Part shown: positions 1 to 64,000 of the stretch, piece after piece
Layout of the letters: each line of letters starts with the position of its first letter
Numbering within the stretch: position 1 is the stretch's first letter
Source of the DNA: a virus
Reading direction: 5' to 3' (one strand)
DNA: 64,000 nt
Virus record (IMG/VR): IMGVR_UViG_3300037189_023236
Position numbers and translations under genes: made by a program
The notes under the pieces: generated by a model
Databases searched by the model: none
What the model was told of the DNA's origin: nothing
The model's input: only the letters and a program-made list of their open reading frames with translations

Positions 1-174
1 GAACTTTGGCGTTTCGCTCGGCTCCGGAATCTTTTGAATGTAGATATCGCCTTGCCGGACTGCGTCACCAATACTGGCAGCGTCGGGAAACCGCTGCTCT
101 GCGTCGTTCTTGACGCGTTCTACTGCTTCGTCAACTCGGGCAACCGCCTTATCGATCGTTAACAACGTACTCAT
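1..174 (-). CDS. Partial conserved phage protein with RQGD motif (usual partner of DUF6745 genes); runs off the window edge
   Basis: Manual translation gives MSTLLTIDKAVARVDEAVERVKNDAEQRFPDAASIGDAVRQGDIYIQKIP...; AGGAG lies 6 nt upstream of the ATG; not in the ORF track. Confidence 0.7.
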   Translation of the reverse strand, partial: MSTLLTIDKAVARVDEAVERVKNDAEQRFPDAASIGDAVRQGDIYIQKIPEPSETPKF

Positions 175-189
175 GGAAAACTCCTAAAG

Positions 190-1563
190 TCAGGATGCAC
201 CGACAACATTGATGGGATATTTAGCGTACGGCAAATAAGCCGTTGTAGCGCCATCTGCAAGCCACTTCTGCGCTTGTTCGCAGTTTGTGATTGCCTGATC
301 GGGAAATTCTTTCAACTCGTTTTCATTTGCGGCCAAGCCATTCAGTGCCGGACTATCGGGATGCCTGACAGTTCTTGGAACTGCGATAAAGTATTTTCTG
401 CCGGTTGAGCGGCAAGACAATACCATGCGCAGCGGTTCAGACGGACCCCACGCCGGCCGCCCTGGACGATCGGGCGGATCGATCAACACCTCGAACGTGT
501 TATCGACCCAGTTTTCGCGGCTGTCTGCGATTTTGGCGTTAATAGCTGTCAGATAATTATGCCAGCCCATCCGGTCAATGGCTACTCGGCGCTCTTCTTC
601 ATTATCGATATTGAAGATCATTTCTTTCGTCAGCGTCGTGGGCGCCATTACGATTTGCTCGCCGTACTGCGATAGATAATGCCCATCGACATACCACAGC
701 TTTTTGCCGTCAGGCCAAACAACTGCCGGACCCGTGTCATTATGCAGCTGCTCATCTGCAGTCACCTGAAACACCGGCCGATCGGTTAGCAGCAAATAAG
801 CGCTATCAAACTGCATAAATGCGGGCACGTGGTGAAAAATTTCGTAAGGCCAGATTGACTGCGGATCTTTGCAGCCGATGGCTTTGCAAATAATCTCTGC
901 CTGCACTGCGTCAAACTTGTGCCGGTTAGGAATATGGAGCCCGAGCATTATGTCATCGATAAAACCAGACACGGCCTCATGCAGTGAAAAATACGACATA
1001 TCCACGTGAGCTTGCGCGCTCAGAAAATTTAGCCGCCAATCGCGCGTTTGGCATTCAGCTCGCTCGTCAGCCGGCGCATTATTTTTCGGCACTGGGAGCA
1101 TAAAGCGGTACAGCGCGTGTAAATCTTGCAAACTAACCATTATGCGCGGCCCGGAATACGCCAACCACGGCCGCGGAGGTTCAGCGGTTGCCATGTTATG
1201 AAAATGCCGCTGAATTACAGCTAGCATCGTATTAGTGGTTGATTCAGGGCTGGCCCATCGGCACGCGCGATTTGTAAGTTGTATTGGGCGGCCTATGCGC
1301 GTAAGCGGTTTGATAAACGCTGTATCTATTCCTAATTCCGTAGCCAACTCCGTCGCCGCCTTTTTCGAAACGCGCCCGCGAAGCACCGCCTGCGCGATGT
1401 AAAACTCGAGCGGCGAGCGCGCTTCAAAAAATCGCAAGTCTTGGGGGAAAGCGGCCTGCAGCAGCGTTTTTGCCCGAGCTACGTTTGGCGGCGCCGTGCT
1501 TGTAATTGTTTCACGCCACCGGTGTGTAGTTTCTTCGATGATCCGTGTAAATCGCTTGCTCAT
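190..1563 (-). CDS. DUF6745-domain protein
   Basis: LHNDTGPAVVWPDG..LWYVDG, I.NEEERRVAI.RMGW and CRSTGRKYFIAVP motifs. Confidence 0.75.
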   Translation of the reverse strand: MSKRFTRIIEETTHRWRETITSTAPPNVARAKTLLQAAFPQDLRFFEARSPLEFYIAQAVLRGRVSKKAATELATELGIDTAFIKPLTRIGRPIQLTNRACRWASPESTTNTMLAVIQRHFHNMATAEPPRPWLAYSGPRIMVSLQDLHALYRFMLPVPKNNAPADERAECQTRDWRLNFLSAQAHVDMSYFSLHEAVSGFIDDIMLGLHIPNRHKFDAVQAEIICKAIGCKDPQSIWPYEIFHHVPAFMQFDSAYLLLTDRPVFQVTADEQLHNDTGPAVVWPDGKKLWYVDGHYLSQYGEQIVMAPTTLTKEMIFNIDNEEERRVAIDRMGWHNYLTAINAKIADSRENWVDNTFEVLIDPPDRPGRPAWGPSEPLRMVLSCRSTGRKYFIAVPRTVRHPDSPALNGLAANENELKEFPDQAITNCEQAQKWLADGATTAYLPYAKYPINVVGAS

Positions 1564-1594
1564 CCTAAGTAACCTTTCTTAAATGGGTAACTGC

Positions 1595-1990
1595 TCAGTA
1601 TTCGCTCGGCAGCAGAATCGTGTAATGGATTCCGTCGCCAGAAGGCATGCAATACAGCTTTAGCTCATTTAGATCGAAATCCGTGTAGTCGATTTCCTGC
1701 TCAACGACAGGCGGCAATCCACTGTCTTCAACGCACACAAGGCGCGCTGTTTTGTCAGGGTTTACCGAAAGCGTCCAGAATTGTGCATCCTGCAGTCGCG
1801 GGTTTTTCAGTAATTCAGGCTGGTGCGCCGCAATTGCGTCCATAAGCCAGAATGCACCGTGTGCTCCGCCGTGCTCTGCTACGTATTGCGCGCCATCTGT
1901 TAAAAGCATTTTGGGAAACATCGGCGACCAGCGACGCCAGGTCTCGGTTCCTGTGAACTGCGATAGTTCGTGAGTTTTAATGGGCATCAA
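1595..1990 (-). CDS. DUF6876-family protein
   Basis: FTGTETW..LLTDGAQYVAE..GAFWLMDAIA..QFWTL..QEIDYTDF. Confidence 0.75.
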   Translation of the reverse strand: MMPIKTHELSQFTGTETWRRWSPMFPKMLLTDGAQYVAEHGGAHGAFWLMDAIAAHQPELLKNPRLQDAQFWTLSVNPDKTARLVCVEDSGLPPVVEQEIDYTDFDLNELKLYCMPSGDGIHYTILLPSEY

Positions 1991-2053
1991 TTATCCTTTA
2001 TTCTGCTTTACTTCGCTTTTGATTTTGTCTTCGCTTTAGCCATCGGCAGCTCC

Positions 2054-2335
2054 TCACGTGGTTACAGGTTGAATCACTTCGGCGTTGTCGTCTAGCGCAA
2101 CTTTTGTCAAATTCATTTTGCGCGCTGTCCAGCCAATAAAATGCTGTTGAATGTGTGCTGTTAATTCTTCTTTGGTAGCGGTTAGATCTGTCACGCGTAA
2201 CGCCGGATAGTTCTCGGGGTGCCAGGAAATGTCTTTCCACTCATTCGTGCCTGGAATTGTTAGATACGCCTGAAATCCGCCGGCGTCGTTTACTAGTAGT
2301 ACGCCGCCGCGCTCTGTCAGTGAGTTTGCGCCCAT
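2054..2335 (-). CDS. Hypothetical protein (start reassigned to MGANSL)
   Basis: GGAG upstream of ATG at 2335; fits between neighbouring genes. Confidence 0.6.
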   Translation of the reverse strand: MGANSLTERGGVLLVNDAGGFQAYLTIPGTNEWKDISWHPENYPALRVTDLTATKEELTAHIQQHFIGWTARKMNLTKVALDDNAEVIQPVTT

Positions 2336-2349
2336 ACAATCTCCATAGG

Positions 2350-2802
2350 TTAAACAGGCCACACATACGGCAAGTCGTCTGGCTCGTCCCATCCAAAAAC
2401 ACTGTAATACTTCTTATCTTTGCGCAGTAAATTGCTTCTGTGACTTGCGTGAAATGCGTCGTCGCCAATCCACAACGGTTTTTTTGCCGGCGCTAGCGTA
2501 CTGCCCGCGGCCAGTCGAGCGTATACATCAATAAATTCGTGGCTCAGCGTGTCGTTAAATCTGCGCCGACGCCATTCGGCACACATACACGCGCCGTATA
2601 CGACTAGCGACAGCTCGTACCCGCGCCACATGCGCACGGCCGGGTGATTGAGCCAACCGCGCTTACCGGGCTTGTGGGGGCCTACAGCAACGCCTAGAGC
2701 CAGCAAGATCTGCTTGCACTCTAGGCGCTGTTTACCGAGGCGTTTATTGTCTAGATATTTTGCGGATTTTGCGTAGTCTGGATCAGGCAAAAACGTTTGC
2801 AC
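2350..2802 (-). CDS. MSMEG_6728-family / pyrimidine-dimer glycosylase (endonuclease V-like) superfamily protein
   Basis: MQTFLP..SA..LD.KRLGKQR.E..QIL, W.NHPAVRMWRGYE and ASHRSNLLRKD. Confidence 0.8.
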   Translation of the reverse strand: MQTFLPDPDYAKSAKYLDNKRLGKQRLECKQILLALGVAVGPHKPGKRGWLNHPAVRMWRGYELSLVVYGACMCAEWRRRRFNDTLSHEFIDVYARLAAGSTLAPAKKPLWIGDDAFHASHRSNLLRKDKKYYSVFGWDEPDDLPYVWPV

Positions 2803-2803
2803 G

Positions 2804-3238
2804 TCAATCCCTGTTCTCCATCTCGTGCCGGCACTTGTAGCAGATCAGCCCTTCCGCTGCTCCGCTAAGATCAGATACGGGGTACATGTCTCCGCAGTAG
2901 TGACACTGGTGCGTCAGACTCCCCTCTTCGATTAGCTGCCGCTCGTCTGCCATGTCGTAGGCCGCTTCTTGCGGCTTTTCATTTGCCATTTCGGCTCTGA
3001 GCGCGGCGACAGCCCGGCCCCCCGCCTCAAACGCCTCAACAGCTGTTTTTTCTTTTTTCGTTTCCATTAGCTCCACAAATTCATTGAATTCGCGTTCGTC
3101 CTCTCGGATAATGCGTTTGAATGCTTTTCTTAGATCTGCGTGAAACTCAGGCCGCGTGTGCGACTTTAACGCTACCCACAGCTCGTGCAGATTCTCTTTG
3201 AAATGTCTAAATTGGCGCTTAGTTAGTCTTTTGCTCAT
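2804..3238 (-). CDS. Hypothetical protein with C-terminal CxxC..CxxC zinc finger
   Basis: CHYC..CYKC; translationally coupled to neighbours. Confidence 0.6.
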   Translation of the reverse strand: MSKRLTKRQFRHFKENLHELWVALKSHTRPEFHADLRKAFKRIIREDEREFNEFVELMETKKEKTAVEAFEAGGRAVAALRAEMANEKPQEAAYDMADERQLIEEGSLTHQCHYCGDMYPVSDLSGAAEGLICYKCRHEMENRD

Positions 3239-4167
3239 CTGTAAAACTCCTTTCTGTATTGTTGAATCGCAGTCGCTAGCGGCGTGACCGGGGCGTGATA
3301 TCCCGCGGCCCGTAATTTTGATAAATCGGCTTGCGTGAATTTCTGATACGCACCTTCGAGCTCCGTCGGCATCGGAATAAGCTCGAGCTTTACGCCGACG
3401 TAGTTTTCGCGAAGCAGAGTGGCAAGCGCCATAAAGCTGACGGCCGCTCCCGTGCCGATGTTGTAGATACCGCTTATCCGGTTATCAAACAGGTAGAGCG
3501 ACATAGCTACCGCATCGTCTACGTAAATGAAGTCGCGCTTGATGTCTTCGCTGCCTTCAAATAAGTAAATGGTTTCATTGAGGTCTATAGCTTTAAAGCA
3601 TTTGCACACAAAGCTCGCCATTTCGCCCTTGTGGTTTTCGCCGGGGCCGTACACATTGAAATAGCGCAGACCGGTCACGGGCACGGTAACTTTGCGGCAC
3701 TCCAGCTGCCGGCGCACGTATTGGTCAAAAGCCCACTTAGAAAACGCATACGGTGATTTAGGCTTTTCGCATTCTGGCTCTTCGGTAAACCCGTTTTTGC
3801 CGTCGCCATACACGCTTGCTGAGCTGGCATATACGAACGGGGCTTCAAAACGTTTGGCTACTTCCAGCATTCGTTTTGAGAACGCGTAATTCTGTTCCAT
3901 GAGAATCTTGCCGTTCGTAAACATCGTGTCAGATATAGCGCCAAGATGCACGACGCCATCGATGTCTACGTTGCAACCACCGGGCTCATTTTTGTCGATA
4001 ATTTCGCGCCAATCGTAGTAATCGGCAAACTGTAGCCCGACCAGATTCATAGCCTTGCGGCCGTCCATGAGGTCGTCTACGACCAATATGTCAGATCTGC
4101 CGCGCGCGTTCAGTTCGGCTATGACGTTTGACCCAATAAAACCAGCACCGCCTGTGACGAGCAGCAT
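3235..4167 (-). CDS. hldD: ADP-L-glycero-D-manno-heptose 6-epimerase
   Basis: VTGGAGFIGSN, VDDL.DG.K..NL, HLGAISDT, YASSASVYG, YAFSK, GLRYFNVYGPGE.HKG.MAS, RDFIYVDD, YQKFTQADLSKLRAAGY. Confidence 0.9.
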   Translation of the reverse strand: MLLVTGGAGFIGSNVIAELNARGRSDILVVDDLMDGRKAMNLVGLQFADYYDWREIIDKNEPGGCNVDIDGVVHLGAISDTMFTNGKILMEQNYAFSKRMLEVAKRFEAPFVYASSASVYGDGKNGFTEEPECEKPKSPYAFSKWAFDQYVRRQLECRKVTVPVTGLRYFNVYGPGENHKGEMASFVCKCFKAIDLNETIYLFEGSEDIKRDFIYVDDAVAMSLYLFDNRISGIYNIGTGAAVSFMALATLLRENYVGVKLELIPMPTELEGAYQKFTQADLSKLRAAGYHAPVTPLATAIQQYRKEFYR

Positions 4168-4179
4168 CCTGCGTTTCTC

Positions 4180-4632
4180 CTATTCGCGAGTTCGCGTGAC
4201 TATGCCGGCCAAAGCGTCGATGGGCGCAACGGTCTGTCTTTGCGCTACAGTAAACATCTTTGATCTAGCCGGTCGGTTTACATCTTCTTGCGGCGTTTCG
4301 TTGCGCAGATTTGCGAGCATTTCTTCAGTTTCTTCTAGACACAAGAAGCCGATGTGCAGGACAGCAGTGACTGTACCTTGCTCGTCGTCTTCGCAACCGC
4401 CTGGACCGGGCAATAACGCTAGATCTAGCAATTTGCTTTTGAGCCAAACAAGCGGTCCGGCGGCGGTCACCAGATAGTCTGTTTTCAAGCTTGCTTTTAC
4501 GCGTTTATCGTGCGTCTTTATGTACGCCGTATAAATGACTGCCGCGCACTCTAGTGAGATATCTACGTCCCACCACTCTCTAACTACGTCCTGAACTCCA
4601 AGCGGACTGCGCATTTGTTCGTATACCCGCAT
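4180..4632 (-). CDS. Hypothetical protein
   Basis: GGAGG RBS; co-directional packing. Confidence 0.6.
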   Translation of the reverse strand: MRVYEQMRSPLGVQDVVREWWDVDISLECAAVIYTAYIKTHDKRVKASLKTDYLVTAAGPLVWLKSKLLDLALLPGPGGCEDDEQGTVTAVLHIGFLCLEETEEMLANLRNETPQEDVNRPARSKMFTVAQRQTVAPIDALAGIVTRTRE

Positions 4633-4646
4633 GGTCGCCTCCTGCG

Positions 4647-5090
4647 TTAGTCGTTGTCCTCGTCTTCTTCTTCGTCCATGTTTTCTGTGATTTTCTCCAG
4701 CTCGGCCTCTGTCGGCTTTCGCAGAGCTGGTGTATACGCGCCTAATTTAAATCGCGCAATCGCCGTCTGGTTCATAATGCACCGAAGCCTGTTCAAACTG
4801 TCATGCAGGCGCGCCAGCCACATCATGAACATATCGCGTTCTTCGGCGGGAAAAACGTCATCAATATCATCATCATCGTCATCCGCGGCAACTTCTTCGC
4901 CGGCGTTTACTTCAGCCGCGCAAATCCTGGCGTGCGCGGCAGCTAACGCGCCGCATCGCATAAAACGGTCAATATCGCGCGGCATGTCATTTAACCATTC
5001 GGCTAATTTATTCATGTCGCGTGCCGTGGCTTTGTAATCAATTTCGTTGTCGTCGTCTTCGTACTCGTCGTCGTAAAAAGTCATGAGCAC
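4647..5090 (-). CDS. Hypothetical acidic protein
   Basis: ORF with AAGGA RBS and D/E-rich patches. Confidence 0.6.
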   Translation of the reverse strand: MLMTFYDDEYEDDDNEIDYKATARDMNKLAEWLNDMPRDIDRFMRCGALAAAHARICAAEVNAGEEVAADDDDDDIDDVFPAEERDMFMMWLARLHDSLNRLRCIMNQTAIARFKLGAYTPALRKPTEAELEKITENMDEEEDEDND

Positions 5091-5108
5091 TTTCCTTAGT
5101 TAAAGACA

Positions 5109-5143
5109 GCCCGGGCGGCAGCAATAGTTACTACCGCCCGGGC
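5109..5143 (-). terminator. GC-rich hairpin, probable intrinsic terminator
   Basis: GCCCGGGCGG/CCGCCCGGGC stem followed on the minus strand by TGTCTTT. Confidence 0.55.
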
Positions 5144-5166
5144 CAAATCCGTTGCGTAATTTGCGA

Positions 5167-6204
5167 TTATCGCGTCATGCCTTTTTTACGCTGACCCTTT
5201 TTGCACTTCAGCGTTTCTTCTTCGATCAAGTAATCGTCCATATCAACGCTGGGGCCGTTTTGCCAGTTGGCCTTGCGACCCCCCGGACCGACAAACCGCT
5301 CAACGCAACCCAAGAGCTTGGCAAGCCGCGTCAAGCGATGGCCCGCGCCACCGCCGCCCTTCTTCGCCATGATCTTGGTGACCTCGTACACGGCGTCGTG
5401 TTGCTTGCCGTTTTTAACGCCTGCATCGTTTTGGTGCAGTCGAAAGAAATCGACAACGTCAGACACGTGCTTTTTGAGCTCCGTGTATTTGAAGTGCGCC
5501 AGCATAAACGCGGCAGTTGGCGGACCAGAGAACCGAGCATACGTTGGGTCGATGCTGTCGAGAGCCCGAAGCTGTTCTTGAAAGAACTGCACGCAGGTTG
5601 CAACAGATGCCCTACGAAGATTTGCCGGCGCGCCTGGAATCTCGTAGAGCTTGCCAACTTCCCACAGCGCCTCCTTCATCGCCGCAACGATGCCCTTGCA
5701 CCCGCGGAAGAACGGAGACTTGTATTCGATATCAAACTGCTTGAACGCGCTGAATAGCTGATCAGCCGCGTCCTTTACCTGGCCGCTGTTGTCGAAGGTG
5801 TAGTACTCTTCGATAACGGCGTTTTCGTCTTTTACGTAGTGAACAACTACGTTTACATAATCAGGTACAGTTTCGGTGAGGCCATTGGCCCAGCCGTACG
5901 ACCTAGTGTGCCCGTCGAGCTTATACATGAACCCAGCCGCCGTCACCGCCATGTGGACGGTGTAATGAGCCTCACGTAGTTTCGTGAGGTATGATTTGGC
6001 TTTACGCCAGTGCCGTTCCGTATCGCGCTGTACGGGCGCATCCAGCACGGCAAGCCATTTTGCCAGCGGCATCTTCAACGTCGCCGGCTTCCCGACTTGG
6101 GCGGCGCTGCTAATTTGCTTTTGCTTTTTCACCGCAGTTATCGCTGCTTTTTTTGCAGCGCGCGTTTCCATTCCGCTAGTTTGCGGACGTTCCTTGCGAG
6201 ACAT
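5167..6204 (-). CDS. Protein with ParB/Srx (DGQHR-like) N-terminal motif
   Basis: PVQRDTERH and YKLDGHTR motifs; basic N-terminus. Confidence 0.5.
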   Translation of the reverse strand: MSRKERPQTSGMETRAAKKAAITAVKKQKQISSAAQVGKPATLKMPLAKWLAVLDAPVQRDTERHWRKAKSYLTKLREAHYTVHMAVTAAGFMYKLDGHTRSYGWANGLTETVPDYVNVVVHYVKDENAVIEEYYTFDNSGQVKDAADQLFSAFKQFDIEYKSPFFRGCKGIVAAMKEALWEVGKLYEIPGAPANLRRASVATCVQFFQEQLRALDSIDPTYARFSGPPTAAFMLAHFKYTELKKHVSDVVDFFRLHQNDAGVKNGKQHDAVYEVTKIMAKKGGGGAGHRLTRLAKLLGCVERFVGPGGRKANWQNGPSVDMDDYLIEEETLKCKKGQRKKGMTR

Positions 6205-6227
6205 ACTTACCCCTTCTGTTTCGAGGA

Positions 6228-6563
6228 TTAGTTACTAGAAAAATCAACCGGCGACTTCGATCTCTCTGCCTTTGCCGACACTTCGGCTTCGGGCAGCAAC
6301 TCGAACATACCCATTTCAACGTCCACAAAGACGTCGTTATACGGCCCGAACAACGACTGTCCAGTCATAATTCGGCACCGCATATGGGGTTCAACTAGCT
6401 GCCCTGCCGCATGTTCGTGCGGCAGGCAAAGCGTAATTGGAAAATTAACGTCGTCAGGCAGGGCGTCAATAAAATCCTGCCGAACAGCGCGGTTGTAGTT
6501 CTTCACAATTGCGCGTTTGTTAATTTTGTCCAGCATTTCTTTGTTGCAGTACTTGATCTTCAT
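6228..6563 (-). CDS. Hypothetical protein (start reassigned to MKIKYC)
   Basis: GAGG RBS; avoids overlap with 6571-6945. Confidence 0.65.
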   Translation of the reverse strand: MKIKYCNKEMLDKINKRAIVKNYNRAVRQDFIDALPDDVNFPITLCLPHEHAAGQLVEPHMRCRIMTGQSLFGPYNDVFVDVEMGMFELLPEAEVSAKAERSKSPVDFSSN

Positions 6564-6570
6564 GTGACCT

Positions 6571-6945
6571 CTAGTAGTAACGAACGCACGCGTACCAGCC
6601 ATTTTGTCCGCGGGCCACGCCGATATCCCTCGGCTTGCGCTGGCCCCAGAAGCAGCACCGACGGATTGCGTCGTCGGCGCTTGCGGAGCTGTAACCAACG
6701 CCCTCATAGCCCGAATTTCCGCCAAAATGCCGACACGAGTTTGACCGTGCCTGCAGTTCAGCAACTCCTTGTGCAGAATTTGTATCTGCCGTTCCGCGCG
6801 TCGGCTCGTACGACATATACGCTTCTACCGGCTGCTTTACCGCCGGCGCGGGTCGCGAATACGTGTGGTTACGCCGCGGCCAAGCAAAAGCCGGCGACGC
6901 ACAGAGCAGCATAGCGATCAGAGCAGAAAAAACAACCTTGCACAT
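6571..6945 (-). CDS. Secreted small protein with minimal CAP/SCP-like domain, planctomycete-type
   Basis: Signal peptide ending SPAFA; H.GG..GYEGVG..CC.W..IGVARG.NGWYACVRY. Confidence 0.6.
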   Translation of the reverse strand: MCKVVFSALIAMLLCASPAFAWPRRNHTYSRPAPAVKQPVEAYMSYEPTRGTADTNSAQGVAELQARSNSCRHFGGNSGYEGVGYSSASADDAIRRCCFWGQRKPRDIGVARGQNGWYACVRYY

Positions 6946-6976
6946 GAGAACCTCCGTGAGAAAAAACCATCCGTGA

Positions 6977-7345
6977 CTACCGACGTTTTGCCGGTTTGCT
7001 TTCTAATTCTTTTGCGAGATCTTTACCTCGCCCGAGCATCCACGATTCTGGCTCAATTTTGCGTAGCCAGTCGGCGACAGTCGGAATATGCCCGAGATCT
7101 TCTTGCACATGCTGTTCGCCGATGTACCGCACCGGGACAACGCGACCATCAGAGTTTGTGATCGTGACGCCAAACACGCGCTCAGCCTCGAATATGCCTT
7201 CAGAGTGATGCCGGAGCGCGCGATGTCGGAAATCGGCCATATGGGCTTTGGACGCGTCAAACCAGTTGTGGATGGGCTGGTAATCATCGACGCATCCGCC
7301 CCACTTTTTTACAGAAGAGAGCGCGTGATGATATGGGTGCGCCAT
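6977..7345 (-). CDS. DUF6915-family protein
   Basis: HP..HA.SS.KKWGG, HNWFD.SK, HRALRHHSEGIF and IGEQHV.EDLG. Confidence 0.85.
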   Translation of the reverse strand: MAHPYHHALSSVKKWGGCVDDYQPIHNWFDASKAHMADFRHRALRHHSEGIFEAERVFGVTITNSDGRVVPVRYIGEQHVQEDLGHIPTVADWLRKIEPESWMLGRGKDLAKELESKPAKRR

Positions 7346-7351
7346 ACCGCA

Positions 7352-7867
7352 CTACAGATCAAATGTCTTTTTATGCGAGTCGTACTCAATTAGGCGCTCG
7401 TTATGTTCGCGCTCTAGTTTGTTTGTATTGAGCGTAAGCGTCAGCGTGCCCATGCTGCCCTCATTGATTTCGAAGCCGCTAGGTATAAACTCCCAAAACA
7501 GCTGCTCTATTTTTTCTCTCCAGTTTTTAACGCTTTTTGGCCACGGCATGTAATTGCCATTTACATCGGATGCAAACACATTGTCCATGTCGCCCGAATC
7601 GCCTTCGCCGTTATATGACGCGTGCACTTTGTAAATACCAGCGCCAAACAACTCCGGACAAATTGCGGCCAAAGCTTTCTTCGCAGCTTCACGCGAGGCC
7701 TTTGAATCTCTTCCTGGGTCGCGCCGGAGCTTTTCAAATAACTCAAATACGGCTGTAAATGTGTCAGTTACAAGCACGCGGGCTGTAGTTCCGCCGGGTG
7801 CGCACTTCACAACTGTGATTTTTGTTGGTTTTGTTCGCGTTGCTTTTTTTGCGGTTTTCTTAGGCAT
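7352..7867 (-). CDS. DUF6878-family protein
   Basis: Y.G.GDSG and GFEINEG..G motifs; adjacent to DUF6915 gene. Confidence 0.7.
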   Translation of the reverse strand: MPKKTAKKATRTKPTKITVVKCAPGGTTARVLVTDTFTAVFELFEKLRRDPGRDSKASREAAKKALAAICPELFGAGIYKVHASYNGEGDSGDMDNVFASDVNGNYMPWPKSVKNWREKIEQLFWEFIPSGFEINEGSMGTLTLTLNTNKLEREHNERLIEYDSHKKTFDL

Positions 7868-7882
7868 GGATTGTGGTTTCCT

Positions 7883-8425
7883 TTAATAAGACGCGTAAAC
7901 TTTACACGGCCTTCCGAGCTCTTTTTCTTTACGTTCCGCCAGCTCGACAAAATCGCGAAACGATTGAATTACAGCTTCGACGTGTTCAGCGCCAGCTTCC
8001 GGATAAACGCGTTGGTACTGTTCACGTACCGCTTCTTCTACGCTCATGTCGGGCGTCACGCGATCCGGCATAATAATGGCATCGCGGTTTTCATTAATAA
8101 TGCGTTCAAAATCTTCTGGACCTGCAATTTTGTGATCATGCACTGCTTGCGCCATGAACATTGCGATCGCGTGTCCGCCGTTACAGCCTGTAGCCGCCTG
8201 CGACTTTTCTGTTAGTCGGGCGCGCATTTTGGCCGCAGGAATTCTCGCAATACAAGTCCGCGATTCGAACGCTTCTCGTACAAGAATTTGAGTGGCGTAC
8301 GGCCCGCCGCGGTACGACTCGCGTAGATAACCTAAATGCCCGTCTGTTGTAGAAAACATTTCAATTTTGTCGTCTTTCGGCCTGTTCTCCATCCCGTCCC
8401 ATTTCAGAAAAATGTCGATTCCCAC
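7883..8425 (-). CDS. Conserved hypothetical protein
   Basis: MGIDIFL.W, GYLRESY.GGPYAT and C.VYASY motifs. Confidence 0.65.
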   Translation of the reverse strand: MGIDIFLKWDGMENRPKDDKIEMFSTTDGHLGYLRESYRGGPYATQILVREAFESRTCIARIPAAKMRARLTEKSQAATGCNGGHAIAMFMAQAVHDHKIAGPEDFERIINENRDAIIMPDRVTPDMSVEEAVREQYQRVYPEAGAEHVEAVIQSFRDFVELAERKEKELGRPCKVYASY

Positions 8426-8440
8426 GGCGCACCTGGTGTT

Positions 8441-8481
8441 AAAGTGAAAATAGGGGCGCCGAATACGATATTCGGCGCCCC
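8441..8481 (-). terminator. Intrinsic terminator
   Basis: 13-bp stem GGGGCGCCGAATA/TATTCGGCGCCCC followed by TATTTTCACTTT on the minus strand. Confidence 0.7.
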
Positions 8482-8512
8482 AAACAGCATTAGACGGCGT
8501 TACGCCGCGATA

Positions 8513-8827
8513 TCAGCGGACAGGCCGGAGCACTGTCCGGCTGTTCTTCCGCACCACCGTGCCGCCAAAAAGACGGTTACGGCACGACTCCGAATTTCGC
8601 TCTTCCACGCTGTAGAGCCGCGTACCGCACTGCCCGTTTGCGCAGGCACTGCGATGACACCGCCCGCCGTAGCACGGAGCCGTCTCGACGATAACCGCCG
8701 GAGTTGTGGTAGCCGCAACAACCTGCGGCTGCACCAGCACACTCTGCGTACCATCAGCCGCAATTTCTCCGCCAAACGTAGTGGCAGCAATCAGAGACAC
8801 AACCGCGAACGTGAAACACGTCTTCAT
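8513..8827 (-). CDS. Small secreted Cys-containing protein, planctomycete-type
   Basis: Signal peptide MKTCFTFAVVSLIAATTFG; CYGGRC and CANGQC motifs; C-terminal RNRLFGG. Confidence 0.6.
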   Translation of the reverse strand: MKTCFTFAVVSLIAATTFGGEIAADGTQSVLVQPQVVAATTTPAVIVETAPCYGGRCHRSACANGQCGTRLYSVEERNSESCRNRLFGGTVVRKNSRTVLRPVR

Positions 8828-8895
8828 GAGTAAGCCCTCAAAACTACGAAACAAACGCAAACACTTCCGTATGATTGCGTAACCTAACCATTGCG

Positions 8896-9288
8896 CTAAC
8901 TATTTTTCTGCTGAATGAACGCTGTGCAGAATTCGAAAGTACCGCGCAGTTCTTCATCGTAAGCTGGTCGCCCCCACTCGCGCTTATACACGCGCTCTAT
9001 CTTTTGGCGGGCAACTTCAAGTGATTGCTTATGAATTAGATCCAGCGCGTTAGGCTCGACTGGCTCTCCTAGAAAAGCTGCTCGAGCTGCATTCTTATAC
9101 TCTGCATCAGTGAATCGATCAAGCATCGTACTGACAACTTTGTCGAGAATGTCGGCAGTCTCGTCGCCGTTGTAGTGATTTTCTGCAGAATGCATCCCGG
9201 GGATGTGATTCTCCAGCACAGCGCCGTCAGCGCCGCGAGATGTCCAATCTACCTGTCCGGACGGACCGTCAATACGCCACCAACCCAT
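8896..9288 (-). CDS. Hypothetical protein
   Basis: MGWW start, NGDE.AD and Y.REWGRP motifs; GAGG RBS. Confidence 0.65.
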   Translation of the reverse strand: MGWWRIDGPSGQVDWTSRGADGAVLENHIPGMHSAENHYNGDETADILDKVVSTMLDRFTDAEYKNAARAAFLGEPVEPNALDLIHKQSLEVARQKIERVYKREWGRPAYDEELRGTFEFCTAFIQQKNS

Positions 9289-9380
9289 GGTAACCTCAAC
9301 TGTAAAGTGTGTAACTAGTTGCCGTCATTTGCCCAGCTACCCAGGAGTCTCCAAACTCCTGGGTAGCTTTTGTACTTAGT

Positions 9381-12300
9381 TCAATCCGTCGACACGTCGA
9401 CAAGCGTCTTTTCTTTCTGGAGTGCATTTCGCAAGAACCGCGTGATTTGCGGCAAGCACTGCGAAACTTGTGCCAAGAAAAGAACGTTGTTTTTGCCGTA
9501 TTGTCCCTCAAATGTCGAACGATCTGACAATGAGACGCCTACAGCAAACGCGTACGTCGGAATTTTCAAACGAGTACGTACAAATGAACAAACACTCGCT
9601 ACATGCTTTTCAGCTTCATCACCGCAATATCCGTTGCCGTGTGGCAGTCCGTCAGCAATAACGAAAAGATACTTTCGCTTTGCCGGATCTTGATTCAGCA
9701 ATTTAGCCGTTTCTTTGATAGCGTATCCGTCGTAATTATTCGAATACGCGCGTATATGGCCGAGCGCGCCGAGATCGGCGTTCTCTGCGCTGCTGGTGGA
9801 GCTGTAATGCTCGAACAGCGTTAGATCAGATCTACCGTTTTGATTAGCTGTGTGGCCGTAAATGTGCAAATGCACGCCGGCAACTTTGCGCACAGCTTCG
9901 CTTAGGATAATACACATTTCGCGCGCCTGCTCAATCTTGCGCGCAGAAGACATACTGCCAGATTGGTCGACCAGTATGCCCACTGCTACGTCGGGCAGTT
10001 TTGATATTGTTTTCTGCGCCCATATGTACTCAGAGTCATATCTGAGTTTGTGCAGGCTGCCTTCATCAAGATCGCCAGACCGCATGCCGTAAATTTCGCC
10101 GACGCGCTTTGTGTCTTGAAACTGCAGCGCCTCTCGGATCTTTGTAACGGCAGCGCGGTTACGCGCTATAGTTTGCCTGACGATCACTTGGCCACTGGAG
10201 ATTTCGGCCTTTTTCGCCTTTTTGACTTTAACAACTGGCTTAGCGTCGTCATGGTTTAGATACGCAACATAATCTTCTTCTGCTGCGTTTTTAGCCTCGT
10301 CATTTATTTGATTTACGTCACTGTCGTCTAGCAACTTTGTGACTTTTTCGACAGTTTCGCCGAATAGCGCATCGTCAATTGGGCTGATTGATTTTGCTTT
10401 TGGCGCTAACTCTTCTCTAAGTAAGGCGCCAAGTTCGTTAGCCATTTCAGATGTCCGCCCGTGGCTGGCGTCATTGTGAACATTCTGCAGCAAGGCGAGC
10501 AGATCTTTTGTAGACATGCCCAAACTTTCTGCCGCGCTTGTTAGCTTATCTAGCGTATCTGCTGGCACATTTCGCAGACTTTTCGGGATATCTAACACGC
10601 CGTCGTTGTTGCGAAACGCCTCGATTAAATTCTCAAATAGCTTCTTGTTAGCTTCTTTGACGGCATTTGCAGTAAAGTCTCCTGCGTTAATATCGTCATC
10701 AGCGCCGATGCTATTCAAGAAATTTTCAATAGCTTGCTCGTGCCAACTATTTGCTGGCGGAGCATCCGCAGGATCGGCCGCCGAGGCCGCGCTATGGTGC
10801 TCGTAGCCTGCCTGCGCAAACCGCTGTGTGGCAAACCCACCGGCCCACCGAGCATTATTGATGGCGTCGCCAGCGTTCAAATCATGCCGCGTGATGCTGC
10901 TCATAGCAGTAAGCAGGCTTTTAATTTCTGACGGCTTTTTACTGCCGTCAATGCAGCTACGAGCATTTTCTACAACTGCATTGCCGTTCGTGAGTTTCGA
11001 CCGCTGCTCGTTAATGCTTGCACGCGCAGTATCCATTAGCGCAGCAGGTCCGGCTGCGCTTTTGAATTCCTTTTTTGTTTTGTTGAGGTCTTTGCGCAGC
11101 TTTTCAATTACTGCCGCTTGCGCCTCAACGTTATCAAGACTTGATTGGATTTTTTCAAGTAGAGCATTAGCGCGCGCAGTTGCGTTTGCTTTGATTTCAG
11201 CCATTTTCTCGTTTAAGCTCTGCATAATTTGCGCGGACAGGCTTTTTAACGCTTCGGCCTGTTTTGCGGCTTGTTCGGACACGGGGCCGACAAAATTTGC
11301 AGGATTTGTAGCGGGAGCAAAATCAATACCGCGCTTAATTAGCTGTTCCACGTTTGCGGCAAAATGCGCCGTATTAACAGCAATATTTCCGCGCAGCTCC
11401 GCGACTTTTTGCTGGGCCTGCGCTTCCGAAGCCGGAGACAGTTTGGATGCGGCAAAAAGCGAGTTTGCCGCTGTCGCTAAATTGTCAGCCAGTTTCTCAT
11501 CATAAAACAGCGATAGCATATCTGCGTCGCATGTTTCTCCAGATTTGCGTATTTCATCGGCAATGCGGCGCGCGTCCGGAGATTCTTGTTCAACGCGACT
11601 CATAGCCTCAAATTCATCAATTGCATTGGCCACGCGTTGCATATGATTACGCATGGCGTCGCGTTCTTTCATATTTCTTTCTGCTTCCTCGGCGTGCTCG
11701 TCGATGATCTTTTGCAGACCACCAGCCAACGCCGCCTCAAGCGAATCTTTTGGAAGCTCGCCGCCCAGACTGGCGACATAAGCTCTCAGATCGTGCATCA
11801 AGGTTTTGCACGCAGGCAAAATCTGCTCAACGGGCAACTGCGCGCCGAGATGCTTGTTTACAATTTCGGCAACCGCGGGATCCAATGTGATCTCGTCCTC
11901 CGCTGCAGCCATGTTATACGCAATTTTTGCCGCTAAAATTTCTGCCGATACGTCGGTGTCTTTAAGCAGCGCGTCTTTTGTTGTAATAAATTTCTTTGCG
12001 TGCCGCACGAAGTATGGAGCAAACCCGCCCCAATCTTCTACAACAGCGCGCCGGCTCAGCCGCATCAGCATGCTCTTGGCAAGCACGCCCGCCGAATAAT
12101 CGTTGACGACTGCGGCGGCAATATCAGCGGCATTTGCCGTTGCAATATCGGCTTTAAGTTCTTTTGCAATTTTTAGCGCCATGCCGCGCATTGACGTTTC
12201 ATTGACGTCGCGAATAACGTTTGATGAAACAGATTGCGCTAGTTGCACGCGCAGCAGCACAAAGCCGGTCAGCGCGTCAACTGCCTCGTCCTCGTCCGCC

Positions 12301-12821
12301 GCAGCGGTGGCGTTGCAGATAGCATCCGGCGAGACATAAATTGTCTGCTGTTTGCCGGAAGCTAGTTCTGAACTCACACCATTGCTATCAGCGCCGGAAC
12401 TAAATTGCACGTCATACGAAATTTTTGCCGCGGCGTTCGCCACGGTATTTGCATTTCGTTTGAGCGTGCGCAAAGCCCGGATAGCTTTGTTTTTGGTATC
12501 GCTGCTTTGATTTTGATATGTCCAAGTAGGCGATAAAAACGAGCTGCGGAATAGGCTGCTCGGCGAATAGTCGCGATACGAGCTGTATCGAAAACTGCTT
12601 TGCCGATACCAAGCTTCGTCCGAGTCGTCAAAAGCGCTACGGTATGAATACGAATCAGCCGAGCCGCGCGAATCCCGGCGTGACCCGGTATCGCTGTATC
12701 GGTCTTCTTCAAATTCAGCCCACCAGCTTAATTTGCTGTGCTCGGACGATTTTTTGCGTGCGCCGGACTTTTTGTCGTCGTCCGGCTGTTCGTCAAAAAT
12801 TGTTGGTTCTTCCCAACCCAT
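9381..12821 (-). CDS. Large CobT/NorD-like protein with C-terminal von Willebrand A domain
   Basis: SGDLD...L, MIDAS LVDQSGSM..GHT..IADG.P; long helical middle region. Confidence 0.8.
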   Translation of the reverse strand: MGWEEPTIFDEQPDDDKKSGARKKSSEHSKLSWWAEFEEDRYSDTGSRRDSRGSADSYSYRSAFDDSDEAWYRQSSFRYSSYRDYSPSSLFRSSFLSPTWTYQNQSSDTKNKAIRALRTLKRNANTVANAAAKISYDVQFSSGADSNGVSSELASGKQQTIYVSPDAICNATAAADEDEAVDALTGFVLLRVQLAQSVSSNVIRDVNETSMRGMALKIAKELKADIATANAADIAAAVVNDYSAGVLAKSMLMRLSRRAVVEDWGGFAPYFVRHAKKFITTKDALLKDTDVSAEILAAKIAYNMAAAEDEITLDPAVAEIVNKHLGAQLPVEQILPACKTLMHDLRAYVASLGGELPKDSLEAALAGGLQKIIDEHAEEAERNMKERDAMRNHMQRVANAIDEFEAMSRVEQESPDARRIADEIRKSGETCDADMLSLFYDEKLADNLATAANSLFAASKLSPASEAQAQQKVAELRGNIAVNTAHFAANVEQLIKRGIDFAPATNPANFVGPVSEQAAKQAEALKSLSAQIMQSLNEKMAEIKANATARANALLEKIQSSLDNVEAQAAVIEKLRKDLNKTKKEFKSAAGPAALMDTARASINEQRSKLTNGNAVVENARSCIDGSKKPSEIKSLLTAMSSITRHDLNAGDAINNARWAGGFATQRFAQAGYEHHSAASAADPADAPPANSWHEQAIENFLNSIGADDDINAGDFTANAVKEANKKLFENLIEAFRNNDGVLDIPKSLRNVPADTLDKLTSAAESLGMSTKDLLALLQNVHNDASHGRTSEMANELGALLREELAPKAKSISPIDDALFGETVEKVTKLLDDSDVNQINDEAKNAAEEDYVAYLNHDDAKPVVKVKKAKKAEISSGQVIVRQTIARNRAAVTKIREALQFQDTKRVGEIYGMRSGDLDEGSLHKLRYDSEYIWAQKTISKLPDVAVGILVDQSGSMSSARKIEQAREMCIILSEAVRKVAGVHLHIYGHTANQNGRSDLTLFEHYSSTSSAENADLGALGHIRAYSNNYDGYAIKETAKLLNQDPAKRKYLFVIADGLPHGNGYCGDEAEKHVASVCSFVRTRLKIPTYAFAVGVSLSDRSTFEGQYGKNNVLFLAQVSQCLPQITRFLRNALQKEKTLVDVSTD

Positions 12822-12824
12822 TAG

Positions 12825-14360
12825 TTACGCCCCTTTCGTTGCGGCAGCCGCTTTGGCCGCCAACATGTCACCAAATTTGCCCTGGATGATATTTTGAACG
12901 CGGACGCGCTCGCTATCGTCATCGCCGTCGGCTGAGAAATGATTGCTGATTGTAAACGTCAGCGTGTCGACGCCGCCGATAGCAAAGTCGTGCGCAGCAG
13001 CGATAAGCTGACGCGTTGACAAACTTTCGGTGAGCGTAGCCGAGAGTCCCGTGGAGTCCTGGCGAATCTTATTAGCCATACCGACAAGTCGGGTGGCGAT
13101 ATCGTCGCTGACACCAACGCGCCGGGTCAGCAGTTTAATCTCGTCTTTTTCGCCGAGGTACGACATCTCGATGACGCGCGGAAAGCGGTCACGGATGGCG
13201 CGGTCGAGCGATGACGTACCGGTATAACCAGCGCCTTCGTTCATAGACGCGAAGAACACCGTACCCGGGCCAACACAGATCTTGTCGCCCTTCTCCTCGA
13301 GATACGTGAATCGACGCGCGTCGAGCAGCGGCATCAGCGTGTTGAGCAGATGCGGATTTGCGCGATTGAGCTCGTCGAGAAGGATAACGTGATTTCCGGC
13401 AGTAACAGCGCGGACAAACTGGCTTTCGTGCCAGTAAACCGTGCCGTCTTTTGCGCCCTTGTAGCCAAACCAGTCGCGGGCCTCGCGAAGGTTGGCGCAG
13501 TCCATAATAAGCAGTGGCAGCTTGAGCCGCGCGGCAAACTGAATAGCCAGTTCGGTCTTACCGCAGCCGTGAGGGCCGAGCAGTCGAACGTTTTGCGGGC
13601 AGTTACGCCGCGAGATTTGCAGAATCTTGAACAGCTGTGCAACCTGCTCATTGATAATGTAGGTATCATCCGGGCTAGGGATAAATACGCCGTTTGCAAT
13701 CGCCTCTTCGCGATCGTGCTCTGCCGCGATTTTCAACTCTGGCGTATCGCCCGACATTTTCCCAAAACCAAAACTTACAGTCGTAGCAGTCATTTGTTCT
13801 GCTTTTTCTGCCTTTTCGTCAAGAGTTTCTTCGTCAATTTTGCTTACTACTGGCTCGCCGGCGCGATCAAGCGTCGCGGCGTCATGCCACCACCCTATAC
13901 CGTCAGGTTTGCCGGCGAGCAGCCAGTTCAGAATACGGCGATTTCGGTTGATGATTTCAGCCATTTCGCCGTAATTGTTGGAATATATTGCGTGCTTTAG
14001 CCCGTCAGCTACCGCTGAAATAGCGCGCGATTCGTTTGCCAGCAGCGGATCTGTGAAAGTGCTCGGCAAATCAGTAATCATCCGAACAATCGCGGTGCTC
14101 AGACACATTACGCCGTCGTAGTCGGGCAGCACGTCGCCGATTGTTTTGATGTTCCCGGCCGCGATCTCCGACTTTAGCCGTGTTGGATTTTTCGGATTGT
14201 GCGCCGCAAAAGTCTCAGCCGACACGACGGCGAAATAAAAACCTAGCGGGCCGACTTCGATTTCGTCGTGATTTTTTGGAGGCCTGCCGCGCGACGCTGG
14301 CATGACGGCAATAGGCGTGTGCTGCTTAGTAACCGCGTCAAACGATGTGTAGAGGTACAT
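12825..14360 (-). CDS. MoxR-type (CbbQ/NorQ/CobS-like) AAA+ ATPase
   Basis: Walker A GPHGCGKT, Walker B ILLDELNR, sensor FASMN, LDRAIRDRF and STRQL. Confidence 0.9.
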   Translation of the reverse strand: MYLYTSFDAVTKQHTPIAVMPASRGRPPKNHDEIEVGPLGFYFAVVSAETFAAHNPKNPTRLKSEIAAGNIKTIGDVLPDYDGVMCLSTAIVRMITDLPSTFTDPLLANESRAISAVADGLKHAIYSNNYGEMAEIINRNRRILNWLLAGKPDGIGWWHDAATLDRAGEPVVSKIDEETLDEKAEKAEQMTATTVSFGFGKMSGDTPELKIAAEHDREEAIANGVFIPSPDDTYIINEQVAQLFKILQISRRNCPQNVRLLGPHGCGKTELAIQFAARLKLPLLIMDCANLREARDWFGYKGAKDGTVYWHESQFVRAVTAGNHVILLDELNRANPHLLNTLMPLLDARRFTYLEEKGDKICVGPGTVFFASMNEGAGYTGTSSLDRAIRDRFPRVIEMSYLGEKDEIKLLTRRVGVSDDIATRLVGMANKIRQDSTGLSATLTESLSTRQLIAAAHDFAIGGVDTLTFTISNHFSADGDDDSERVRVQNIIQGKFGDMLAAKAAAATKGA

Positions 14361-14402
14361 GAAAGCCTTTCAAGTGATGGGCGTGCATATCTGTATTAAT
14401 CT

Positions 14403-14455
14403 AAAAAAGAACCCCGGCGCAGATTGCTTGCCAAAAAGCAAGGTCTGCGCCGGGG
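14403..14455 (-). terminator. Intrinsic terminator
   Basis: 12-bp stem CCCCGGCGCAGA/TCTGCGCCGGGG followed by TTCTTTTTT on the minus strand. Confidence 0.75.
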
Positions 14456-14482
14456 CTTGGAGAATTTAGGCAATTTGCGCAA

Positions 14483-15238
14483 CTAACTGCGCTGGATTAC
14501 CCGATGGCACATATCGAGCACGGCCTTGGCGCGCTCGTATCCGCCGGCTGCGTGCATGAAATCCGCCGCGTTTTCTAGCAGCTCGGACGTGTGCGAGAGC
14601 TCGCCGGCTGCCGAGTCGTCGCTGCTGCTGTCAATTGCCGCACGGGTCTTTAGCGCAGGCCGGCTTTTTGTCGGTTCCTCGTCGTTTGCTTCGGCAGCTA
14701 CTGGCGTCTTAGCTTTTGCGCCGGCGCCTTTTCTCAGCGCAGGCACGCCCATAGCACGAAGCGTAATCGAGACCTGCGACGCATTCACCTCAATGCCCTT
14801 TTTTTCCAGAGCCTCGATGATGTCTTTCGGCCGCAAATCTTTGCCAGCAGCTTGCCTGGCGGCAATCACTTCGCGAATAGAATCAGCTTTTGTTTTTCCA
14901 CCAGCTTTGGCTTTAGCCATTTTCTTACCCTTTGAATGGGCAGCCTCTGGCAACGACTCGCTCGAATCGTCTGCATCGGCTGCAGGCAACGTTGCAGTTA
15001 CTGTGACGCTTTCGTCGGCTTCGTTGCCGACATCGGCGTTTTCGTCGTCAGATGCATCTTCGGCATCTTCTTCTTCGTCTTCTTCATCTTCGTCTTCTTC
15101 ATCTTCGTCGTCTTCGTCGGCGGCGGTATTAATGGTCGCTCGCGCGGCTTTTTGCAGAAACTTTTCGCAGTCAGCTTCGCTGTCTGCGTCGTCTTCCCAG
15201 CAACTTTCAGCGCCAGTTAGATTCGTCTGCCTAACCAT
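14483..15238 (-). CDS. Acidic N-terminus plus basic putative DNA-binding domain, planctomycete-type
   Basis: TKADSIREVI..RPKDIIEALEKKGIEVNASQVS..LR and C-terminal AGG..RA..L; AAGGAGG RBS. Confidence 0.6.
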   Translation of the reverse strand: MVRQTNLTGAESCWEDDADSEADCEKFLQKAARATINTAADEDDEDEEDEDEEDEEEDAEDASDDENADVGNEADESVTVTATLPAADADDSSESLPEAAHSKGKKMAKAKAGGKTKADSIREVIAARQAAGKDLRPKDIIEALEKKGIEVNASQVSITLRAMGVPALRKGAGAKAKTPVAAEANDEEPTKSRPALKTRAAIDSSSDDSAAGELSHTSELLENAADFMHAAGGYERAKAVLDMCHRVIQRS

Positions 15239-15293
15239 GTGGCCTCCTTCAAAAATGCAGTCTGCCTAGCGGCAGAACACTGATGGTTAACGC

Positions 15294-15322
15294 ACCATAC
15301 ACGGTGCGCAGGCGAATTTCAA
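15294..15322 (-). promoter_or_regulatory. sigma70-like promoter
   Basis: TTGAAA-N17-TATGGT upstream of 15238. Confidence 0.45.
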
Positions 15323-15369
15323 CTGCCTGCTAAGATTTTTACGCAATCGTTGTTTTGCGGCTGTTTTGC

Positions 15370-15660
15370 CTAAGTTTCCGCGGATATTGCCGCAGTCTCG
15401 GGCTCAAACGCGAAATACAGCCGGGGTGCGTCCACATACGCGACAGTTCCGCGGATACCGTCTGATTTGCGTATGACGCGCAAAACAAGCTCATCAAAAA
15501 TAGAAACCGCGAATTCAGATAGCAGTTCTTCCGCATTCCATACAGCGCCGTACTTGGTTTGCAAGTCTTGTCGCACTTCGTCTTCAGGCAGGTTAGCGTA
15601 ATAGTCGCGCAACCGTGCAGCTAACAGTTGGTCGTCTTTCGACGTGGCCGCGATCGTCAT
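15370..15660 (-). CDS. Hypothetical protein
   Basis: AGGAGG RBS; ATGA coupling to upstream gene. Confidence 0.7.
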   Translation of the reverse strand: MTIAATSKDDQLLAARLRDYYANLPEDEVRQDLQTKYGAVWNAEELLSEFAVSIFDELVLRVIRKSDGIRGTVAYVDAPRLYFAFEPETAAISAET

Positions 15661-16079
15661 TTATCCTCCTTTGTTGCGGCATTCACTTGTTGAATTTTTT
15701 GATTTAGATCCTGTAGCTCTGCTGTTTTAGCGTGCAGCTCTACAACTAGTTCGCCGGCCATTTTGTCGAAAGCCGTTAATTGCGCTACCATGTCTTTGTG
15801 CACGTCTACGCCAAACGCCGTAAGCTGTCCCAGCATTTGCAGCAAACCCGCTAAATACGGCGGTGTTTCATTTCGTAAACGGATTAACCCAGTCGGCACA
15901 TTAGCTAGGCTTGGCGCCCACAACGGAATAAACGCAACAGCCTGCAGTTCCGGCACTTCGCGAATGAGGTTTTCAGCAAACTCGTTCGCTGCTTTGAAGA
16001 CCTTTATGTCGCAGGGCAGCTCCTCTGTTTCAATCTTCGCTGCCGAGACTGTCGTTTCCGAATTCGACTGGTCTGTCAT
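15657..16079 (-). CDS. Hypothetical protein with C-terminal coiled coil
   Basis: ORF track; coupled to 15370-15660. Confidence 0.65.
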   Translation of the reverse strand: MTDQSNSETTVSAAKIETEELPCDIKVFKAANEFAENLIREVPELQAVAFIPLWAPSLANVPTGLIRLRNETPPYLAGLLQMLGQLTAFGVDVHKDMVAQLTAFDKMAGELVVELHAKTAELQDLNQKIQQVNAATKEDK

Positions 16080-16410
16080 AACGCATCCCTATTGGAAGTA
16101 TGCCGTCAATAATATTTGACAGCCTTGTCGCGGCTAGTCCGTAAACGACTACGCGCGCGATTACAGATACAATACTCCCAAACCAATCAGCCGACAAGAG
16201 GATTGCGTATAAGTAAATCGGAACATGGTAGCTTTTGCAAAACGGGCAATTAAGCAGTTCTGTCCACAGCCAGGTAATAGACCCAGCTCGCGCGACATCG
16301 TTTTTTGCCTGGGCATACGCGCGCCATACCGCGAATATACTGCCGTTGTGCCAGACGTCAATAATCGCGCCCGTGGCCAGCGTTATTGCGACAAAATCAA
16401 ATGCGTTCAT
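16030..16410 (-). CDS. Membrane protein with CPFC motif (DUF1360-like)
   Basis: Hydrophobic segments; ELLNCPFC.SYH. Confidence 0.5.
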   Translation of the reverse strand: MNAFDFVAITLATGAIIDVWHNGSIFAVWRAYAQAKNDVARAGSITWLWTELLNCPFCKSYHVPIYLYAILLSADWFGSIVSVIARVVVYGLAATRLSNIIDGILPIGMRYDRPVEFGNDSLGSED

Positions 16411-16598
16411 TATTTGCGCCTACGTTGCCGGCGTTTTGCGGCTGTTCCCGCGCCATTAGTCAGCACAAGTCCAAAATAGATCATCCCGAGAACCGCGACA
16501 ACTCCTCCGAAACCCATTGCAGGAAAGCCGGCGATTGCAGCAATAACGGCTAAACCTGCGTATCCAACAAAAGTCTCACCACCCGAGTTAGAACTCAT
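16410..16598 (-). CDS. Small two-TM membrane protein with basic tail
   Basis: Two hydrophobic stretches followed by KRRQRRRK. Confidence 0.6.
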   Translation of the reverse strand: MSSNSGGETFVGYAGLAVIAAIAGFPAMGFGGVVAVLGMIYFGLVLTNGAGTAAKRRQRRRK

Positions 16599-16735
16599 CG
16601 AACGACCCCGCTTTGGTTGCAGCCAAAAAAGTTTGGCTAAACTGGCTTTAGCGTGGGCACTGGGCTATCTTCAAACTAGGGACAACGGCCGTGGTGAGTT
16701 CAATTTAAAAGCTCACCACGACCTGATCCCGAGAA

Positions 16736-16918
16736 TTAACTCGTTTTATCAGAGGTGATGAGCTTGAACAGCACTACACAAATTTGCGCTACTCCGAATA
16801 AAAATGAGAGCATGCCGTGAACAAATAAGGCAACTACCAGATTTGCTCCGTCCTCGAGCCATTGAAGATCTGCGTCGTTTTTACCGCGATAATAATTTTT
16901 TCCGCTGTAGTGACCCAT
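16736..16918 (-). CDS. Small membrane protein (start MGHYSG)
   Basis: Hydrophobic C-terminal half; start abuts the terminase start. Confidence 0.45.
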   Translation of the reverse strand: MGHYSGKNYYRGKNDADLQWLEDGANLVVALFVHGMLSFLFGVAQICVVLFKLITSDKTS

Positions 16919-18841
16919 ATGCCGTCCAATACTTTGCAGAGTGACGTTCTGCTGCGTGAACAAGCGTTAGAAATACCCGACAAGGGCATTAACGATCTTG
17001 TTCAGGAATTGCTCAATATTGACCAGGCAGATGCGCAAGCATTCGGTGCCCGGTCAGCTGTTTTGACGGAACTCGCTAATAAAAAGTTCTTCCCGTCGCT
17101 CGAACCGCTGCTGCCGTTGGTGCTTAATTTAAACGGCAAGCCATACACTTTAACGCAGCACTACCCGTTTGCTCCTTTATTCCGTTTACTGATGCCCAAA
17201 AACATGGTGCTCAAAACCGGGCGCCAGGTTAGTAAATCGACATCGCTTGCGGCGCACGGTGTAGTGCTAGCGAATTGTTTGCCGTTTTTCAAAACTCTCT
17301 ACGTAACGCCACTGTACGAGCAGATTCGCCGTTTCAGTAACAACTACGTGCGATCGTTCATCGACCAATCTCCGATTAAGGATCAATGGTGCGGAACAGA
17401 TACAGAGAACAATGTGCTTCAACGTTCGTTCAAGAACAAAAGCATTATGTTGTTCAGTTTCGCGCTATTAGACGCTGACCGAGTCCGCGGTATCAGTACA
17501 GACCGCGTGGTCATGGACGAGATTCAGGACATGGATCCGGATCACATTCCAATTATTCAGGAAACGATGTCCTATAGTCGTTACGCCATTTTGCACATGG
17601 CCGGGACGCCAAAAAGTCTAGACAACCCGCTCGAGGGCGCGTACAAGCGCTCGAGTGGTGCTGAGTGGTTTATTCCTTGCGAGTCGTGTCGTCACTGGAA
17701 CATACCAACGCTCGATCACGATCTAGACGCTATGATCGGCGACTTCAATATTCACATTAGCGAGAAGTATCCGGGCACAGTTTGCGCGAAATGCCGAAAA
17801 CCAATTAATCCGCGGCATGGGCGTTGGGTTCATCGCAAGCCGGATTTGCGCTGGCAGTTTTCCGGCTATCATGTGCCGCAAATTATCTTGCCGCTCCACT
17901 TTGCCGACCCCGAAAAGTGGAGCACGCTGCTGATGAAACGCGAGGGCTTCGGCAACATGACGCAAGCGCAGTTCTACAACGAAGTCATGGGCGAATCCAT
18001 TGACTCCGGCCAGAAATTAATCACAGAAACCGAATTACGCGACGCAGCTATTTTGCCGTGGGAGAACAAAAAAGAACCCGATCCTGAAGTAACCAATCGA
18101 TTAAAACACTACAAACATCGCGTAATGGCCATCGACTGGGGCGGCGGCGGTGAAGAAGGAATTTCATTTACCGTTATTACTATTCTTGGATTCGGCAATG
18201 ACGGCACAATTGATGTTCTGTGGGGCAAACGTATTTTGCTTGGCGCGGAACATCTTGCCGAAGCTGTCGAGTGCATGAAGTGGGCGGACTATTTCAAAGT
18301 TGATTACGTCGCTCACGACTACACTGGCGCCGGTACTGTGCGCGAAACAGTTATGGTTCAAGCCGGGTTTAACCTCGACCGCGTTATGGCCGTTAGGCTT
18401 GTACGCGCGGCTAGTCAGGACATTATGGTGTTCAAACCGGCGACTGCCCTTAATCATCGACAACATTATTCGTTGGATAAGACGCGATCGCTGCTCTACA
18501 CGTGCCAAGCGATTAAACTCAAGCAGATCAAGTTCTTTAAATACGACTGGGTGTCGCAAGACAGTCCCGGCCTAATATCTGATTTTCTGGCGCTTGTAGA
18601 AAACAAAGCCGAATCGCGACTAGGCGGCGACATCTACACGATTACAAGAAACACACTCCTTAGCGATGACTTTGCGCAAGCTGTGAATTTAGGATGTGCC
18701 GCCATTTGGCACATCAATCAAGCCTGGCCCAACTTTGCCGAAATAGCCGGCCTCGGGCGCATCAGCGGACAGCAGGCTGTCGCTGAGAACCCGGAAGATT
18801 GGGCAGACGACGACATGGGCAACCGATTTTTCGGTTACTGA
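16919..18841 (+). CDS. Terminase large subunit, GpA-like
   Basis: KTGRQVSKST Walker A variant, RVRG..D...DEIQD Walker B, GTPK motif, CxxC..CxxC..G.WV insert, FYNEVMGE, MAIDWGG nuclease start and C-terminal DDFAQA. Confidence 0.85.
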   Translation: MPSNTLQSDVLLREQALEIPDKGINDLVQELLNIDQADAQAFGARSAVLTELANKKFFPSLEPLLPLVLNLNGKPYTLTQHYPFAPLFRLLMPKNMVLKTGRQVSKSTSLAAHGVVLANCLPFFKTLYVTPLYEQIRRFSNNYVRSFIDQSPIKDQWCGTDTENNVLQRSFKNKSIMLFSFALLDADRVRGISTDRVVMDEIQDMDPDHIPIIQETMSYSRYAILHMAGTPKSLDNPLEGAYKRSSGAEWFIPCESCRHWNIPTLDHDLDAMIGDFNIHISEKYPGTVCAKCRKPINPRHGRWVHRKPDLRWQFSGYHVPQIILPLHFADPEKWSTLLMKREGFGNMTQAQFYNEVMGESIDSGQKLITETELRDAAILPWENKKEPDPEVTNRLKHYKHRVMAIDWGGGGEEGISFTVITILGFGNDGTIDVLWGKRILLGAEHLAEAVECMKWADYFKVDYVAHDYTGAGTVRETVMVQAGFNLDRVMAVRLVRAASQDIMVFKPATALNHRQHYSLDKTRSLLYTCQAIKLKQIKFFKYDWVSQDSPGLISDFLALVENKAESRLGGDIYTITRNTLLSDDFAQAVNLGCAAIWHINQAWPNFAEIAGLGRISGQQAVAENPEDWADDDMGNRFFGY

Positions 18842-19233
18842 TTGTTTTCGTACAGTTTTACGACGTCGTCGAACGACGCGTCGGATAGGTCTATCGGCCT
18901 TGGGCGTTTTGCAGCTTGCGGCAGTTGCACTGCTTGCGTCAGAACACGCGGCGGCGACTTATTTGGATAGAGCGTTCCGGCAGCATCTGTATACCGCGCG
19001 CGCAATATTAGCAGCGCGTCTTGGCAGTCAAAACAGAGGTTTTGGCTCAATTGTTTTGGGCGCCCGCAGCGACATTTACGCATGGCGGCGTGCGCGTCAT
19101 CTGGCTGGTCGGCGTTGCACTTTCTGCATAAGTTTTGTTTTTGCAGCTCGGCAAATAAACGCACCGCTCTTCTAAAGCGAGCCTCTTGCGACATTTTTGG
19201 TTTGTCGCTTTTTTGCTGATCGTCCATGAACAT
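18835..19233 (-). CDS. Cys-rich hypothetical protein
   Basis: GGGAGG RBS before ATG at 19233; CxxC, CxC and CxxC motifs. Confidence 0.55.
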   Translation of the reverse strand: MFMDDQQKSDKPKMSQEARFRRAVRLFAELQKQNLCRKCNADQPDDAHAAMRKCRCGRPKQLSQNLCFDCQDALLILRARYTDAAGTLYPNKSPPRVLTQAVQLPQAAKRPRPIDLSDASFDDVVKLYENNQ

Positions 19234-19264
19234 GAGAAACCTCCCTGGCGCAAACCTGCTAAAG

Positions 19265-19666
19265 TTAGTCAAGTTCTTCTCGTAGCGCATTTTCTTTAAT
19301 AACACACGCGATCATACGAACATACGCTTCCGCTGCTTCTTGATTGATAAACTCAGCGCGAAATTCTGTGCCGTCGCTTTTTGGCAGCATAACTGGTTTA
19401 CCTCCGCGCGTTACGTAATAAATACCAGCTTCTTCCGCAATCTGGTATTCGTCCGTAACGATTTCCAGTTCGTCAGGCGGGCAAATGCAGCTAAGCGATC
19501 GGCCGTTGTCCCAGGCAATAAGAAACTGCACTTGCTGAGCCTCGCGAAAGTGCAAATCTGTAATAAGCCGCACAGTCCCGACAGATCCCACCGGAATCGG
19601 ATCGGGGTCGTCGGGCATGCGCAACAATTTCACGCGGTCGCCCACAGAAATGTCGAGACAATTCAT
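19265..19666 (-). CDS. DUF4314-domain protein
   Basis: GDRVKL..M.DDP.PIP.G..GTV..WDNG.SL. Confidence 0.8.
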   Translation of the reverse strand: MNCLDISVGDRVKLLRMPDDPDPIPVGSVGTVRLITDLHFREAQQVQFLIAWDNGRSLSCICPPDELEIVTDEYQIAEEAGIYYVTRGGKPVMLPKSDGTEFRAEFINQEAAEAYVRMIACVIKENALREELD

Positions 19667-19980
19667 TTCTGATTTGCCGTCAATTGTGCGGCGGCAAGAG
19701 CAGCTTCATATGTACCACGCGCTAGGATACGCGTCTTGGTAGCCTCGCGGATCTTACCGAGGTAATCCGAATACTCTGCGTCAGTATTCACGAGAGCTTC
19801 CGCGCTCGAAAAGCTGTGTGGCTTTCCGGTAAGCGGATTGTCGCCCGCCGTCATAATCCGACTAACCGCGGCCATTTTTACGCCTATTCGATTGTCTTCG
19901 AGCGTCATTTCATTTTCCACAGCTGTTGCGTACGCGGCTGTGGCAGCGGCGATATTGGTCAGAAACTTTTCTGCAGACAC
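19663..19980 (-). CDS. Hypothetical helical protein
   Basis: NPLTGKPHS.SSAE motif; coupled to neighbours. Confidence 0.65.
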   Translation of the reverse strand: MSAEKFLTNIAAATAAYATAVENEMTLEDNRIGVKMAAVSRIMTAGDNPLTGKPHSFSSAEALVNTDAEYSDYLGKIREATKTRILARGTYEAALAAAQLTANQK

Positions 19981-19992
19981 GTGTAACCCTTT

Positions 19993-20268
19993 CTAGTTGA
20001 CAGATGGTTTTAATCTGTCGGTGGGGAGATTGTCTTCGTCAGATTTTTCAGAAAAGCCAAGGCGCCTAAACACCTTGGCTATACGCCGGTTTGTTTCTTC
20101 TTCCGGCTCGCCGACAAGCAATTTAAACGTTTTGTTCGGCTTGTCGAGCTCAAATATGCTCATGGTCCCAGGAACAGCCCATGTTCCTTTGTTTTTCAAT
20201 ATGCGGACCATCTCTGTCTGCCACGTGATATCCGTCGGCGTGGGTTCCCATCGCGTGTCGGGAATCAT
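19993..20268 (-). CDS. Hypothetical protein
   Basis: ORF track; tight packing. Confidence 0.65.
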   Translation of the reverse strand: MIPDTRWEPTPTDITWQTEMVRILKNKGTWAVPGTMSIFELDKPNKTFKLLVGEPEEETNRRIAKVFRRLGFSEKSDEDNLPTDRLKPSVN

Positions 20269-20271
20269 TTG

Positions 20272-20505
20272 TCAGTCCGGCAACAGCGTAAATCCGCGCG
20301 CCTCAAGCTTTTCGCGGATTTCGTTGATTGTCGTGTGGCCGCAATTCTTCAGCTTTTTGAACGCGCTGGCGGTGCAGTTTGACAGCTCGCCGATCGTTGC
20401 GCACCCGAGAGCCTCTGCAGCCTTTTTAGCCCGCGTGCCAAGATTGAGCTCAGCAATACTGGCGTTAAAGTCCGAATCGCTCGTGTTCTCTGGCGTCAAG
20501 TTCAT
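20272..20505 (-). CDS. Stand-alone RNA polymerase alpha-subunit C-terminal-domain protein
   Basis: SIAELNLGTRA....LG..TIGEL...T...F.KLKN.G..TINEI.EKL...G..L matches the alpha-CTD pattern. Confidence 0.85.
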   Translation of the reverse strand: MNLTPENTSDSDFNASIAELNLGTRAKKAAEALGCATIGELSNCTASAFKKLKNCGHTTINEIREKLEARGFTLLPD

Positions 20506-20707
20506 TGAGGCGTTCCTTTCTTGTTAGTTTCCGTCTTGGATATTTGTAAGCGTGGCATAGTTGGCATTTAGCTTGCCCGCAATCAGCAACGCGGCGTCCT
20601 TTTCTAAAATGCCCTTGTTCGGGCGCCCAACCAGCGGCGTCAAACAGATGAACAAACAAATTGCGCCGCTTTTTTGCTAGATTTTTTTCAGTCTGACAGC
20701 GTTTCAT
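20465..20707 (-). CDS. Small basic Cys-containing phage protein
   Basis: DCG...C.LCH..K..RRKLT.KE motif; overlaps both neighbours. Confidence 0.55.
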   Translation of the reverse strand: MKRCQTEKNLAKKRRNLFVHLFDAAGWAPEQGHFRKGRRVADCGQAKCQLCHAYKYPRRKLTRKERLNELDAREHERFGL

Positions 20708-21176
20708 CTTCCGCCTCTTCTGCCTCGTCTCTCGAGTCGCATAGGATAACGCATGTGCACCCACAACGTTCTGCAATAGTTACTACAGCTTTGTGATACA
20801 CAGACACTGGCTTGCGCCGGTCAAGATATCCGGCGCTTATCAGCGCATACAAACCAAGCTGCGCCAGCCCTCGATTACGTAATTCTCCATCGGTAAAGCA
20901 CTCGATGGTTTGAACTGGAATCAGGTTTCCTTTGAATTTTTCAAAGAACGGGCGTGTAGCTACCCATGAGGCAAAATAACCGTTGTGATAAACCAGGGCC
21001 ATCGTCATTGGCGGATGCGGCCCGGGTTCTTTGTTAACATGGCGCCGCAACACTTCTGGCTGCATGCTATCGTGGAGCGCCTCTTCCAGCGGCCACGATA
21101 GCCTGTTACAGATCTCGCGAACTTCTGTCGGTTTTAGATCTGAAATGTCGCGGATATAGATAGCAAAATCGCTCAT
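20688..21176 (-). CDS. GNAT-like acetyltransferase (divergent)
   Basis: FTDGELRNRGLA motif-A-like segment; AGGAG RBS. Confidence 0.5.
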   Translation of the reverse strand: MSDFAIYIRDISDLKPTEVREICNRLSWPLEEALHDSMQPEVLRRHVNKEPGPHPPMTMALVYHNGYFASWVATRPFFEKFKGNLIPVQTIECFTDGELRNRGLAQLGLYALISAGYLDRRKPVSVYHKAVVTIAERCGCTCVILCDSRDEAEEAEDETLSD

Positions 21177-21212
21177 GTTATATGCTCCTAGGCATATCGC
21201 GATTTTACCAAA

Positions 21213-21285
21213 AGCCGAAGGTCGGACTCGAACCGACGACCTACTGATTACAAATCAGTAGCTCTACCAACTGAGCTACTTCGGC
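21213..21285 (-). tRNA. tRNA-Thr(UGU), no encoded CCA
   Basis: GCCGAAG acceptor stem, TAGCTCAGTTGGTAGAGC D-arm, CTGAT-TTGTAAT-CAG anticodon arm, GGTTCGAGTCC T-arm. Confidence 0.95.
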
Positions 21286-21290
21286 GAAAA

Positions 21291-21590
21291 TCAGTCATCA
21301 ACTAAATCGTCTTCATCGTCGTATTCGTCGAAATACTCGGGATCGTCGTCTTCATCTTCATCTTCTTCGCTGTCTGCTTCCCAATCAAAATCGTCGGCAT
21401 CTTCGTCGTCATCATCTTCGTCAACATACCAGTCCACGTTGGGGCGATACTGCGTCTCGTCATCGTCGTCAATATCGTCGTCATCGTCGGGTATTTCGTC
21501 GTCGTCGACAAACTGCCAATCTTCGTCGATAAAGTCGTCGTCGAAGTTATCGTCTTTTTTGGCCAACTTTTGTACGACAGGCTTACCCAT
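21291..21590 (-). CDS. Extremely acidic low-complexity protein
   Basis: 55 of 99 residues are D/E; AAGGAG RBS. Confidence 0.7.
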   Translation of the reverse strand: MGKPVVQKLAKKDDNFDDDFIDEDWQFVDDDEIPDDDDDIDDDDETQYRPNVDWYVDEDDDDEDADDFDWEADSEEDEDEDDDPEYFDEYDDEDDLVDD

Positions 21591-21600
21591 TTACTGCTCC

Positions 21601-24231
21601 TTAGCCGGCGTGTTTTGCGGCGTTGTTGTTGTAGTCGCCCCAAAAAGCGTCACACCAATCTCTGGTTATTAACAAACCTGGCATATTGTGCACAGAATAT
21701 TCGCCGCAAAATACGCCCTGTTTCGTAAAACAGTCTATCAAAGCGCTCCAGTTAGGAACAATGCCGGCGCTGAGTAAGTATTTGTTTATCGCCTTTTTAC
21801 TTAGCCACCAATGCTGTTTGTTTCTAATTAGATAATTTGGCCGCTGCCCTGCATAGCGCGGTTGCGGCAGCACGTCAATTTTTTCGAGCGCGATAGCGTC
21901 GTTAAGCATCCGCATAAACGCTATGTGCGCTGTTTCCGGTTGCAGTATCATCTGCTGCGCGGCTGCCAAATTGAACGAACCGCCATAGCTCATTTCAAGC
22001 CATTTATGGATATCATGCAAAACGGCGACAACCAGCGATCCGCGCGTGTTTAGCCCTAGCCGTTGCCGCAAAACACGCTGAACATACGCCGGAACAATAA
22101 ACCGAATAGGGTCGCAGTTTTTTATTTCAGACAACGGGCAAACTGGCGCTACCGCAGCCCAGCCATAACTAAGCGCGCCAGGAATGCTTGCAGGCAACAT
22201 GCCGACTACGGCCGCAGTATTCGGGCATTTGACGACGGCGCGCTCGAGCAATTTTCCACTTCCGCAAGCAACCGAAATAGCTGTTGGCGAGACGGCAGCT
22301 TGTAGTTCTTTGATTAGCGCGGACATGGTTTGCTGTGCCATGCCGATCTGTTTTGCCGCGCACCCCATGGTCACGCAATATTGCGCGGCTGCTGCGAAGT
22401 TATTCTCTGGAACGGCTACACTTACGCAATTTGCTTCCGTGATAGGCGCCAGCATGTTAGCCAGCACAGCAGCCGTAGTCGCCCACAAAAACGCATCTTC
22501 ATGCGACTGCGTTAGTATGGTTGAAATTGCTGGCGGCGCTGACACCCCTGGTTCTGGAAAATCAAACGTGTTTGTATGCGGAAGCTCGGGGCAGGCCAGC
22601 GGCACAATTGTGCCGTCATTAGCCAGCGTGTAATTGCCGAAATTAAATTCGCGCGTTTTTGCGTTCCAGCCAAATGTTGTGCAGACGTGTACTATTTGCG
22701 GCGGATTTATTTTTAACGCCGTGGCTAACGCCCGCAGGCGATACCGAGAACTGTTTATGACCAGTTCGTTGTGTTCGGCCATTAGTTGCGTAACAAAATC
22801 TAAAAAACCGCCGCGGTCTATTTTCGGTGCTGGCTCGAAAAACGTTATCCGTTTGTCGTTTTTTAGCACATAGCCGGCGTAGTATTTCTTGCCAGTATCG
22901 GTATACACAATTTTGTCTATTACCGGCCGACAGTTAATAATCGGTAAGCCGCGAGCCGTGTACCAGCCGTCGTCTCGCACAATTACATCATGCTCTTGTG
23001 AGTACGCGCTTGCCGTTTCTCTGCGCGGTACTATCCTGTTTAGCACGCGCGAGGCATCATCGGCCGCCATCGTCGTTCTCGTTTTCAAGAACTGACCTAA
23101 CTTATCTCGCGCGATTGTTAGCCGCGCTGCGAACGCCTGGGCCGCTATTGGGTTCAAATTGTTGAATACTTCGGCAAGAGCGCTTTGCCACGTCGTCGCG
23201 TATTTGCAAATTTTAGCTAGCCGTTTTAGCGTGCGCGCCGGCATTGCTGCCTGCACGATGTATTCAGGCGGCGCGGGACAAACATAGCCGCGGCAACCGG
23301 CGGCCTGCGAAATAAGCTCGGCAGTTATGTTTTCAGCGTAAAAAAATCGCTTGCTGTTCGGCAGGCTATTCCACGTAGCGCCGAGACTCGCCGCTTCTAA
23401 TCCGGCGTAGCTGGCTGAAATTGGAAGTAACGGCAATCCGTGCCTTATTTGCGTCGTTTGCGCTTTTAATGCCCAGATTGGATCGTCTACAACAAAATGC
23501 GCGTTTTTGATCGTTGGGTGCGGCGGCAATAACGCGGTTTTGAGTAAATAATATCCGGCATCGGGCCGTACGCATCCCGCCGGGCTTAGCGGTAGGAACG
23601 TACGCTTAGCGTCGAACTCAAGGCTGTATTTCGCTAATAGAAACCCGGATAACCGCCCGGGCAGGTCGTAATACGGAAATACCAGCACAGGCTCGCCGTC
23701 GCGCATATGGCGCGGGTACGCCCGGCTAACCGACGAATACACCGCGGCTAGCTGCACCTCTTCGGCTGCGCCTACAAGCCCGGTACACGGAATATCGCGC
23801 GATATTCCAAAATCGCGCAATTTATGGCCGATAGCCTCCGAACCCACCGACCAAAGCTGGTTTTCAGCCTCCGCCCAAAGTTCGTTGGCGCGCTGTAGTC
23901 GTAGTGCCTGTTTGACGCTATTGGTAACATAATCCTCGGCGCCAATGTTCCTAGCGCATAGCTTTTCTGCTACAAATCGGTCAAGCGCCGCCGCCGGGTC
24001 GATCTTCCAGATTTGCGCCGCGAATGTTATGATATTTCCGTAGGCCGAGCAGCCGTCGCAATTAAACCAGACGTCTTCTCGCGCCATGTCGTCGTAGGCG
24101 TAAAGCGCTGTTTCACCACAAAACGGACAATTTAATACTGTCGGAAAGACAAGATTGTCCGGCGCAAAACCCATAACGGATAATGCGCTGCCGTGATTGT
24201 GGCGTCGGATAATGGAGCTAAATAACGTCAT
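21601..24231 (-). CDS. Primase-like multidomain protein with N-terminal zinc-binding domain, apparently degenerate
   Basis: CPFC..CDGC...GNIITF; LVFPYYD..G...GF; DUF927-like FGW..F..G segment. Confidence 0.55.
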   Translation of the reverse strand: MTLFSSIIRRHNHGSALSVMGFAPDNLVFPTVLNCPFCGETALYAYDDMAREDVWFNCDGCSAYGNIITFAAQIWKIDPAAALDRFVAEKLCARNIGAEDYVTNSVKQALRLQRANELWAEAENQLWSVGSEAIGHKLRDFGISRDIPCTGLVGAAEEVQLAAVYSSVSRAYPRHMRDGEPVLVFPYYDLPGRLSGFLLAKYSLEFDAKRTFLPLSPAGCVRPDAGYYLLKTALLPPHPTIKNAHFVVDDPIWALKAQTTQIRHGLPLLPISASYAGLEAASLGATWNSLPNSKRFFYAENITAELISQAAGCRGYVCPAPPEYIVQAAMPARTLKRLAKICKYATTWQSALAEVFNNLNPIAAQAFAARLTIARDKLGQFLKTRTTMAADDASRVLNRIVPRRETASAYSQEHDVIVRDDGWYTARGLPIINCRPVIDKIVYTDTGKKYYAGYVLKNDKRITFFEPAPKIDRGGFLDFVTQLMAEHNELVINSSRYRLRALATALKINPPQIVHVCTTFGWNAKTREFNFGNYTLANDGTIVPLACPELPHTNTFDFPEPGVSAPPAISTILTQSHEDAFLWATTAAVLANMLAPITEANCVSVAVPENNFAAAAQYCVTMGCAAKQIGMAQQTMSALIKELQAAVSPTAISVACGSGKLLERAVVKCPNTAAVVGMLPASIPGALSYGWAAVAPVCPLSEIKNCDPIRFIVPAYVQRVLRQRLGLNTRGSLVVAVLHDIHKWLEMSYGGSFNLAAAQQMILQPETAHIAFMRMLNDAIALEKIDVLPQPRYAGQRPNYLIRNKQHWWLSKKAINKYLLSAGIVPNWSALIDCFTKQGVFCGEYSVHNMPGLLITRDWCDAFWGDYNNNAAKHAG

Positions 24232-25417
24232 GAATATGCTAGATCACACGCAAGACATCAGCGGCCGCGAAACCCATCGGTTATTGTCTTTGTATACGCC
24301 GCCGGATTTTGTTAAATCTGCGTCCGCTGACCGGCTCAACGGCGATCCCGAAAAGCTTGCTAGGCATCTTTACGCCGATCCGAGCAAGAAACTTTATCCA
24401 TGCCATACAGCTCCTGCTACTTGGATGTCTGCATTATGGTTTACCGAAAAACGAGCAGAATTTGACGCCGCGATGGCCTCGACCATCGAAACGCGCATTA
24501 AAACGGCTGCAAACTATTTTGGCATCGCGGGGGCCGTAGAGCAATTAATGGAGAAAGTGGCCCGCGACAACAGCAACGAATTGGCCAAGCTACCCGACAC
24601 GGCATTTGCCATCGTTTGGAAAGACGAAGCCGGCAACACTGAACGCCACTGGCCCATGCGCAATGCGACCGAGGTTAAGTTTGCCTGCGCGCATTTCCGC
24701 AAGTATCGCGACGAGTTCATTTTTGCCGATCGGCATAAAATCGCTAATAAAATTCTCGACAAGGCGCTCGAGTTTGGGGCCGACACATCGGCGGCGGAGG
24801 GCATTTTGGAGTCGACGGCCGGGCGTGGCTTGTGCGCCACAAAAGTCGCGGCCGAGCTTCTCAGGGACCGCGCTGCACGTACGGCTAGGACGCACGCAGC
24901 GCTTAGCGAAGAAATGACCAAGCTTGCCGAGTTAGTAGAAGCAAACCCGGCAGAAACGCAGCACGAAGAGTGCCGGCTAAAGCTGGCCGCCGTAATTGAT
25001 CAATTTGACCGCGAGACGAAGCTCTGCCGGTTGTACGACGATAACGGCCTCTCTCGCGCTGAAGAAGTCCTTTTCGCTATCACCGAGAAGGTTGCCCGCG
25101 ATTTTATGAGTGAAAACGTGGAAACAACCACCGGTAATGTGTACGCCCTGGAAGATATCGAAAAACTGGCTGTTGAAGATATTCGCAGCTGGATGGGCGA
25201 CGACTTTGCGGACGCTGTCTCAACCGGCGGCGTCTACACGGATCGCGACAAGCTGGCGGCAATTGTTCCCACGCTTGATCGTGGAATGGCCGCCACTTTC
25301 GACCGGCTTATGCAAGAAAAGCGCGCCTATCCGATTGTGACAAAGGCGGCCGCGGCGTCGCTAATGCCCGAAGACAGGCTTTATGATTTAGCCGCAGAGT
25401 TTAAGTTTGACGGCTGA
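24230..25417 (+). CDS. Probable head/virion protein rich in K-x-A motifs
   Basis: ORF track; internal repeat K.YPCHT / R.WPMRN; GGAG upstream of ATG 24230 (start uncertain). Confidence 0.6.
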   Translation: MNMLDHTQDISGRETHRLLSLYTPPDFVKSASADRLNGDPEKLARHLYADPSKKLYPCHTAPATWMSALWFTEKRAEFDAAMASTIETRIKTAANYFGIAGAVEQLMEKVARDNSNELAKLPDTAFAIVWKDEAGNTERHWPMRNATEVKFACAHFRKYRDEFIFADRHKIANKILDKALEFGADTSAAEGILESTAGRGLCATKVAAELLRDRAARTARTHAALSEEMTKLAELVEANPAETQHEECRLKLAAVIDQFDRETKLCRLYDDNGLSRAEEVLFAITEKVARDFMSENVETTTGNVYALEDIEKLAVEDIRSWMGDDFADAVSTGGVYTDRDKLAAIVPTLDRGMAATFDRLMQEKRAYPIVTKAAAASLMPEDRLYDLAAEFKFDG

Positions 25418-25614
25418 GTCGCGGCAATTCGCTGTCTTTGTGCGCGCAAGTCAAACTTGATTTTCGGAATTAGTTCCGAGCGCAATACCGTTACGTTTGG
25501 CGGCGCGACAAAACCAAGGCGCACAGAGCCGTTGTCGCGGATCTCAATGACTTTAACCTGAATATCCTCGCCAATTTCGATTGTCTCGCCCTCTCGACGC
25601 GTTAAAACAAGCAC
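25381..25614 (-). CDS. csrA: Carbon storage regulator CsrA/RsmA
   Basis: MLVLTRR.GE.I.IG.DI.V.V..I....VRLG..AP..V.V.R.E. Confidence 0.92.
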   Translation of the reverse strand: MLVLTRREGETIEIGEDIQVKVIEIRDNGSVRLGFVAPPNVTVLRSELIPKIKFDLRAQRQRIAATQPSNLNSAAKS

Positions 25615-25621
25615 GGCTTCC

Positions 25622-26302
25622 TTACCTTTTGGTGAGTGACTTAGATAGCGTTTGTACTACAGCAGCCGTAGAACCATTAACGAGCTGCAGCGCTTGCAAC
25701 TGCTCAATTAGCATTACCGCTTTTTGGCGCAGCGTATTGTCAATTTCGGCAGACTTGCCGGCCTCGGTGTCATAAATGGCGTTGAACATCAGCGGATCGT
25801 CTGAGAACTGATTCGCCGCGTCAGACACGTTAGCGCGGCGAATAGCGATTTGCAGCACGTCAGGCGCGTTGATAATGCCTTCGCTGTCCAGCACAGAACC
25901 GATGTACCCGCGTATCTCGTCATTGAATGGGCCGTCTTCGTCATCCTCTGGCGGCGCAATCAAAAGCGCCTCTGTTATACCCCAAGCAATTTCTGAGCTG
26001 TCTGCGGGGTCGAACATATCCGGGCGGTATGTGTCTCCGCTCAGGATATTACAGAATGTGATAAAGTCCGGGAGGTTGTTGTAAAACGAGTCTGAGGTCA
26101 GGATATTGATCGCCACCATAAGCTTGTCGATAGCGTGTTGCGGCAAATCAACGCTGAACTCCTCCTCGATTTCCATCACAATTGTGGCCGGATCCCACTG
26201 CAGCGCTTCTACGCCAAACCTATCCAGAAACGCTGTCAATAGAACTATCCCGAACGTGTGCGGGCTTTTCCACATCTCCGTCAGCAGCTTGTCGTTTGGC
26301 AT
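25622..26302 (-). CDS. Conserved acidic phage protein (start MPNDKL)
   Basis: GGAG RBS; L.WDP.T, DKL.., E.AWG..E motifs. Confidence 0.7.
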   Translation of the reverse strand: MPNDKLLTEMWKSPHTFGIVLLTAFLDRFGVEALQWDPATIVMEIEEEFSVDLPQHAIDKLMVAINILTSDSFYNNLPDFITFCNILSGDTYRPDMFDPADSSEIAWGITEALLIAPPEDDEDGPFNDEIRGYIGSVLDSEGIINAPDVLQIAIRRANVSDAANQFSDDPLMFNAIYDTEAGKSAEIDNTLRQKAVMLIEQLQALQLVNGSTAAVVQTLSKSLTKR

Positions 26303-26744
26303 GCAACCCGCTCCGTTTTTCAAGTTTGTATTTTCCGCGCCTATACAGCTCATTCAGATTATACGAAATCGTTTCCATAGGTACGGCCGGTAGTTGCGAC
26401 ACTGTTTCGCCGGAACTTAGGTCTAAAAACCCAGTATGCCCTGTCCAGGTGCAATGCGCGCCATCGGCAAATGCAACTAGCGCCATATCGGTAACGGCCT
26501 GCATCTGTACGGCCGAAGTCTCATCTAGAATTAATGCGCGCTGTTCCGGCGTTAAAAATACAAGGTTTTCCAGCATAGCCGCGGTTAGTACCCTGACAAG
26601 TAATTCTGGCGTTACCGTGTCGTCCTCCGCAGGCATGTCGAACCCGCCCGATTTGACAATATTGCGCAATTGCAACTTGCTGAACTTTACAGTCTCGGTT
26701 ACCATACTCCAAGTAACCGGTTTTTCTTTTTCGGAGGTTTTCAT
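26220..26744 (-). CDS. Hypothetical protein (start uncertain)
   Basis: Protein-like C-terminal part of the 26220-26963 frame. Confidence 0.55.
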   Translation of the reverse strand: MKTSEKEKPVTWSMVTETVKFSKLQLRNIVKSGGFDMPAEDDTVTPELLVRVLTAAMLENLVFLTPEQRALILDETSAVQMQAVTDMALVAFADGAHCTWTGHTGFLDLSSGETVSQLPAVPMETISYNLNELYRRGKYKLEKRSGLHAKRQAADGDVEKPAHVRDSSIDSVSG

Positions 26745-27018
26745 GGTATCCATTCTTGACGACATGACGCGTGTAACTCCGGGTCGCGGGGATTTCGTAG
26801 TTGCTGGTAAGGATATCGAACAACTGATGTCCGCCGCTACCTCAAATTTGGTTCTACAAAAAGCCGCCGAGGCCGGGCTGAACCGACCTGGTGTATCCAA
26901 CGCAAGCGGCCCGTATCCAGTAGACGTAGACGGTAAAACCGACGACGACCTGCTAATGGGCAAACGCGGGCCGGTCGCAGGTTATCGTCGGGATTTTGTC
27001 GTGCTCGCTGGCCTTTGA
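26743..27018 (+). CDS. Small hypothetical, possibly virion, protein MVSILDD...VLAGL
   Basis: GGAGG RBS 5 nt upstream of ATG 26743. Confidence 0.7.
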   Translation: MVSILDDMTRVTPGRGDFVVAGKDIEQLMSAATSNLVLQKAAEAGLNRPGVSNASGPYPVDVDGKTDDDLLMGKRGPVAGYRRDFVVLAGL

Positions 27019-27384
27019 TTAGCGCGGCAACGGCACCGGGCGATCGCCGTCGTCATTTCTGTCTACAATAATCATTTGGCCGGGCTGCCCAAACGCAAAC
27101 GACACAACAGCGAAGCACACCGGAGTGCGGCAGTCGATGTCTAGCCGTTTAGCGCAAGCATTCGCAACGCGAAAACTCATTTTTTCTGCCGCCTCGATGG
27201 CCGCTTCTTTGGTTTTGAATAAACCAACTGGGACGTCGTCCATAGTGTGCCGCCAAACAACGAGATAGCCGTCGAGCCCGTTGCTGATTGTAGCCCCAGA
27301 ATAGTCCCACGCTGGCTCGAATGCTTTCGATAAAATGCGTTCTCGCGTTGCGGTTGTCTTTTTCTTCTTTTGCGATGTTGCCAT
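27019..27384 (-). CDS. Hypothetical protein
   Basis: YLV.WRH.MDD.P..L motif; ORF track. Confidence 0.65.
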   Translation of the reverse strand: MATSQKKKKTTATRERILSKAFEPAWDYSGATISNGLDGYLVVWRHTMDDVPVGLFKTKEAAIEAAEKMSFRVANACAKRLDIDCRTPVCFAVVSFAFGQPGQMIIVDRNDDGDRPVPLPR

Positions 27385-27493
27385 TTGAAAGTTTGCACTC
27401 CAAAGTTGTTGATGCGCACCAGTTTGGTGCGGGTTTCTGCCGCAAGTTTGACTACGCCGTCAAACCGATAGTGAATACTGCCAATTTTTAGTA

Positions 27494-27973
27494 CTATTGT
27501 TCGCTGTTAAATTTTTTGATGTGCGCCAGCCTTGCCGCATAGAACTGCGCGATCATCGGCGCCACGCCCTCAAAATTTTTCTGGATATCCGGCAGCACGA
27601 CCTCTCGAAACACGCGAATAATCGTAGCCTCTAGCCGGCTTAGCGCTTCTTTCGTGTAGCGGGCGGACGCTGCCTGCATAGCCGCTTCGCGCACTTCTGG
27701 AGACGTGTCAAGCAAAATCTGCAGATACGTCGGGCAGATAAACCGCGCCTCGTGACCAAGTGCGCGCATTGTTTTTAGCGTTTCTTGCGGCGCGCTAAAA
27801 ATTGGCTTTCCAGGATCCGGGTCTTTTTTGTCCAAGCTCTTCGGATCTGGGTGCCGAATATTTTTCAGCAGCCAGCCGTATTCTGCGATATCAGAATTCG
27901 GATCTGACATCGTGTATGCCGCTTTTGGCCGCGTCGGTGCATTCGGGTCGTGGAGTGTGTGTCTCTTTGCCAT
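27494..27973 (-). CDS. Hypothetical protein
   Basis: ORF track; co-directional. Confidence 0.6.
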   Translation of the reverse strand: MAKRHTLHDPNAPTRPKAAYTMSDPNSDIAEYGWLLKNIRHPDPKSLDKKDPDPGKPIFSAPQETLKTMRALGHEARFICPTYLQILLDTSPEVREAAMQAASARYTKEALSRLEATIIRVFREVVLPDIQKNFEGVAPMIAQFYAARLAHIKKFNSEQ

Positions 27974-28021
27974 GCTCGCTAATAGCTAAGGAAAATCGTG
28001 ATAGGTAAGACATAACGCTGG

Positions 28022-28072
28022 TGTACCAAGACTTTGCAACCTGTAAAAACAATGTTGCAAAGTCTTGGTACA
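28022..28072. repeat. Perfect 19-bp inverted repeat with 13-nt spacer
   Basis: TGTACCAAGACTTTGCAAC / GTTGCAAAGTCTTGGTACA. Confidence 0.9.
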
Positions 28073-28090
28073 AACCAGACTTGACTGCAT

Positions 28091-28491
28091 GAACTTCAGA
28101 TGGCGATACCCGCGGAGAAAGTGCTACCACTTTCCTTGACCCTGTGATCCGCTTATTAGGCTACGCATACCATTCGGCGCAACTTGTTAACGCTGATCAG
28201 GCGTTAACTTATTGGGCTAGTGATATGCCGCAGGATTTTCACCTGCACCCCCCGCTCTCCTAAGTCGTGGTTAGTCGAGGATAGACCATTGGCGTCTGTG
28301 TACCCTAGCACTAAGCGTGGCCGGGCGCGTGGTCGCTACTCCACACACAGACTCAAGTGCCTTAGCACCTACCCTCACAGAATTCAACCACCAAGGTTGC
28401 TCCCGACCCCTTGCGGAATCGGCCTCAGTGTGCGTGCACCTAGAGATAGGGTCATCTCACACGCTTCTGCGGATACCGCCATCTGAAGTTC
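28091..28491 (-). ncRNA. Candidate large structured non-coding RNA (~400 nt), family not recognised
   Basis: 23-bp closing stem with two G-U pairs only on the minus strand; GCAA tetraloop, T-loop hairpin and at least six further helices; no credible ORF. Confidence 0.7.
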
Positions 28492-28561
28492 AACTCAAAA
28501 GTCGCTGACGACAATCGATAGGAACAACTAATATGCCAGCATTTTGGCAAAAATTTAGCAG

Positions 28562-28864
28562 TCAGAAAGTGACCTGGCTAATCTGCCCAGTCGCCGACGC
28601 CTGTACGATTGTGATCGACTTTGTGTCGAGTAGTCGTTTGAGTTCTTCTTTTTTTTCTGCGCTCAGTGACACTAGGCAGTTTTTAATGTTGGCCAGCGCG
28701 GTACGTTGCGCATCAGCACGCCGGCGGGCGCACGCGCCGCAGCCTGTTTTCGCTGGAGCTATTGCTGTTTTCTGATTGAACAGGCACGGAATCGCCGCCG
28801 TAAATTTTTCGTCGTTTACCATGGCTGCGATCGTACTGTCTTCAATTACAACTATTTCACGCAT
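28562..28864 (-). CDS. Hypothetical protein with GCGAC motif
   Basis: ORF track; end of the structural operon. Confidence 0.7.
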   Translation of the reverse strand: MREIVVIEDSTIAAMVNDEKFTAAIPCLFNQKTAIAPAKTGCGACARRRADAQRTALANIKNCLVSLSAEKKEELKRLLDTKSITIVQASATGQISQVTF

Positions 28865-28876
28865 GGGCTTCTCGCA

Positions 28877-29482
28877 TTAGCCTGAGCTAGAAGAACTAGA
28901 GCTTGAACTTGCAATCGCGCTAGAACTCGAGCTGCTGGAGCTGGCGCTAGAACTAGAGCTAGAGCTTGTTGTCGTCGCTCCGAACGTAATTTCGCCAGCC
29001 GGGAAAATACGATCTGTAGCGTCAAGCGTTCGTTTTAGATAGTAGACGTCTTCCGCCACTTCGCGGATAAATATGTGCGCCTCTGTCCGAGAGCGCAGCA
29101 CTATGTCTACATAATTCAGTCTAAACCACGCCGGCTGCGCGCCCACGATTGGTGTTGTTTCTGGAAATTCTTCTAAATCCGACGGCGAGCATACGTGATT
29201 GAACGTCGCGACGCGCGACTCCGCGCCAGGCACGAGCGGCTGCAGTAGATACGCAAATATTGTCGTCGGCATGTTTTCGCCGTCAAGCGCCTCGATTCTT
29301 ACGCGTACGCCGTCAGTTTGATTCAACTGATACGCACTAGCCAGCCACGTTAATTTAATACTGCGCGCTGTGATTCCATCGCTAATCTGCAACGGCATAG
29401 GGACGTTTTTTGCAAAATCGTCGCCTAGAGTATTGTCTAGATTAACAAGATCGTTATCTGCCGGTAGATTATTGCAAGACAT
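28877..29482 (-). CDS. Probable virion structural protein with poly-Ser tail
   Basis: F.HVCSP.DLEE.P..P.WFR...D motif; Ser-rich C-terminus. Confidence 0.65.
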   Translation of the reverse strand: MSCNNLPADNDLVNLDNTLGDDFAKNVPMPLQISDGITARSIKLTWLASAYQLNQTDGVRVRIEALDGENMPTTIFAYLLQPLVPGAESRVATFNHVCSPSDLEEFPETTPIVGAQPAWFRLNYVDIVLRSRTEAHIFIREVAEDVYYLKRTLDATDRIFPAGEITFGATTTSSSSSSSASSSSSSSSAIASSSSSSSSSG

Positions 29483-29508
29483 ATGGCGGGCTCACTGTGT
29501 CGCGACGG

Positions 29509-30030
29509 TTATTGCGCTTCTTTCGCCTTTTTCGCTGACTTGATGGCTTTTTGTATCAGCAATTTTGCAGGCCATTCAAAAAACGGCAGATTGCGGCGCT
29601 CAGCTTCTTCTTTTAACCACCCTATGATTGTAGTCAAATTTGCTTCGCACCACTCTACGCCCATTTCATCCATGTGCCGAGCTTTTGCGTTGCATGAGCA
29701 CGTTGGTGTGGAAGTTATGCCAATTCTGCTTAGATACTTTTTGAGATACGTGCCTGGCCCTGGTGGCGGCGCGGGAGCAGCAAATGGGTCCGGTAGTCCG
29801 GCTGTCGGGTCGTTAACTGCGTCCGCGCTAGTCGTTTGCCCTGTAGCCGCGGCCTGATTGTCGGGATTGTGCGGGCAATTTGCCTTAATGTGCTCAATTG
29901 CAACAAGTAAGCCGCTTTCCGGTACGGCTGCCGGCACTGTGATTGCGTGTCCGCATGTTTGACAACGGCGGCACGTGTACTGCCCAACCAAGTTCTCGGG
30001 GCACGGATCCGGTTCAAATCGGCAAGACAT
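29509..30030 (-). CDS. Cys-rich fibre-associated protein with GPGT.LK..L...GI....CSC..MD..G..WC motif
   Basis: Motif recalled from planctomycete-associated phage tail regions; AGGAG RBS. Confidence 0.6.
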   Translation of the reverse strand: MSCRFEPDPCPENLVGQYTCRRCQTCGHAITVPAAVPESGLLVAIEHIKANCPHNPDNQAAATGQTTSADAVNDPTAGLPDPFAAPAPPPGPGTYLKKYLSRIGITSTPTCSCNAKARHMDEMGVEWCEANLTTIIGWLKEEAERRNLPFFEWPAKLLIQKAIKSAKKAKEAQ

Positions 30031-30066
30031 ATCGCGCTCCTCTTACGAAACTGCCATACCCGCCGA

Positions 30067-30093
30067 ATTGTATCAAATAGCGCGATTTTGCAA
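30067..30093 (-). promoter_or_regulatory. Extended -10 sigma70-like promoter
   Basis: TGA-TACAAT with TTGCAA upstream. Confidence 0.45.
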
Positions 30094-30106
30094 AGGGCGA
30101 TTGCGG

Positions 30107-32446
30107 TTATGGACGGCAAGCCCAATACCACGTTTGATTTTGGTATCCGGGCCCGTAGCAGCCCATCGACCCGGCAGTGCATTGACAGCCGGGCGGGCAG
30201 CCGCTGTCAAAAAACGGATTTGTACCGCCAAATTGCCCATAACCGTTTCCGTCGCAGCGGTATGAGCATAGATTTCCGCCTTCGCAGTGCCCGGGCGGTG
30301 TAGGCGTCGGAGTTGGGGTGGGCGCGGCGACACAAACAGCGCGGCAATCGGCAAGCGTGTAGAAATATGTGACGTAATCCGGCAGCGGCGAGGTCAGGTA
30401 GCTACTGCACGCGCCGTTGATGCAGCGGTAATATGTGCAATTTGGCAATCCGGCGTTCGGATAACCGCTCGTACTGCACGCGATCCGGTAGCTGGTTGCC
30501 CCGCTGCAGACAACAGTAGATATATTTGACGAGTACTTGCCGTATTGCTGGCTTGGCGTGCCGTTTACGTATCTAACAGAGCAATACCAGCATGTTGCGG
30601 TCGGTACGGGAGGATACGCAGGATATGAGCCTGTCTGGCAAACTACGTTAACGTCGCATTCGCTGAATGTTGCGTTGTAACCGCGCGTATACTGCGTTTT
30701 AACGCCCGTTTTAGTTGTTTGGCTGCAGTACCAAATTGGAGTTGGCGTTGGCGTAGGCGTCCTAGTTGGCGTGGGTGTAGGTGTGCGCGTTGGTGTTGGG
30801 GTTGGGGTTGGGGTTGGCGGCCTGGGGGTGGGTGTTCTTGTCGGGGTTGGAGTTGGCGTGGGCGTGCGCGTCGGAGTAGGCGTAGGAGTCGGGCATGCTG
30901 ATACGATAACTGTATTTGATAGCGCGCTATTCGCAGTGGCGCTGCACGTTCCGGGTGCCGTTAAAACTACACCGTAATATCTCCACGATCCGGCGGGCGG
31001 AAAATCTGCAATTGTAAATTCTCCGGCGTCATGGTCGGCGTATCCAACAAACGTACCGCCGATCGCCGTTAGTGTTGTACCCGTCACTCTGTATATGGCA
31101 ATTTTTCTTGCAGCTGCGTTGCCGTTTCTATTTAACGTGGTATCGAGCGCGACGAACTGACAACCCGCTACAAACGGTAAAACCTGGGCACTCATTCTTT
31201 GCGCTGGAATTGTGATAGGCCAAACATTACTATACGCAGACGCGCCGCGAATTGCGTCTTGAACGTACATCCTAAAAAACACAGACTTGCCCACGTAAAA
31301 ATCAAGAGCCGTTCCGGATAAATTCGCCGGGCTGGTAGGCGCGCCAGTCCAAACACGCGTCCAACTGACGTTGTTTTCTGATATCTCAAAATGAACAAGA
31401 GACGGCGACGTCGAATTGCCAATAATAAATGATGCGGTTATGCGTAAGCTTTCTTCGCACGACGGCGCCGACATTCCTGTAATAGTCGGCGGAGAAAGCG
31501 TAGGCGTAGGTGTCGGCGTTGGAGTTCGCGTCGGAGTTGGCGTAGGCGTACTAGTCGGAACGGGTGTTGGCGTCCTCGTCGGTGTTGGCGTTGGCGTGCG
31601 CGTAGGTGTCGGGGTCGGCGTGGGCGTTGGCGTAGGTGGAATAGGTGTAGGCGTAGGTGTTCTAGTTGGCGTCGGCGTGGGCGTCGGTGTTGGTGTCCTA
31701 GTTGGTGTAGGTGTAGGTGTTGGTGTTGGTGTGGGCGGTACCGGGGTATTAGTTGGAGTCGGTGTTGGTGTTCTAGTCGGAGTCGGCGTGGGCGTCGGCG
31801 TTGGAGTTCGCGTCGGAGTTGGCGTAGGCGTACTAGTCGGAACGGGTGTTGGCGTATTAGTTGGCGTTGGTGTTGGTGTGAGTGTTGGCGTGGGTGTTGG
31901 CGTATTAGTTGGCGTTGGTGTCGGCGTGGGTGTTAGCGTCGGGGTTGGTGTCGGGGTGCATGAGACGCATGTGAAATTTTCATACGTAAGCCCACCGTTG
32001 CTGCACCGGACAGTAACGCCGCCGTTACAGCAATTTGGCTCGCAATTGCCAGCGACGTATGTTTCTTTTTTGTGATTTAGCGCCGGGATGTTGTAGCTGC
32101 AATCTCCATGATACGCGGTTGTTTCTGCGCAATTTTTTATGCAATTATCTTCGCAGTCTTCTAATGTTGTGTAGCTGCCAGTTAAGTCATCTCTGTGTAC
32201 GCATTCCGCGTTTTCACATTCGTAGCTATGCGGCGGTGGCGAGCAGTCAGCGCACGACTCAACTGGGTTGCCGTTTTTCTCTGTTACGCACTCGCCGGCG
32301 GAGTTGCAATAAATGAGCGTTACAGGCTCGGACGGCGGCGGTGGGCACACATTTGGATTTAAAACCGGATTAGGGCTGGCCGCGGTGCCAGCGTCTAAGC
32401 TCGCTATGCGCATGATTCGGCGCTGTTTTATGTTGCGCTGTGACAT
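30107..32446 (-). CDS. Cys-rich, Pro-Thr-repeat fibre/decoration protein with Ig/FN3-like middle region
   Basis: Three PT tracts and Y.C....C...Y.TL.DC...C repeats; no signal peptide. Confidence 0.7.
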
Positions 32447-32452
32447 AGCTGA

Positions 32453-35400
32453 TTAAGGTAGTGTAATTACAGGGAGCGCGGCTGTGTTTGGGCCGCATAA
32501 ATCGCGAAAACCGACGCTATTTGAATTACTCGGTGTAATAGCGGTAACTAGATCTAGCGTCGTGATTGTATTGGTGGTTATGTCGTGCGTATACCATTGA
32601 CCCGCGATTATGTTGTGCAGATACACAAGGTTGTACGCTGCGTTAAACGATACTTGCATGCCGGCCATACCGCTTTTTAACAACGTAAAAGACGCGTTTG
32701 GCGTATTCACGTTTAATGTGTACATGTACCCGGTGTTTGTACTGGCGTATAGTAGGCCAGTGTTTGGGTTGATAGCAAAGTCGCCAAATCGGTTGTCGAT
32801 ACTGGTTTGCACATTTGTTTGAATTATTTGCGGCTGCCCGGCAGTTACGCTTGCGCCGTAGGTCAGCGGTATTTTTATCAGCTCACGCGAGTTTCTTACG
32901 CCAGTGTAACTAGTGGCTTTCGGGTAAAAAAACCACACAGCGTTATTGTAATATGCCGCGCCAGCCGGTACTTCTGTTAAGTCAATGACGGCGGCGTTTA
33001 TCGTTATTTTTGTGAACGTATTGGCTGGGATATTCCATAAATACATATCGCCGGGGACAGCGCCGTCAAATACGAATAAATGCTGGCGCGCTGGGTCAAA
33101 AGCCAATGCGTTTGGCGACGTCGTTAGCATTGTTTTACGGACGGGCGAGCTCGTTTTTGCCGCTGGATTTATCTGCCAAATTACGCCGTTGTTGTCGACG
33201 CCGTATACGTACGTATTGACTGAAAGCTCTTCGGCCACGCGAAAACCTAAAAATCGCGTAGAGTGCGTTGCGGCTCTGTATGTTGGCGGGCTGGCTGCGT
33301 TAAACGTCTCGCCAAGTGCCGTAAAACCTCCCGACATTATCGGCACCTGCCCGTCGACAATAGTATCTGTCCACTCAGCTAAATTGCCTACCATGTCTAA
33401 TCCGCCATAGTACGATTGCGATCCGGCGCCAAACGTGCCGACGGGTGTTGAGTCGCCGATACCGCCTTCAATATTTGCGGTGTTTGTTTGCGCAGTTGGA
33501 CTTGTGGCTACAGTCGGTTTTGTATCGGTGCCGGTGCCCCACGTGTAATAGCCGCCTATGCCGTTATTTAATAGCGGACTGTAGAATGCGGCTTTGTACC
33601 ACTCGTCACGGCTGGGCAGAAACGCTTTTGCCCCTATATTTCGCGGCACCGGGGTTGTCGTTGTTTTTGTCAGAGTATAAGCGCCGTATTCCGTGCTCGC
33701 CGGGTCGTTTGTCATGCCGTTATGCAACCAGTTAGCAAAACGCGCTGCCGACGGCCACGAGACATGGCACACAGGGCGCGATGCAAGCAACGGATCGCTT
33801 ATGTACGAATAATTGCCAACCGTACCGAGTTGCGTGATACCAACAACGCCTTGCGCTAGCGTGTAGATGTTGTTGTCATTTACCCGACCAACCGCATTTA
33901 AAAATTCTACGTACTGCGCTGTAGATATTTCAGTTGCAGATATTTTGTAGCCATACGCAACCGAACCTACCCCGACGTTGTTTGTTTTTGTCGACGGTGG
34001 GTTGCTCAGGTCATACACATTCTTAAACGTTATTGCGTTTTGCAGTGGTTTCGCTATCGGAGTTGGCGTGGGTGTCGGTGTAATTGTTGGCGTGGGTGTA
34101 ATTGTCGGCGTCGGAGTAGGCGTCGGCGTTGCGTTAACGTTCCAAATCAACGCCGCTGTGCCGTGATCCGCCGATATTTGCATGACGTTGTTAAGCAGCA
34201 ATTTACTAGTATTCGGAATTTGCGGTGTTGTCGTATTACGGCCTAGATCGGCGCGATCGCAACCCCACGTAAATACGCCGTCGCGCTCGGCCGCAACACC
34301 GACGACAAAGCCGCTGCCTATTTTGATGTCCGCCCATAAATTTGTGTTTAGCTGTGTCAATACTGGCAGAACTAGTGCGGCACTACTTGTTTGAAATGTC
34401 GTGTAACCAAAAATATTGCACTCGGTGTTCAAACCACAACCCCAAAGTGTTCCATTTCGTTTTATTGCTAGTGTAGTAACCGGCCCGACGCTGACCGTTG
34501 CCCAATCACTATCAGGGCTTAACTGCCTAATATCTCCAACGGAGGTAGCGCGACCGGGAGTGAACACGCCGAGTTGTCTGTACGTATTTTGGCCCCAGCC
34601 CCACAGCGTTCCGTCAGATCTAATAGCTACTACATGCGGGCCGGCGGCTATTTTGGTGTACGTATGCGTACCGATGCGCGCGGGATCGCTGTAAAGAGCG
34701 CCGCCGTCAAGCGAACTTACTCCCCAGTGCCACAGTGAGCCGTCTGTTTTAAGCGCAAACACCTCAGCGTCGGCGCAAACAATTTCGGCCCAGTCTGTAG
34801 CTTCGCTGATTTTTGTAGGTACAAAAACTGATTGATTTTCGGCAATACCGCTTCCGGCTGTTAGTTGCCAATTACGATTTGAGCCCCAGCCCCAAAGCGT
34901 ACCATTCTGTTTTATGGCGAAAGAGCACGTATATCCGGCAGCTACTGCTGCCCAATCGTTGTTTGCGCCCACGCTACTCGGTATTTCAACATTTTCACCT
35001 CGGCCGTATCGTGTAAATAACAGATCGCTACCCAAACCGAGCTGACCGTCCGGCCCGCTACCAAATACAAAAATTGTGCCGTTAGCGCGTAATCCAATTG
35101 TGTGATGATAATTAGCGCTAATTTTTGCCAAATTTAAACTGAATGCCGCGTCGGGTAGGTTCGGCATGTATACAACAGGTATAACTCCGGAAGAAATATC
35201 ACGATAACCTAATGCGTTATTTGTATTTCGACCCCAGACGCGTGCCTGTAAACCGGGTGGTGGTGTGGGTGTAGGTGTCGGCGTCGGCGTATTAGTCGGC
35301 GTTGGTGTAGGTGTGGGTGTTCTTGTCGCGGTTGGTGTCGGTGTGGAGGTTCTAGTCGGTGTAGGTGTGGGTGTAGGCGTAGGTGGTACAGGGGTGTTAG

Positions 35401-36763
35401 TCGGCGTGGGCGTCGGTGTAGGTGTGGGCGTTCTAGTCGGTGTTGGAGTAGGCGTTGGCGTAGGCGGAATAGGCGTCGGAGTTGGCGTCCTAGTTGGCGT
35501 AGGTGTGGGCGTTGGTGTAGGCGGTACGGGCGTCGGAGTGGGCGTCCTAGTTGGTGTCGGTGTGGGGGTTCTAGTCGGTGTTGGAGTGGGCGTGGGTGTT
35601 CTTGTCGGTGTAGGTGTGGGCGTAGGCGTCGGTGTAAGCCCGCTAGCGAAAATACCCAAAGAGAAATCAGTAGAGTGACTAATGCTGACGGCTAAGCACG
35701 TATTTGTGCCAACCATTGCCGGCACTGTAATCGTGGAGCCTGCGAAAGAGCCGAGGCCGAGCTGGCCGAAGGCATTATTGCCCCACATAAATAACCGACC
35801 GTCTGACCGAATAGCTGCGGAAGAATAACGACCAGCGGCTACTCTAGTAAAAACAGTCGGCGAACCAATTGTGACAGGTACAGCAACTTGAGTTGGCGTA
35901 GAGACGTCAAAGGATGTATAACCCAAACCCAATTCGCCGGAAGTGTTTGAACCCCACGCAAATAACACACCGTCTTGTCTAACGGCTATGGCGTAAGTAT
36001 TTCCTTTGACTGACACATCTGCGCAAAAAAGTAATGGACCAACCGGCGACGGAAAATAATTCGGCGCGGTGGCCGTGCTTCTACCAAGCGGAACGCGGTT
36101 GTTGGCGCCCCACGTATACAATTGCCCGTTTTGATCTATAGCCGCTACGGTTGCCTCCGTGCCTGTACTGCACGACACGGCCACAAATCTGTTTAAGCCA
36201 ACAATAGAATTTTGTCCGGCTACTTGAACTGGGTAAACCGCGTAATTGTCTTGGCTTGACGCGAATCCAAGGTTGCCCGTCCCCCATCCGAACAACCTAC
36301 CGTCAGCGCGAATTGCAAATGTGTTTTGATATCCGCAAGACACTGCAATCCAGTTGTCATTGCCTATTTGTATAGGTGTTAATCGCGAAGTGAGCGTACC
36401 GTCGCCGAGCTGTCCGAACGAGTTGGCACCCCACGTGAATAACTTACCGTCGCTGCGAATTGCAGCCATGTGCATATAACCAGCGTCAACAGCGCGCCAG
36501 TTGTCGTTGCCTAATTGTCTAGGTGTTCTTTCAACCCCCGAGGCATCGCTGAACCCTAAAAGATTGTTGCCGGCATTGCCCCATGTAAATAGTTTGCCAG
36601 TGCTGCTTATACCTGCGCCGACCCAAGACCCGGCAGAAATCGCGGACCACGTAGTACCAATTACTTGCGCCGGCGTCGTGCGCGAACCGCCATCGGCGTG
36701 CCCGAGCTGGTACAGCGTATTGGCGCCCCAGGAGTATAAAAAGCCTGGCGTGGTTGTAATCAT
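32453..36763 (-). CDS. Multidomain receptor-binding/fibre protein: RCC1 propeller - PT - RCC1 propeller - PT - FGE/SUMF1 C-type-lectin domain - propeller
   Basis: Repeated I.SDG.LF.WG.N..GQLG; [42 protein letters not shown]. Confidence 0.8.
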
Positions 36764-36784
36764 TTTTAGACCTGCGTCATGCTA

Positions 36785-39700
36785 TTACGGGCAGCTCAAA
36801 GTCAAACCTGGGCCGGCCATATTCGGGTATGAAAGCGCTGTTACTCGATACGTCCCGCTTACGATCGCCGTATTGATATTTGGAAAACCGCTGATAGTAA
36901 CCAACTCGTTTAGCATAAACGGTATGCTGTTGCTCGGCGCGGGCTGATTCACGCCGTAATAAGTGTAAAACCAGACGCCCTGCGGCGTAGGCGAATACCC
37001 GCTCAGCGCCCAGAACGATCTGTGAATGCCCACAGAATCAAGCCCAGCGACGCGTTTGGCGCCAGATGTTAAACCTATAATTTGATAACCGCCTCCGCCG
37101 CCGCTCGACCCGAACCACCATGTATTTAAAGTGCATGGCGCAAACGTCGGTGTTGGCGTAGGCGTTCTAGTCGGCGTTGGCGTGGGTGTACGCGTTGGAG
37201 TGGGCGTTGGTGTAGGCGGTACGGGCGTCGGGGTTGGCGTCCTAGTTGGTGTAGGCGTGGGTGTAGGTGTTGGTGTTCTCGTTGGTGTAGGTGTGGGTGT
37301 AGGCGTAGGCGGAATAGGCGTATTAGTCGGTGTTGGCGTGGGTGTTCTTGTCGGTGTAGGTGTAGGCGTCCTGGTTGCTGTAGGCGTAGGCGTGGGCGTC
37401 GGAGTGGGCGTGGGCGGTACAGGCGTGTTAGTCGGCGTTGGTGTCGGTGTTCTAGTCGGCGTCGGAGTGGGTGACGGTGTTGGCGTTGGTGTAGCTGTAG
37501 GCGGAATTGGCGTTGCCGTAGGCGTCGGAGTTGGTGTACGGGTTGGAGTAGGCGTAGGTGTGGGCGTCCTAGTCGGCGTAGGTGTTGGTGTAGGCGGCAC
37601 CGGAGTATTAGTTGGAGTCGGTGTCGGTGTTGGCGTAGGTGTAAACGTTGGCGTGGGCGTCGGTGTCGCGCAAGACGGCGTTACTACCGTTACGGTATTT
37701 GACGGCGCGCTGGGTATGCCGCTGCAATTTACGACAGTTATATTAAACACAGCGGTTGTTTCGCACGGCAATGCTATCGTGTACTGCTGCCCGTCTGTTA
37801 CGTCAATCGATACCCATCGCGAATTGATGAATTGATTAATCTTGTAATATTCCACAGGGCAGCTTGGACTTACAGCTTGCGTCCAGCTCAACGTGGCTAA
37901 ACCGGTGACAGCGTTATAAATCGCGGTTAGTGTTACGGTGCCGGGCGGTACGGGCGTGGCTGTCGGCGTCGGCGTGGCCGTAGGCGTAGGCGTGGGCGTT
38001 CTCGTTGGCGTTGGCGTCGGGGTGGGTGTGGGCGTAGGCGTGTTCGTCGGCGCCGCTGAGCTACTGCTGCTGCTACTGCTGCTGCGGCTACTACTGCTGC
38101 GGCTACTACTACTGCTGCTGCTGCTACTGCTGCTAGAGCTATTTCCAGGTACGACGACAGTCACGCTTCCGCCGCATTCTGTGTCTGTTAAACCAGCACA
38201 ATTGGTGGCTGTAGCGCAAAACGGGAAAAAATATCTACCGGCCGGCGCCGTGTCGAAGTCTAAACCGAGCGCTTCAAGTAACTGCGTCGCCGTAACGATA
38301 AATGTCCGCGGATTATCTGCTGCAAGTATTTCGCCATTTGCTACGGTTATTGCGTTGGCACCTGTTGTGTATATTCTGTATGTTGTTTTTTGCCGTTCCG
38401 CGTAAAACGGATCTGCGGCTGCAATTTGAATCATGAAAGAATCATTGCGGCCGAGCTGACTAAGAAACTGCCCCGTCGACCGCACGCGAATGCCGATAGT
38501 CGTCGGCACTGTCGCAGTGCAGTTGCCAGACGAGCTGCTAGAGCTGCTACTGCTGCTAGATCTACTTGAACTGCTACTGCTAGATTTGCTCGAGCTGCTG
38601 CTACTTGATTTGCTAGAGCTACTTCCAGACGATGCGCTGCTTTGCGCGCTAGAACTGGTAGAGCTGAAATCTTCCGGGCACGGAAGCGTGGCCGACGGCC
38701 GCCCATAACGTGGTTCAAATAAATCGTTGTTAGTCGGAAGGCCTACCCACTGGCACGTATCCCGATCAACTATGTAGGTGTAAACGCGTTTTAATACAGG
38801 CGTGCCAAATTTTGGATGTGGTTTTTCGCAATACTCAAATTTGGCGCGCGTCTTTGCGCAAGAAAATCCGCCAACGCCGCCGACGTCGCCGTATGAAACT
38901 TCCGTAAATACGTTGTAACCGAACAAATTTTGCATTTTTGACGGAGGAAGTTCGATTGCCGCGCAATCGCATCCGCCGCCACCGCCACCGCCTCCACCAC
39001 CGCCGCCGCCGTCACTGCTCCCGGGATCGCAACTGGGCTTGAACATGAACGTAAATGGCGCCCATTCGCATTTTGCCGGGTTAAACGTGTACATCGTTAA
39101 CCCGAGTTGCGTGCCGTCTTCGCAAAGAATCATTCCGCCAACCGGGGGCGGCAAAATCGGGTAACAGTTGCCGCCATCAGGCGGTGTTGCTGTCGCGCAT
39201 TGCTTATTGCACTCAGCTTCTGTCGCATACTGACCGGCGTTGCCCTCGACGACAACGCAGCCGTTATTGCCGCAAGAATAAGATACGTCTACGCATTGTC
39301 CGTTGATTATTGTTTTCCCGGGCGGGCAGCCGCAGCTGCAATCTTGTAGCCGTACAGAACCCGGCGGACACTTATCTACGCAAACGCCGTTTGGAAAAAG
39401 CGGGTTAGATGTGCACAGCTCGGTGTCGGCGTCTGGGCCATTTGGACACGGTTCGCATTTGCGCACGCCCTCGACAAAAGAACTTTTAAATTCTGGCTTG
39501 CACACGCACTGACAACCAGGAACGCCCAAAGTGCCCGCGGTGATGAATACTTGATTTTCTGGGCAAACGGTGCTGACGCATTTGCCGTTGCATTTTTTAA
39601 ATGTCGGCGCTTCGCATTTCACGCATACGGGCGAATTTTTGTCGTCTCCGGGCTTTTCGGTGCCAAGATTGTCTGGGCAAACGCATATCCCGTCGGCGTT

Positions 39701-42700
39701 GCGTACGGAACCGTTTTTACATTTTGGTACGCATTTGCTGGCGCCGGCTATTGTGACGACTTCGTGCGTGGCTTCGTCGCAAGGGCCGCACTTGCCGTTT
39801 TGAATTGGCGCATCCGGCGGGCAGACGCAGAAACCGTTGTCGTCGCGTACTCTGTTTTCGCCTGGATACTCTTTATCGCATTTTTCAAGGCACACGCCGT
39901 TTACAAGTTCATGCGTATTTTCCGGACAGCCGCATTCGCAGGTCTCGTTGTTAGCAATTACTTGCGCTGGGTTTTCACACTTTGGACAAATTTTGCACGG
40001 ATCTGTCGCTGTAGCCGCGCGCACATGCGTCTGGCTGTTGTATTTGTCGCAGCAATATCCGTTGACTTCTTCTTGCGTTCCGTTAACGTCGCACGACCGG
40101 CACTCGCCCGTTACAGGGTCAATTGATTTAACTATTCCGTCAGTCAAATCAGCATCTGTTTTTTCGCACGGAGGCCGGCAAACAATTTCGCCAGACGTTA
40201 ACCTATACGGAACGTAATCCGAATTTTCGCACACGCAGTCGCAGTCTGCGCCGCGCGGAACTAACGGCGATTCGCACGTAACGTCATCACAAGCCGTGCC
40301 GCCATCAACGGGATCTCCATCGCAATTTGGATTGTCTGGATTGTTGTTGCAGCACCAATCGCGACACTCTTGCGATTGATTACACAAATCTTCGCAATTG
40401 CAATTTTCTGGTGGGCAGCCGGCTTTATCGGGATAGTCGGCGCAGCAATCCGTCCGGCAGTCGTCGGATAAAAGCGCATAGTCAATATCGCAATCGCACT
40501 GAGGCGGGGCGGTTGATGTCGTCGACGATGTCGAAGATACCGAGCTGCTCGACGCCGCTGGCGGTGGATATGTCGGCGGCACCCACGGCGGGCAGCCAGG
40601 ACCGGTAATGGGACTGCATGTGTAAGTAATACAACCGTCGACGCGTCCCGCCGGCACGGCTTGCCAACATTCGCCGCAATCTGGCGGACCCGGGCAATTC
40701 TCGCCGTCTGTCAACGACGATGCGCTGCCGTCAGACGCGCCAGAGCCGTCAGATTCTGTAGATTGTGTACTAGATTGCGTGCTGGACTGCGTACTAGACG
40801 CCGTGCTCGACTGGGCGCTGCTTGATTGCGTGCTGCTTGATTGCGTGCTGCTTGATTGCGTGCTGCTTGATTGACTAGAGCTTTGAGCAGAGCTGCTGTC
40901 GCTGGAATCTGAGCTACTAGATTGCCGGCTTGACGAACTCTGACTAGAGCTCTGGCTTGAACTGCTTGAACTCTGGCTAGAGCTTGAACTGCTAGAGCTG
41001 GGGCTTGAACTGCTTGAACTCTGGCTAGAGCTTGAACTGCTGGAGCTTGAACTGCTAGAGCTTGAACTGCTGGAGCTAGAGCTAGAACTGCTAGAGCTAG
41101 AACTGCTGGAGCTAGAACTGCTAGAGCTAGAGCTAGAGCTTGAACTGCTAGAGCTTGAACTGCTGGAGCTTGAACTGCTGGAGCTTGAACTGCTGGAGCT
41201 TGAACTGCTGGAGCTAGAGCTAGAACTGCTGGAGCTAGAACTGCTAGAGCTAGAGCTAGAACTGCTAGAGCTAGAGCTAGAGCTTGAACTGCTGGAGCTT
41301 GAACTGCTGGAGCTAGAGCTAGAACTGCTGGAGCTAGAGCTAGAACTGCTAGAGCTAGAGCTAGAACTGCTGGAGCTTGAACTGCTGGAGCTGGAGCTAG
41401 AGCTTGAACTGCTGGAGCTTGAACTGCTGGAGCTAGAGCTAGAACTGCTGGAGCTAGAGCTAGAACTGCTAGAGCTAGAACTGCTAGAGCTAGAACTGCT
41501 GGAGCTTGAACTGCTGGAGCTAGAGCTAGAACTGCTGGAGCTAGAACTGCTGGAGCTAGAGCTGGAGCAGCCATTATTTATGTTGGCGGCTACAGTTTTT
41601 GGCGTGAACTGTTTTACAACCTTGCGCCCGGCAAAATTAACAACAGTTGTGTAATATGTCGTGCCGACTGTTGGCTCAACAATTTTGTTTAAGTGCAGTT
41701 TGCACGCTCTATCGCTTGCGGAAATGACATAATCAAACACTAAGCGCGACACAAAAATATCGGTTGGCGTAGAAAGCGTTGCTTGGCGTGTTTGGCGCCC
41801 AGCTGAATCTTCTAGTTCAAACTCCAGCAGAATTGTGCCGTCTGTTGCCTTAACTTGCGATTGAAACACAACGCTTAGTTTTAACGTGGCGCCGGTGTTA
41901 AATTCCGGCGCTGATACAGCAGCAACAGGGAATACACCAGGCGTTTTGATGTCGTACAACATCGGCATGCGCATCGCAGACGACCCGCTGCCTAATTCTA
42001 CGTCGGAGTCAACCGGGCAGCATTCACTACAGTCTGGCACATAACCGCTAACGTCTACGCGATATACGACCTCGTTGTTTTCTCCTGTCTCCTTTACGAT
42101 GTCGACGGTTATGGACGGTTCGCCGCCGCAAGTAGTTGGTGTTAATGTTTGCGTGCCTTTTGTAAACGTAATGTCGCTATTTGATTTTGGTACGTCAATC
42201 TTGCCCTGTATTTCATAAATACAGTTTGCTGTAACGTCATCTGTCCATGAATCTCGTTTAATAAATTTGAGTTCAGCATAAGTTGGCGTATCTGGAGGCG
42301 TGTCTACCTGATTTACGACAATCCCGTACGGCGACTGCACGAATACGCAGCTGTTTGCTGCGCTTATTGGTATCTGTATGTCAACATCGTATTTACACGG
42401 CTCTCCCGGCACAGTCGGCGGATTTGGTGTAAATGTCGCCGTACCTTCTTTACTGTCAGATTCATATGTGTAGACTTTTGCCGTGAACGTTGGGCACGGC
42501 GGCGGGGGAACTTTGACTACGCCAGAAACTTCGTATACGCAATCTTTTTCGCCGTACCCTGGCCAGCCTGGCGCTGCTTTTATGTCTAGCTTGGCGTAGT
42601 CAAAACCAGTGCCGTCACCGGCGCCGTATTGAACTTGAATACCATACGGCGACTGCACAAACGCGCATTTATTCGCGTTAGCCGGTACTGGTATTTGTAT

Positions 42701-44023
42701 TTCAACGTCAAACGTACACGGGTCGTTCCAGTCTCCGGAATAAACAGGCGTAAATACAACTGTCCCGGTGTTCGAATCACTTTCGTATGTCGTGACTGTG
42801 CCGGTAAATTCCGGACACGGCGGCGACGGGATTACCAGGTTAAGTCCAAATTCAAAGTCGCAGCAGCGCTCGCCATTTGGATCTTCTGGCGTCGGCGGGC
42901 ACTGTGACGAGTCTTTACGAATGAAAATCTCAGCTTTCGATTCAGTGCCATAAGGCGCAAGCTCCATGCTGGCGCAGTCTGGATTGATAAGCTGATAGCA
43001 TTTGAATTTTGGGCAGGGAATTTGTATTTCTGGAATTGCCAGAGTTACTGTGAAATCAAAATCGCAGATTTCAGGGTCATCGCAGTCGCCAGGCGTGACC
43101 GTTTTATTGATATCTAGATCAAGTTGCGGTTGCGTAATACTTCCGTCGTAATAAGCCTTTGATTTGCCAGACGTGTAGATATTTGGGCACGGCGGTTGCG
43201 GGATTGGAATAACTAGATCCAGGCTGATATCAAACTCGCACTGGTCGGGATTCTCTCCGCAGGGATCTGTAGAAACTTTTTTCTCTACAGTTAGCTTGTT
43301 TGCTTCTACAACGCAGCCTTCGTATACAGTTTTGACTGTTACGGGGCCGGCCTTAATGTCGGGGCAGGGCGGCAACGGAATCGGGATAACGAGATCAAGA
43401 CTGATGTCAAACTCGCACTGCTCTGCGCCGCACGGATCAGTCGATACTTTTTTTGCTACATTAATCGCCCCGCCACCCGCAACGCAGCCGAGATAGCCGG
43501 CTATGGCGCTTACTTTGCCGCCAGTGATAGTTGGACACGGCGGCGTAGGAATGGGGATATTGAGCTCGAGATTAATTTCGAACTCGCACCCTGCGTCGGG
43601 GTCGTCGCAGTCTTTTGGCGTCTGCGTTACCGTAAAACTGTTTTCTTCTTCCGGAATGCAACCTTCGTAGCCGGTATTTACAGCAAACTTGCCTATCTTA
43701 ATAGACGGGCAAGGTGGTTGCGGAATTGGAATATCGAGATCTAGACTGATCTCAAATTGACAGTTTTCACTCTTTTCAACGGATAGCGTTCCGGTCGCTT
43801 CGCGGCTTTCTGTGGAACAGCTAGTTAGCGCCTTTGTCGAAATTTTTACCGGGCCGGCCGATATATCCGGGCAGAACGGCGGCGGCTCAAACGGCGGACA
43901 GATCGGCGGCGGGCAGTCGTAAATAGGGTCCGGCGGCGACGGTATAACGCAGTCTTCAATAAAATTGAAGTCTACGACCGGAACAAACGGCACATCGCAG
44001 TTTTTGAAAAGCGGTTCGGCCAT
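36785..44023 (-). CDS. Giant (2412 aa) fibre protein: C.F.I.L.IP.PPCP repeats, poly-Ser, EGF-like Cys repeats, FN3 domain and PT tracts
   Basis: Single long ORF within the tail module. Confidence 0.8.
41024..41566 (-). repeat. 181 consecutive Ser codons built from 6-, 9- and 15-bp units
   Basis: Units such as TCC AGC AGT TCA AGC and TCT AGC. Confidence 0.95.
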
Positions 44024-44038
44024 AATGCTGCGATGTTG

Positions 44039-44983
44039 TTAGCACGTTTGTGATAGCAGATTTTCGACGCGTTTGATGAGCAAAGTATGCTGCTGCGTCA
44101 AATCTGGTACCACCTGGATACCGGCGCCACCCACAATTTTAACGTCTGGCGCGGGTAATCCGTTAATGGCCGTGATAACTTCATCGCACGCCGGACCACC
44201 GCTTAAAAACTTACTTCCAACAGGCGGAATCTCGCCGGGATACAGTTTAATTTCGCTGCCGTTTTCGCAGAATTCGGCCGCGTCGAGACCGGTTGTGTTT
44301 GCGTCTTTACTTACTGCAATTCGTAACTCGTTTAAATCACTATCCTGCGTTATCTCGCAATTAAATCCTGCGCGTAGTTGAATGTTCCCCTTTACGCACG
44401 CCGCATTTACGATTACAGGCCGTGTCGCGCCGGAGCTAGAACTGCTGCCACACGGCTGGATGACCGTCCTGGCGTAATTACCGACGTTTACAGACCGCAA
44501 ATACGCCTTAACGAGGCTTTGAATCCGGCTGGGCTCGACCGCCCGCTCTTGGTTGAACGTGTATGTTGTGTTATTTGGCGCACTTGCGGCGAATTCTGCT
44601 ATACGGCCAGTAACTAAAAACCCGCTCCAAACAGGCTCTGTAGCGCAAAAAATAGCGTCAGTCAGGCCGGTATTGGACGCTGGGGCAGAGTCCGCGTGCT
44701 CGTACGCCCACTCATCTGGCGTCAAATCGCGCTCGAATACGATCGGCTTATTTACCGCACCAGCAGCCGTGGTCTTAAACGTAAATTGCAGTTTGGCTGC
44801 CGTTTTAGTTATCGAATGTAAGTAGACGATATCTGTTGTTGGATTAAATTCGCTGTCCAGCCCCATTATGAATCCGCAATCGACAATAAGCTCTGTCGGC
44901 AAGTCGGCGGCAGAATACGCCGATCTAAACACGAAAGGGTACTGGCGGTATTCGTTATCGTTGTAAAAACCAGCGCGCGGCAT
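44039..44983 (-). CDS. Tail/baseplate-associated protein, paralogous YP/ING family
   Basis: FYNDN..RQYPF ... AINGL. Confidence 0.7.
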   Translation of the reverse strand: MPRAGFYNDNEYRQYPFVFRSAYSAADLPTELIVDCGFIMGLDSEFNPTTDIVYLHSITKTAAKLQFTFKTTAAGAVNKPIVFERDLTPDEWAYEHADSAPASNTGLTDAIFCATEPVWSGFLVTGRIAEFAASAPNNTTYTFNQERAVEPSRIQSLVKAYLRSVNVGNYARTVIQPCGSSSSSGATRPVIVNAACVKGNIQLRAGFNCEITQDSDLNELRIAVSKDANTTGLDAAEFCENGSEIKLYPGEIPPVGSKFLSGGPACDEVITAINGLPAPDVKIVGGAGIQVVPDLTQQHTLLIKRVENLLSQTC

Positions 44984-45777
44984 TACAGCACCCTCGATCC
45001 GACAGCTTCGATTCTTAGTACGTCATTTTCGGGATATACGCGCAATACAGAATCAGGCCCGCTTTTAGTAGCTACAGTGATATTGAAATTACCAAATTCA
45101 TCTGGCCCGCAACCATTTATTGTGCGCAGAAAGTCTTTGGGTGAAAACGCTGATTTTGGTGTGCCGTCGTCAGCAAGGCATTGCAGCCGGCGGAACAGCG
45201 GCTCTCCAACGACATCGACGCGAATCACCCCCGGGCTTGTTTGTCTTAAAACGACGCCCTGGTCGCCGATAAGCCACACGTCGCCGGTCAGCAATTCTCC
45301 GCCCGGAAGCAACAACCCGCGAACGCCAGGCTCTTGCGCCGGAATTACAACAGACGCCACAAATTCTGTTGCCTCTTGGTCGAATACGTGCGGCCCGACG
45401 TCCCACCCGCCAAAAAGCGCAAGATCTGTTTGCGTAGATAACAACAAACCGGCTGGTCTGCCGTAGGTATCACTAAGCTGCAACACGCCGTCTTCCGGGG
45501 CAGTAAGCGGGTTGTACTGTCCGGAACACAACGAGGTGCCGGCAGAATCGCTGATGCTGATTACAACAATGTCCGCATCTACGACAATCTCTGAGATGTA
45601 TACGCCAGATTGCGCGTTTATTGGATATAGGCTGGCATCAATAAACGTTGTGCGATTGATCGCAAAGCCGGTGTTCGCGGTTAATGTAGCTGTATCCGCG
45701 AACGGATACCGCGAGTCCGATTGCTCGTCGCGAAATTCGGGAAAAAGAATTCGTGCGCCGCTCATATCATTGCTCAA
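44983..45777 (-). CDS. Tail/baseplate-associated protein, paralogous YP/ING family
   Basis: SRYPFAD ... TINGCGPDEFGNF. Confidence 0.7.
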   Translation of the reverse strand: MSNDMSGARILFPEFRDEQSDSRYPFADTATLTANTGFAINRTTFIDASLYPINAQSGVYISEIVVDADIVVISISDSAGTSLCSGQYNPLTAPEDGVLQLSDTYGRPAGLLLSTQTDLALFGGWDVGPHVFDQEATEFVASVVIPAQEPGVRGLLLPGGELLTGDVWLIGDQGVVLRQTSPGVIRVDVVGEPLFRRLQCLADDGTPKSAFSPKDFLRTINGCGPDEFGNFNITVATKSGPDSVLRVYPENDVLRIEAVGSRVL

Positions 45778-46357
45778 TTCTTAGCTTGTTGAAGTGCGCA
45801 TAGGTTCTATCAGCAAACAAGCCGGCCGAGCCCGCTAGCATTCCATAATTCGCTAGCGATGTGGAGAACGACAAAATCTTTGTTCCGGCCACGTCTGTTA
45901 ATTTGCCCGCAAGTGTTACTGTATTGTTTGTTGTGTTTACGCTTGGCGTCACAGCTATTTTATGCCACCTATTCGTGTCAAATACAAAACTGAAATCGGC
46001 AAACGCTATCGCGAATTCTGTAACAAAACTAGTTCCGTTGTATCTGATAATTTTTAGCGCGCCATTGTTGATATCGACAATTACAGCGACGTACGCACCA
46101 GCCGGTAAGTAATTCAAAACCAAACCAGCAATTTGTTGCCCGCCAGGCACGAGTTTAAACTCAACTGAAATTTCATGACCAGCTGACCAGTCGCTTGGCA
46201 GATTTTTTAACGTAGCGACATTGACATCAAAAAGACTCGCGCTTGCGCATACTAGCTCTGGCGGCGGCGGTGTAGGTGTAGGTGTAGGTGTAGGTGTAGC
46301 CGTCCTAGTCGGCGTGGGCGTTGGTGTACTCGTCGGTGTGGGCGTAGGCGTACTCAT
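45767..46357 (-). CDS. PT-leader plus concanavalin-like beta-sandwich fragment
   Basis: Starts MSTPTPTP; AGLVLNY, NRWHKI and G.AGL...AHF..L.I motifs. Confidence 0.6.
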   Translation of the reverse strand: MSTPTPTPTSTPTPTPTRTATPTPTPTPTPPPPELVCASASLFDVNVATLKNLPSDWSAGHEISVEFKLVPGGQQIAGLVLNYLPAGAYVAVIVDINNGALKIIRYNGTSFVTEFAIAFADFSFVFDTNRWHKIAVTPSVNTTNNTVTLAGKLTDVAGTKILSFSTSLANYGMLAGSAGLFADRTYAHFNKLRIEQ

Positions 46358-46382
46358 TGGCGGCTCTGTCGCGGCTTATAGC

Positions 46383-48932
46383 TTATTGTTGCCTGTATTG
46401 GTTGATATTTGGCGGCAAATACGAGAGCCCTTGCCAACCAGCGCCCACAGCCACGCAGCGTCCGTCGTAGCACGCAATGTCGCGCCAGTATTTTCGCACG
46501 CCTGTGTTTAATTGTTCTGCGCTCCAGTTTATACCGTCTGTACTTGTAAGCACGGGATTAGTACCGCCGCTGTCAGACAGGACGTAAAACTTGTTATTGT
46601 CAAGGTTCGAATTTATTACACGCCAACGGGCGCTAATCGGTACTTCACGCATTGTCCAGTTAATAGCGTCGGTGCTGGTGGCTATTGTATTGCTAAAATT
46701 ATTGCCGTAACTGTTGTACGATATAGCTACATACGTGTTGGTTATTGAATTAAACCCAATCGCACCCCATGTAATATCGGCGGTTGATATTCTTGTGCTC
46801 GACCATGTGACGCCGTCTAATGACCGCGCAACATGACCCTCATTAGCTATTGCCACAAATTGCGATGTACTCGTATTAGAGCTCGCGTATATGACTTTTT
46901 GCCACCGCGCCGATACCGGCAACGTTATTTGCGTCCAAGTTCCAGTACCAGATTGGCTAGCCAACGCTAAGGTATGCACGCTGCTAGATCGCCGCAGTAT
47001 CACCCACCTATTTGTGTTGTAGTAACCCCACGCAACGCTACCCCACTGCGAACTTACTGGCAGTGTGCGGCCTATCCAGTTCGTACCGTCGGTGCTTGTT
47101 GCATAATAATTTGTTGTATTGCTGCCGGTAGGCTCCGCAATTGCCACAAAAAGCGGCGTGCCGCTTCCTGTCCCGCCGCCTTGCACGTCGGACCACGATA
47201 ATACTGCCGGAGCATTTGTAGCTGTCCAATTTATTCCGTTAGAACTTACTGCAAATTTTGCGTCTGTGCTATTGGACACGGCTACATACAGTAAATTTGA
47301 AAACGTAACGCCCGTCCAACCTTGCCCCGGGCCGCTTGGATAAGCAGCTTCCGGCATTGTCACAGCACTCCAGTAAACAACCGGAGTGGGTGTTGGCGTA
47401 GCTGTCGGCGTTGGAGTCGGCGTTGGTGTTCTCGTTGGCGTAGGTGTAGGTGTCGGGGTTGGTGTTCTAGTCGGCGTAGGTGTAGGCGGTACCGGAGTAT
47501 TAGTCGGAGTCGCTGTTGGCGTAGGTGTAATCGTAGGTGTAGGTGTAAATGTGGGCGTGGGTGTGGGTGTCGGAGGAATAGGCGTATTCGTCGGAGTCGG
47601 CGTAGGCGTGTTTGTGGGGGTAGGTGTCGCGGTCGGTGTCGGGCTTGGTGTTGGTGTATTAGTTGGCGCTGGTGTCGGCGTAGGCGGTACCGGAGTATTA
47701 GTCGGAGTCGGCGTAGGCGTGTTTGCGGACGTTGGTGTGGGTGTGGGCGTTCTCGTTGGCGTGGGTGTTGGAGTTGGTGTTCTAGTTGGCGTAGGTGTCG
47801 GGGTTGGTGTTGGAGTAGGCGTCGGTCGCGGTGTACATTTTTCTAGTAAATCTTCGCCGGTAAATACGGACTTTAGAACAAAACTACCGCCGCGCACGTC
47901 GAGCACATTTGTTAACGCATCAGTAAACGGCTCGCAAAACGGTAGCGTTTTTGCAACGATAGATGACGCACTACTGCTGCTTATTTGACTTCCGGCAGAA
48001 GAACTAGAGCTTGTCGGCGGTTGCGTTGAGCTGCTGCTGCTGCTTATAGGCGTTGCGGCGCTGCTGGAGCTGCTTGCGCTAGGTTCGCAATTGTCGACTG
48101 GCTCACGCGGCGGGCCGTATGGTTGTTTTTTACACGCGTCTTCTAGGCCAAGACCGATATCAATTCCAAATCCCCCGCAATTTTCGAACGGATAAATATC
48201 AACACTGTCGCCAATTATGTTGATGTTGCCGGCGCAATCTGGCGTTACGCCGTTTATAGTTTCAATAGGTTGCGCTGGACATGTTCCGCTTTCAGGCCGT
48301 ACGCCGCATGGGCCCAGAAAATACGACAGCGGATTGTAATTAAAGTCGCCGATTGTAGTGGCTAATTTAAACACAATTGCGGTTGCTGGTTTGTTCAAAA
48401 CTGTTACTGTCGTTTTTTCCGCTACGATCGGCGCCTCGACAGTCAGCGTAACAACGTCGACAAGCGGCGTTGCTAATCCTTGCTTTTTTATTGACTGCAC
48501 CGGCAGCGCGTCGTATTTATTGGCATTTCGTGGAGCAATTTTTGTTTGTGCTGCCGCGGCATAACGACCCGAGAATGCGTCTAAAACGCCGGGCCCGAAA
48601 ACGATCCAGCCGGCGACACCTGCGGACAGCGGCACTATTGCGTAATTGGCGTTAAGCTCGATAGGCTTTGGCAGGCTAACTGCCGCAATTGATGTGACTG
48701 CTCCGGTGTCGTTTTTTTCAGCGCCAATAATAACGGTAACAATGTTTGCCGTTACCGTTATTGCCTGCACAAACGCACTGTCGCCTAGATTGCCAGGAAA
48801 ACGAATGTGGCAATCTACAACAATGTCGTTGCGTAAAAGATTGTCGGCGTCATCTAAGCACGTACTGGTATCGTCAAGCGGATATTTCCGCCCGGCTTGC
48901 AAGTCATACCAGTTTTGATTGCGTACAGGCAT
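46383..48932 (-). CDS. YP/ING-family protein extended by Ser/PT linkers and a C-terminal S.DG..W-repeat propeller
   Basis: [21 protein letters not shown]; repeated W..V.....FVAI...S.DG.NW. Confidence 0.7.
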
Positions 48933-48935
48933 TGA

Positions 48936-50453
48936 TTAACTACACAACGCGATTGTTTGTCCGCTATCGTCGCAATACAGTGCTTTAGCTTCTGTAACAG
49001 ACGCCGTAGCCGATGTATTGTCGCAACCAAGGCGTACTGGGCCGGCGTCTGTGGTTGCTGTAATAGTGGCGCTGACAATTGTTGGTTTAGCATTAGCAAA
49101 TACCAACCGAAAACTTACAGTTGCCGAATTCCCGACGTCTACGCTACCAAGGTCTGCTGTAAATACGGGCCAGCTACCGTCTAACTCGTATAGATCTTGT
49201 GTTGAGCGCGCGGTTGTTATTTTTGTGTAACCGCAAACAAGTTCAGCGGAGTTATTAGGGTAAGTCGCAAACTCAATTCGCATAACGGCGTTGTCGGCGC
49301 AGTCGGCGCAGTTGTTGCAGTATTGCGCGACAATGTCTAAATACGGACAACGTTGAGCGGACAAACACGTTTTTAGCGGTTTTCGGAGACGGCATAGCCG
49401 CTGATTTTCCCAACGCGCAATATTGTCAGAATGCATTAACAGCACGTTATTTGCATCAACGCCAATCGTTTTGTACCGATCTCTTGTGCCGTTCATGTAC
49501 GTAGCGATGTCGACATAGTCGTCGCACGTGCAGCATGCGGGACAATTGCTGCCTATTTGTTGCGTGGCTGTATTGTTTGCCCATTGCGGTATGAGTTTAT
49601 TGTTGGCTGGGCTATACGCTGTTGGTAAATAAGCCCACAAACAATCTTTTGCTGTGATAAGCACGCTTGGTCCGGATAAGCCGTTCAGATTACGAATTAC
49701 GGGTTGCGTTTCTGCGCAATCAACATATTTACCCAAACCTTCGCCCGGGATGGCCGATATTGTTACTTGGCGCGTTGATCGCAGGCCCCGTAACTGCGGA
49801 TCGGACACGACTAGCGTGTTATTTAAACCCGCGCCGATGTCTACTGCGGTGTTTGTTAATTTTACGTCAAGGTTGTTTGCGTACGATGGTAGCACTAAAG
49901 AGCGCAGCCGGCGCGGTACGCGATATACAGCGCGTTCATCAATTACCGCGGACTCAGGCGTAATATGCGTAGCGAATTGCCGCGTAGTTGTTTCGTCGTC
50001 TCCCGCGGATGAGGGCGGCCATGTTTGATAGACCACAATACGACAAACGACAGTCGCCGTTGTCCACTCATAAATTTTGTAGTCATGCGTACCGGGGCAA
50101 GACTCTGTCTTTTTTAGGCCCCAGCACCACGACGTAAACGCAACGCCAGCAGTTGTCGAATCAAACACAACAACATTCTGCGCGTCAACAATTAAAACGT
50201 CTGCAGCATGCGTCGGCGTTGGCGTATCTTCTGGTGCGGGAACCGTAGCGCACCCGACACCGTAAAGCCATTTGATGTGCAACGGATGGCGTACGGCATC
50301 GTGTTCGCGGTCGTACGCTAGGTATAAATCCGCTAGCAGATACTCAATGTCTGGCGACGGATTAATTAGCGGATAATCCAGCCCGCTCTGTGGCTGGATT
50401 ACGCCAATACCTTGCCGCCCGCGGGGGGAATATTGATACGATTCGCATGTCAT
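48936..50453 (-). CDS. Tail/baseplate-associated protein, paralogous YP/ING family
   Basis: LDYPL ... IRNLNGL ... C.ACC.C. Confidence 0.7.
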   Translation of the reverse strand: MTCESYQYSPRGRQGIGVIQPQSGLDYPLINPSPDIEYLLADLYLAYDREHDAVRHPLHIKWLYGVGCATVPAPEDTPTPTHAADVLIVDAQNVVVFDSTTAGVAFTSWCWGLKKTESCPGTHDYKIYEWTTATVVCRIVVYQTWPPSSAGDDETTTRQFATHITPESAVIDERAVYRVPRRLRSLVLPSYANNLDVKLTNTAVDIGAGLNNTLVVSDPQLRGLRSTRQVTISAIPGEGLGKYVDCAETQPVIRNLNGLSGPSVLITAKDCLWAYLPTAYSPANNKLIPQWANNTATQQIGSNCPACCTCDDYVDIATYMNGTRDRYKTIGVDANNVLLMHSDNIARWENQRLCRLRKPLKTCLSAQRCPYLDIVAQYCNNCADCADNAVMRIEFATYPNNSAELVCGYTKITTARSTQDLYELDGSWPVFTADLGSVDVGNSATVSFRLVFANAKPTIVSATITATTDAGPVRLGCDNTSATASVTEAKALYCDDSGQTIALCS

Positions 50454-50456
50454 CGC

Positions 50457-51413
50457 TCACCCGCATGTATTGCATCCGGCGTCTCCCAGCCGGCTACCGA
50501 GCACGACAAGGCTCATTTGTGTTACTTCTGAACTTAACCTTGTCACGAAATTTTGCATAGTCGATACGCCGTCGCTAAAGCGATCTATCTGCGTTTTAAT
50601 CGCATCAAGTTCTGCGCAACCGCAACACGGCACGGCACAAACATCGGCAAGTTGAATGCCGTTTCCGCTCGCGCTTACGTTAATGCACTCGTTTCCGGCT
50701 ATTGTAAAATTACCGTCATCGGAGCAGACGCCGTTTATGCAGCGAATGCACTCGCCGGTATTGTTTATATCGCAATCGCAAGTGGCGTTGAGGTTCAAAC
50801 CCGAAATTGCGTTTAGTGTTATTCTGGGCCGGCCGCTTGTCAGGTTAACGGCGTAATCTATCCGCATGTTCGTCCCGGCTACTAGCTCTACGTCGCCGTA
50901 TATGTCTGGGCTTATTTCTTGCCCGTTTATAACTCGAATTGCAGACACGCCGCGAATAAGCGGTCGAATTGTGTCCGTTTCAAGTTCGCCGGCAGCCTTT
51001 GTAAACGTATACAAGCCGGCAGGTAGCGTGTCGATCTCGTCAAGACGCCCAATAACGATTTGACCGATTGTGTCAGCAAAATCGTTAATACCGCCAAGTG
51101 CGTACGTATTATTTGCTGTATGCGTCGCTTTGGCGATATTGGCGCTGGCTACAAGTATTGTTTCTTCAGTCGTCGGGTCAAAGTAACCGATACCGACTGC
51201 GTAGCCGGTTGGCGAAATTAGCAGCGTGTTTACAAAAAATTGGTCAGTTTGTACGTTTAGCCCGGCGTGTATCGGCAGGTATAGCGCGACAATGAAACTG
51301 TCTGGAATACGGACAGTTTCCGTAGTGTCAACCTTGCTCGAGCGTTCTGTAAGCGGGTAAGAGCGCTGCGAGTTGTGGTTGAGCCATTGTAAATTCCAGT
51401 TTCCAATTGGCAT
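50457..51413 (-). CDS. Tail/baseplate-associated protein, paralogous YP/ING family
   Basis: WLNHNSQRSYPL ... CINGV.SDDGNF ... PCCGC.EL. Confidence 0.7.
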   Translation of the reverse strand: MPIGNWNLQWLNHNSQRSYPLTERSSKVDTTETVRIPDSFIVALYLPIHAGLNVQTDQFFVNTLLISPTGYAVGIGYFDPTTEETILVASANIAKATHTANNTYALGGINDFADTIGQIVIGRLDEIDTLPAGLYTFTKAAGELETDTIRPLIRGVSAIRVINGQEISPDIYGDVELVAGTNMRIDYAVNLTSGRPRITLNAISGLNLNATCDCDINNTGECIRCINGVCSDDGNFTIAGNECINVSASGNGIQLADVCAVPCCGCAELDAIKTQIDRFSDGVSTMQNFVTRLSSEVTQMSLVVLGSRLGDAGCNTCG

Positions 51414-51425
51414 GGCAGCTCAACA

Positions 51426-53303
51426 TTATGTAGACGTTGTTACAATTCCTGCCAGCCGTAATAGCCCGATTTCTGCGGTGTATGCGTCAGCTACGCCGCC
51501 GATTAGTGGGCGGCGAAGTGTCACGAGCACCGTGTCGCCTTCAGCCACTGCGAAAGACGCGCTTTCAATTTCAATAGCTACGTCTTGCGTGGCGCTTACG
51601 GCAGAATTAAATGTCAGCGCCGGCGTTACGTCAGACACTACGAGCGCTACTCCGCCGGTGCCTGGTCGCGGCAATCGTCGATAGGTGAGCTCCATCGCGG
51701 GAAGCGTTGCAGTTTTTCGCCCGAACAGCTGCGCGCGAATTTTCATAACAAGTCCCGTACCAAGTCCTGCGGCGGGCACATTAAGCCGCACGCGCACAGA
51801 CGAGTCTTGACCTTGCGGAAACCCAAGATAGGGTATGTCGTTATACAGCCGCTCAACCACGTCGCTCAGCCGAATAATTTGCGGCGCTATGTCGCGTTCG
51901 ACAAGCGCGTCGTTGAAAGAAATTTTGACAAGACCTTGTTTTGCCGTTACGACGGCTGTCGGACTAAACCCAAGCGCTGTTTTTTCTGCTGTCGTTAACG
52001 TTCTTGTGTACGTCGACGTTGGCGTGTTTACGCTGCTAACTACAATAGCCGGCGAACCGCTAACAATACCCTCAGTAACCCAACCCTCTCGCAGCTTGTA
52101 GCCGTCTTCTACGGCTTTAAACACTTTTCCGCCGTCGAGCAGCGGCGGTTTGATCGCCAGGTTTAAATTGAGATCTATTTCAAGATCGCCTGTTTTTGCT
52201 GGCAAGCCGTCGCAGTTCGTAATTACAATCGGGCTTCCTGGGGCGGCTTCTAGGCTTGTAACAACACTTCGATCATTGCCGAATACCATACGCAAAAATA
52301 CGACAATGACCCGCATGCGTTCGTCGCGCGGGCATTCTGGCGCCGCGCTACTACTACTAGACGAACTTGACGTAACCGATGCAGGCCACGGCACGTCGCC
52401 TACGCAGTCGCTCATCCACCAAATGCCGTTAGCGTCGCATACCGCCAAACCGTCGCTGCCGAGCGGGATTTCAGTTGCGCCGACGCGGCTGGCTCCTTTG
52501 TCCCAAAGCATAGCTACGGCAGACACCGGTATTGGCGGCCACACACGCGAGACGGCCTCGTGCGCCGCGAGGTTGTATCCAAATACGGCGCCAGCCGGGG
52601 CTTTTCCGTTAAAGCTAGCGTGATTCGCCGGCAGCCAACCTTGCTTTGTTACGTCAGGACTGGTTATTGCGTATCGGTTGTTACTAACCGTCGCGGTGCC
52701 AGCGGGTTGTGATACAAGCTCAAACCGATAATGGATGTGATCCTCTAGGAAGTCGCGCACTTGCGGCATAACGACAACCCACGGATCCGCCGCGCAATTA
52801 TCCTTCGGCCCCTGTATGTAACAAACCGATACAGTTGCCGGCGGCCGCTGTTTTGTTAATTTACCAGCAGCCTCAGACGATAAATAATAACGGCCCGCAG
52901 TTATGGTGCCGTCAACAGCGTTGGTAAGGCCGGGTAGCTTTACAATTCCGCGCAATACAATGTCGCCGAGCGTGCTGCTTTTCTTTTTGTACAGCAACCC
53001 TAGGCAATCAGACGACGCCTGAACGGTTAGCGTTTGTGTTACGGTGTCGTGCTCTACTGCGGCTAATGCCTGCTCGTATCGCTGTGTTTGGTAATTCCAA
53101 AACACAGGTTGCCCTTCTAATACGTCAGGGGCAATTGTTGCGTCTACATCAAATAGCGCGCGGCCCAGAGCGGCGGCGTCAAGCCGATCTTTGAGGTAGT
53201 TTGTTCTTTCAGCCAGCGCGGCGTCTGGGCGGTTAACTACGCCCGACTGTACCGGTTCGCCCGGCGCCACATGGCGAATGTTGTATAGCCAATTGTTGGA
53301 CAT
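51426..53303 (-). CDS. Tail fibre/baseplate structural protein
   Basis: GEPV...VNRP...LAERT.YLK N-terminus typical of fibre anchors; G.YYLS....GKLT...P. Confidence 0.65.
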   Translation of the reverse strand: MSNNWLYNIRHVAPGEPVQSGVVNRPDAALAERTNYLKDRLDAAALGRALFDVDATIAPDVLEGQPVFWNYQTQRYEQALAAVEHDTVTQTLTVQASSDCLGLLYKKKSSTLGDIVLRGIVKLPGLTNAVDGTITAGRYYLSSEAAGKLTKQRPPATVSVCYIQGPKDNCAADPWVVVMPQVRDFLEDHIHYRFELVSQPAGTATVSNNRYAITSPDVTKQGWLPANHASFNGKAPAGAVFGYNLAAHEAVSRVWPPIPVSAVAMLWDKGASRVGATEIPLGSDGLAVCDANGIWWMSDCVGDVPWPASVTSSSSSSSSAAPECPRDERMRVIVVFLRMVFGNDRSVVTSLEAAPGSPIVITNCDGLPAKTGDLEIDLNLNLAIKPPLLDGGKVFKAVEDGYKLREGWVTEGIVSGSPAIVVSSVNTPTSTYTRTLTTAEKTALGFSPTAVVTAKQGLVKISFNDALVERDIAPQIIRLSDVVERLYNDIPYLGFPQGQDSSVRVRLNVPAAGLGTGLVMKIRAQLFGRKTATLPAMELTYRRLPRPGTGGVALVVSDVTPALTFNSAVSATQDVAIEIESASFAVAEGDTVLVTLRRPLIGGVADAYTAEIGLLRLAGIVTTST

Positions 53304-53326
53304 CCTTGTCCTCCAAGCGTTAAAGC

Positions 53327-53962
53327 TTATTCAAATGCGATGTCCCACGTAATGCCGATCTGCGACGAGGCCTCTTTGCTTGTTTGATCACCGGCGTCTA
53401 GGTTTATCTTGGCGAATATAAGATCGCGTGTTCTGTCTGCAAAACGCGGCATAGCGACTAACGCAGCCGAAAAGATCTTGCTGTTGACTAAATGACTGAA
53501 ATTTTTACCGTGAACGCCTTGCGTACCAGCAGTCTGCGCAAAAAACGTAAGCTGATTGCTCAAGCCGGCGGTGTTTAAAACTGTTTCGCCGGTGCTGCCT
53601 GGCATAACACTTAGTGTCGGTTCCAGCCGTAACGGCACGCGCAGGAAGTCGCGTTTCGGATCGGAGGCCAGCGCGTTGTAATAGCCAAGCCCGACGGTAC
53701 GATCAAAAGTGCTTGTAGTTACTGCAACCGCTGGGTCGGTTTGGTTTTCGTACTCAAAGTACATGCCCGAAATGAAATAATCGTCTCGATCTGGCTGGCG
53801 CCTAAAGCCGAGCTGCTTTGCCGCGATATGGCCCCACCAAACTTGAATCTGATTTGATTTAGCCGCAATGGGCGTACGAGTGCCCGTGTTTTCATCTATG
53901 CGCCATACGGTTACATGCCCGCGAACGCTGAAATTACCAGGAATTAGTGAATCGGCCGGCAT
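53327..53962 (-). CDS. Baseplate-associated structural protein
   Basis: Position in module; C-terminal IFAK..K..S.QIGITW.I.F. Confidence 0.55.
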   Translation of the reverse strand: MPADSLIPGNFSVRGHVTVWRIDENTGTRTPIAAKSNQIQVWWGHIAAKQLGFRRQPDRDDYFISGMYFEYENQTDPAVAVTTSTFDRTVGLGYYNALASDPKRDFLRVPLRLEPTLSVMPGSTGETVLNTAGLSNQLTFFAQTAGTQGVHGKNFSHLVNSKIFSAALVAMPRFADRTRDLIFAKINLDAGDQTSKEASSQIGITWDIAFE

Positions 53963-53971
53963 GGCGTATCC

Positions 53972-55561
53972 TTATTGGCAGGTTCCCGACACGGTTCTAA
54001 CGATAACACCCCTGTCCGTCACCAATGAATTGGCGACGGAATCAGTTAATGGCTCTGCCGCTTTGAAAAAATCGATGGTTTCAAACAGTGAGTTATTGGC
54101 CGTAATTTGGTGCTTTTTACTGCTTAACGCGTATACCAGAAACAGCGCTGAGCCTGGCGGCAATAATTGCCGCACATGACGAATATTGTACAGTCCGAGA
54201 TGATTTTTCCCCAATCGGGAAACCTGTACTTTGGCTATTATCGCGTTATTGCGGAATACGTTTTTTACGAGAAATTCAAGCGGATTTATCGTCGTCGGCA
54301 GGTCGGACGCTGCCGGTTCCCCTATCGGAGTTTTACGACGATCGAGGATGTGCGCCAGCGTGCCTAACCGGCGATTAAGCCCAGTCGGGTCACATTCTGG
54401 CGGCGTTTGCGGAATTTGCTCAATTCCGCGCGCGTGCATCTCGTCAAAAAAGCGCTGTACATCGCTGGGCAAACCGCTGAGCGGAAAACTGATATAAGTA
54501 AAGCCGCTGGGGTGCTCGGCATCAACGTCGAGCGGAACCGATTTGTTTTCGAAAATTAAGTCGCCGTAAAAACAGGCGGCCGTAAAACCAGAGTCAACAG
54601 CGAGCGCGGTTATTGCTGCGGGAACTTCGCCGCGATTTAACTCAAAAATATCAAACACGTCGACTAGCCTGTCGCCGCGTTTTAACGCGTCGCCAACCGC
54701 AACAACTGGATTTGCCTCAGCAGCAAACCTGTAGACATTTTTGTCGGTGGCTATTACGAGGCCCGCATTGTCGACGGTCATTAGCTCGACGACCTCGTTA
54801 TCTGTTTTAACAACGGGCACGTCAAAAATTGCTGCAAACACCTCCGACAAAACCGCAGAGCTAGCACCTCCGGCGACTAACCCGTCAATTACAGCGTTAA
54901 CAAGGTTTTTTGCGTTTTCTGAACTAGGTAGATTGATATTGACGGCGTATGCAAACTGTTGAAATACGTACTGATAGTCAAATTGCGCTTTAAACGCCCA
55001 CAGGGTTATCTCTTCGTCGACAAGTTTGTCGCCATCGTATATGGGGCGCCGCGTTACTGTCGTGCTGGCAAATGGATCGGATACGAACAAAATTGTGCTG
55101 GTACGGGTGTCGATAACAAAATCAACGCCGCCAGCTAGCGAAAACGTCGGGAACAGCAGCCGATCGAAAAGCTGCGCCGGCGTCCTTACGTCGCGCGATA
55201 CCGGAAACGCAAAAAAATCCTTTCCAGTAAACGCATCAAATGCCAGCTGCGGCGCTCCGTCAAATTCAAACGCGCCTTCGTCAAATCGGTACTGGTTTGC
55301 GGCTGTTACATTTGTGTCGCTTTTACGCAATACAATCGGGTACCAGTTCTCAGTATGAAAAACTGGAATTTCAAAGCGGCTTAGCGCGGCAACAGTCTCG
55401 AGCAGATTTAGCTGCGTTTGAGCTACGGCGGCAGCTGTAGCGCGCGTATACGAATGTAGCTGGTCAACACCCTCATACGTGCGCGCCCAAAAACTGCCTA
55501 GCACCGCCAGCAGCGACTCGCGCCTATCAATATCGGATGATGGGTATGTGAATGTCTGCAT
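53972..55561 (-). CDS. Baseplate wedge-like protein
   Basis: Directly follows baseplate J; LGSFW N-terminus and ..LLP.. C-terminal pattern. Confidence 0.55.
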   Translation of the reverse strand: MQTFTYPSSDIDRRESLLAVLGSFWARTYEGVDQLHSYTRATAAAVAQTQLNLLETVAALSRFEIPVFHTENWYPIVLRKSDTNVTAANQYRFDEGAFEFDGAPQLAFDAFTGKDFFAFPVSRDVRTPAQLFDRLLFPTFSLAGGVDFVIDTRTSTILFVSDPFASTTVTRRPIYDGDKLVDEEITLWAFKAQFDYQYVFQQFAYAVNINLPSSENAKNLVNAVIDGLVAGGASSAVLSEVFAAIFDVPVVKTDNEVVELMTVDNAGLVIATDKNVYRFAAEANPVVAVGDALKRGDRLVDVFDIFELNRGEVPAAITALAVDSGFTAACFYGDLIFENKSVPLDVDAEHPSGFTYISFPLSGLPSDVQRFFDEMHARGIEQIPQTPPECDPTGLNRRLGTLAHILDRRKTPIGEPAASDLPTTINPLEFLVKNVFRNNAIIAKVQVSRLGKNHLGLYNIRHVRQLLPPGSALFLVYALSSKKHQITANNSLFETIDFFKAAEPLTDSVANSLVTDRGVIVRTVSGTCQ

Positions 55562-55566
55562 TGATC

Positions 55567-57228
55567 TCAGTCACCAAATCCGGCGATTACGTCAATGTCC
55601 ACTTCGATGTCGCTTTCGGCCGTTAAAAACACTACGGTTTTAGCGCTGACTAAATTATCCGGGTCGTCAGGCACTTCAATGCGCGCCGGATCGCGTAAGT
55701 AGACAACCTGCCCGTCCGGCCTAAGAATCTTTCCAAATATGTCCATGGCGCTAATTGATTGCTGTCCGGTCAGGTATTTGTGCGCAGCGCTGGTTATGAC
55801 GGACGCAGACAGCTGCCCAGAAAACCCGATCTTCGACACGGCCGACACGATAGCCGATTTGATGGCGGCAATATCGGGGTCTACTTCATTAGCCGCACGT
55901 TGAATTTTAAATCCAATTGTTGTTACGCATGGCACAGCTGCTTTTACTAGAACGTCAGCTGTCCGGCAGCGCACATCGCGGCCATTCAAGAAGTCTTGCA
56001 GCTGTCCGATTAACGGCATACCCAGCGTGGTTATTGAGTAGACAGCCGTACTTTGCCGCGAGACTAAATTTGTTGGCGGCGTGTCGGCGTCGATAAACTG
56101 CAGCGTAAGCGTTCGATACCGCGTAAACGCGCTTTCTTGAAGCGTCTGTATGTCGGGCGCGTAGTCAGAGCCGGCTAAGTTATATCCGTGAGTGCGTGTT
56201 GTGATTTCGTAGCCGGCGTTTTGGTCGTCGCCAATTTTTGCAATACGCAATATGTCGTAAAAACCCGGGGCGGTGTCTTTGTCTAAAGTCACTTGCCAAA
56301 TTGTCCCGGCGGTTAAATCACCTGGAATAGCCGGGCTGATATAAAGCGCTGTTAACAGCTGCTCGATTTTTTGCGCTGTTGCGTTAGTCTGCGCGTAGAT
56401 GTCGACCCGCCCGCCGCCCGACACTGGAAATAACCCATGTTGGTCGCGTTTTTGTTCTGCGTCGCCGAAGCCGACGATAGACATATGCGCGATGTTTTGA
56501 AAATCAGGCTGGGCGCGAATTAAGGCAGTAAACGCTTTTCTACCGCCAATAGTTTTGGCAGTTAAACCGTCAGCCAGCCGCCCGATGTATTCGGAATTTG
56601 TCGCCGCGTCGGCGCCGCCGGTAAAGTCAGTCGCGGCAATAATCGAAGCTACGTTTGTCGGGGCAACAGCTGGTGTGAACTTCGTACCGCGCGTTATGTT
56701 GCCGTTACTGCCGGCCGACGTTGCGACGACTGTAATTTTAAACGCGTATGTGCCGTCGCCTACCGGTACCATGGCGCGGGCGCCGTCAAAATTAACAGGG
56801 GCGCCGGGCGGAACACCGACAAACGCACGCGCTGGTAAGAAAGATACGCCATTTGCCGTCAAATTCACGCCGGCAATCACAGGCGTATTTGTCGGCTTGT
56901 TTACAATTACTAACGCCTCGCCTGTGGCAACGGCGCCGGCGTTGCGCGTCAAATTAAAGTTCGACAATACCCGGTCGACGATATCCGCATCAGCAAGCTC
57001 GGGATTTTGTGTAATAGCCAGCAAGCTGTTACTTTGGCGTACACGGGTAACGTTTTCCTGTACCGCGGCGTTAATAGCGCTGTTAAAGTACAGCACAAGA
57101 TCGTGGAAAACACCGCGCGAGAGCTCAACTTCTGGATGTCGCTCCTTTACCCACTGCGAAAAAAGCGCGAGCAATTCCTGCACGCGGGTCGCGTCCAGTT
57201 CAGACAGGCTGTTTATTTGTAGGGCCAT
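55567..57228 (-). CDS. Baseplate J-like protein
   Basis: R..G..ATG, A..AG..GNI, FTGGAD...EY..R and GG.VDIY. Confidence 0.8.
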   Translation of the reverse strand: MALQINSLSELDATRVQELLALFSQWVKERHPEVELSRGVFHDLVLYFNSAINAAVQENVTRVRQSNSLLAITQNPELADADIVDRVLSNFNLTRNAGAVATGEALVIVNKPTNTPVIAGVNLTANGVSFLPARAFVGVPPGAPVNFDGARAMVPVGDGTYAFKITVVATSAGSNGNITRGTKFTPAVAPTNVASIIAATDFTGGADAATNSEYIGRLADGLTAKTIGGRKAFTALIRAQPDFQNIAHMSIVGFGDAEQKRDQHGLFPVSGGGRVDIYAQTNATAQKIEQLLTALYISPAIPGDLTAGTIWQVTLDKDTAPGFYDILRIAKIGDDQNAGYEITTRTHGYNLAGSDYAPDIQTLQESAFTRYRTLTLQFIDADTPPTNLVSRQSTAVYSITTLGMPLIGQLQDFLNGRDVRCRTADVLVKAAVPCVTTIGFKIQRAANEVDPDIAAIKSAIVSAVSKIGFSGQLSASVITSAAHKYLTGQQSISAMDIFGKILRPDGQVVYLRDPARIEVPDDPDNLVSAKTVVFLTAESDIEVDIDVIAGFGD

Positions 57229-57234
57229 GTTGCA

Positions 57235-57711
57235 CTAAATTTTTTGAGGTAATGTGGCTATCGGCATAACAACTGTTCGGTTGTTCCCGGCACGACTGTA
57301 TATTGCCACTTTAATGTTCGCATATCCCGGTAAAAAACTGATATCTAACAACTCGGCGTCGGCAAGGCGCTCGTCGTCGGGCCACGTGTTGTCTTCTTCT
57401 TTGTTGAGATTTACACGCGCAGTGTACGCCGCAAAATTAAACGCCACGATAACTGCGCCAGAAGTGCGAAGCCGGCCGGTACGCACTAGCGTCATGAAAT
57501 CTGTGCCGCGATCTGGCAAGCCCGGCATAGAGCCCGTCTCTGTTAAAAATTCCAGCAGCCAACGCTGCGCTAGTTTTTGCACACCTACGCATATTTGGCT
57601 TGTGCCGTCATTTGCAAATAGCAACAAACCCAGTTGGTTGTCGCCAACTGATTTGACGTTTTGTAATGCCAAAAAATCGTATTTTCGGTTTGCGTAGTCA
57701 GCGATAGCCAT
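57235..57711 (-). CDS. gp25/GPW-like baseplate wedge subunit
   Basis: G.QKLAQR.L...LT..GS....P..GT.F; P.DERL. Confidence 0.7.
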   Translation of the reverse strand: MAIADYANRKYDFLALQNVKSVGDNQLGLLLFANDGTSQICVGVQKLAQRWLLEFLTETGSMPGLPDRGTDFMTLVRTGRLRTSGAVIVAFNFAAYTARVNLNKEEDNTWPDDERLADAELLDISFLPGYANIKVAIYSRAGNNRTVVMPIATLPQKI

Positions 57712-57717
57712 ATAGCA

Positions 57718-58191
57718 CTATTCGTTTTCACCAGTGAATCCGCCGAGCACTAAAAGCGTGTCCGCAGTTTTTGACACGATCGAGAATACGCCGTGCTCGC
57801 TCATGCCGTGGCCGTGCAGCCGGCCGTGCGCTACTGCGGCGCAGCGTACTGGCGTAGCGTGTCGAACCCGAAAGGCGCGTTCTTCTGCCGCCATAAAGTC
57901 AATTTGCGTTTTTAGCGCCATGATATCGCCGTACGTGCCGCGGTTATCACTGGAAGCTGCCGCTACGTCCAGCGCATACGTTTCGTTTAATTTGTCCCTA
58001 TTCCATGCTGGTTCGTGTAAATTAGGCACGTCTAGCAGGTCCGCTTCCGCCATACTTTCTGGTGTATGCCAAGCGCGCACTGAGTCTTGCCGGCGAAACT
58101 GCGCGCTTTGCGCTCTCGCGACGCGTTCAAGATCGTCGACGCGTTCTAAAAATTTAGAATCCAGGTTGCCTTTTTTGATGCCGTGCGCCAT
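57718..58191 (-). CDS. Hypothetical protein
   Basis: Coupled to the sigma-factor gene (TAATG). Confidence 0.65.
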   Translation of the reverse strand: MAHGIKKGNLDSKFLERVDDLERVARAQSAQFRRQDSVRAWHTPESMAEADLLDVPNLHEPAWNRDKLNETYALDVAAASSDNRGTYGDIMALKTQIDFMAAEERAFRVRHATPVRCAAVAHGRLHGHGMSEHGVFSIVSKTADTLLVLGGFTGENE

Positions 58192-59009
58192 TAGAAACCC
58201 CTATTGTTGAGCATTTTTTGGATCTTAGCCGCGCGCTGACTTACAGCGCCGGGCGTAATGTTCAGCTTGCGCGCAATCTCTTGCACGCTAACTTTTTTTC
58301 TACCGTTTCGCCCAAGCGCCATGTCCATTATCAATTTATTTATCGGGTCGAGGTCTCCGTAAACAAAATCCATCCACGCATCTTGTTCGCTCATCTGGCC
58401 CGGGATTTTACTGGCAACTGCGCCGCTATCGGCATAATCGTCCGCGGTTTCAATAACAGTAGAGCCCTCTGCGATCGGTTTATGGAACGCGCGAATTTTA
58501 CCGATACGCCGTGTAGATAGGCCTGTCGCATCGGCTAGCTCGTCATCGTTGGGATCTCTGCTTAATTTGTCTCTAAGCGCGTTCTCCGCTTCTGTCAGTT
58601 TTTGAAAGTCTAAACCGACTTGTTCTGGAATCGCTATGATATTTTGTTCTTGTGCTGACAACCGGCGTAGACTCTGCAGCTGCGACAGTAAATGCGTTTT
58701 GATGTTACCGCGCGCTGGATCAAAATTTTGCATGGCGCTCAGTGCCATAAGCTTTGCTCGAGTGCGCATTGCCGAAGACGGCGTTGGGCCCACGTAGCTA
58801 GATAACGCCGTATCAATTGTTGGCTGTACTTTTTGCAACAACTGGCTGTTCAGCGTTGGTGTTTGGTTTTTCAACCACTGCGAATGCAACGCCGCAAAAT
58901 CGTCGCCGGGTTTTGGGTCGGCTTTTGAAAACGGCGGGGTAGTGTCGCCTAAAATAGACGGCATGCCGCGACTAGGCTGTGGTTGAAGTTTCGCCATTTT
59001 AACCGCCAT
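58191..59009 (-). CDS. sigma70-family (FliA/sigma28-like) RNA polymerase sigma factor
   Basis: Region 2 FDP.RG...TH, region 3 L.R.P...ELA..TG, region 4 EIA.KL.I....VSQ. Confidence 0.85.
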   Translation of the reverse strand: MAVKMAKLQPQPSRGMPSILGDTTPPFSKADPKPGDDFAALHSQWLKNQTPTLNSQLLQKVQPTIDTALSSYVGPTPSSAMRTRAKLMALSAMQNFDPARGNIKTHLLSQLQSLRRLSAQEQNIIAIPEQVGLDFQKLTEAENALRDKLSRDPNDDELADATGLSTRRIGKIRAFHKPIAEGSTVIETADDYADSGAVASKIPGQMSEQDAWMDFVYGDLDPINKLIMDMALGRNGRKKVSVQEIARKLNITPGAVSQRAAKIQKMLNNRGF

Positions 59010-60681
59010 TCGGAACAGCTAACGGGCCAGACGACCATTTGTTTGCGTACATTGGCGGCGTATCAGTTGCGTACTGCGACGCCGACGACATTTCTTCTTC
59101 TGTTTTTGTGTGCGCAATTGCGAAAGATGTGCCAGCGTTTCCGCGCTCAGCGTTTATCGCAAAAGAAACAGACATGACTGACGCGTATAAGAAATCAGTC
59201 GGGTTTGCTTCCTGCCGCCGATCTCGGATCGGCATCTCTATTTTAACAATACTGCCGGGCGCGATATCAAAACGAAGCGGGCCGGACAATTCGCCGTATC
59301 GCTGTTTCAGAATTTCCGACATATACCAGTGTTTAGCGAATCTTTGCATTATCGGCCGCACGCCGAGCACGGCCGACGCGGTGTCTCTAAGCCCGGGGGC
59401 CAACGCTGTGCCGCCGCCGTCCGGCGCGACAGTGAGGCGCGCGTTACCGCTGGAATTGCCAGCATTAAGGCCGCTGCTGCCTATTTCTGTTCCCCACCGC
59501 GGCGGTTCTTTGAAAAGTTTTAGGCCGCGTTTGTTTTGCGCGTTTTTATCGGGCCACTCGGCGCAAGGGCGATAGTAGCTTATCTTTCTATTCGGCGGGC
59601 CGGAGCCGTTTGCTAAATTTGTCTCGGAAACTAGCGGGTAGTAAACGTTTACAGATTCAATTATCTGACTCATGTTCGCATTGAAACTGGCGTAAGAATA
59701 CTCAGACGCGCGAATCACTTTATCGCCGGCAGTCCAGCGTAAGCCGCCGCAAAAAGGTATTGGAACAGCCCACGACACCGCGGGTGAAATCGCAAATAAA
59801 AAGTCGGCCGCGTATTCGCCAACTAGCTTTGCCCAAATACTGTTTTGCACAAACGATTCGCCAATTGTTTTGTCAAAGTAGGACGCTATCGAGCTGGCTA
59901 TGTTTTGATTATCAGCTGAATCAAGCGCCAAGCTCAATGGCACATAGTTAGGAGAAGCCCCCGGTATTTTTTCGAAAGCCGCTTCTGCGGCATCATTTCT
60001 ATCGCGCGGATCGGCACCTGGTGGTAAACGACTTTGCGTGGCGCCGCCGCCGAATTTTCCAAGTTCTTCGAAGATAGGTTTAATCACGTCGCCCCATAAG
60101 TCTCTCGTCAAATTAGCTACATTAGCGCGTCGGACGCCGATTGCTGGCGCCGGGCCGAACGCGTTTACACGGTCATTCACGCTTCCGTCGTATAGCGCCT
60201 GCTGTGCGTAATCGAACGGGGCGCCGGGGAACCAATTGCCATTGATTGCCGATGAGTTGTTTAAATCATCTAGCCAATGTACAAGATTTAATACATAGTT
60301 CGCGTTATTGTGTGACCGCTGATAGCCGATGCCCGCGTAATAACCTTCAAACACTGTATAGCTGCCAGATTGAAGCTTAGACGTGTCGCCAGCCCCAGGA
60401 ATTATGTCTAGCGTTACTTTAACCTTGTCGCGCATCTGCAGTTTACTTTTTGCGTCGTGTATCGTGGCTTTCGTAATGCCGCCCGTGCCGTTCACGCGAT
60501 TGCCAACTGCAACAATTAGCGAAGCTGTAGGAATAGTGTTTAACGCAAACGACGCCGACATCGACACAATGTCGTCAAACTGCGCAACAAAGGTATCGCC
60601 ACCGCTACCGCCAGGGTCGGGCGATCGGGTAAACGTGGCACTAAGCTTGAACTTTGCGGATACGTACGGTTCATTAGCCAT
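58999..60681 (-). CDS. Probable baseplate hub protein
   Basis: N-terminal IP.A.L / FEG. and C-terminal GPLRFDIAPG..VKI pattern; position in module. Confidence 0.5.
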   Translation of the reverse strand: MANEPYVSAKFKLSATFTRSPDPGGSGGDTFVAQFDDIVSMSASFALNTIPTASLIVAVGNRVNGTGGITKATIHDAKSKLQMRDKVKVTLDIIPGAGDTSKLQSGSYTVFEGYYAGIGYQRSHNNANYVLNLVHWLDDLNNSSAINGNWFPGAPFDYAQQALYDGSVNDRVNAFGPAPAIGVRRANVANLTRDLWGDVIKPIFEELGKFGGGATQSRLPPGADPRDRNDAAEAAFEKIPGASPNYVPLSLALDSADNQNIASSIASYFDKTIGESFVQNSIWAKLVGEYAADFLFAISPAVSWAVPIPFCGGLRWTAGDKVIRASEYSYASFNANMSQIIESVNVYYPLVSETNLANGSGPPNRKISYYRPCAEWPDKNAQNKRGLKLFKEPPRWGTEIGSSGLNAGNSSGNARLTVAPDGGGTALAPGLRDTASAVLGVRPIMQRFAKHWYMSEILKQRYGELSGPLRFDIAPGSIVKIEMPIRDRRQEANPTDFLYASVMSVSFAINAERGNAGTSFAIAHTKTEEEMSSASQYATDTPPMYANKWSSGPLAVPNGG

Positions 60682-61672
60682 TGCTGCGCGACCTCAACTC
60701 ATCTGTGCGATAGATCATAGCCATTAAAAACGCCGCAAATCTGTACACAGAATTCGGGTGGTCTTCCCATATGTTTTTAAATGTGGCGTACGGCTCGACA
60801 TCGCTGCGCACACCGAACAGCTGAATGTAAACCGGTTCGCCAAGAAACTCTAATTGCGGCAAGCATGTCACGATTGCGCTAGCCGGCCGCGCGTATGCGC
60901 TAAACCGCCACAGCGCCAGCAGCGGAAGCGAGTCTGTAATCGCTAATCGCCTTAATTCCGCGATTTCTAGATCTGTACCGGATTCCAGTGCAAACGGCAG
61001 TTCCTCGTAATTTTCGCCAAGAATTCGACGCTTTGTCTCTAAAAGCAATTTAGGCGGCAACGACCCGAGATCGGCAAACTGCACGTCTAACAGACCGTCT
61101 TGCAGCGTAATCGGTTCTGATAAACCGCGCGCACCCACTACGCCGTCTGTTTGTAGCCGCATAATCGGTAGTTGGTTGTTCTGCAGCCACGTAAGCGGCA
61201 CCTCAACAGCGCCAATCGAAGAATCTTCGGTAATGGTCACAAGTTCTTCGTTTGGATATCCGCTTACCCTTGCTGTGTACTGACTGTAGCACCGCCCAAC
61301 TTTGTTATCGGCCTTCGGTTTGCCGATTATGTTTAACCTCGTCTCGTATAGCCCGAATATTTTTTGCGCTGTGATTTGCGTTTCAGGTCGGAAAAATTCT
61401 GTTGTCGGCTGCGGCCAGTACGTTACACGATTATCTAGTGCGTAAATAAATTCAGCGAGTTCAGTCTGGTGCAATAAACGCATGAGCTCGGCTGCGCGGT
61501 AATTCAAAAACACGCGGTCGGGATCAGTGCCGAAAATAATTCGATGCGGCACATGCAAAAACGTTGGTAGCTTTAACGGCGTGTATGTAGGAATGTATTC
61601 CTCACCAAGCGTACCGGGCTTGTAGGATTCCGACGACACGTTTAACAGTAATGTGCGCGCGTGATTGATCAT
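60674..61672 (-). CDS. Conserved structural hypothetical protein
   Basis: MINHARTLLLN, D.RVTY motif; position in module. Confidence 0.6.
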   Translation of the reverse strand: MINHARTLLLNVSSESYKPGTLGEEYIPTYTPLKLPTFLHVPHRIIFGTDPDRVFLNYRAAELMRLLHQTELAEFIYALDNRVTYWPQPTTEFFRPETQITAQKIFGLYETRLNIIGKPKADNKVGRCYSQYTARVSGYPNEELVTITEDSSIGAVEVPLTWLQNNQLPIMRLQTDGVVGARGLSEPITLQDGLLDVQFADLGSLPPKLLLETKRRILGENYEELPFALESGTDLEIAELRRLAITDSLPLLALWRFSAYARPASAIVTCLPQLEFLGEPVYIQLFGVRSDVEPYATFKNIWEDHPNSVYRFAAFLMAMIYRTDELRSRSNG

Positions 61673-61700
61673 TCGCCGATAATTTCTATTGTGTTAGAGC

Positions 61701-62177
61701 TCAGCCCGCAGACGCATTAAGTATGACTGTAAAACGTAATACCCACTGCACAATTGGGTTTGCTGGATTTGGCACTTCAAGTCGCATACCAGTCAGAAAC
61801 CCGAGCAACTGCGCCGAGCCGGTCGTGCCGCCTATCGTTATTTGTGTCGGGGCCATTTTGGCCGCTAAACGATTGTTTCTGTAATAGTCGAAAACACTGC
61901 TGGCGTCAGCCGCGCCGCCAGCCCCGCCGACGCACCCAATAAACGTTATGCCGCTTAGCGTTAATTCGCCAATACGGTCGCCAAACGCGAACACGTAAAT
62001 AAATTCGTCAAGGGAATGTAGAAATTGATGATTTGTGCTTAATTCTAACGCATAGCCTGTGACCGGAACTGTCGTTAAAAATCCGTCAACTTTAATGACA
62101 ACGATGTTAGAACTTGTGCATTCTTCGCCGGGTGTATACCGGTAGACGCCGCCTTCGCATGTAGCAAATACAGACAT
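61701..62177 (-). CDS. Tail tube/hub-related small structural protein (start MSVFAT)
   Basis: N.QF..SL...YV..FGDR.G.L.LSG..F..YY...R; follows the tape measure gene. Confidence 0.55.
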   Translation of the reverse strand: MSVFATCEGGVYRYTPGEECTSSNIVVIKVDGFLTTVPVTGYALELSTNHQFLHSLDEFIYVFAFGDRIGELTLSGITFIGCVGGAGGAADASSVFDYYRNNRLAAKMAPTQITIGGTTGSAQLLGFLTGMRLEVPNPANPIVQWVLRFTVILNASAG

Positions 62178-62187
62178 AATTACACCC

Positions 62188-64000
62188 TCACGCTTGTTCG
62201 CGGACAGGCGGCCCGGCCGGTGTGCGCTCTGTGTTGTCTTTTGGCAGTGCGGACAGTACCGCCCGGTCAACGCCGACCATTTTCAGCACGCCTGTAATAG
62301 CCATACCGCTTTTTCCATCGCCAGATGTGGCGGTACTGGCGACAGAACTAATTGCTTTAACTATGTCGTCTCCAAGCGACGGCATAGTTACATTGTTAAT
62401 GGTAGCCGTCTCGATTTTGAAATCTTTGTCAAACGCGCTCTTTATTGCGTCGCCAATGGCAGGACCAACCGTACTAGCAATAGCGCTGCCGATACCCGTC
62501 GGGTCTGCTGCTCCAGAAGCGCCGGCCATTTTTGCCGCGTCGCCCTCTATCGTTTCCATAATTTCTTTTGTGCTTTTACCGCCCGCTTCGGTTCTTTTTG
62601 CTTCCTCTTCTTGGAGTGTTTTTTCAAGCTTTTCTGGCTCTTTCACTAATTTTCGTTTTTCTTCTTCCGTGCCCTCTCGCATGACGCGCGCAACTTCGCT
62701 GTCCGCGGGTATAGCGCCCGCAGTTATTTGATCCTGAATTGCTGCAACTTTTGAAAGCGTGGCGGTGTCGCTCATGTCTGTCAACCCGCCAAGAACTTTG
62801 TGCGCCCGCGCCATTTTTGTGGCGTCGAGTAGTACCTGTTGCCGCTCTGCAGATAACCCAGAACCTTTAAGCTGTTTCTCTAAGTCGGTTATTTTGTCTT
62901 TGTCTGTGTTGTCAGTTATTGCCTTTTCAATAGATGTTTCAACGCCTTTGCGCGCCGTGGCGTTCATACCATCGCCAAACAGGTCGACGATGCCGCTTGC
63001 AGTGACTACGCCGGTTTCAAGTTGTTTGCCAAACCGCGCGTACGCCTCTATTTTGCTTTTCTTTGACGTATCCTTCATGACGTCAACATGCTCTAACTGC
63101 CGACGCGCTTCGGCTTCCGTCATTGTGTCTGACGTTAGTCCTAACTCAGTTGCGGCTTTTGCATCGGTTACGTATTCGCGAATACCGCCAAGTTCGGCGA
63201 GCGCTGTGTATGCAGAGCCGTCGGCGATCGCGGCGGCTATCTTCTTGTCGTTGCCGCCGTAGATTGATTCCAGCGCCGCAGACATTGCGTCTTTAGCTGC
63301 GCCGCCTTTGCCGTATGCTTTCTTTATGTTGTCGGCCAACTGCGCCGTTGTTAGCAGCTTTGTTTTGCCGTCAAACGCGGTTTTATTCGCGCCGCCAACT
63401 AATCGTTCTTGTAGTTGGTCAAATGTTAATCCACCACTAGCGAGTTTTTTGATTACGTCCTCGTCTGCATCTACGGCTGACCGATACTCCGAATCCATAG
63501 CCGCATACACGTTTTTCATACTAGCTCTGCCGGCGTCTTTCGACGCGTCGTCGATGCCGCCACCAACGGCTGAATAAAATTGCTTACGGACATCGACGTC
63601 GGAAATAATGCCGAGCATCGCTTCTGGATTTCCGCCGGAATCAACAAATCGTTGTATAACGTTGCTGCCGTCACCCAGACGATCCGCATCAAAAATTGCC
63701 GCGCGAGACAAATTACGCTGTTGGCGGACGCGTGCTTCGGCCAGACCTCGCAGATTAAACATCTGCTGCATCTGGCCCATTTTCATGTTGTAATTACCTT
63801 CAACGAATACACCAGCTTCACCCTGTTGTGTCGCCAGAAAATCACGAAGATCAGCGTCATTTTTAAACATACCGCCCGCGCCAATCATCAAATCTTTCGA
63901 TCGGCGCATTACCTGGTCTTCGCTTAACCCCGGATTTGTTTCGCGAACGTGCGCTTGCACTGCACGCTGCATCGATGATTGCAGCACATTGATACGCTCA
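62188..64000 (-). CDS. Tape measure protein, C-terminal part (5' end outside the window)
   Basis: Long Ala/Gly/Lys-rich helical ORF upstream of the baseplate genes. Confidence 0.6.
   Translation of the reverse strand, partial: ERINVLQSSMQRAVQAHVRETNPGLSEDQVMRRSKDLMIGAGGMFKNDADLRDFLATQQGEAGVFVEGNYNMKMGQMQQMFNLRGLAEARVRQQRNLSRAAIFDADRLGDGSNVIQRFVDSGGNPEAMLGIISDVDVRKQFYSAVGGGIDDASKDAGRASMKNVYAAMDSEYRSAVDADEDVIKKLASGGLTFDQLQERLVGGANKTAFDGKTKLLTTAQLADNIKKAYGKGGAAKDAMSAALESIYGGNDKKIAAAIADGSAYTALAELGGIREYVTDAKAATELGLTSDTMTEAEARRQLEHVDVMKDTSKKSKIEAYARFGKQLETGVVTASGIVDLFGDGMNATARKGVETSIEKAITDNTDKDKITDLEKQLKGSGLSAERQQVLLDATKMARAHKVLGGLTDMSDTATLSKVAAIQDQITAGAIPADSEVARVMREGTEEEKRKLVKEPEKLEKTLQEEEAKRTEAGGKSTKEIMETIEGDAAKMAGASGAADPTGIGSAIASTVGPAIGDAIKSAFDKDFKIETATINNVTMPSLGDDIVKAISSVASTATSGDGKSGMAITGVLKMVGVDRAVLSALPKDNTERTPAGPPVREQA

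What the first reader, a model, noticed from the sequence alone, without database searches (positions are those of the whole stretch)
28091..28491. Unrecognised ~400-nt highly structured phage RNA at the structural/early gene boundary
Seen: this is the only large gap in a wall-to-wall coding window. On the minus strand 5'-GAACUUCAGAUGGCGGUAUCCGC (28491-28469) pairs with GCGGGUAUCGCCAUCUGAAGUUC-3' (28113-28091), giving 21 Watson-Crick and 2 G-U pairs. The G-U pairs would be A-C mismatches on the plus strand, which indicates RNA-level selection and fixes the strand. Inside are CACUGAGG/CCUUGGUG enclosing CCGAUUCC-GCAA-GGGGUCGG (28403-28422), GAGGGUAG/CUAUCCUC, AGGUGC-UAAG-GCACUU, GUCUGUGUG/UACACAGAC, a T-loop hairpin GCAGG-UGAAAAU-CCUGC (28230-28246), GUUAACGC/GCGUUAAC (28186-28208) and GGAAAGUG-GUAG-CACUUUCU. 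A hairpin loop UGACCCU (28454-28448) can pair with AGGGUCA (28143-28137) as a long-range pseudoknot, and the motif UAGCCYAAUAAG occurs twice (28219-28208, 28163-28152). Known: GOLLD and ROOL are large phage-associated RNAs of unclear function, and T-loops and GNRA loops mark tertiary folding. Inference: this is a new or very divergent large ncRNA class, possibly a ribozyme, scaffold, packaging RNA or anti-defence decoy.
Basis: partly seen in the sequence, partly recalled or inferred. Interest (0 to 1): 0.88.

Follow-up and report, generated by a model that had tools for sequence, protein, structure and literature searches.

The report
New folded RNA gene, jumbo phages
The gene-free gap holds a real gene for an intricately folded non-coding RNA of about 400 bases. 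It belongs to an uncatalogued family found in some uncultured ~200-kb phages, it has moved and been swapped between phages as a cassette, and its job is unknown.

Summary
Window 28091-28491 (minus strand) is the largest ORF-free gap and folds into a 401-nt structure closed by a 23-bp helix (21 Watson-Crick, 2 G-U; MFE -182 kcal/mol, z -7).

It is a real RNA family. I found 13 distinct homologues in three subtypes (51-74% identical to the window copy) in uncultured ~200-kb phages.
- On the family alignment 97.6% of pair cells are paired, against 33-46% when partners are slid.
- 54 of 95 pairs carry compensatory double changes.
- G-U outnumbers A-C 130 to 8, which fixes the strand.
- No Rfam 15 family matches any subtype.

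The gene is accessory and single-copy. It is absent from the next-closest relatives (empty site) and from complete related genomes. In other phages it lies elsewhere, with its own sigma70-like promoter and terminator. Here it sits in an mRNA leader behind a phage promoter motif. Its sequence resembles a distant phage's copy (74%) more than those of its nearest relatives (57%), so the cassette was exchanged.

Function is unknown. Expression could not be tested here.

This scan had already found the same family on other phage DNA.

The parts
28091..28491 (-). Structured ncRNA, 401 nt, subtype B1 of the family
   Evidence: MFE -182 kcal/mol, z -7.0. The family-consistent fold has -176.3 kcal/mol. 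The covariance model of the P8-P10 domain scores 99 bits, and this is the only copy in the window.
28469..28491 (-). P1, 5' strand of the closing helix (pairs with 28091-28113)
   Evidence: 23 bp here. The helix is about 22-26 bp in every member; 22 of 25 pairs carry compensatory changes and 99.1% of cells are paired.
28091..28113 (-). P1, 3' strand of the closing helix
28432..28464 (-). P2 (GCGUGU/GCACGC), enclosing the family-wide box CCUAUCUCUAGGUGCA (28450-28435)
   Evidence: P2 has 2 covarying pairs and 100% pairing. The 16-nt box is identical in 12 of 13 members; L158 differs at 3 positions.
28389..28430 (-). P3 and P3a hairpin, with the conserved GAGCAA bulge (28402-28397)
   Evidence: P3 reads CACUGAGG/CCUUGGUG here, CAAUAGG/CCUAUUG in L127 and CAGCAAG/CUUGCUG in L130. 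P3a is rebuilt with a different sequence in each. GAGC is invariant. P3a is missing in subtype A.
28359..28380 (-). 5' strands of the long-range helices P4 (CUGUGA), P5 (UGCU) and P6 (AGGC)
   Evidence: They pair with 28142-28161. Examples of covariation: UGCAG/CUGCA in A and B2, CCGUU/AACGG, and AGGC/GCCU ~ GAGC/GCUC ~ AAGC/GCUU (helices 4-7).
28142..28161 (-). 3' strands of P6, P5 and P4 (GCCUAAUAAGCGGAUCACAG), overlapping the second UAGCCUAAUAAG box (28163-28152)
28294..28352 (-). P7 (GUCUGUGU/ACACAGAC) with a variable tip holding the conserved GUAGCG and GUGCUAGGG
   Evidence: P7 is GGAAUGCC/GGCAUUCC in L127, GUGUAU/AUACAC in L130 and GGAAUAGC/GCUAUUCC in L146.
28249..28281 (-). P8 (UCCUCG/CGGGGG) with the conserved CGACUA...AGGRGAGCG internal region
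   Evidence: Helix 9: 4 covarying pairs and 97% pairing.
28230..28246 (-). P9 hairpin GCAGG-UGAAAAU-CCUGC
   Evidence: Helix 10: 3 covarying pairs and 100% pairing. The loop is not conserved in B2.
28165..28228 (-). P10 (GCAUAUCA/UGGUAUGC) enclosing P10b (GUUAACGC/GCGUUAAC) with the self-complementary loop CUGAUCA (28200-28194), plus a B1-specific insert carrying the first UAGCCCAAUAAG box
   Evidence: Helices 11 and 13: 5 of 5 and 7 of 8 pairs covary. The loop is CUGAUCA in B1 and CCGUACA in A and B2.
28116..28135 (-). P11 hairpin GGAAAGUG-GUAG-CACUUUCU
   Evidence: Helix 14.
28531..28559 (-). Bipartite promoter-like motif GCTAAAT-N15-GGCATAT, about 40 nt upstream of P1
   Evidence: It is the only exact copy in the window. 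It is kept at this slot in relatives with and without the RNA. Its function as a promoter is inferred.
28014..28082 (-). Long conserved hairpin between the RNA and the next gene
   Evidence: -40.7 kcal/mol, z -8.2. It is present, with compensatory changes, in filled and empty sites. No U tract follows it.
27494..27973 (-). 159-aa gene downstream (context; used to find syntenic loci)
28562..28864 (-). 100-aa gene upstream (context)

Best explanation
Window 28091-28491 (minus strand) is a gene for a 401-nt structured non-coding RNA. It is a divergent member (subtype B1) of an uncatalogued family of 350-410-nt RNAs carried as a single-copy accessory gene by some uncultured ~200-kb phages.

Shown:
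- The fold is a long closing helix P1 (about 22-26 bp) around two multi-helix junctions. One junction joins P1, P2, P3, P4 and P11. The other, beyond the stacked long-range helices P4-P6, joins P7 to P10. Invariant unpaired boxes are held between covarying helices.
- The gene is a movable cassette. In most carriers it is an independent unit at another genomic place. In this phage and its two closest relatives it lies in the leader between a phage promoter motif and a conserved hairpin ahead of a 159-aa gene.
- In this lineage the copy was replaced by an allele like that of a distant phage.

Inferred, with my odds:
- The RNA is made as the first ~430 nt of that transcript.
- It then acts in trans as a discrete, stable RNA whose conserved core binds a conserved partner, or other copies of itself (about 0.6).
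- The always-perfect P1 duplex and the neighbouring hairpin are cut or protected by a host double-strand-specific RNase, of RNase III type, which separates the RNA from the mRNA (about 0.35).

The biological role is not known.
For: Structure:
- MFE -182 kcal/mol, z -7.0.
- 13 homologues align with 95 consensus pairs, 54 of them with compensatory double changes.
- 97.6% of cells are paired, against 33-46% for slid partners. 0 of 500 shuffles reach the observed value on four of the five measures; for further pair types, 11 of 500 do.
- A family-consistent fold of the window copy costs only 5.7 kcal/mol more than the MFE.

RNA and strand:
- G-U 130 against A-C 8 in consensus pairs. The sense strand is 18-40 kcal/mol more stable than the antisense strand in all members. 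No conserved open frame.

Not a known family:
- No Rfam match at gathering score or at E<=10 on the window, nor at E<=5 on five other members.
- No hit in GenBank phages.
- No paper found.

Gene-like unit elsewhere:
- Subtype A has TTGACA-16-TAGAAT ending 5 nt before P1, and a 12-bp terminator with T8 after a short tail.

Accessory and single-copy:
- One copy in the window and in five complete genomes.
- None in G002 and G007, and only an 11-bit chance match in G004.
- The site is empty in relatives whose 159-aa protein is 68-72% identical; the 76% relative has the same short gap by gene coordinates only, with no DNA returned.

Cassette exchange:
- Flanking genes are 71-79% identical between the window and L127, and the downstream hairpin region 88%. 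The RNA is only 57% identical.
- The RNA is 74% identical to G008's copy. G008's flanks share nothing with the window, and its 201-aa homologue is 42% identical.
Against: - Transcription, ends and processing are therefore inferred.
- No sigma70-like promoter or terminator flanks the window copy. It could be only a passenger in a leader.
- The phages tested encode no RNase III of their own.
- No partner protein emerged. Neighbours have no informative families. ORFs specific to RNA-bearing genomes are uninformative and absent from the window.
- The family alignment holds only 13 sequences in three subtypes. The P3 and P7 regions are poorly aligned between subtypes.
Confidence: 0.8

Rival explanations
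1. It is a cis-acting leader (riboswitch-like sensor, attenuator or translational operator) that controls the 159-aa gene and the genes behind it.
For: In the window, L127 and L130 it lies between the promoter motif and the first gene of the unit. It is followed by a conserved hairpin.
Against: - The same RNA in subtype A is a stand-alone unit with its own promoter and terminator, at an unrelated place.
- Relatives express the same genes from the same promoter motif and hairpin without it.
- At 350-410 nt with a 22-26-bp clamp it is unlike known leaders, and no riboswitch family matches.
Confidence: 0.07
2. It is a self-mobile element: a MITE-like transposon with 23-bp terminal inverted repeats, or an intron-like mobile ribozyme that inserts itself.
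For: - Presence/absence polymorphism with sharp borders at the ends of P1.
- Different genomic places in different phages.
- Allele exchange.
Against: - One copy per genome.
- No target-site duplication at the three filled sites.
- The 'inverted repeats' differ completely in sequence between members while staying paired, which fits RNA structure rather than a transposase site.
- In IMG/VR the arm 15-mer never occurs as an inverted pair: every returned locus had a single match.
- No group I or II intron, HEARO or other ribozyme model matches.
- It lies in non-coding sequence, where splicing is not needed.
- Movement is explained as well by ordinary phage mosaicism at a variable slot that holds other cargo in other relatives.
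Confidence: 0.08
3. It is a decoy (sponge) for the phage-encoded CsrA protein, in the manner of CsrB/RsmZ.
For: A CsrA gene lies 2.5 kb downstream on the same strand. The RNA has a few GGA motifs.
Against: - CsrA is present in all 10 related genomes tested, including those without the RNA.
- There are only about four GGA triplets, and most are not conserved or not in hairpin loops.
- No CsrB/Rsm family matches.
Confidence: 0.03
4. The structure acts at the DNA level (origin, packaging or recombination site) rather than as RNA.
For: Inverted repeats fold on both strands; the plus strand also gives z -6.2.
Against: G-U 130 against A-C 8 in conserved pairs. Every member folds markedly better on the sense strand. 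Subtype A has a promoter and terminator framing it.
Confidence: 0.02

Closest known systems
ROOL and GOLLD RNAs (large ornate RNAs, often in phages and prophages; Rfam; cryo-EM in PMC12286853)
   Same: Both are large (hundreds of nt), multi-junction non-coding RNAs carried by phages. Both have many conserved unpaired nucleotides, no associated protein and no known function. A self-complementary hairpin loop here could mediate RNA-RNA contacts, as kissing contacts do in those assemblies.
   Different: There is no sequence or structure match to their covariance models. This RNA is smaller (350-410 nt, against about 580 and 800). It is clamped by a 22-26-bp terminal helix, is not next to tRNA genes, and is restricted to one group of ~200-kb phages. 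Oligomerisation is untested.
RNase III-processed RNAs flanked by a long terminal duplex (bacterial rRNA precursors, phage T7 early mRNA sites; established knowledge)
   Same: The 5' and 3' flanks pair into a perfect duplex of two helical turns or more, whatever their sequence. A second long hairpin sits between the RNA and the next gene.
   Different: Cleavage has not been shown. The phages encode no RNase III. The host is unknown.
Bacterial RNase P RNA
   Same: Similar size. The ends pair in a terminal helix. Long-range helices are flanked by AGGAA and ACAAA-like strands. It has GAGCA and GGUGAAAG-like boxes.
   Different: No RNase P model matches at E<=10. The P4 signature with its bulged U (AGGAAAGUCC / ACAGAA..GGCU) is not present. 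The RNA is accessory, whereas RNase P is essential.
Morons and swappable accessory cassettes of phages
   Same: It occupies a variable slot behind a repeated phage promoter motif. Its presence is patchy and its alleles are exchanged between phages.
   Different: The cargo is a structured RNA rather than a small protein gene.

Membership tests
Uncatalogued jumbo-phage RNA family (this scan; no public name) | Closing helix of about 22-26 bp formed by the two ends | tested here: met
   23 bp in the window. The helix is present in all 13 members, and 22 of 25 pairs covary.
Uncatalogued jumbo-phage RNA family (this scan; no public name) | Shared core: box CCUAUCUCUAGGUGCA, GAGCA, the long-range P4-P6 helices, and the P8-P10 domain | tested here: met
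   Alignment A2. The covariance model R1 of the P8-P10 domain scores 99 bits on the window, but the window copy was among the sequences the model was built from. The model finds exactly one hit in five other genomes.
GOLLD, ROOL, OLE, raiA, HEARO (large ornate RNAs in Rfam) | A match to the family covariance model | tested here: not met
   No match at gathering score over the whole window, at E<=10 over 27900-28700, or at E<=5 on L127, L130, L145, L146 and L158.
RNase P RNA, tmRNA, group I and group II introns, small self-cleaving ribozymes | A match to the Rfam models. For tmRNA, also ARAGORN detection. | tested here: not met
   ARAGORN finds only tRNA-Thr at 21213-21285.
MITE or other transposon with terminal inverted repeats | Multiple copies per genome | tested here: not met
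   A single copy in the window and in five complete genomes.
MITE or other transposon with terminal inverted repeats | Target-site duplication, and terminal repeats conserved in sequence | tested here: not met
   No direct repeat flanks the element in the window, L127 or L130. The arm sequences differ between members while pairing is kept.
Retron msr-msd RNA, or template repeat of a diversity-generating retroelement | An adjacent reverse transcriptase. For a DGR, also a near-identical variable repeat in a target gene. | tested here: not met
   None of the ten neighbouring ORFs has an RT domain. The RNA has no second copy or partial repeat in the window. The rest of the genome could not be searched.
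CsrB/RsmZ-type CsrA sponge | Many GGA motifs in hairpin loops, and co-occurrence with CsrA | tested here: not met
   Few GGA motifs, and they are not conserved. CsrA is present with and without the RNA.
   UGAAA-type loops are kept in subtypes A and B1 but replaced by UUAACGC or CUAACGA in B2. The GCAA loop of P3a is UUCG or CAACG in B2, and the whole hairpin is absent in A. The P11 loop is GUAG here and GUGA or GCGA elsewhere.

The most novel reading that the evidence does not exclude
The RNA works as an RNA-only assembly or catalyst. The self-complementary P10b loop (UGAUCA in subtype B1, GUAC in subtypes A and B2) would form kissing contacts between copies, as in ROOL, GOLLD and OLE. That would give a dimer or larger particle that the phage uses during infection. 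The frequent allele swapping would reflect an arms race with the host. Alternatively, the invariant junction core could be a new ribozyme.
Probability: 0.15. Interest if true: 0.85.

Novelty: categorically new. Interest (0 to 1): 0.72.

Why it matters
Large, intricately folded non-coding RNAs are rare. Nearly every class understood so far (ribosome, RNase P, introns, tmRNA, and recently the ROOL and GOLLD cages) revealed new biochemistry.

This family has clear covariation support and a compact two-junction core with invariant unpaired boxes. It is restricted to one group of giant phages. It also behaves as an exchangeable accessory cassette, which points to a role in phage-host or phage-phage conflict rather than housekeeping.

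The window adds two things to the scan's earlier sightings. The same RNA can live inside an mRNA leader without its own promoter and terminator. And alleles have been swapped between distant phages with borders at the closing helix.

At 350-400 nt it is a tractable target for structure determination and for tests of processing, oligomerisation and partner binding.

Tried and rejected
- Exact-pattern scans. The 15-mer of the helix arm gave only single chance matches in IMG/VR and no paired copy among the loci returned. The 22-mer and a three-box pattern from the first three homologues gave nothing. The one metagenome scan gave one chance hit, L131. L157 was also chance.
- blastn and nhmmer of the element against the first 26 syntenic loci found nothing. 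The homologues there lie at another genomic place.
- L144 (a 490-nt gap) and L161 (an 11-bit model hit) are coding sequence, not homologues.
- DGR or retron idea: no repeat of the element in the window and no RT next to it.
- CsrA sponge idea: CsrA is universal in the group.
- Ro/Y-RNA-like idea: no TROVE protein in five genomes.
- Phage-encoded RNase III: none in five genomes.
- Partner search by presence/absence, using four genomes with the RNA and three without. 12-17 ORFs per genome are specific to carriers, and many cluster within about 10 kb of the RNA. None has an informative Pfam or PHROG family except one Ntn-hydrolase-like protein, and none is in the window. The signal is confounded by relatedness.
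- A full-length covariance model was not attempted because of the size limit. Only the 147-position P8-P10 domain was modelled.
- Forcing every RNAalifold column pair onto the window copy gave a poor fold (-140.6 kcal/mol), because P7 and P10 are misaligned between subtypes. I used only the well-supported helices instead.
- Literature. No description of this family was found. It may be hidden among the >10,000 unnamed candidates of PMC10690425, which I could not check by sequence.

Full report
1. THE OBSERVATION

The stretch 27974-28561 is the largest part of the window without an ORF of 100 aa or more. The two other gaps over 250 nt contain 62-96-aa ORFs.

On the minus strand, 28491-28469 pairs with 28113-28091 over 23 positions, 21 Watson-Crick and 2 G-U. 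The 401-nt RNA folds to -182 kcal/mol, against -137.8 +/- 6.4 for dinucleotide shuffles (z -7.0). The plus strand reaches only -157.4. The helix-arm 15-mer occurs nowhere else in the window. The element has no other copy or partial repeat there. The twice-occurring UAGCCYAAUAAG box is at the stated coordinates.

2. IT IS A CONSERVED RNA, NOT AN ORPHAN

Proteins flanking the gap identified relatives. The phages whose 159-aa protein is 100%, 81% and 77% identical (L117-L126, L127/L128, L130) have the same ~590-nt gap. That gap holds an alignable element whose helices are rebuilt with different sequences. A fourth lineage, L141, covers the 3' third.

I therefore searched the complete IMG/VR genomes of more distant relatives. 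The family turned up at a different genomic place in G003, G005, G006, G008, G011, G012 and G013 and in several fragments. It also occurs in one 'bacterial MAG' contig that is clearly the same phage type.

Three subtypes emerge:
- B1: the window and G008, about 400-410 nt, 74% identical to each other.
- B2: L127 and L130, about 380 nt, 57-58% identical to the window.
- A: about 350 nt, 51-53% identical to the window.

3. STRUCTURE AND STRAND

On the 13-sequence alignment A2, RNAalifold predicts 95 pairs. 54 of them have at least one compensatory double change.

Counted against controls:
- 97.6% of cells are paired, against 33-46% when the 3' partners are slid by 1-3 columns.
- 54 pairs have changes on both sides, against 4-12 in the slid controls.
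- None of 500 column shuffles reaches the observed percentage paired, double-change counts or covariation score. For further pair types, 11 of 500 do.
- P1 alone has 22 of 25 covarying pairs and 99% pairing.

In consensus pairs G-U outnumbers A-C 130 to 8. Every member folds 18-40 kcal/mol better on the sense strand, and no open frame is conserved. This is selection on an RNA transcribed from the window's minus strand.

The consensus architecture has these parts:
- P1.
- P2, with the box CCUAUCUCUAGGUGCA (identical in 12 of 13 members; L158 differs at 3 positions).
- P3, with or without P3a, and a conserved GAGCA bulge or loop.
- Three stacked long-range helices, P4 to P6.
- A junction bearing P7, P8, P9 and P10/P10b.
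- P11, just before the 3' strand of P1.

Folding the window copy with only the well-supported family helices enforced gives -176.3 kcal/mol, close to the unconstrained optimum.

These are the pseudoknot UGACCCU/AGGGUCA, the hairpin AGGUGC/GCACUU, the helix GAGGGUAG/CUAUCCUC and the T-loop reading.

4. NOT A KNOWN FAMILY

Rfam 15 gives nothing for the element at gathering thresholds, at E<=10 on the region, or at E<=5 on five other members of all subtypes. The only hits are noise on neighbouring hairpins.

This rules out membership of GOLLD, ROOL, OLE, raiA, HEARO, RNase P, tmRNA, group I and II introns and the small ribozymes, as far as covariance models can see. ARAGORN finds only a tRNA-Thr 7 kb away. 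GenBank phages have no similar DNA.

Literature searches found no description. A bulk survey of viral structured-RNA candidates (PMC10690425) could include it unnamed, which I could not check.

5. GENOMIC BEHAVIOUR

In subtype A the RNA is an independent gene. A TTGACA-16-TAGAAT promoter ends 5 nt before P1. A strong terminator follows a short two-hairpin tail.

In the window there is no such promoter or terminator. The RNA lies about 40 nt behind a bipartite motif, GCTAAAT-N15-GGCATAT (28559-28531). That motif is the only exact copy in the window, but it is kept at this slot in all relatives. The RNA is followed by a conserved long hairpin (28082-28014, z -8.2) and then the 159-aa gene.

Relatives whose 159-aa protein is 68-72% identical have the promoter motif, about 54 nt, the hairpin and the gene, but no RNA. 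The 76% relative has the same short gap by its gene coordinates, though no DNA was returned for it. Other relatives carry a small ORF or a GC-rich element there. It is therefore a variable slot.

The RNA is single-copy where present. It is absent from the near-complete genomes G002 and G007, and G004 gives only an 11-bit match inside coding sequence.

Identity between the window and L127 is 71-79% in the flanking genes and 88% in the downstream hairpin region, but only 57% in the RNA. L127 and L130 keep 76% in the RNA, in line with their flanks. The window RNA is 74% identical to that of G008. G008's neighbourhood shares nothing else with the window, and its 201-aa homologue is 42% identical. 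The simplest reading is that the RNA cassette, bounded by P1, was replaced in this lineage by an allele from a G008-like phage.

No target-site duplication, conserved terminal repeat or multi-copy pattern supports self-transposition.

6. HOW IT LIKELY WORKS

Shown: it is a conserved, accessory, structured RNA gene.

Inferred: it is transcribed from the promoter motif as the 5' part of the operon transcript. It folds into a compact core whose invariant unpaired boxes contact a conserved partner.

P1 is a near-perfect duplex of about two helical turns or more in every member, regardless of sequence, and a second long hairpin follows here. I therefore favour release or insulation of the RNA by a double-strand-specific RNase of the host, as for rRNA precursors and T7 early transcripts. 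The odds are modest (about 0.35), because the phages encode no RNase III and no RNA ends are known.

I found no partner:
- Neighbouring genes have no informative families.
- CsrA is present in all relatives whether or not they carry the RNA.
- No Ro/TROVE protein is encoded.
- ORFs specific to RNA-bearing genomes are uninformative and absent from the window.

One lead is the P10b loop. It is self-complementary in every member but differs between subtypes (CUGAUCA against CCGUACA). This would fit kissing-loop self-association, as seen in ROOL, GOLLD and OLE (PMC12286853). It rests on a single evolutionary switch.

7. NOVELTY AND EARLIER SIGHTINGS

Earlier notes of this scan describe the same family on other phage DNA:
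- G008's copy: e1-5409693 and e1-5409705.
- Subtype A: e1-5403770, e1-5403778 and e1-5340462.

They call it a new RNA of lake phages seen in lake RNA libraries. I confirmed the homology but could not test the expression claim or the lake origin.

With respect to public knowledge it is a new RNA class. This window adds a divergent subtype, a second genomic setting (embedded in a leader) and evidence of cassette exchange.

VERDICT

Function is unknown. Interest is high for RNA biologists.

Noticed in passing
window 25381-25614 (-): A phage-encoded CsrA homologue (Pfam CsrA, E 1e-19). All 10 related ~200-kb phage genomes tested encode one, so it is a core gene of this phage group.
   Followed up: partly
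window 28531-28559 (-); also L127, L130, L132, L136, L140, L001, and downstream of the RNA terminator in L145, L146 and L148: A rigidly spaced bipartite motif, GCTAAAT-N15-GGCATAT, probably a phage-specific promoter. It marks a variable slot that holds different cargo in different relatives: the RNA, a 125-aa ORF, a GC-rich element, or nothing.
   Followed up: partly
window 28014-28082 (-): A long hairpin of about 27 pairs (22 in an unbroken run; -40.7 kcal/mol, z -8.2) between the RNA and the 159-aa gene. It starts with GUUUGUACC and is conserved with compensatory changes in relatives with and without the RNA. No U tract follows it, so it may be a processing or regulatory site.
   Followed up: partly
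L005, L006, L009, L011, L013, L021, L024: about 40-150 nt after the stop of the 100-aa gene homologue: A conserved GC-rich three-way-junction element of about 110 nt (CCGCACCUGCC..., CCGCCGCCCUGCG...CGCGGGGCGGCGG). It occupies the slot where the window has the RNA, and its nature is unknown.
   Followed up: no
window 28194-28200 (-) and the same loop in all homologues: The 7-nt loop of P10b is self-complementary in every member: CUGAUCA in subtype B1, CCGUACA in subtypes A and B2. This could be a kissing-loop contact.
   Followed up: partly
window 28208-28219 and 28152-28163 (-): Subtype B1 carries the 3'-strand box of helices P5/P6 twice. Only the second copy is family-wide. The first lies in a B1-specific insert of P10 and could offer an alternative pairing partner (a switch).
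   Followed up: no
window 32453-36763 (-): A 1436-aa protein with an N-terminal RCC1-repeat propeller (E 5e-106) and an FGE-sulfatase (C-type-lectin-like) domain, a fold often used by variable receptor-binding proteins. No reverse transcriptase or repeat was seen nearby.
   Followed up: no
G003 101456-105335 (L199:1456-5335) and syntenic genes in G008, G011 and G012: A block of three genes lies 5-10 kb from the distal RNA locus: about 600 aa, about 236 aa, and about 360 aa (Ntn-hydrolase-like, NAAA-beta). It is present in all four RNA-bearing genomes examined and absent from the three genomes without the RNA.
   Followed up: partly
L160 (RGVZ01000266.1, 'MAG: bacterium isolate WB9_2_064'): A 5-kb contig binned as a bacterial MAG. 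It carries the subtype A RNA together with the phage promoter motif, so it is most likely phage DNA mis-binned.
   Followed up: no
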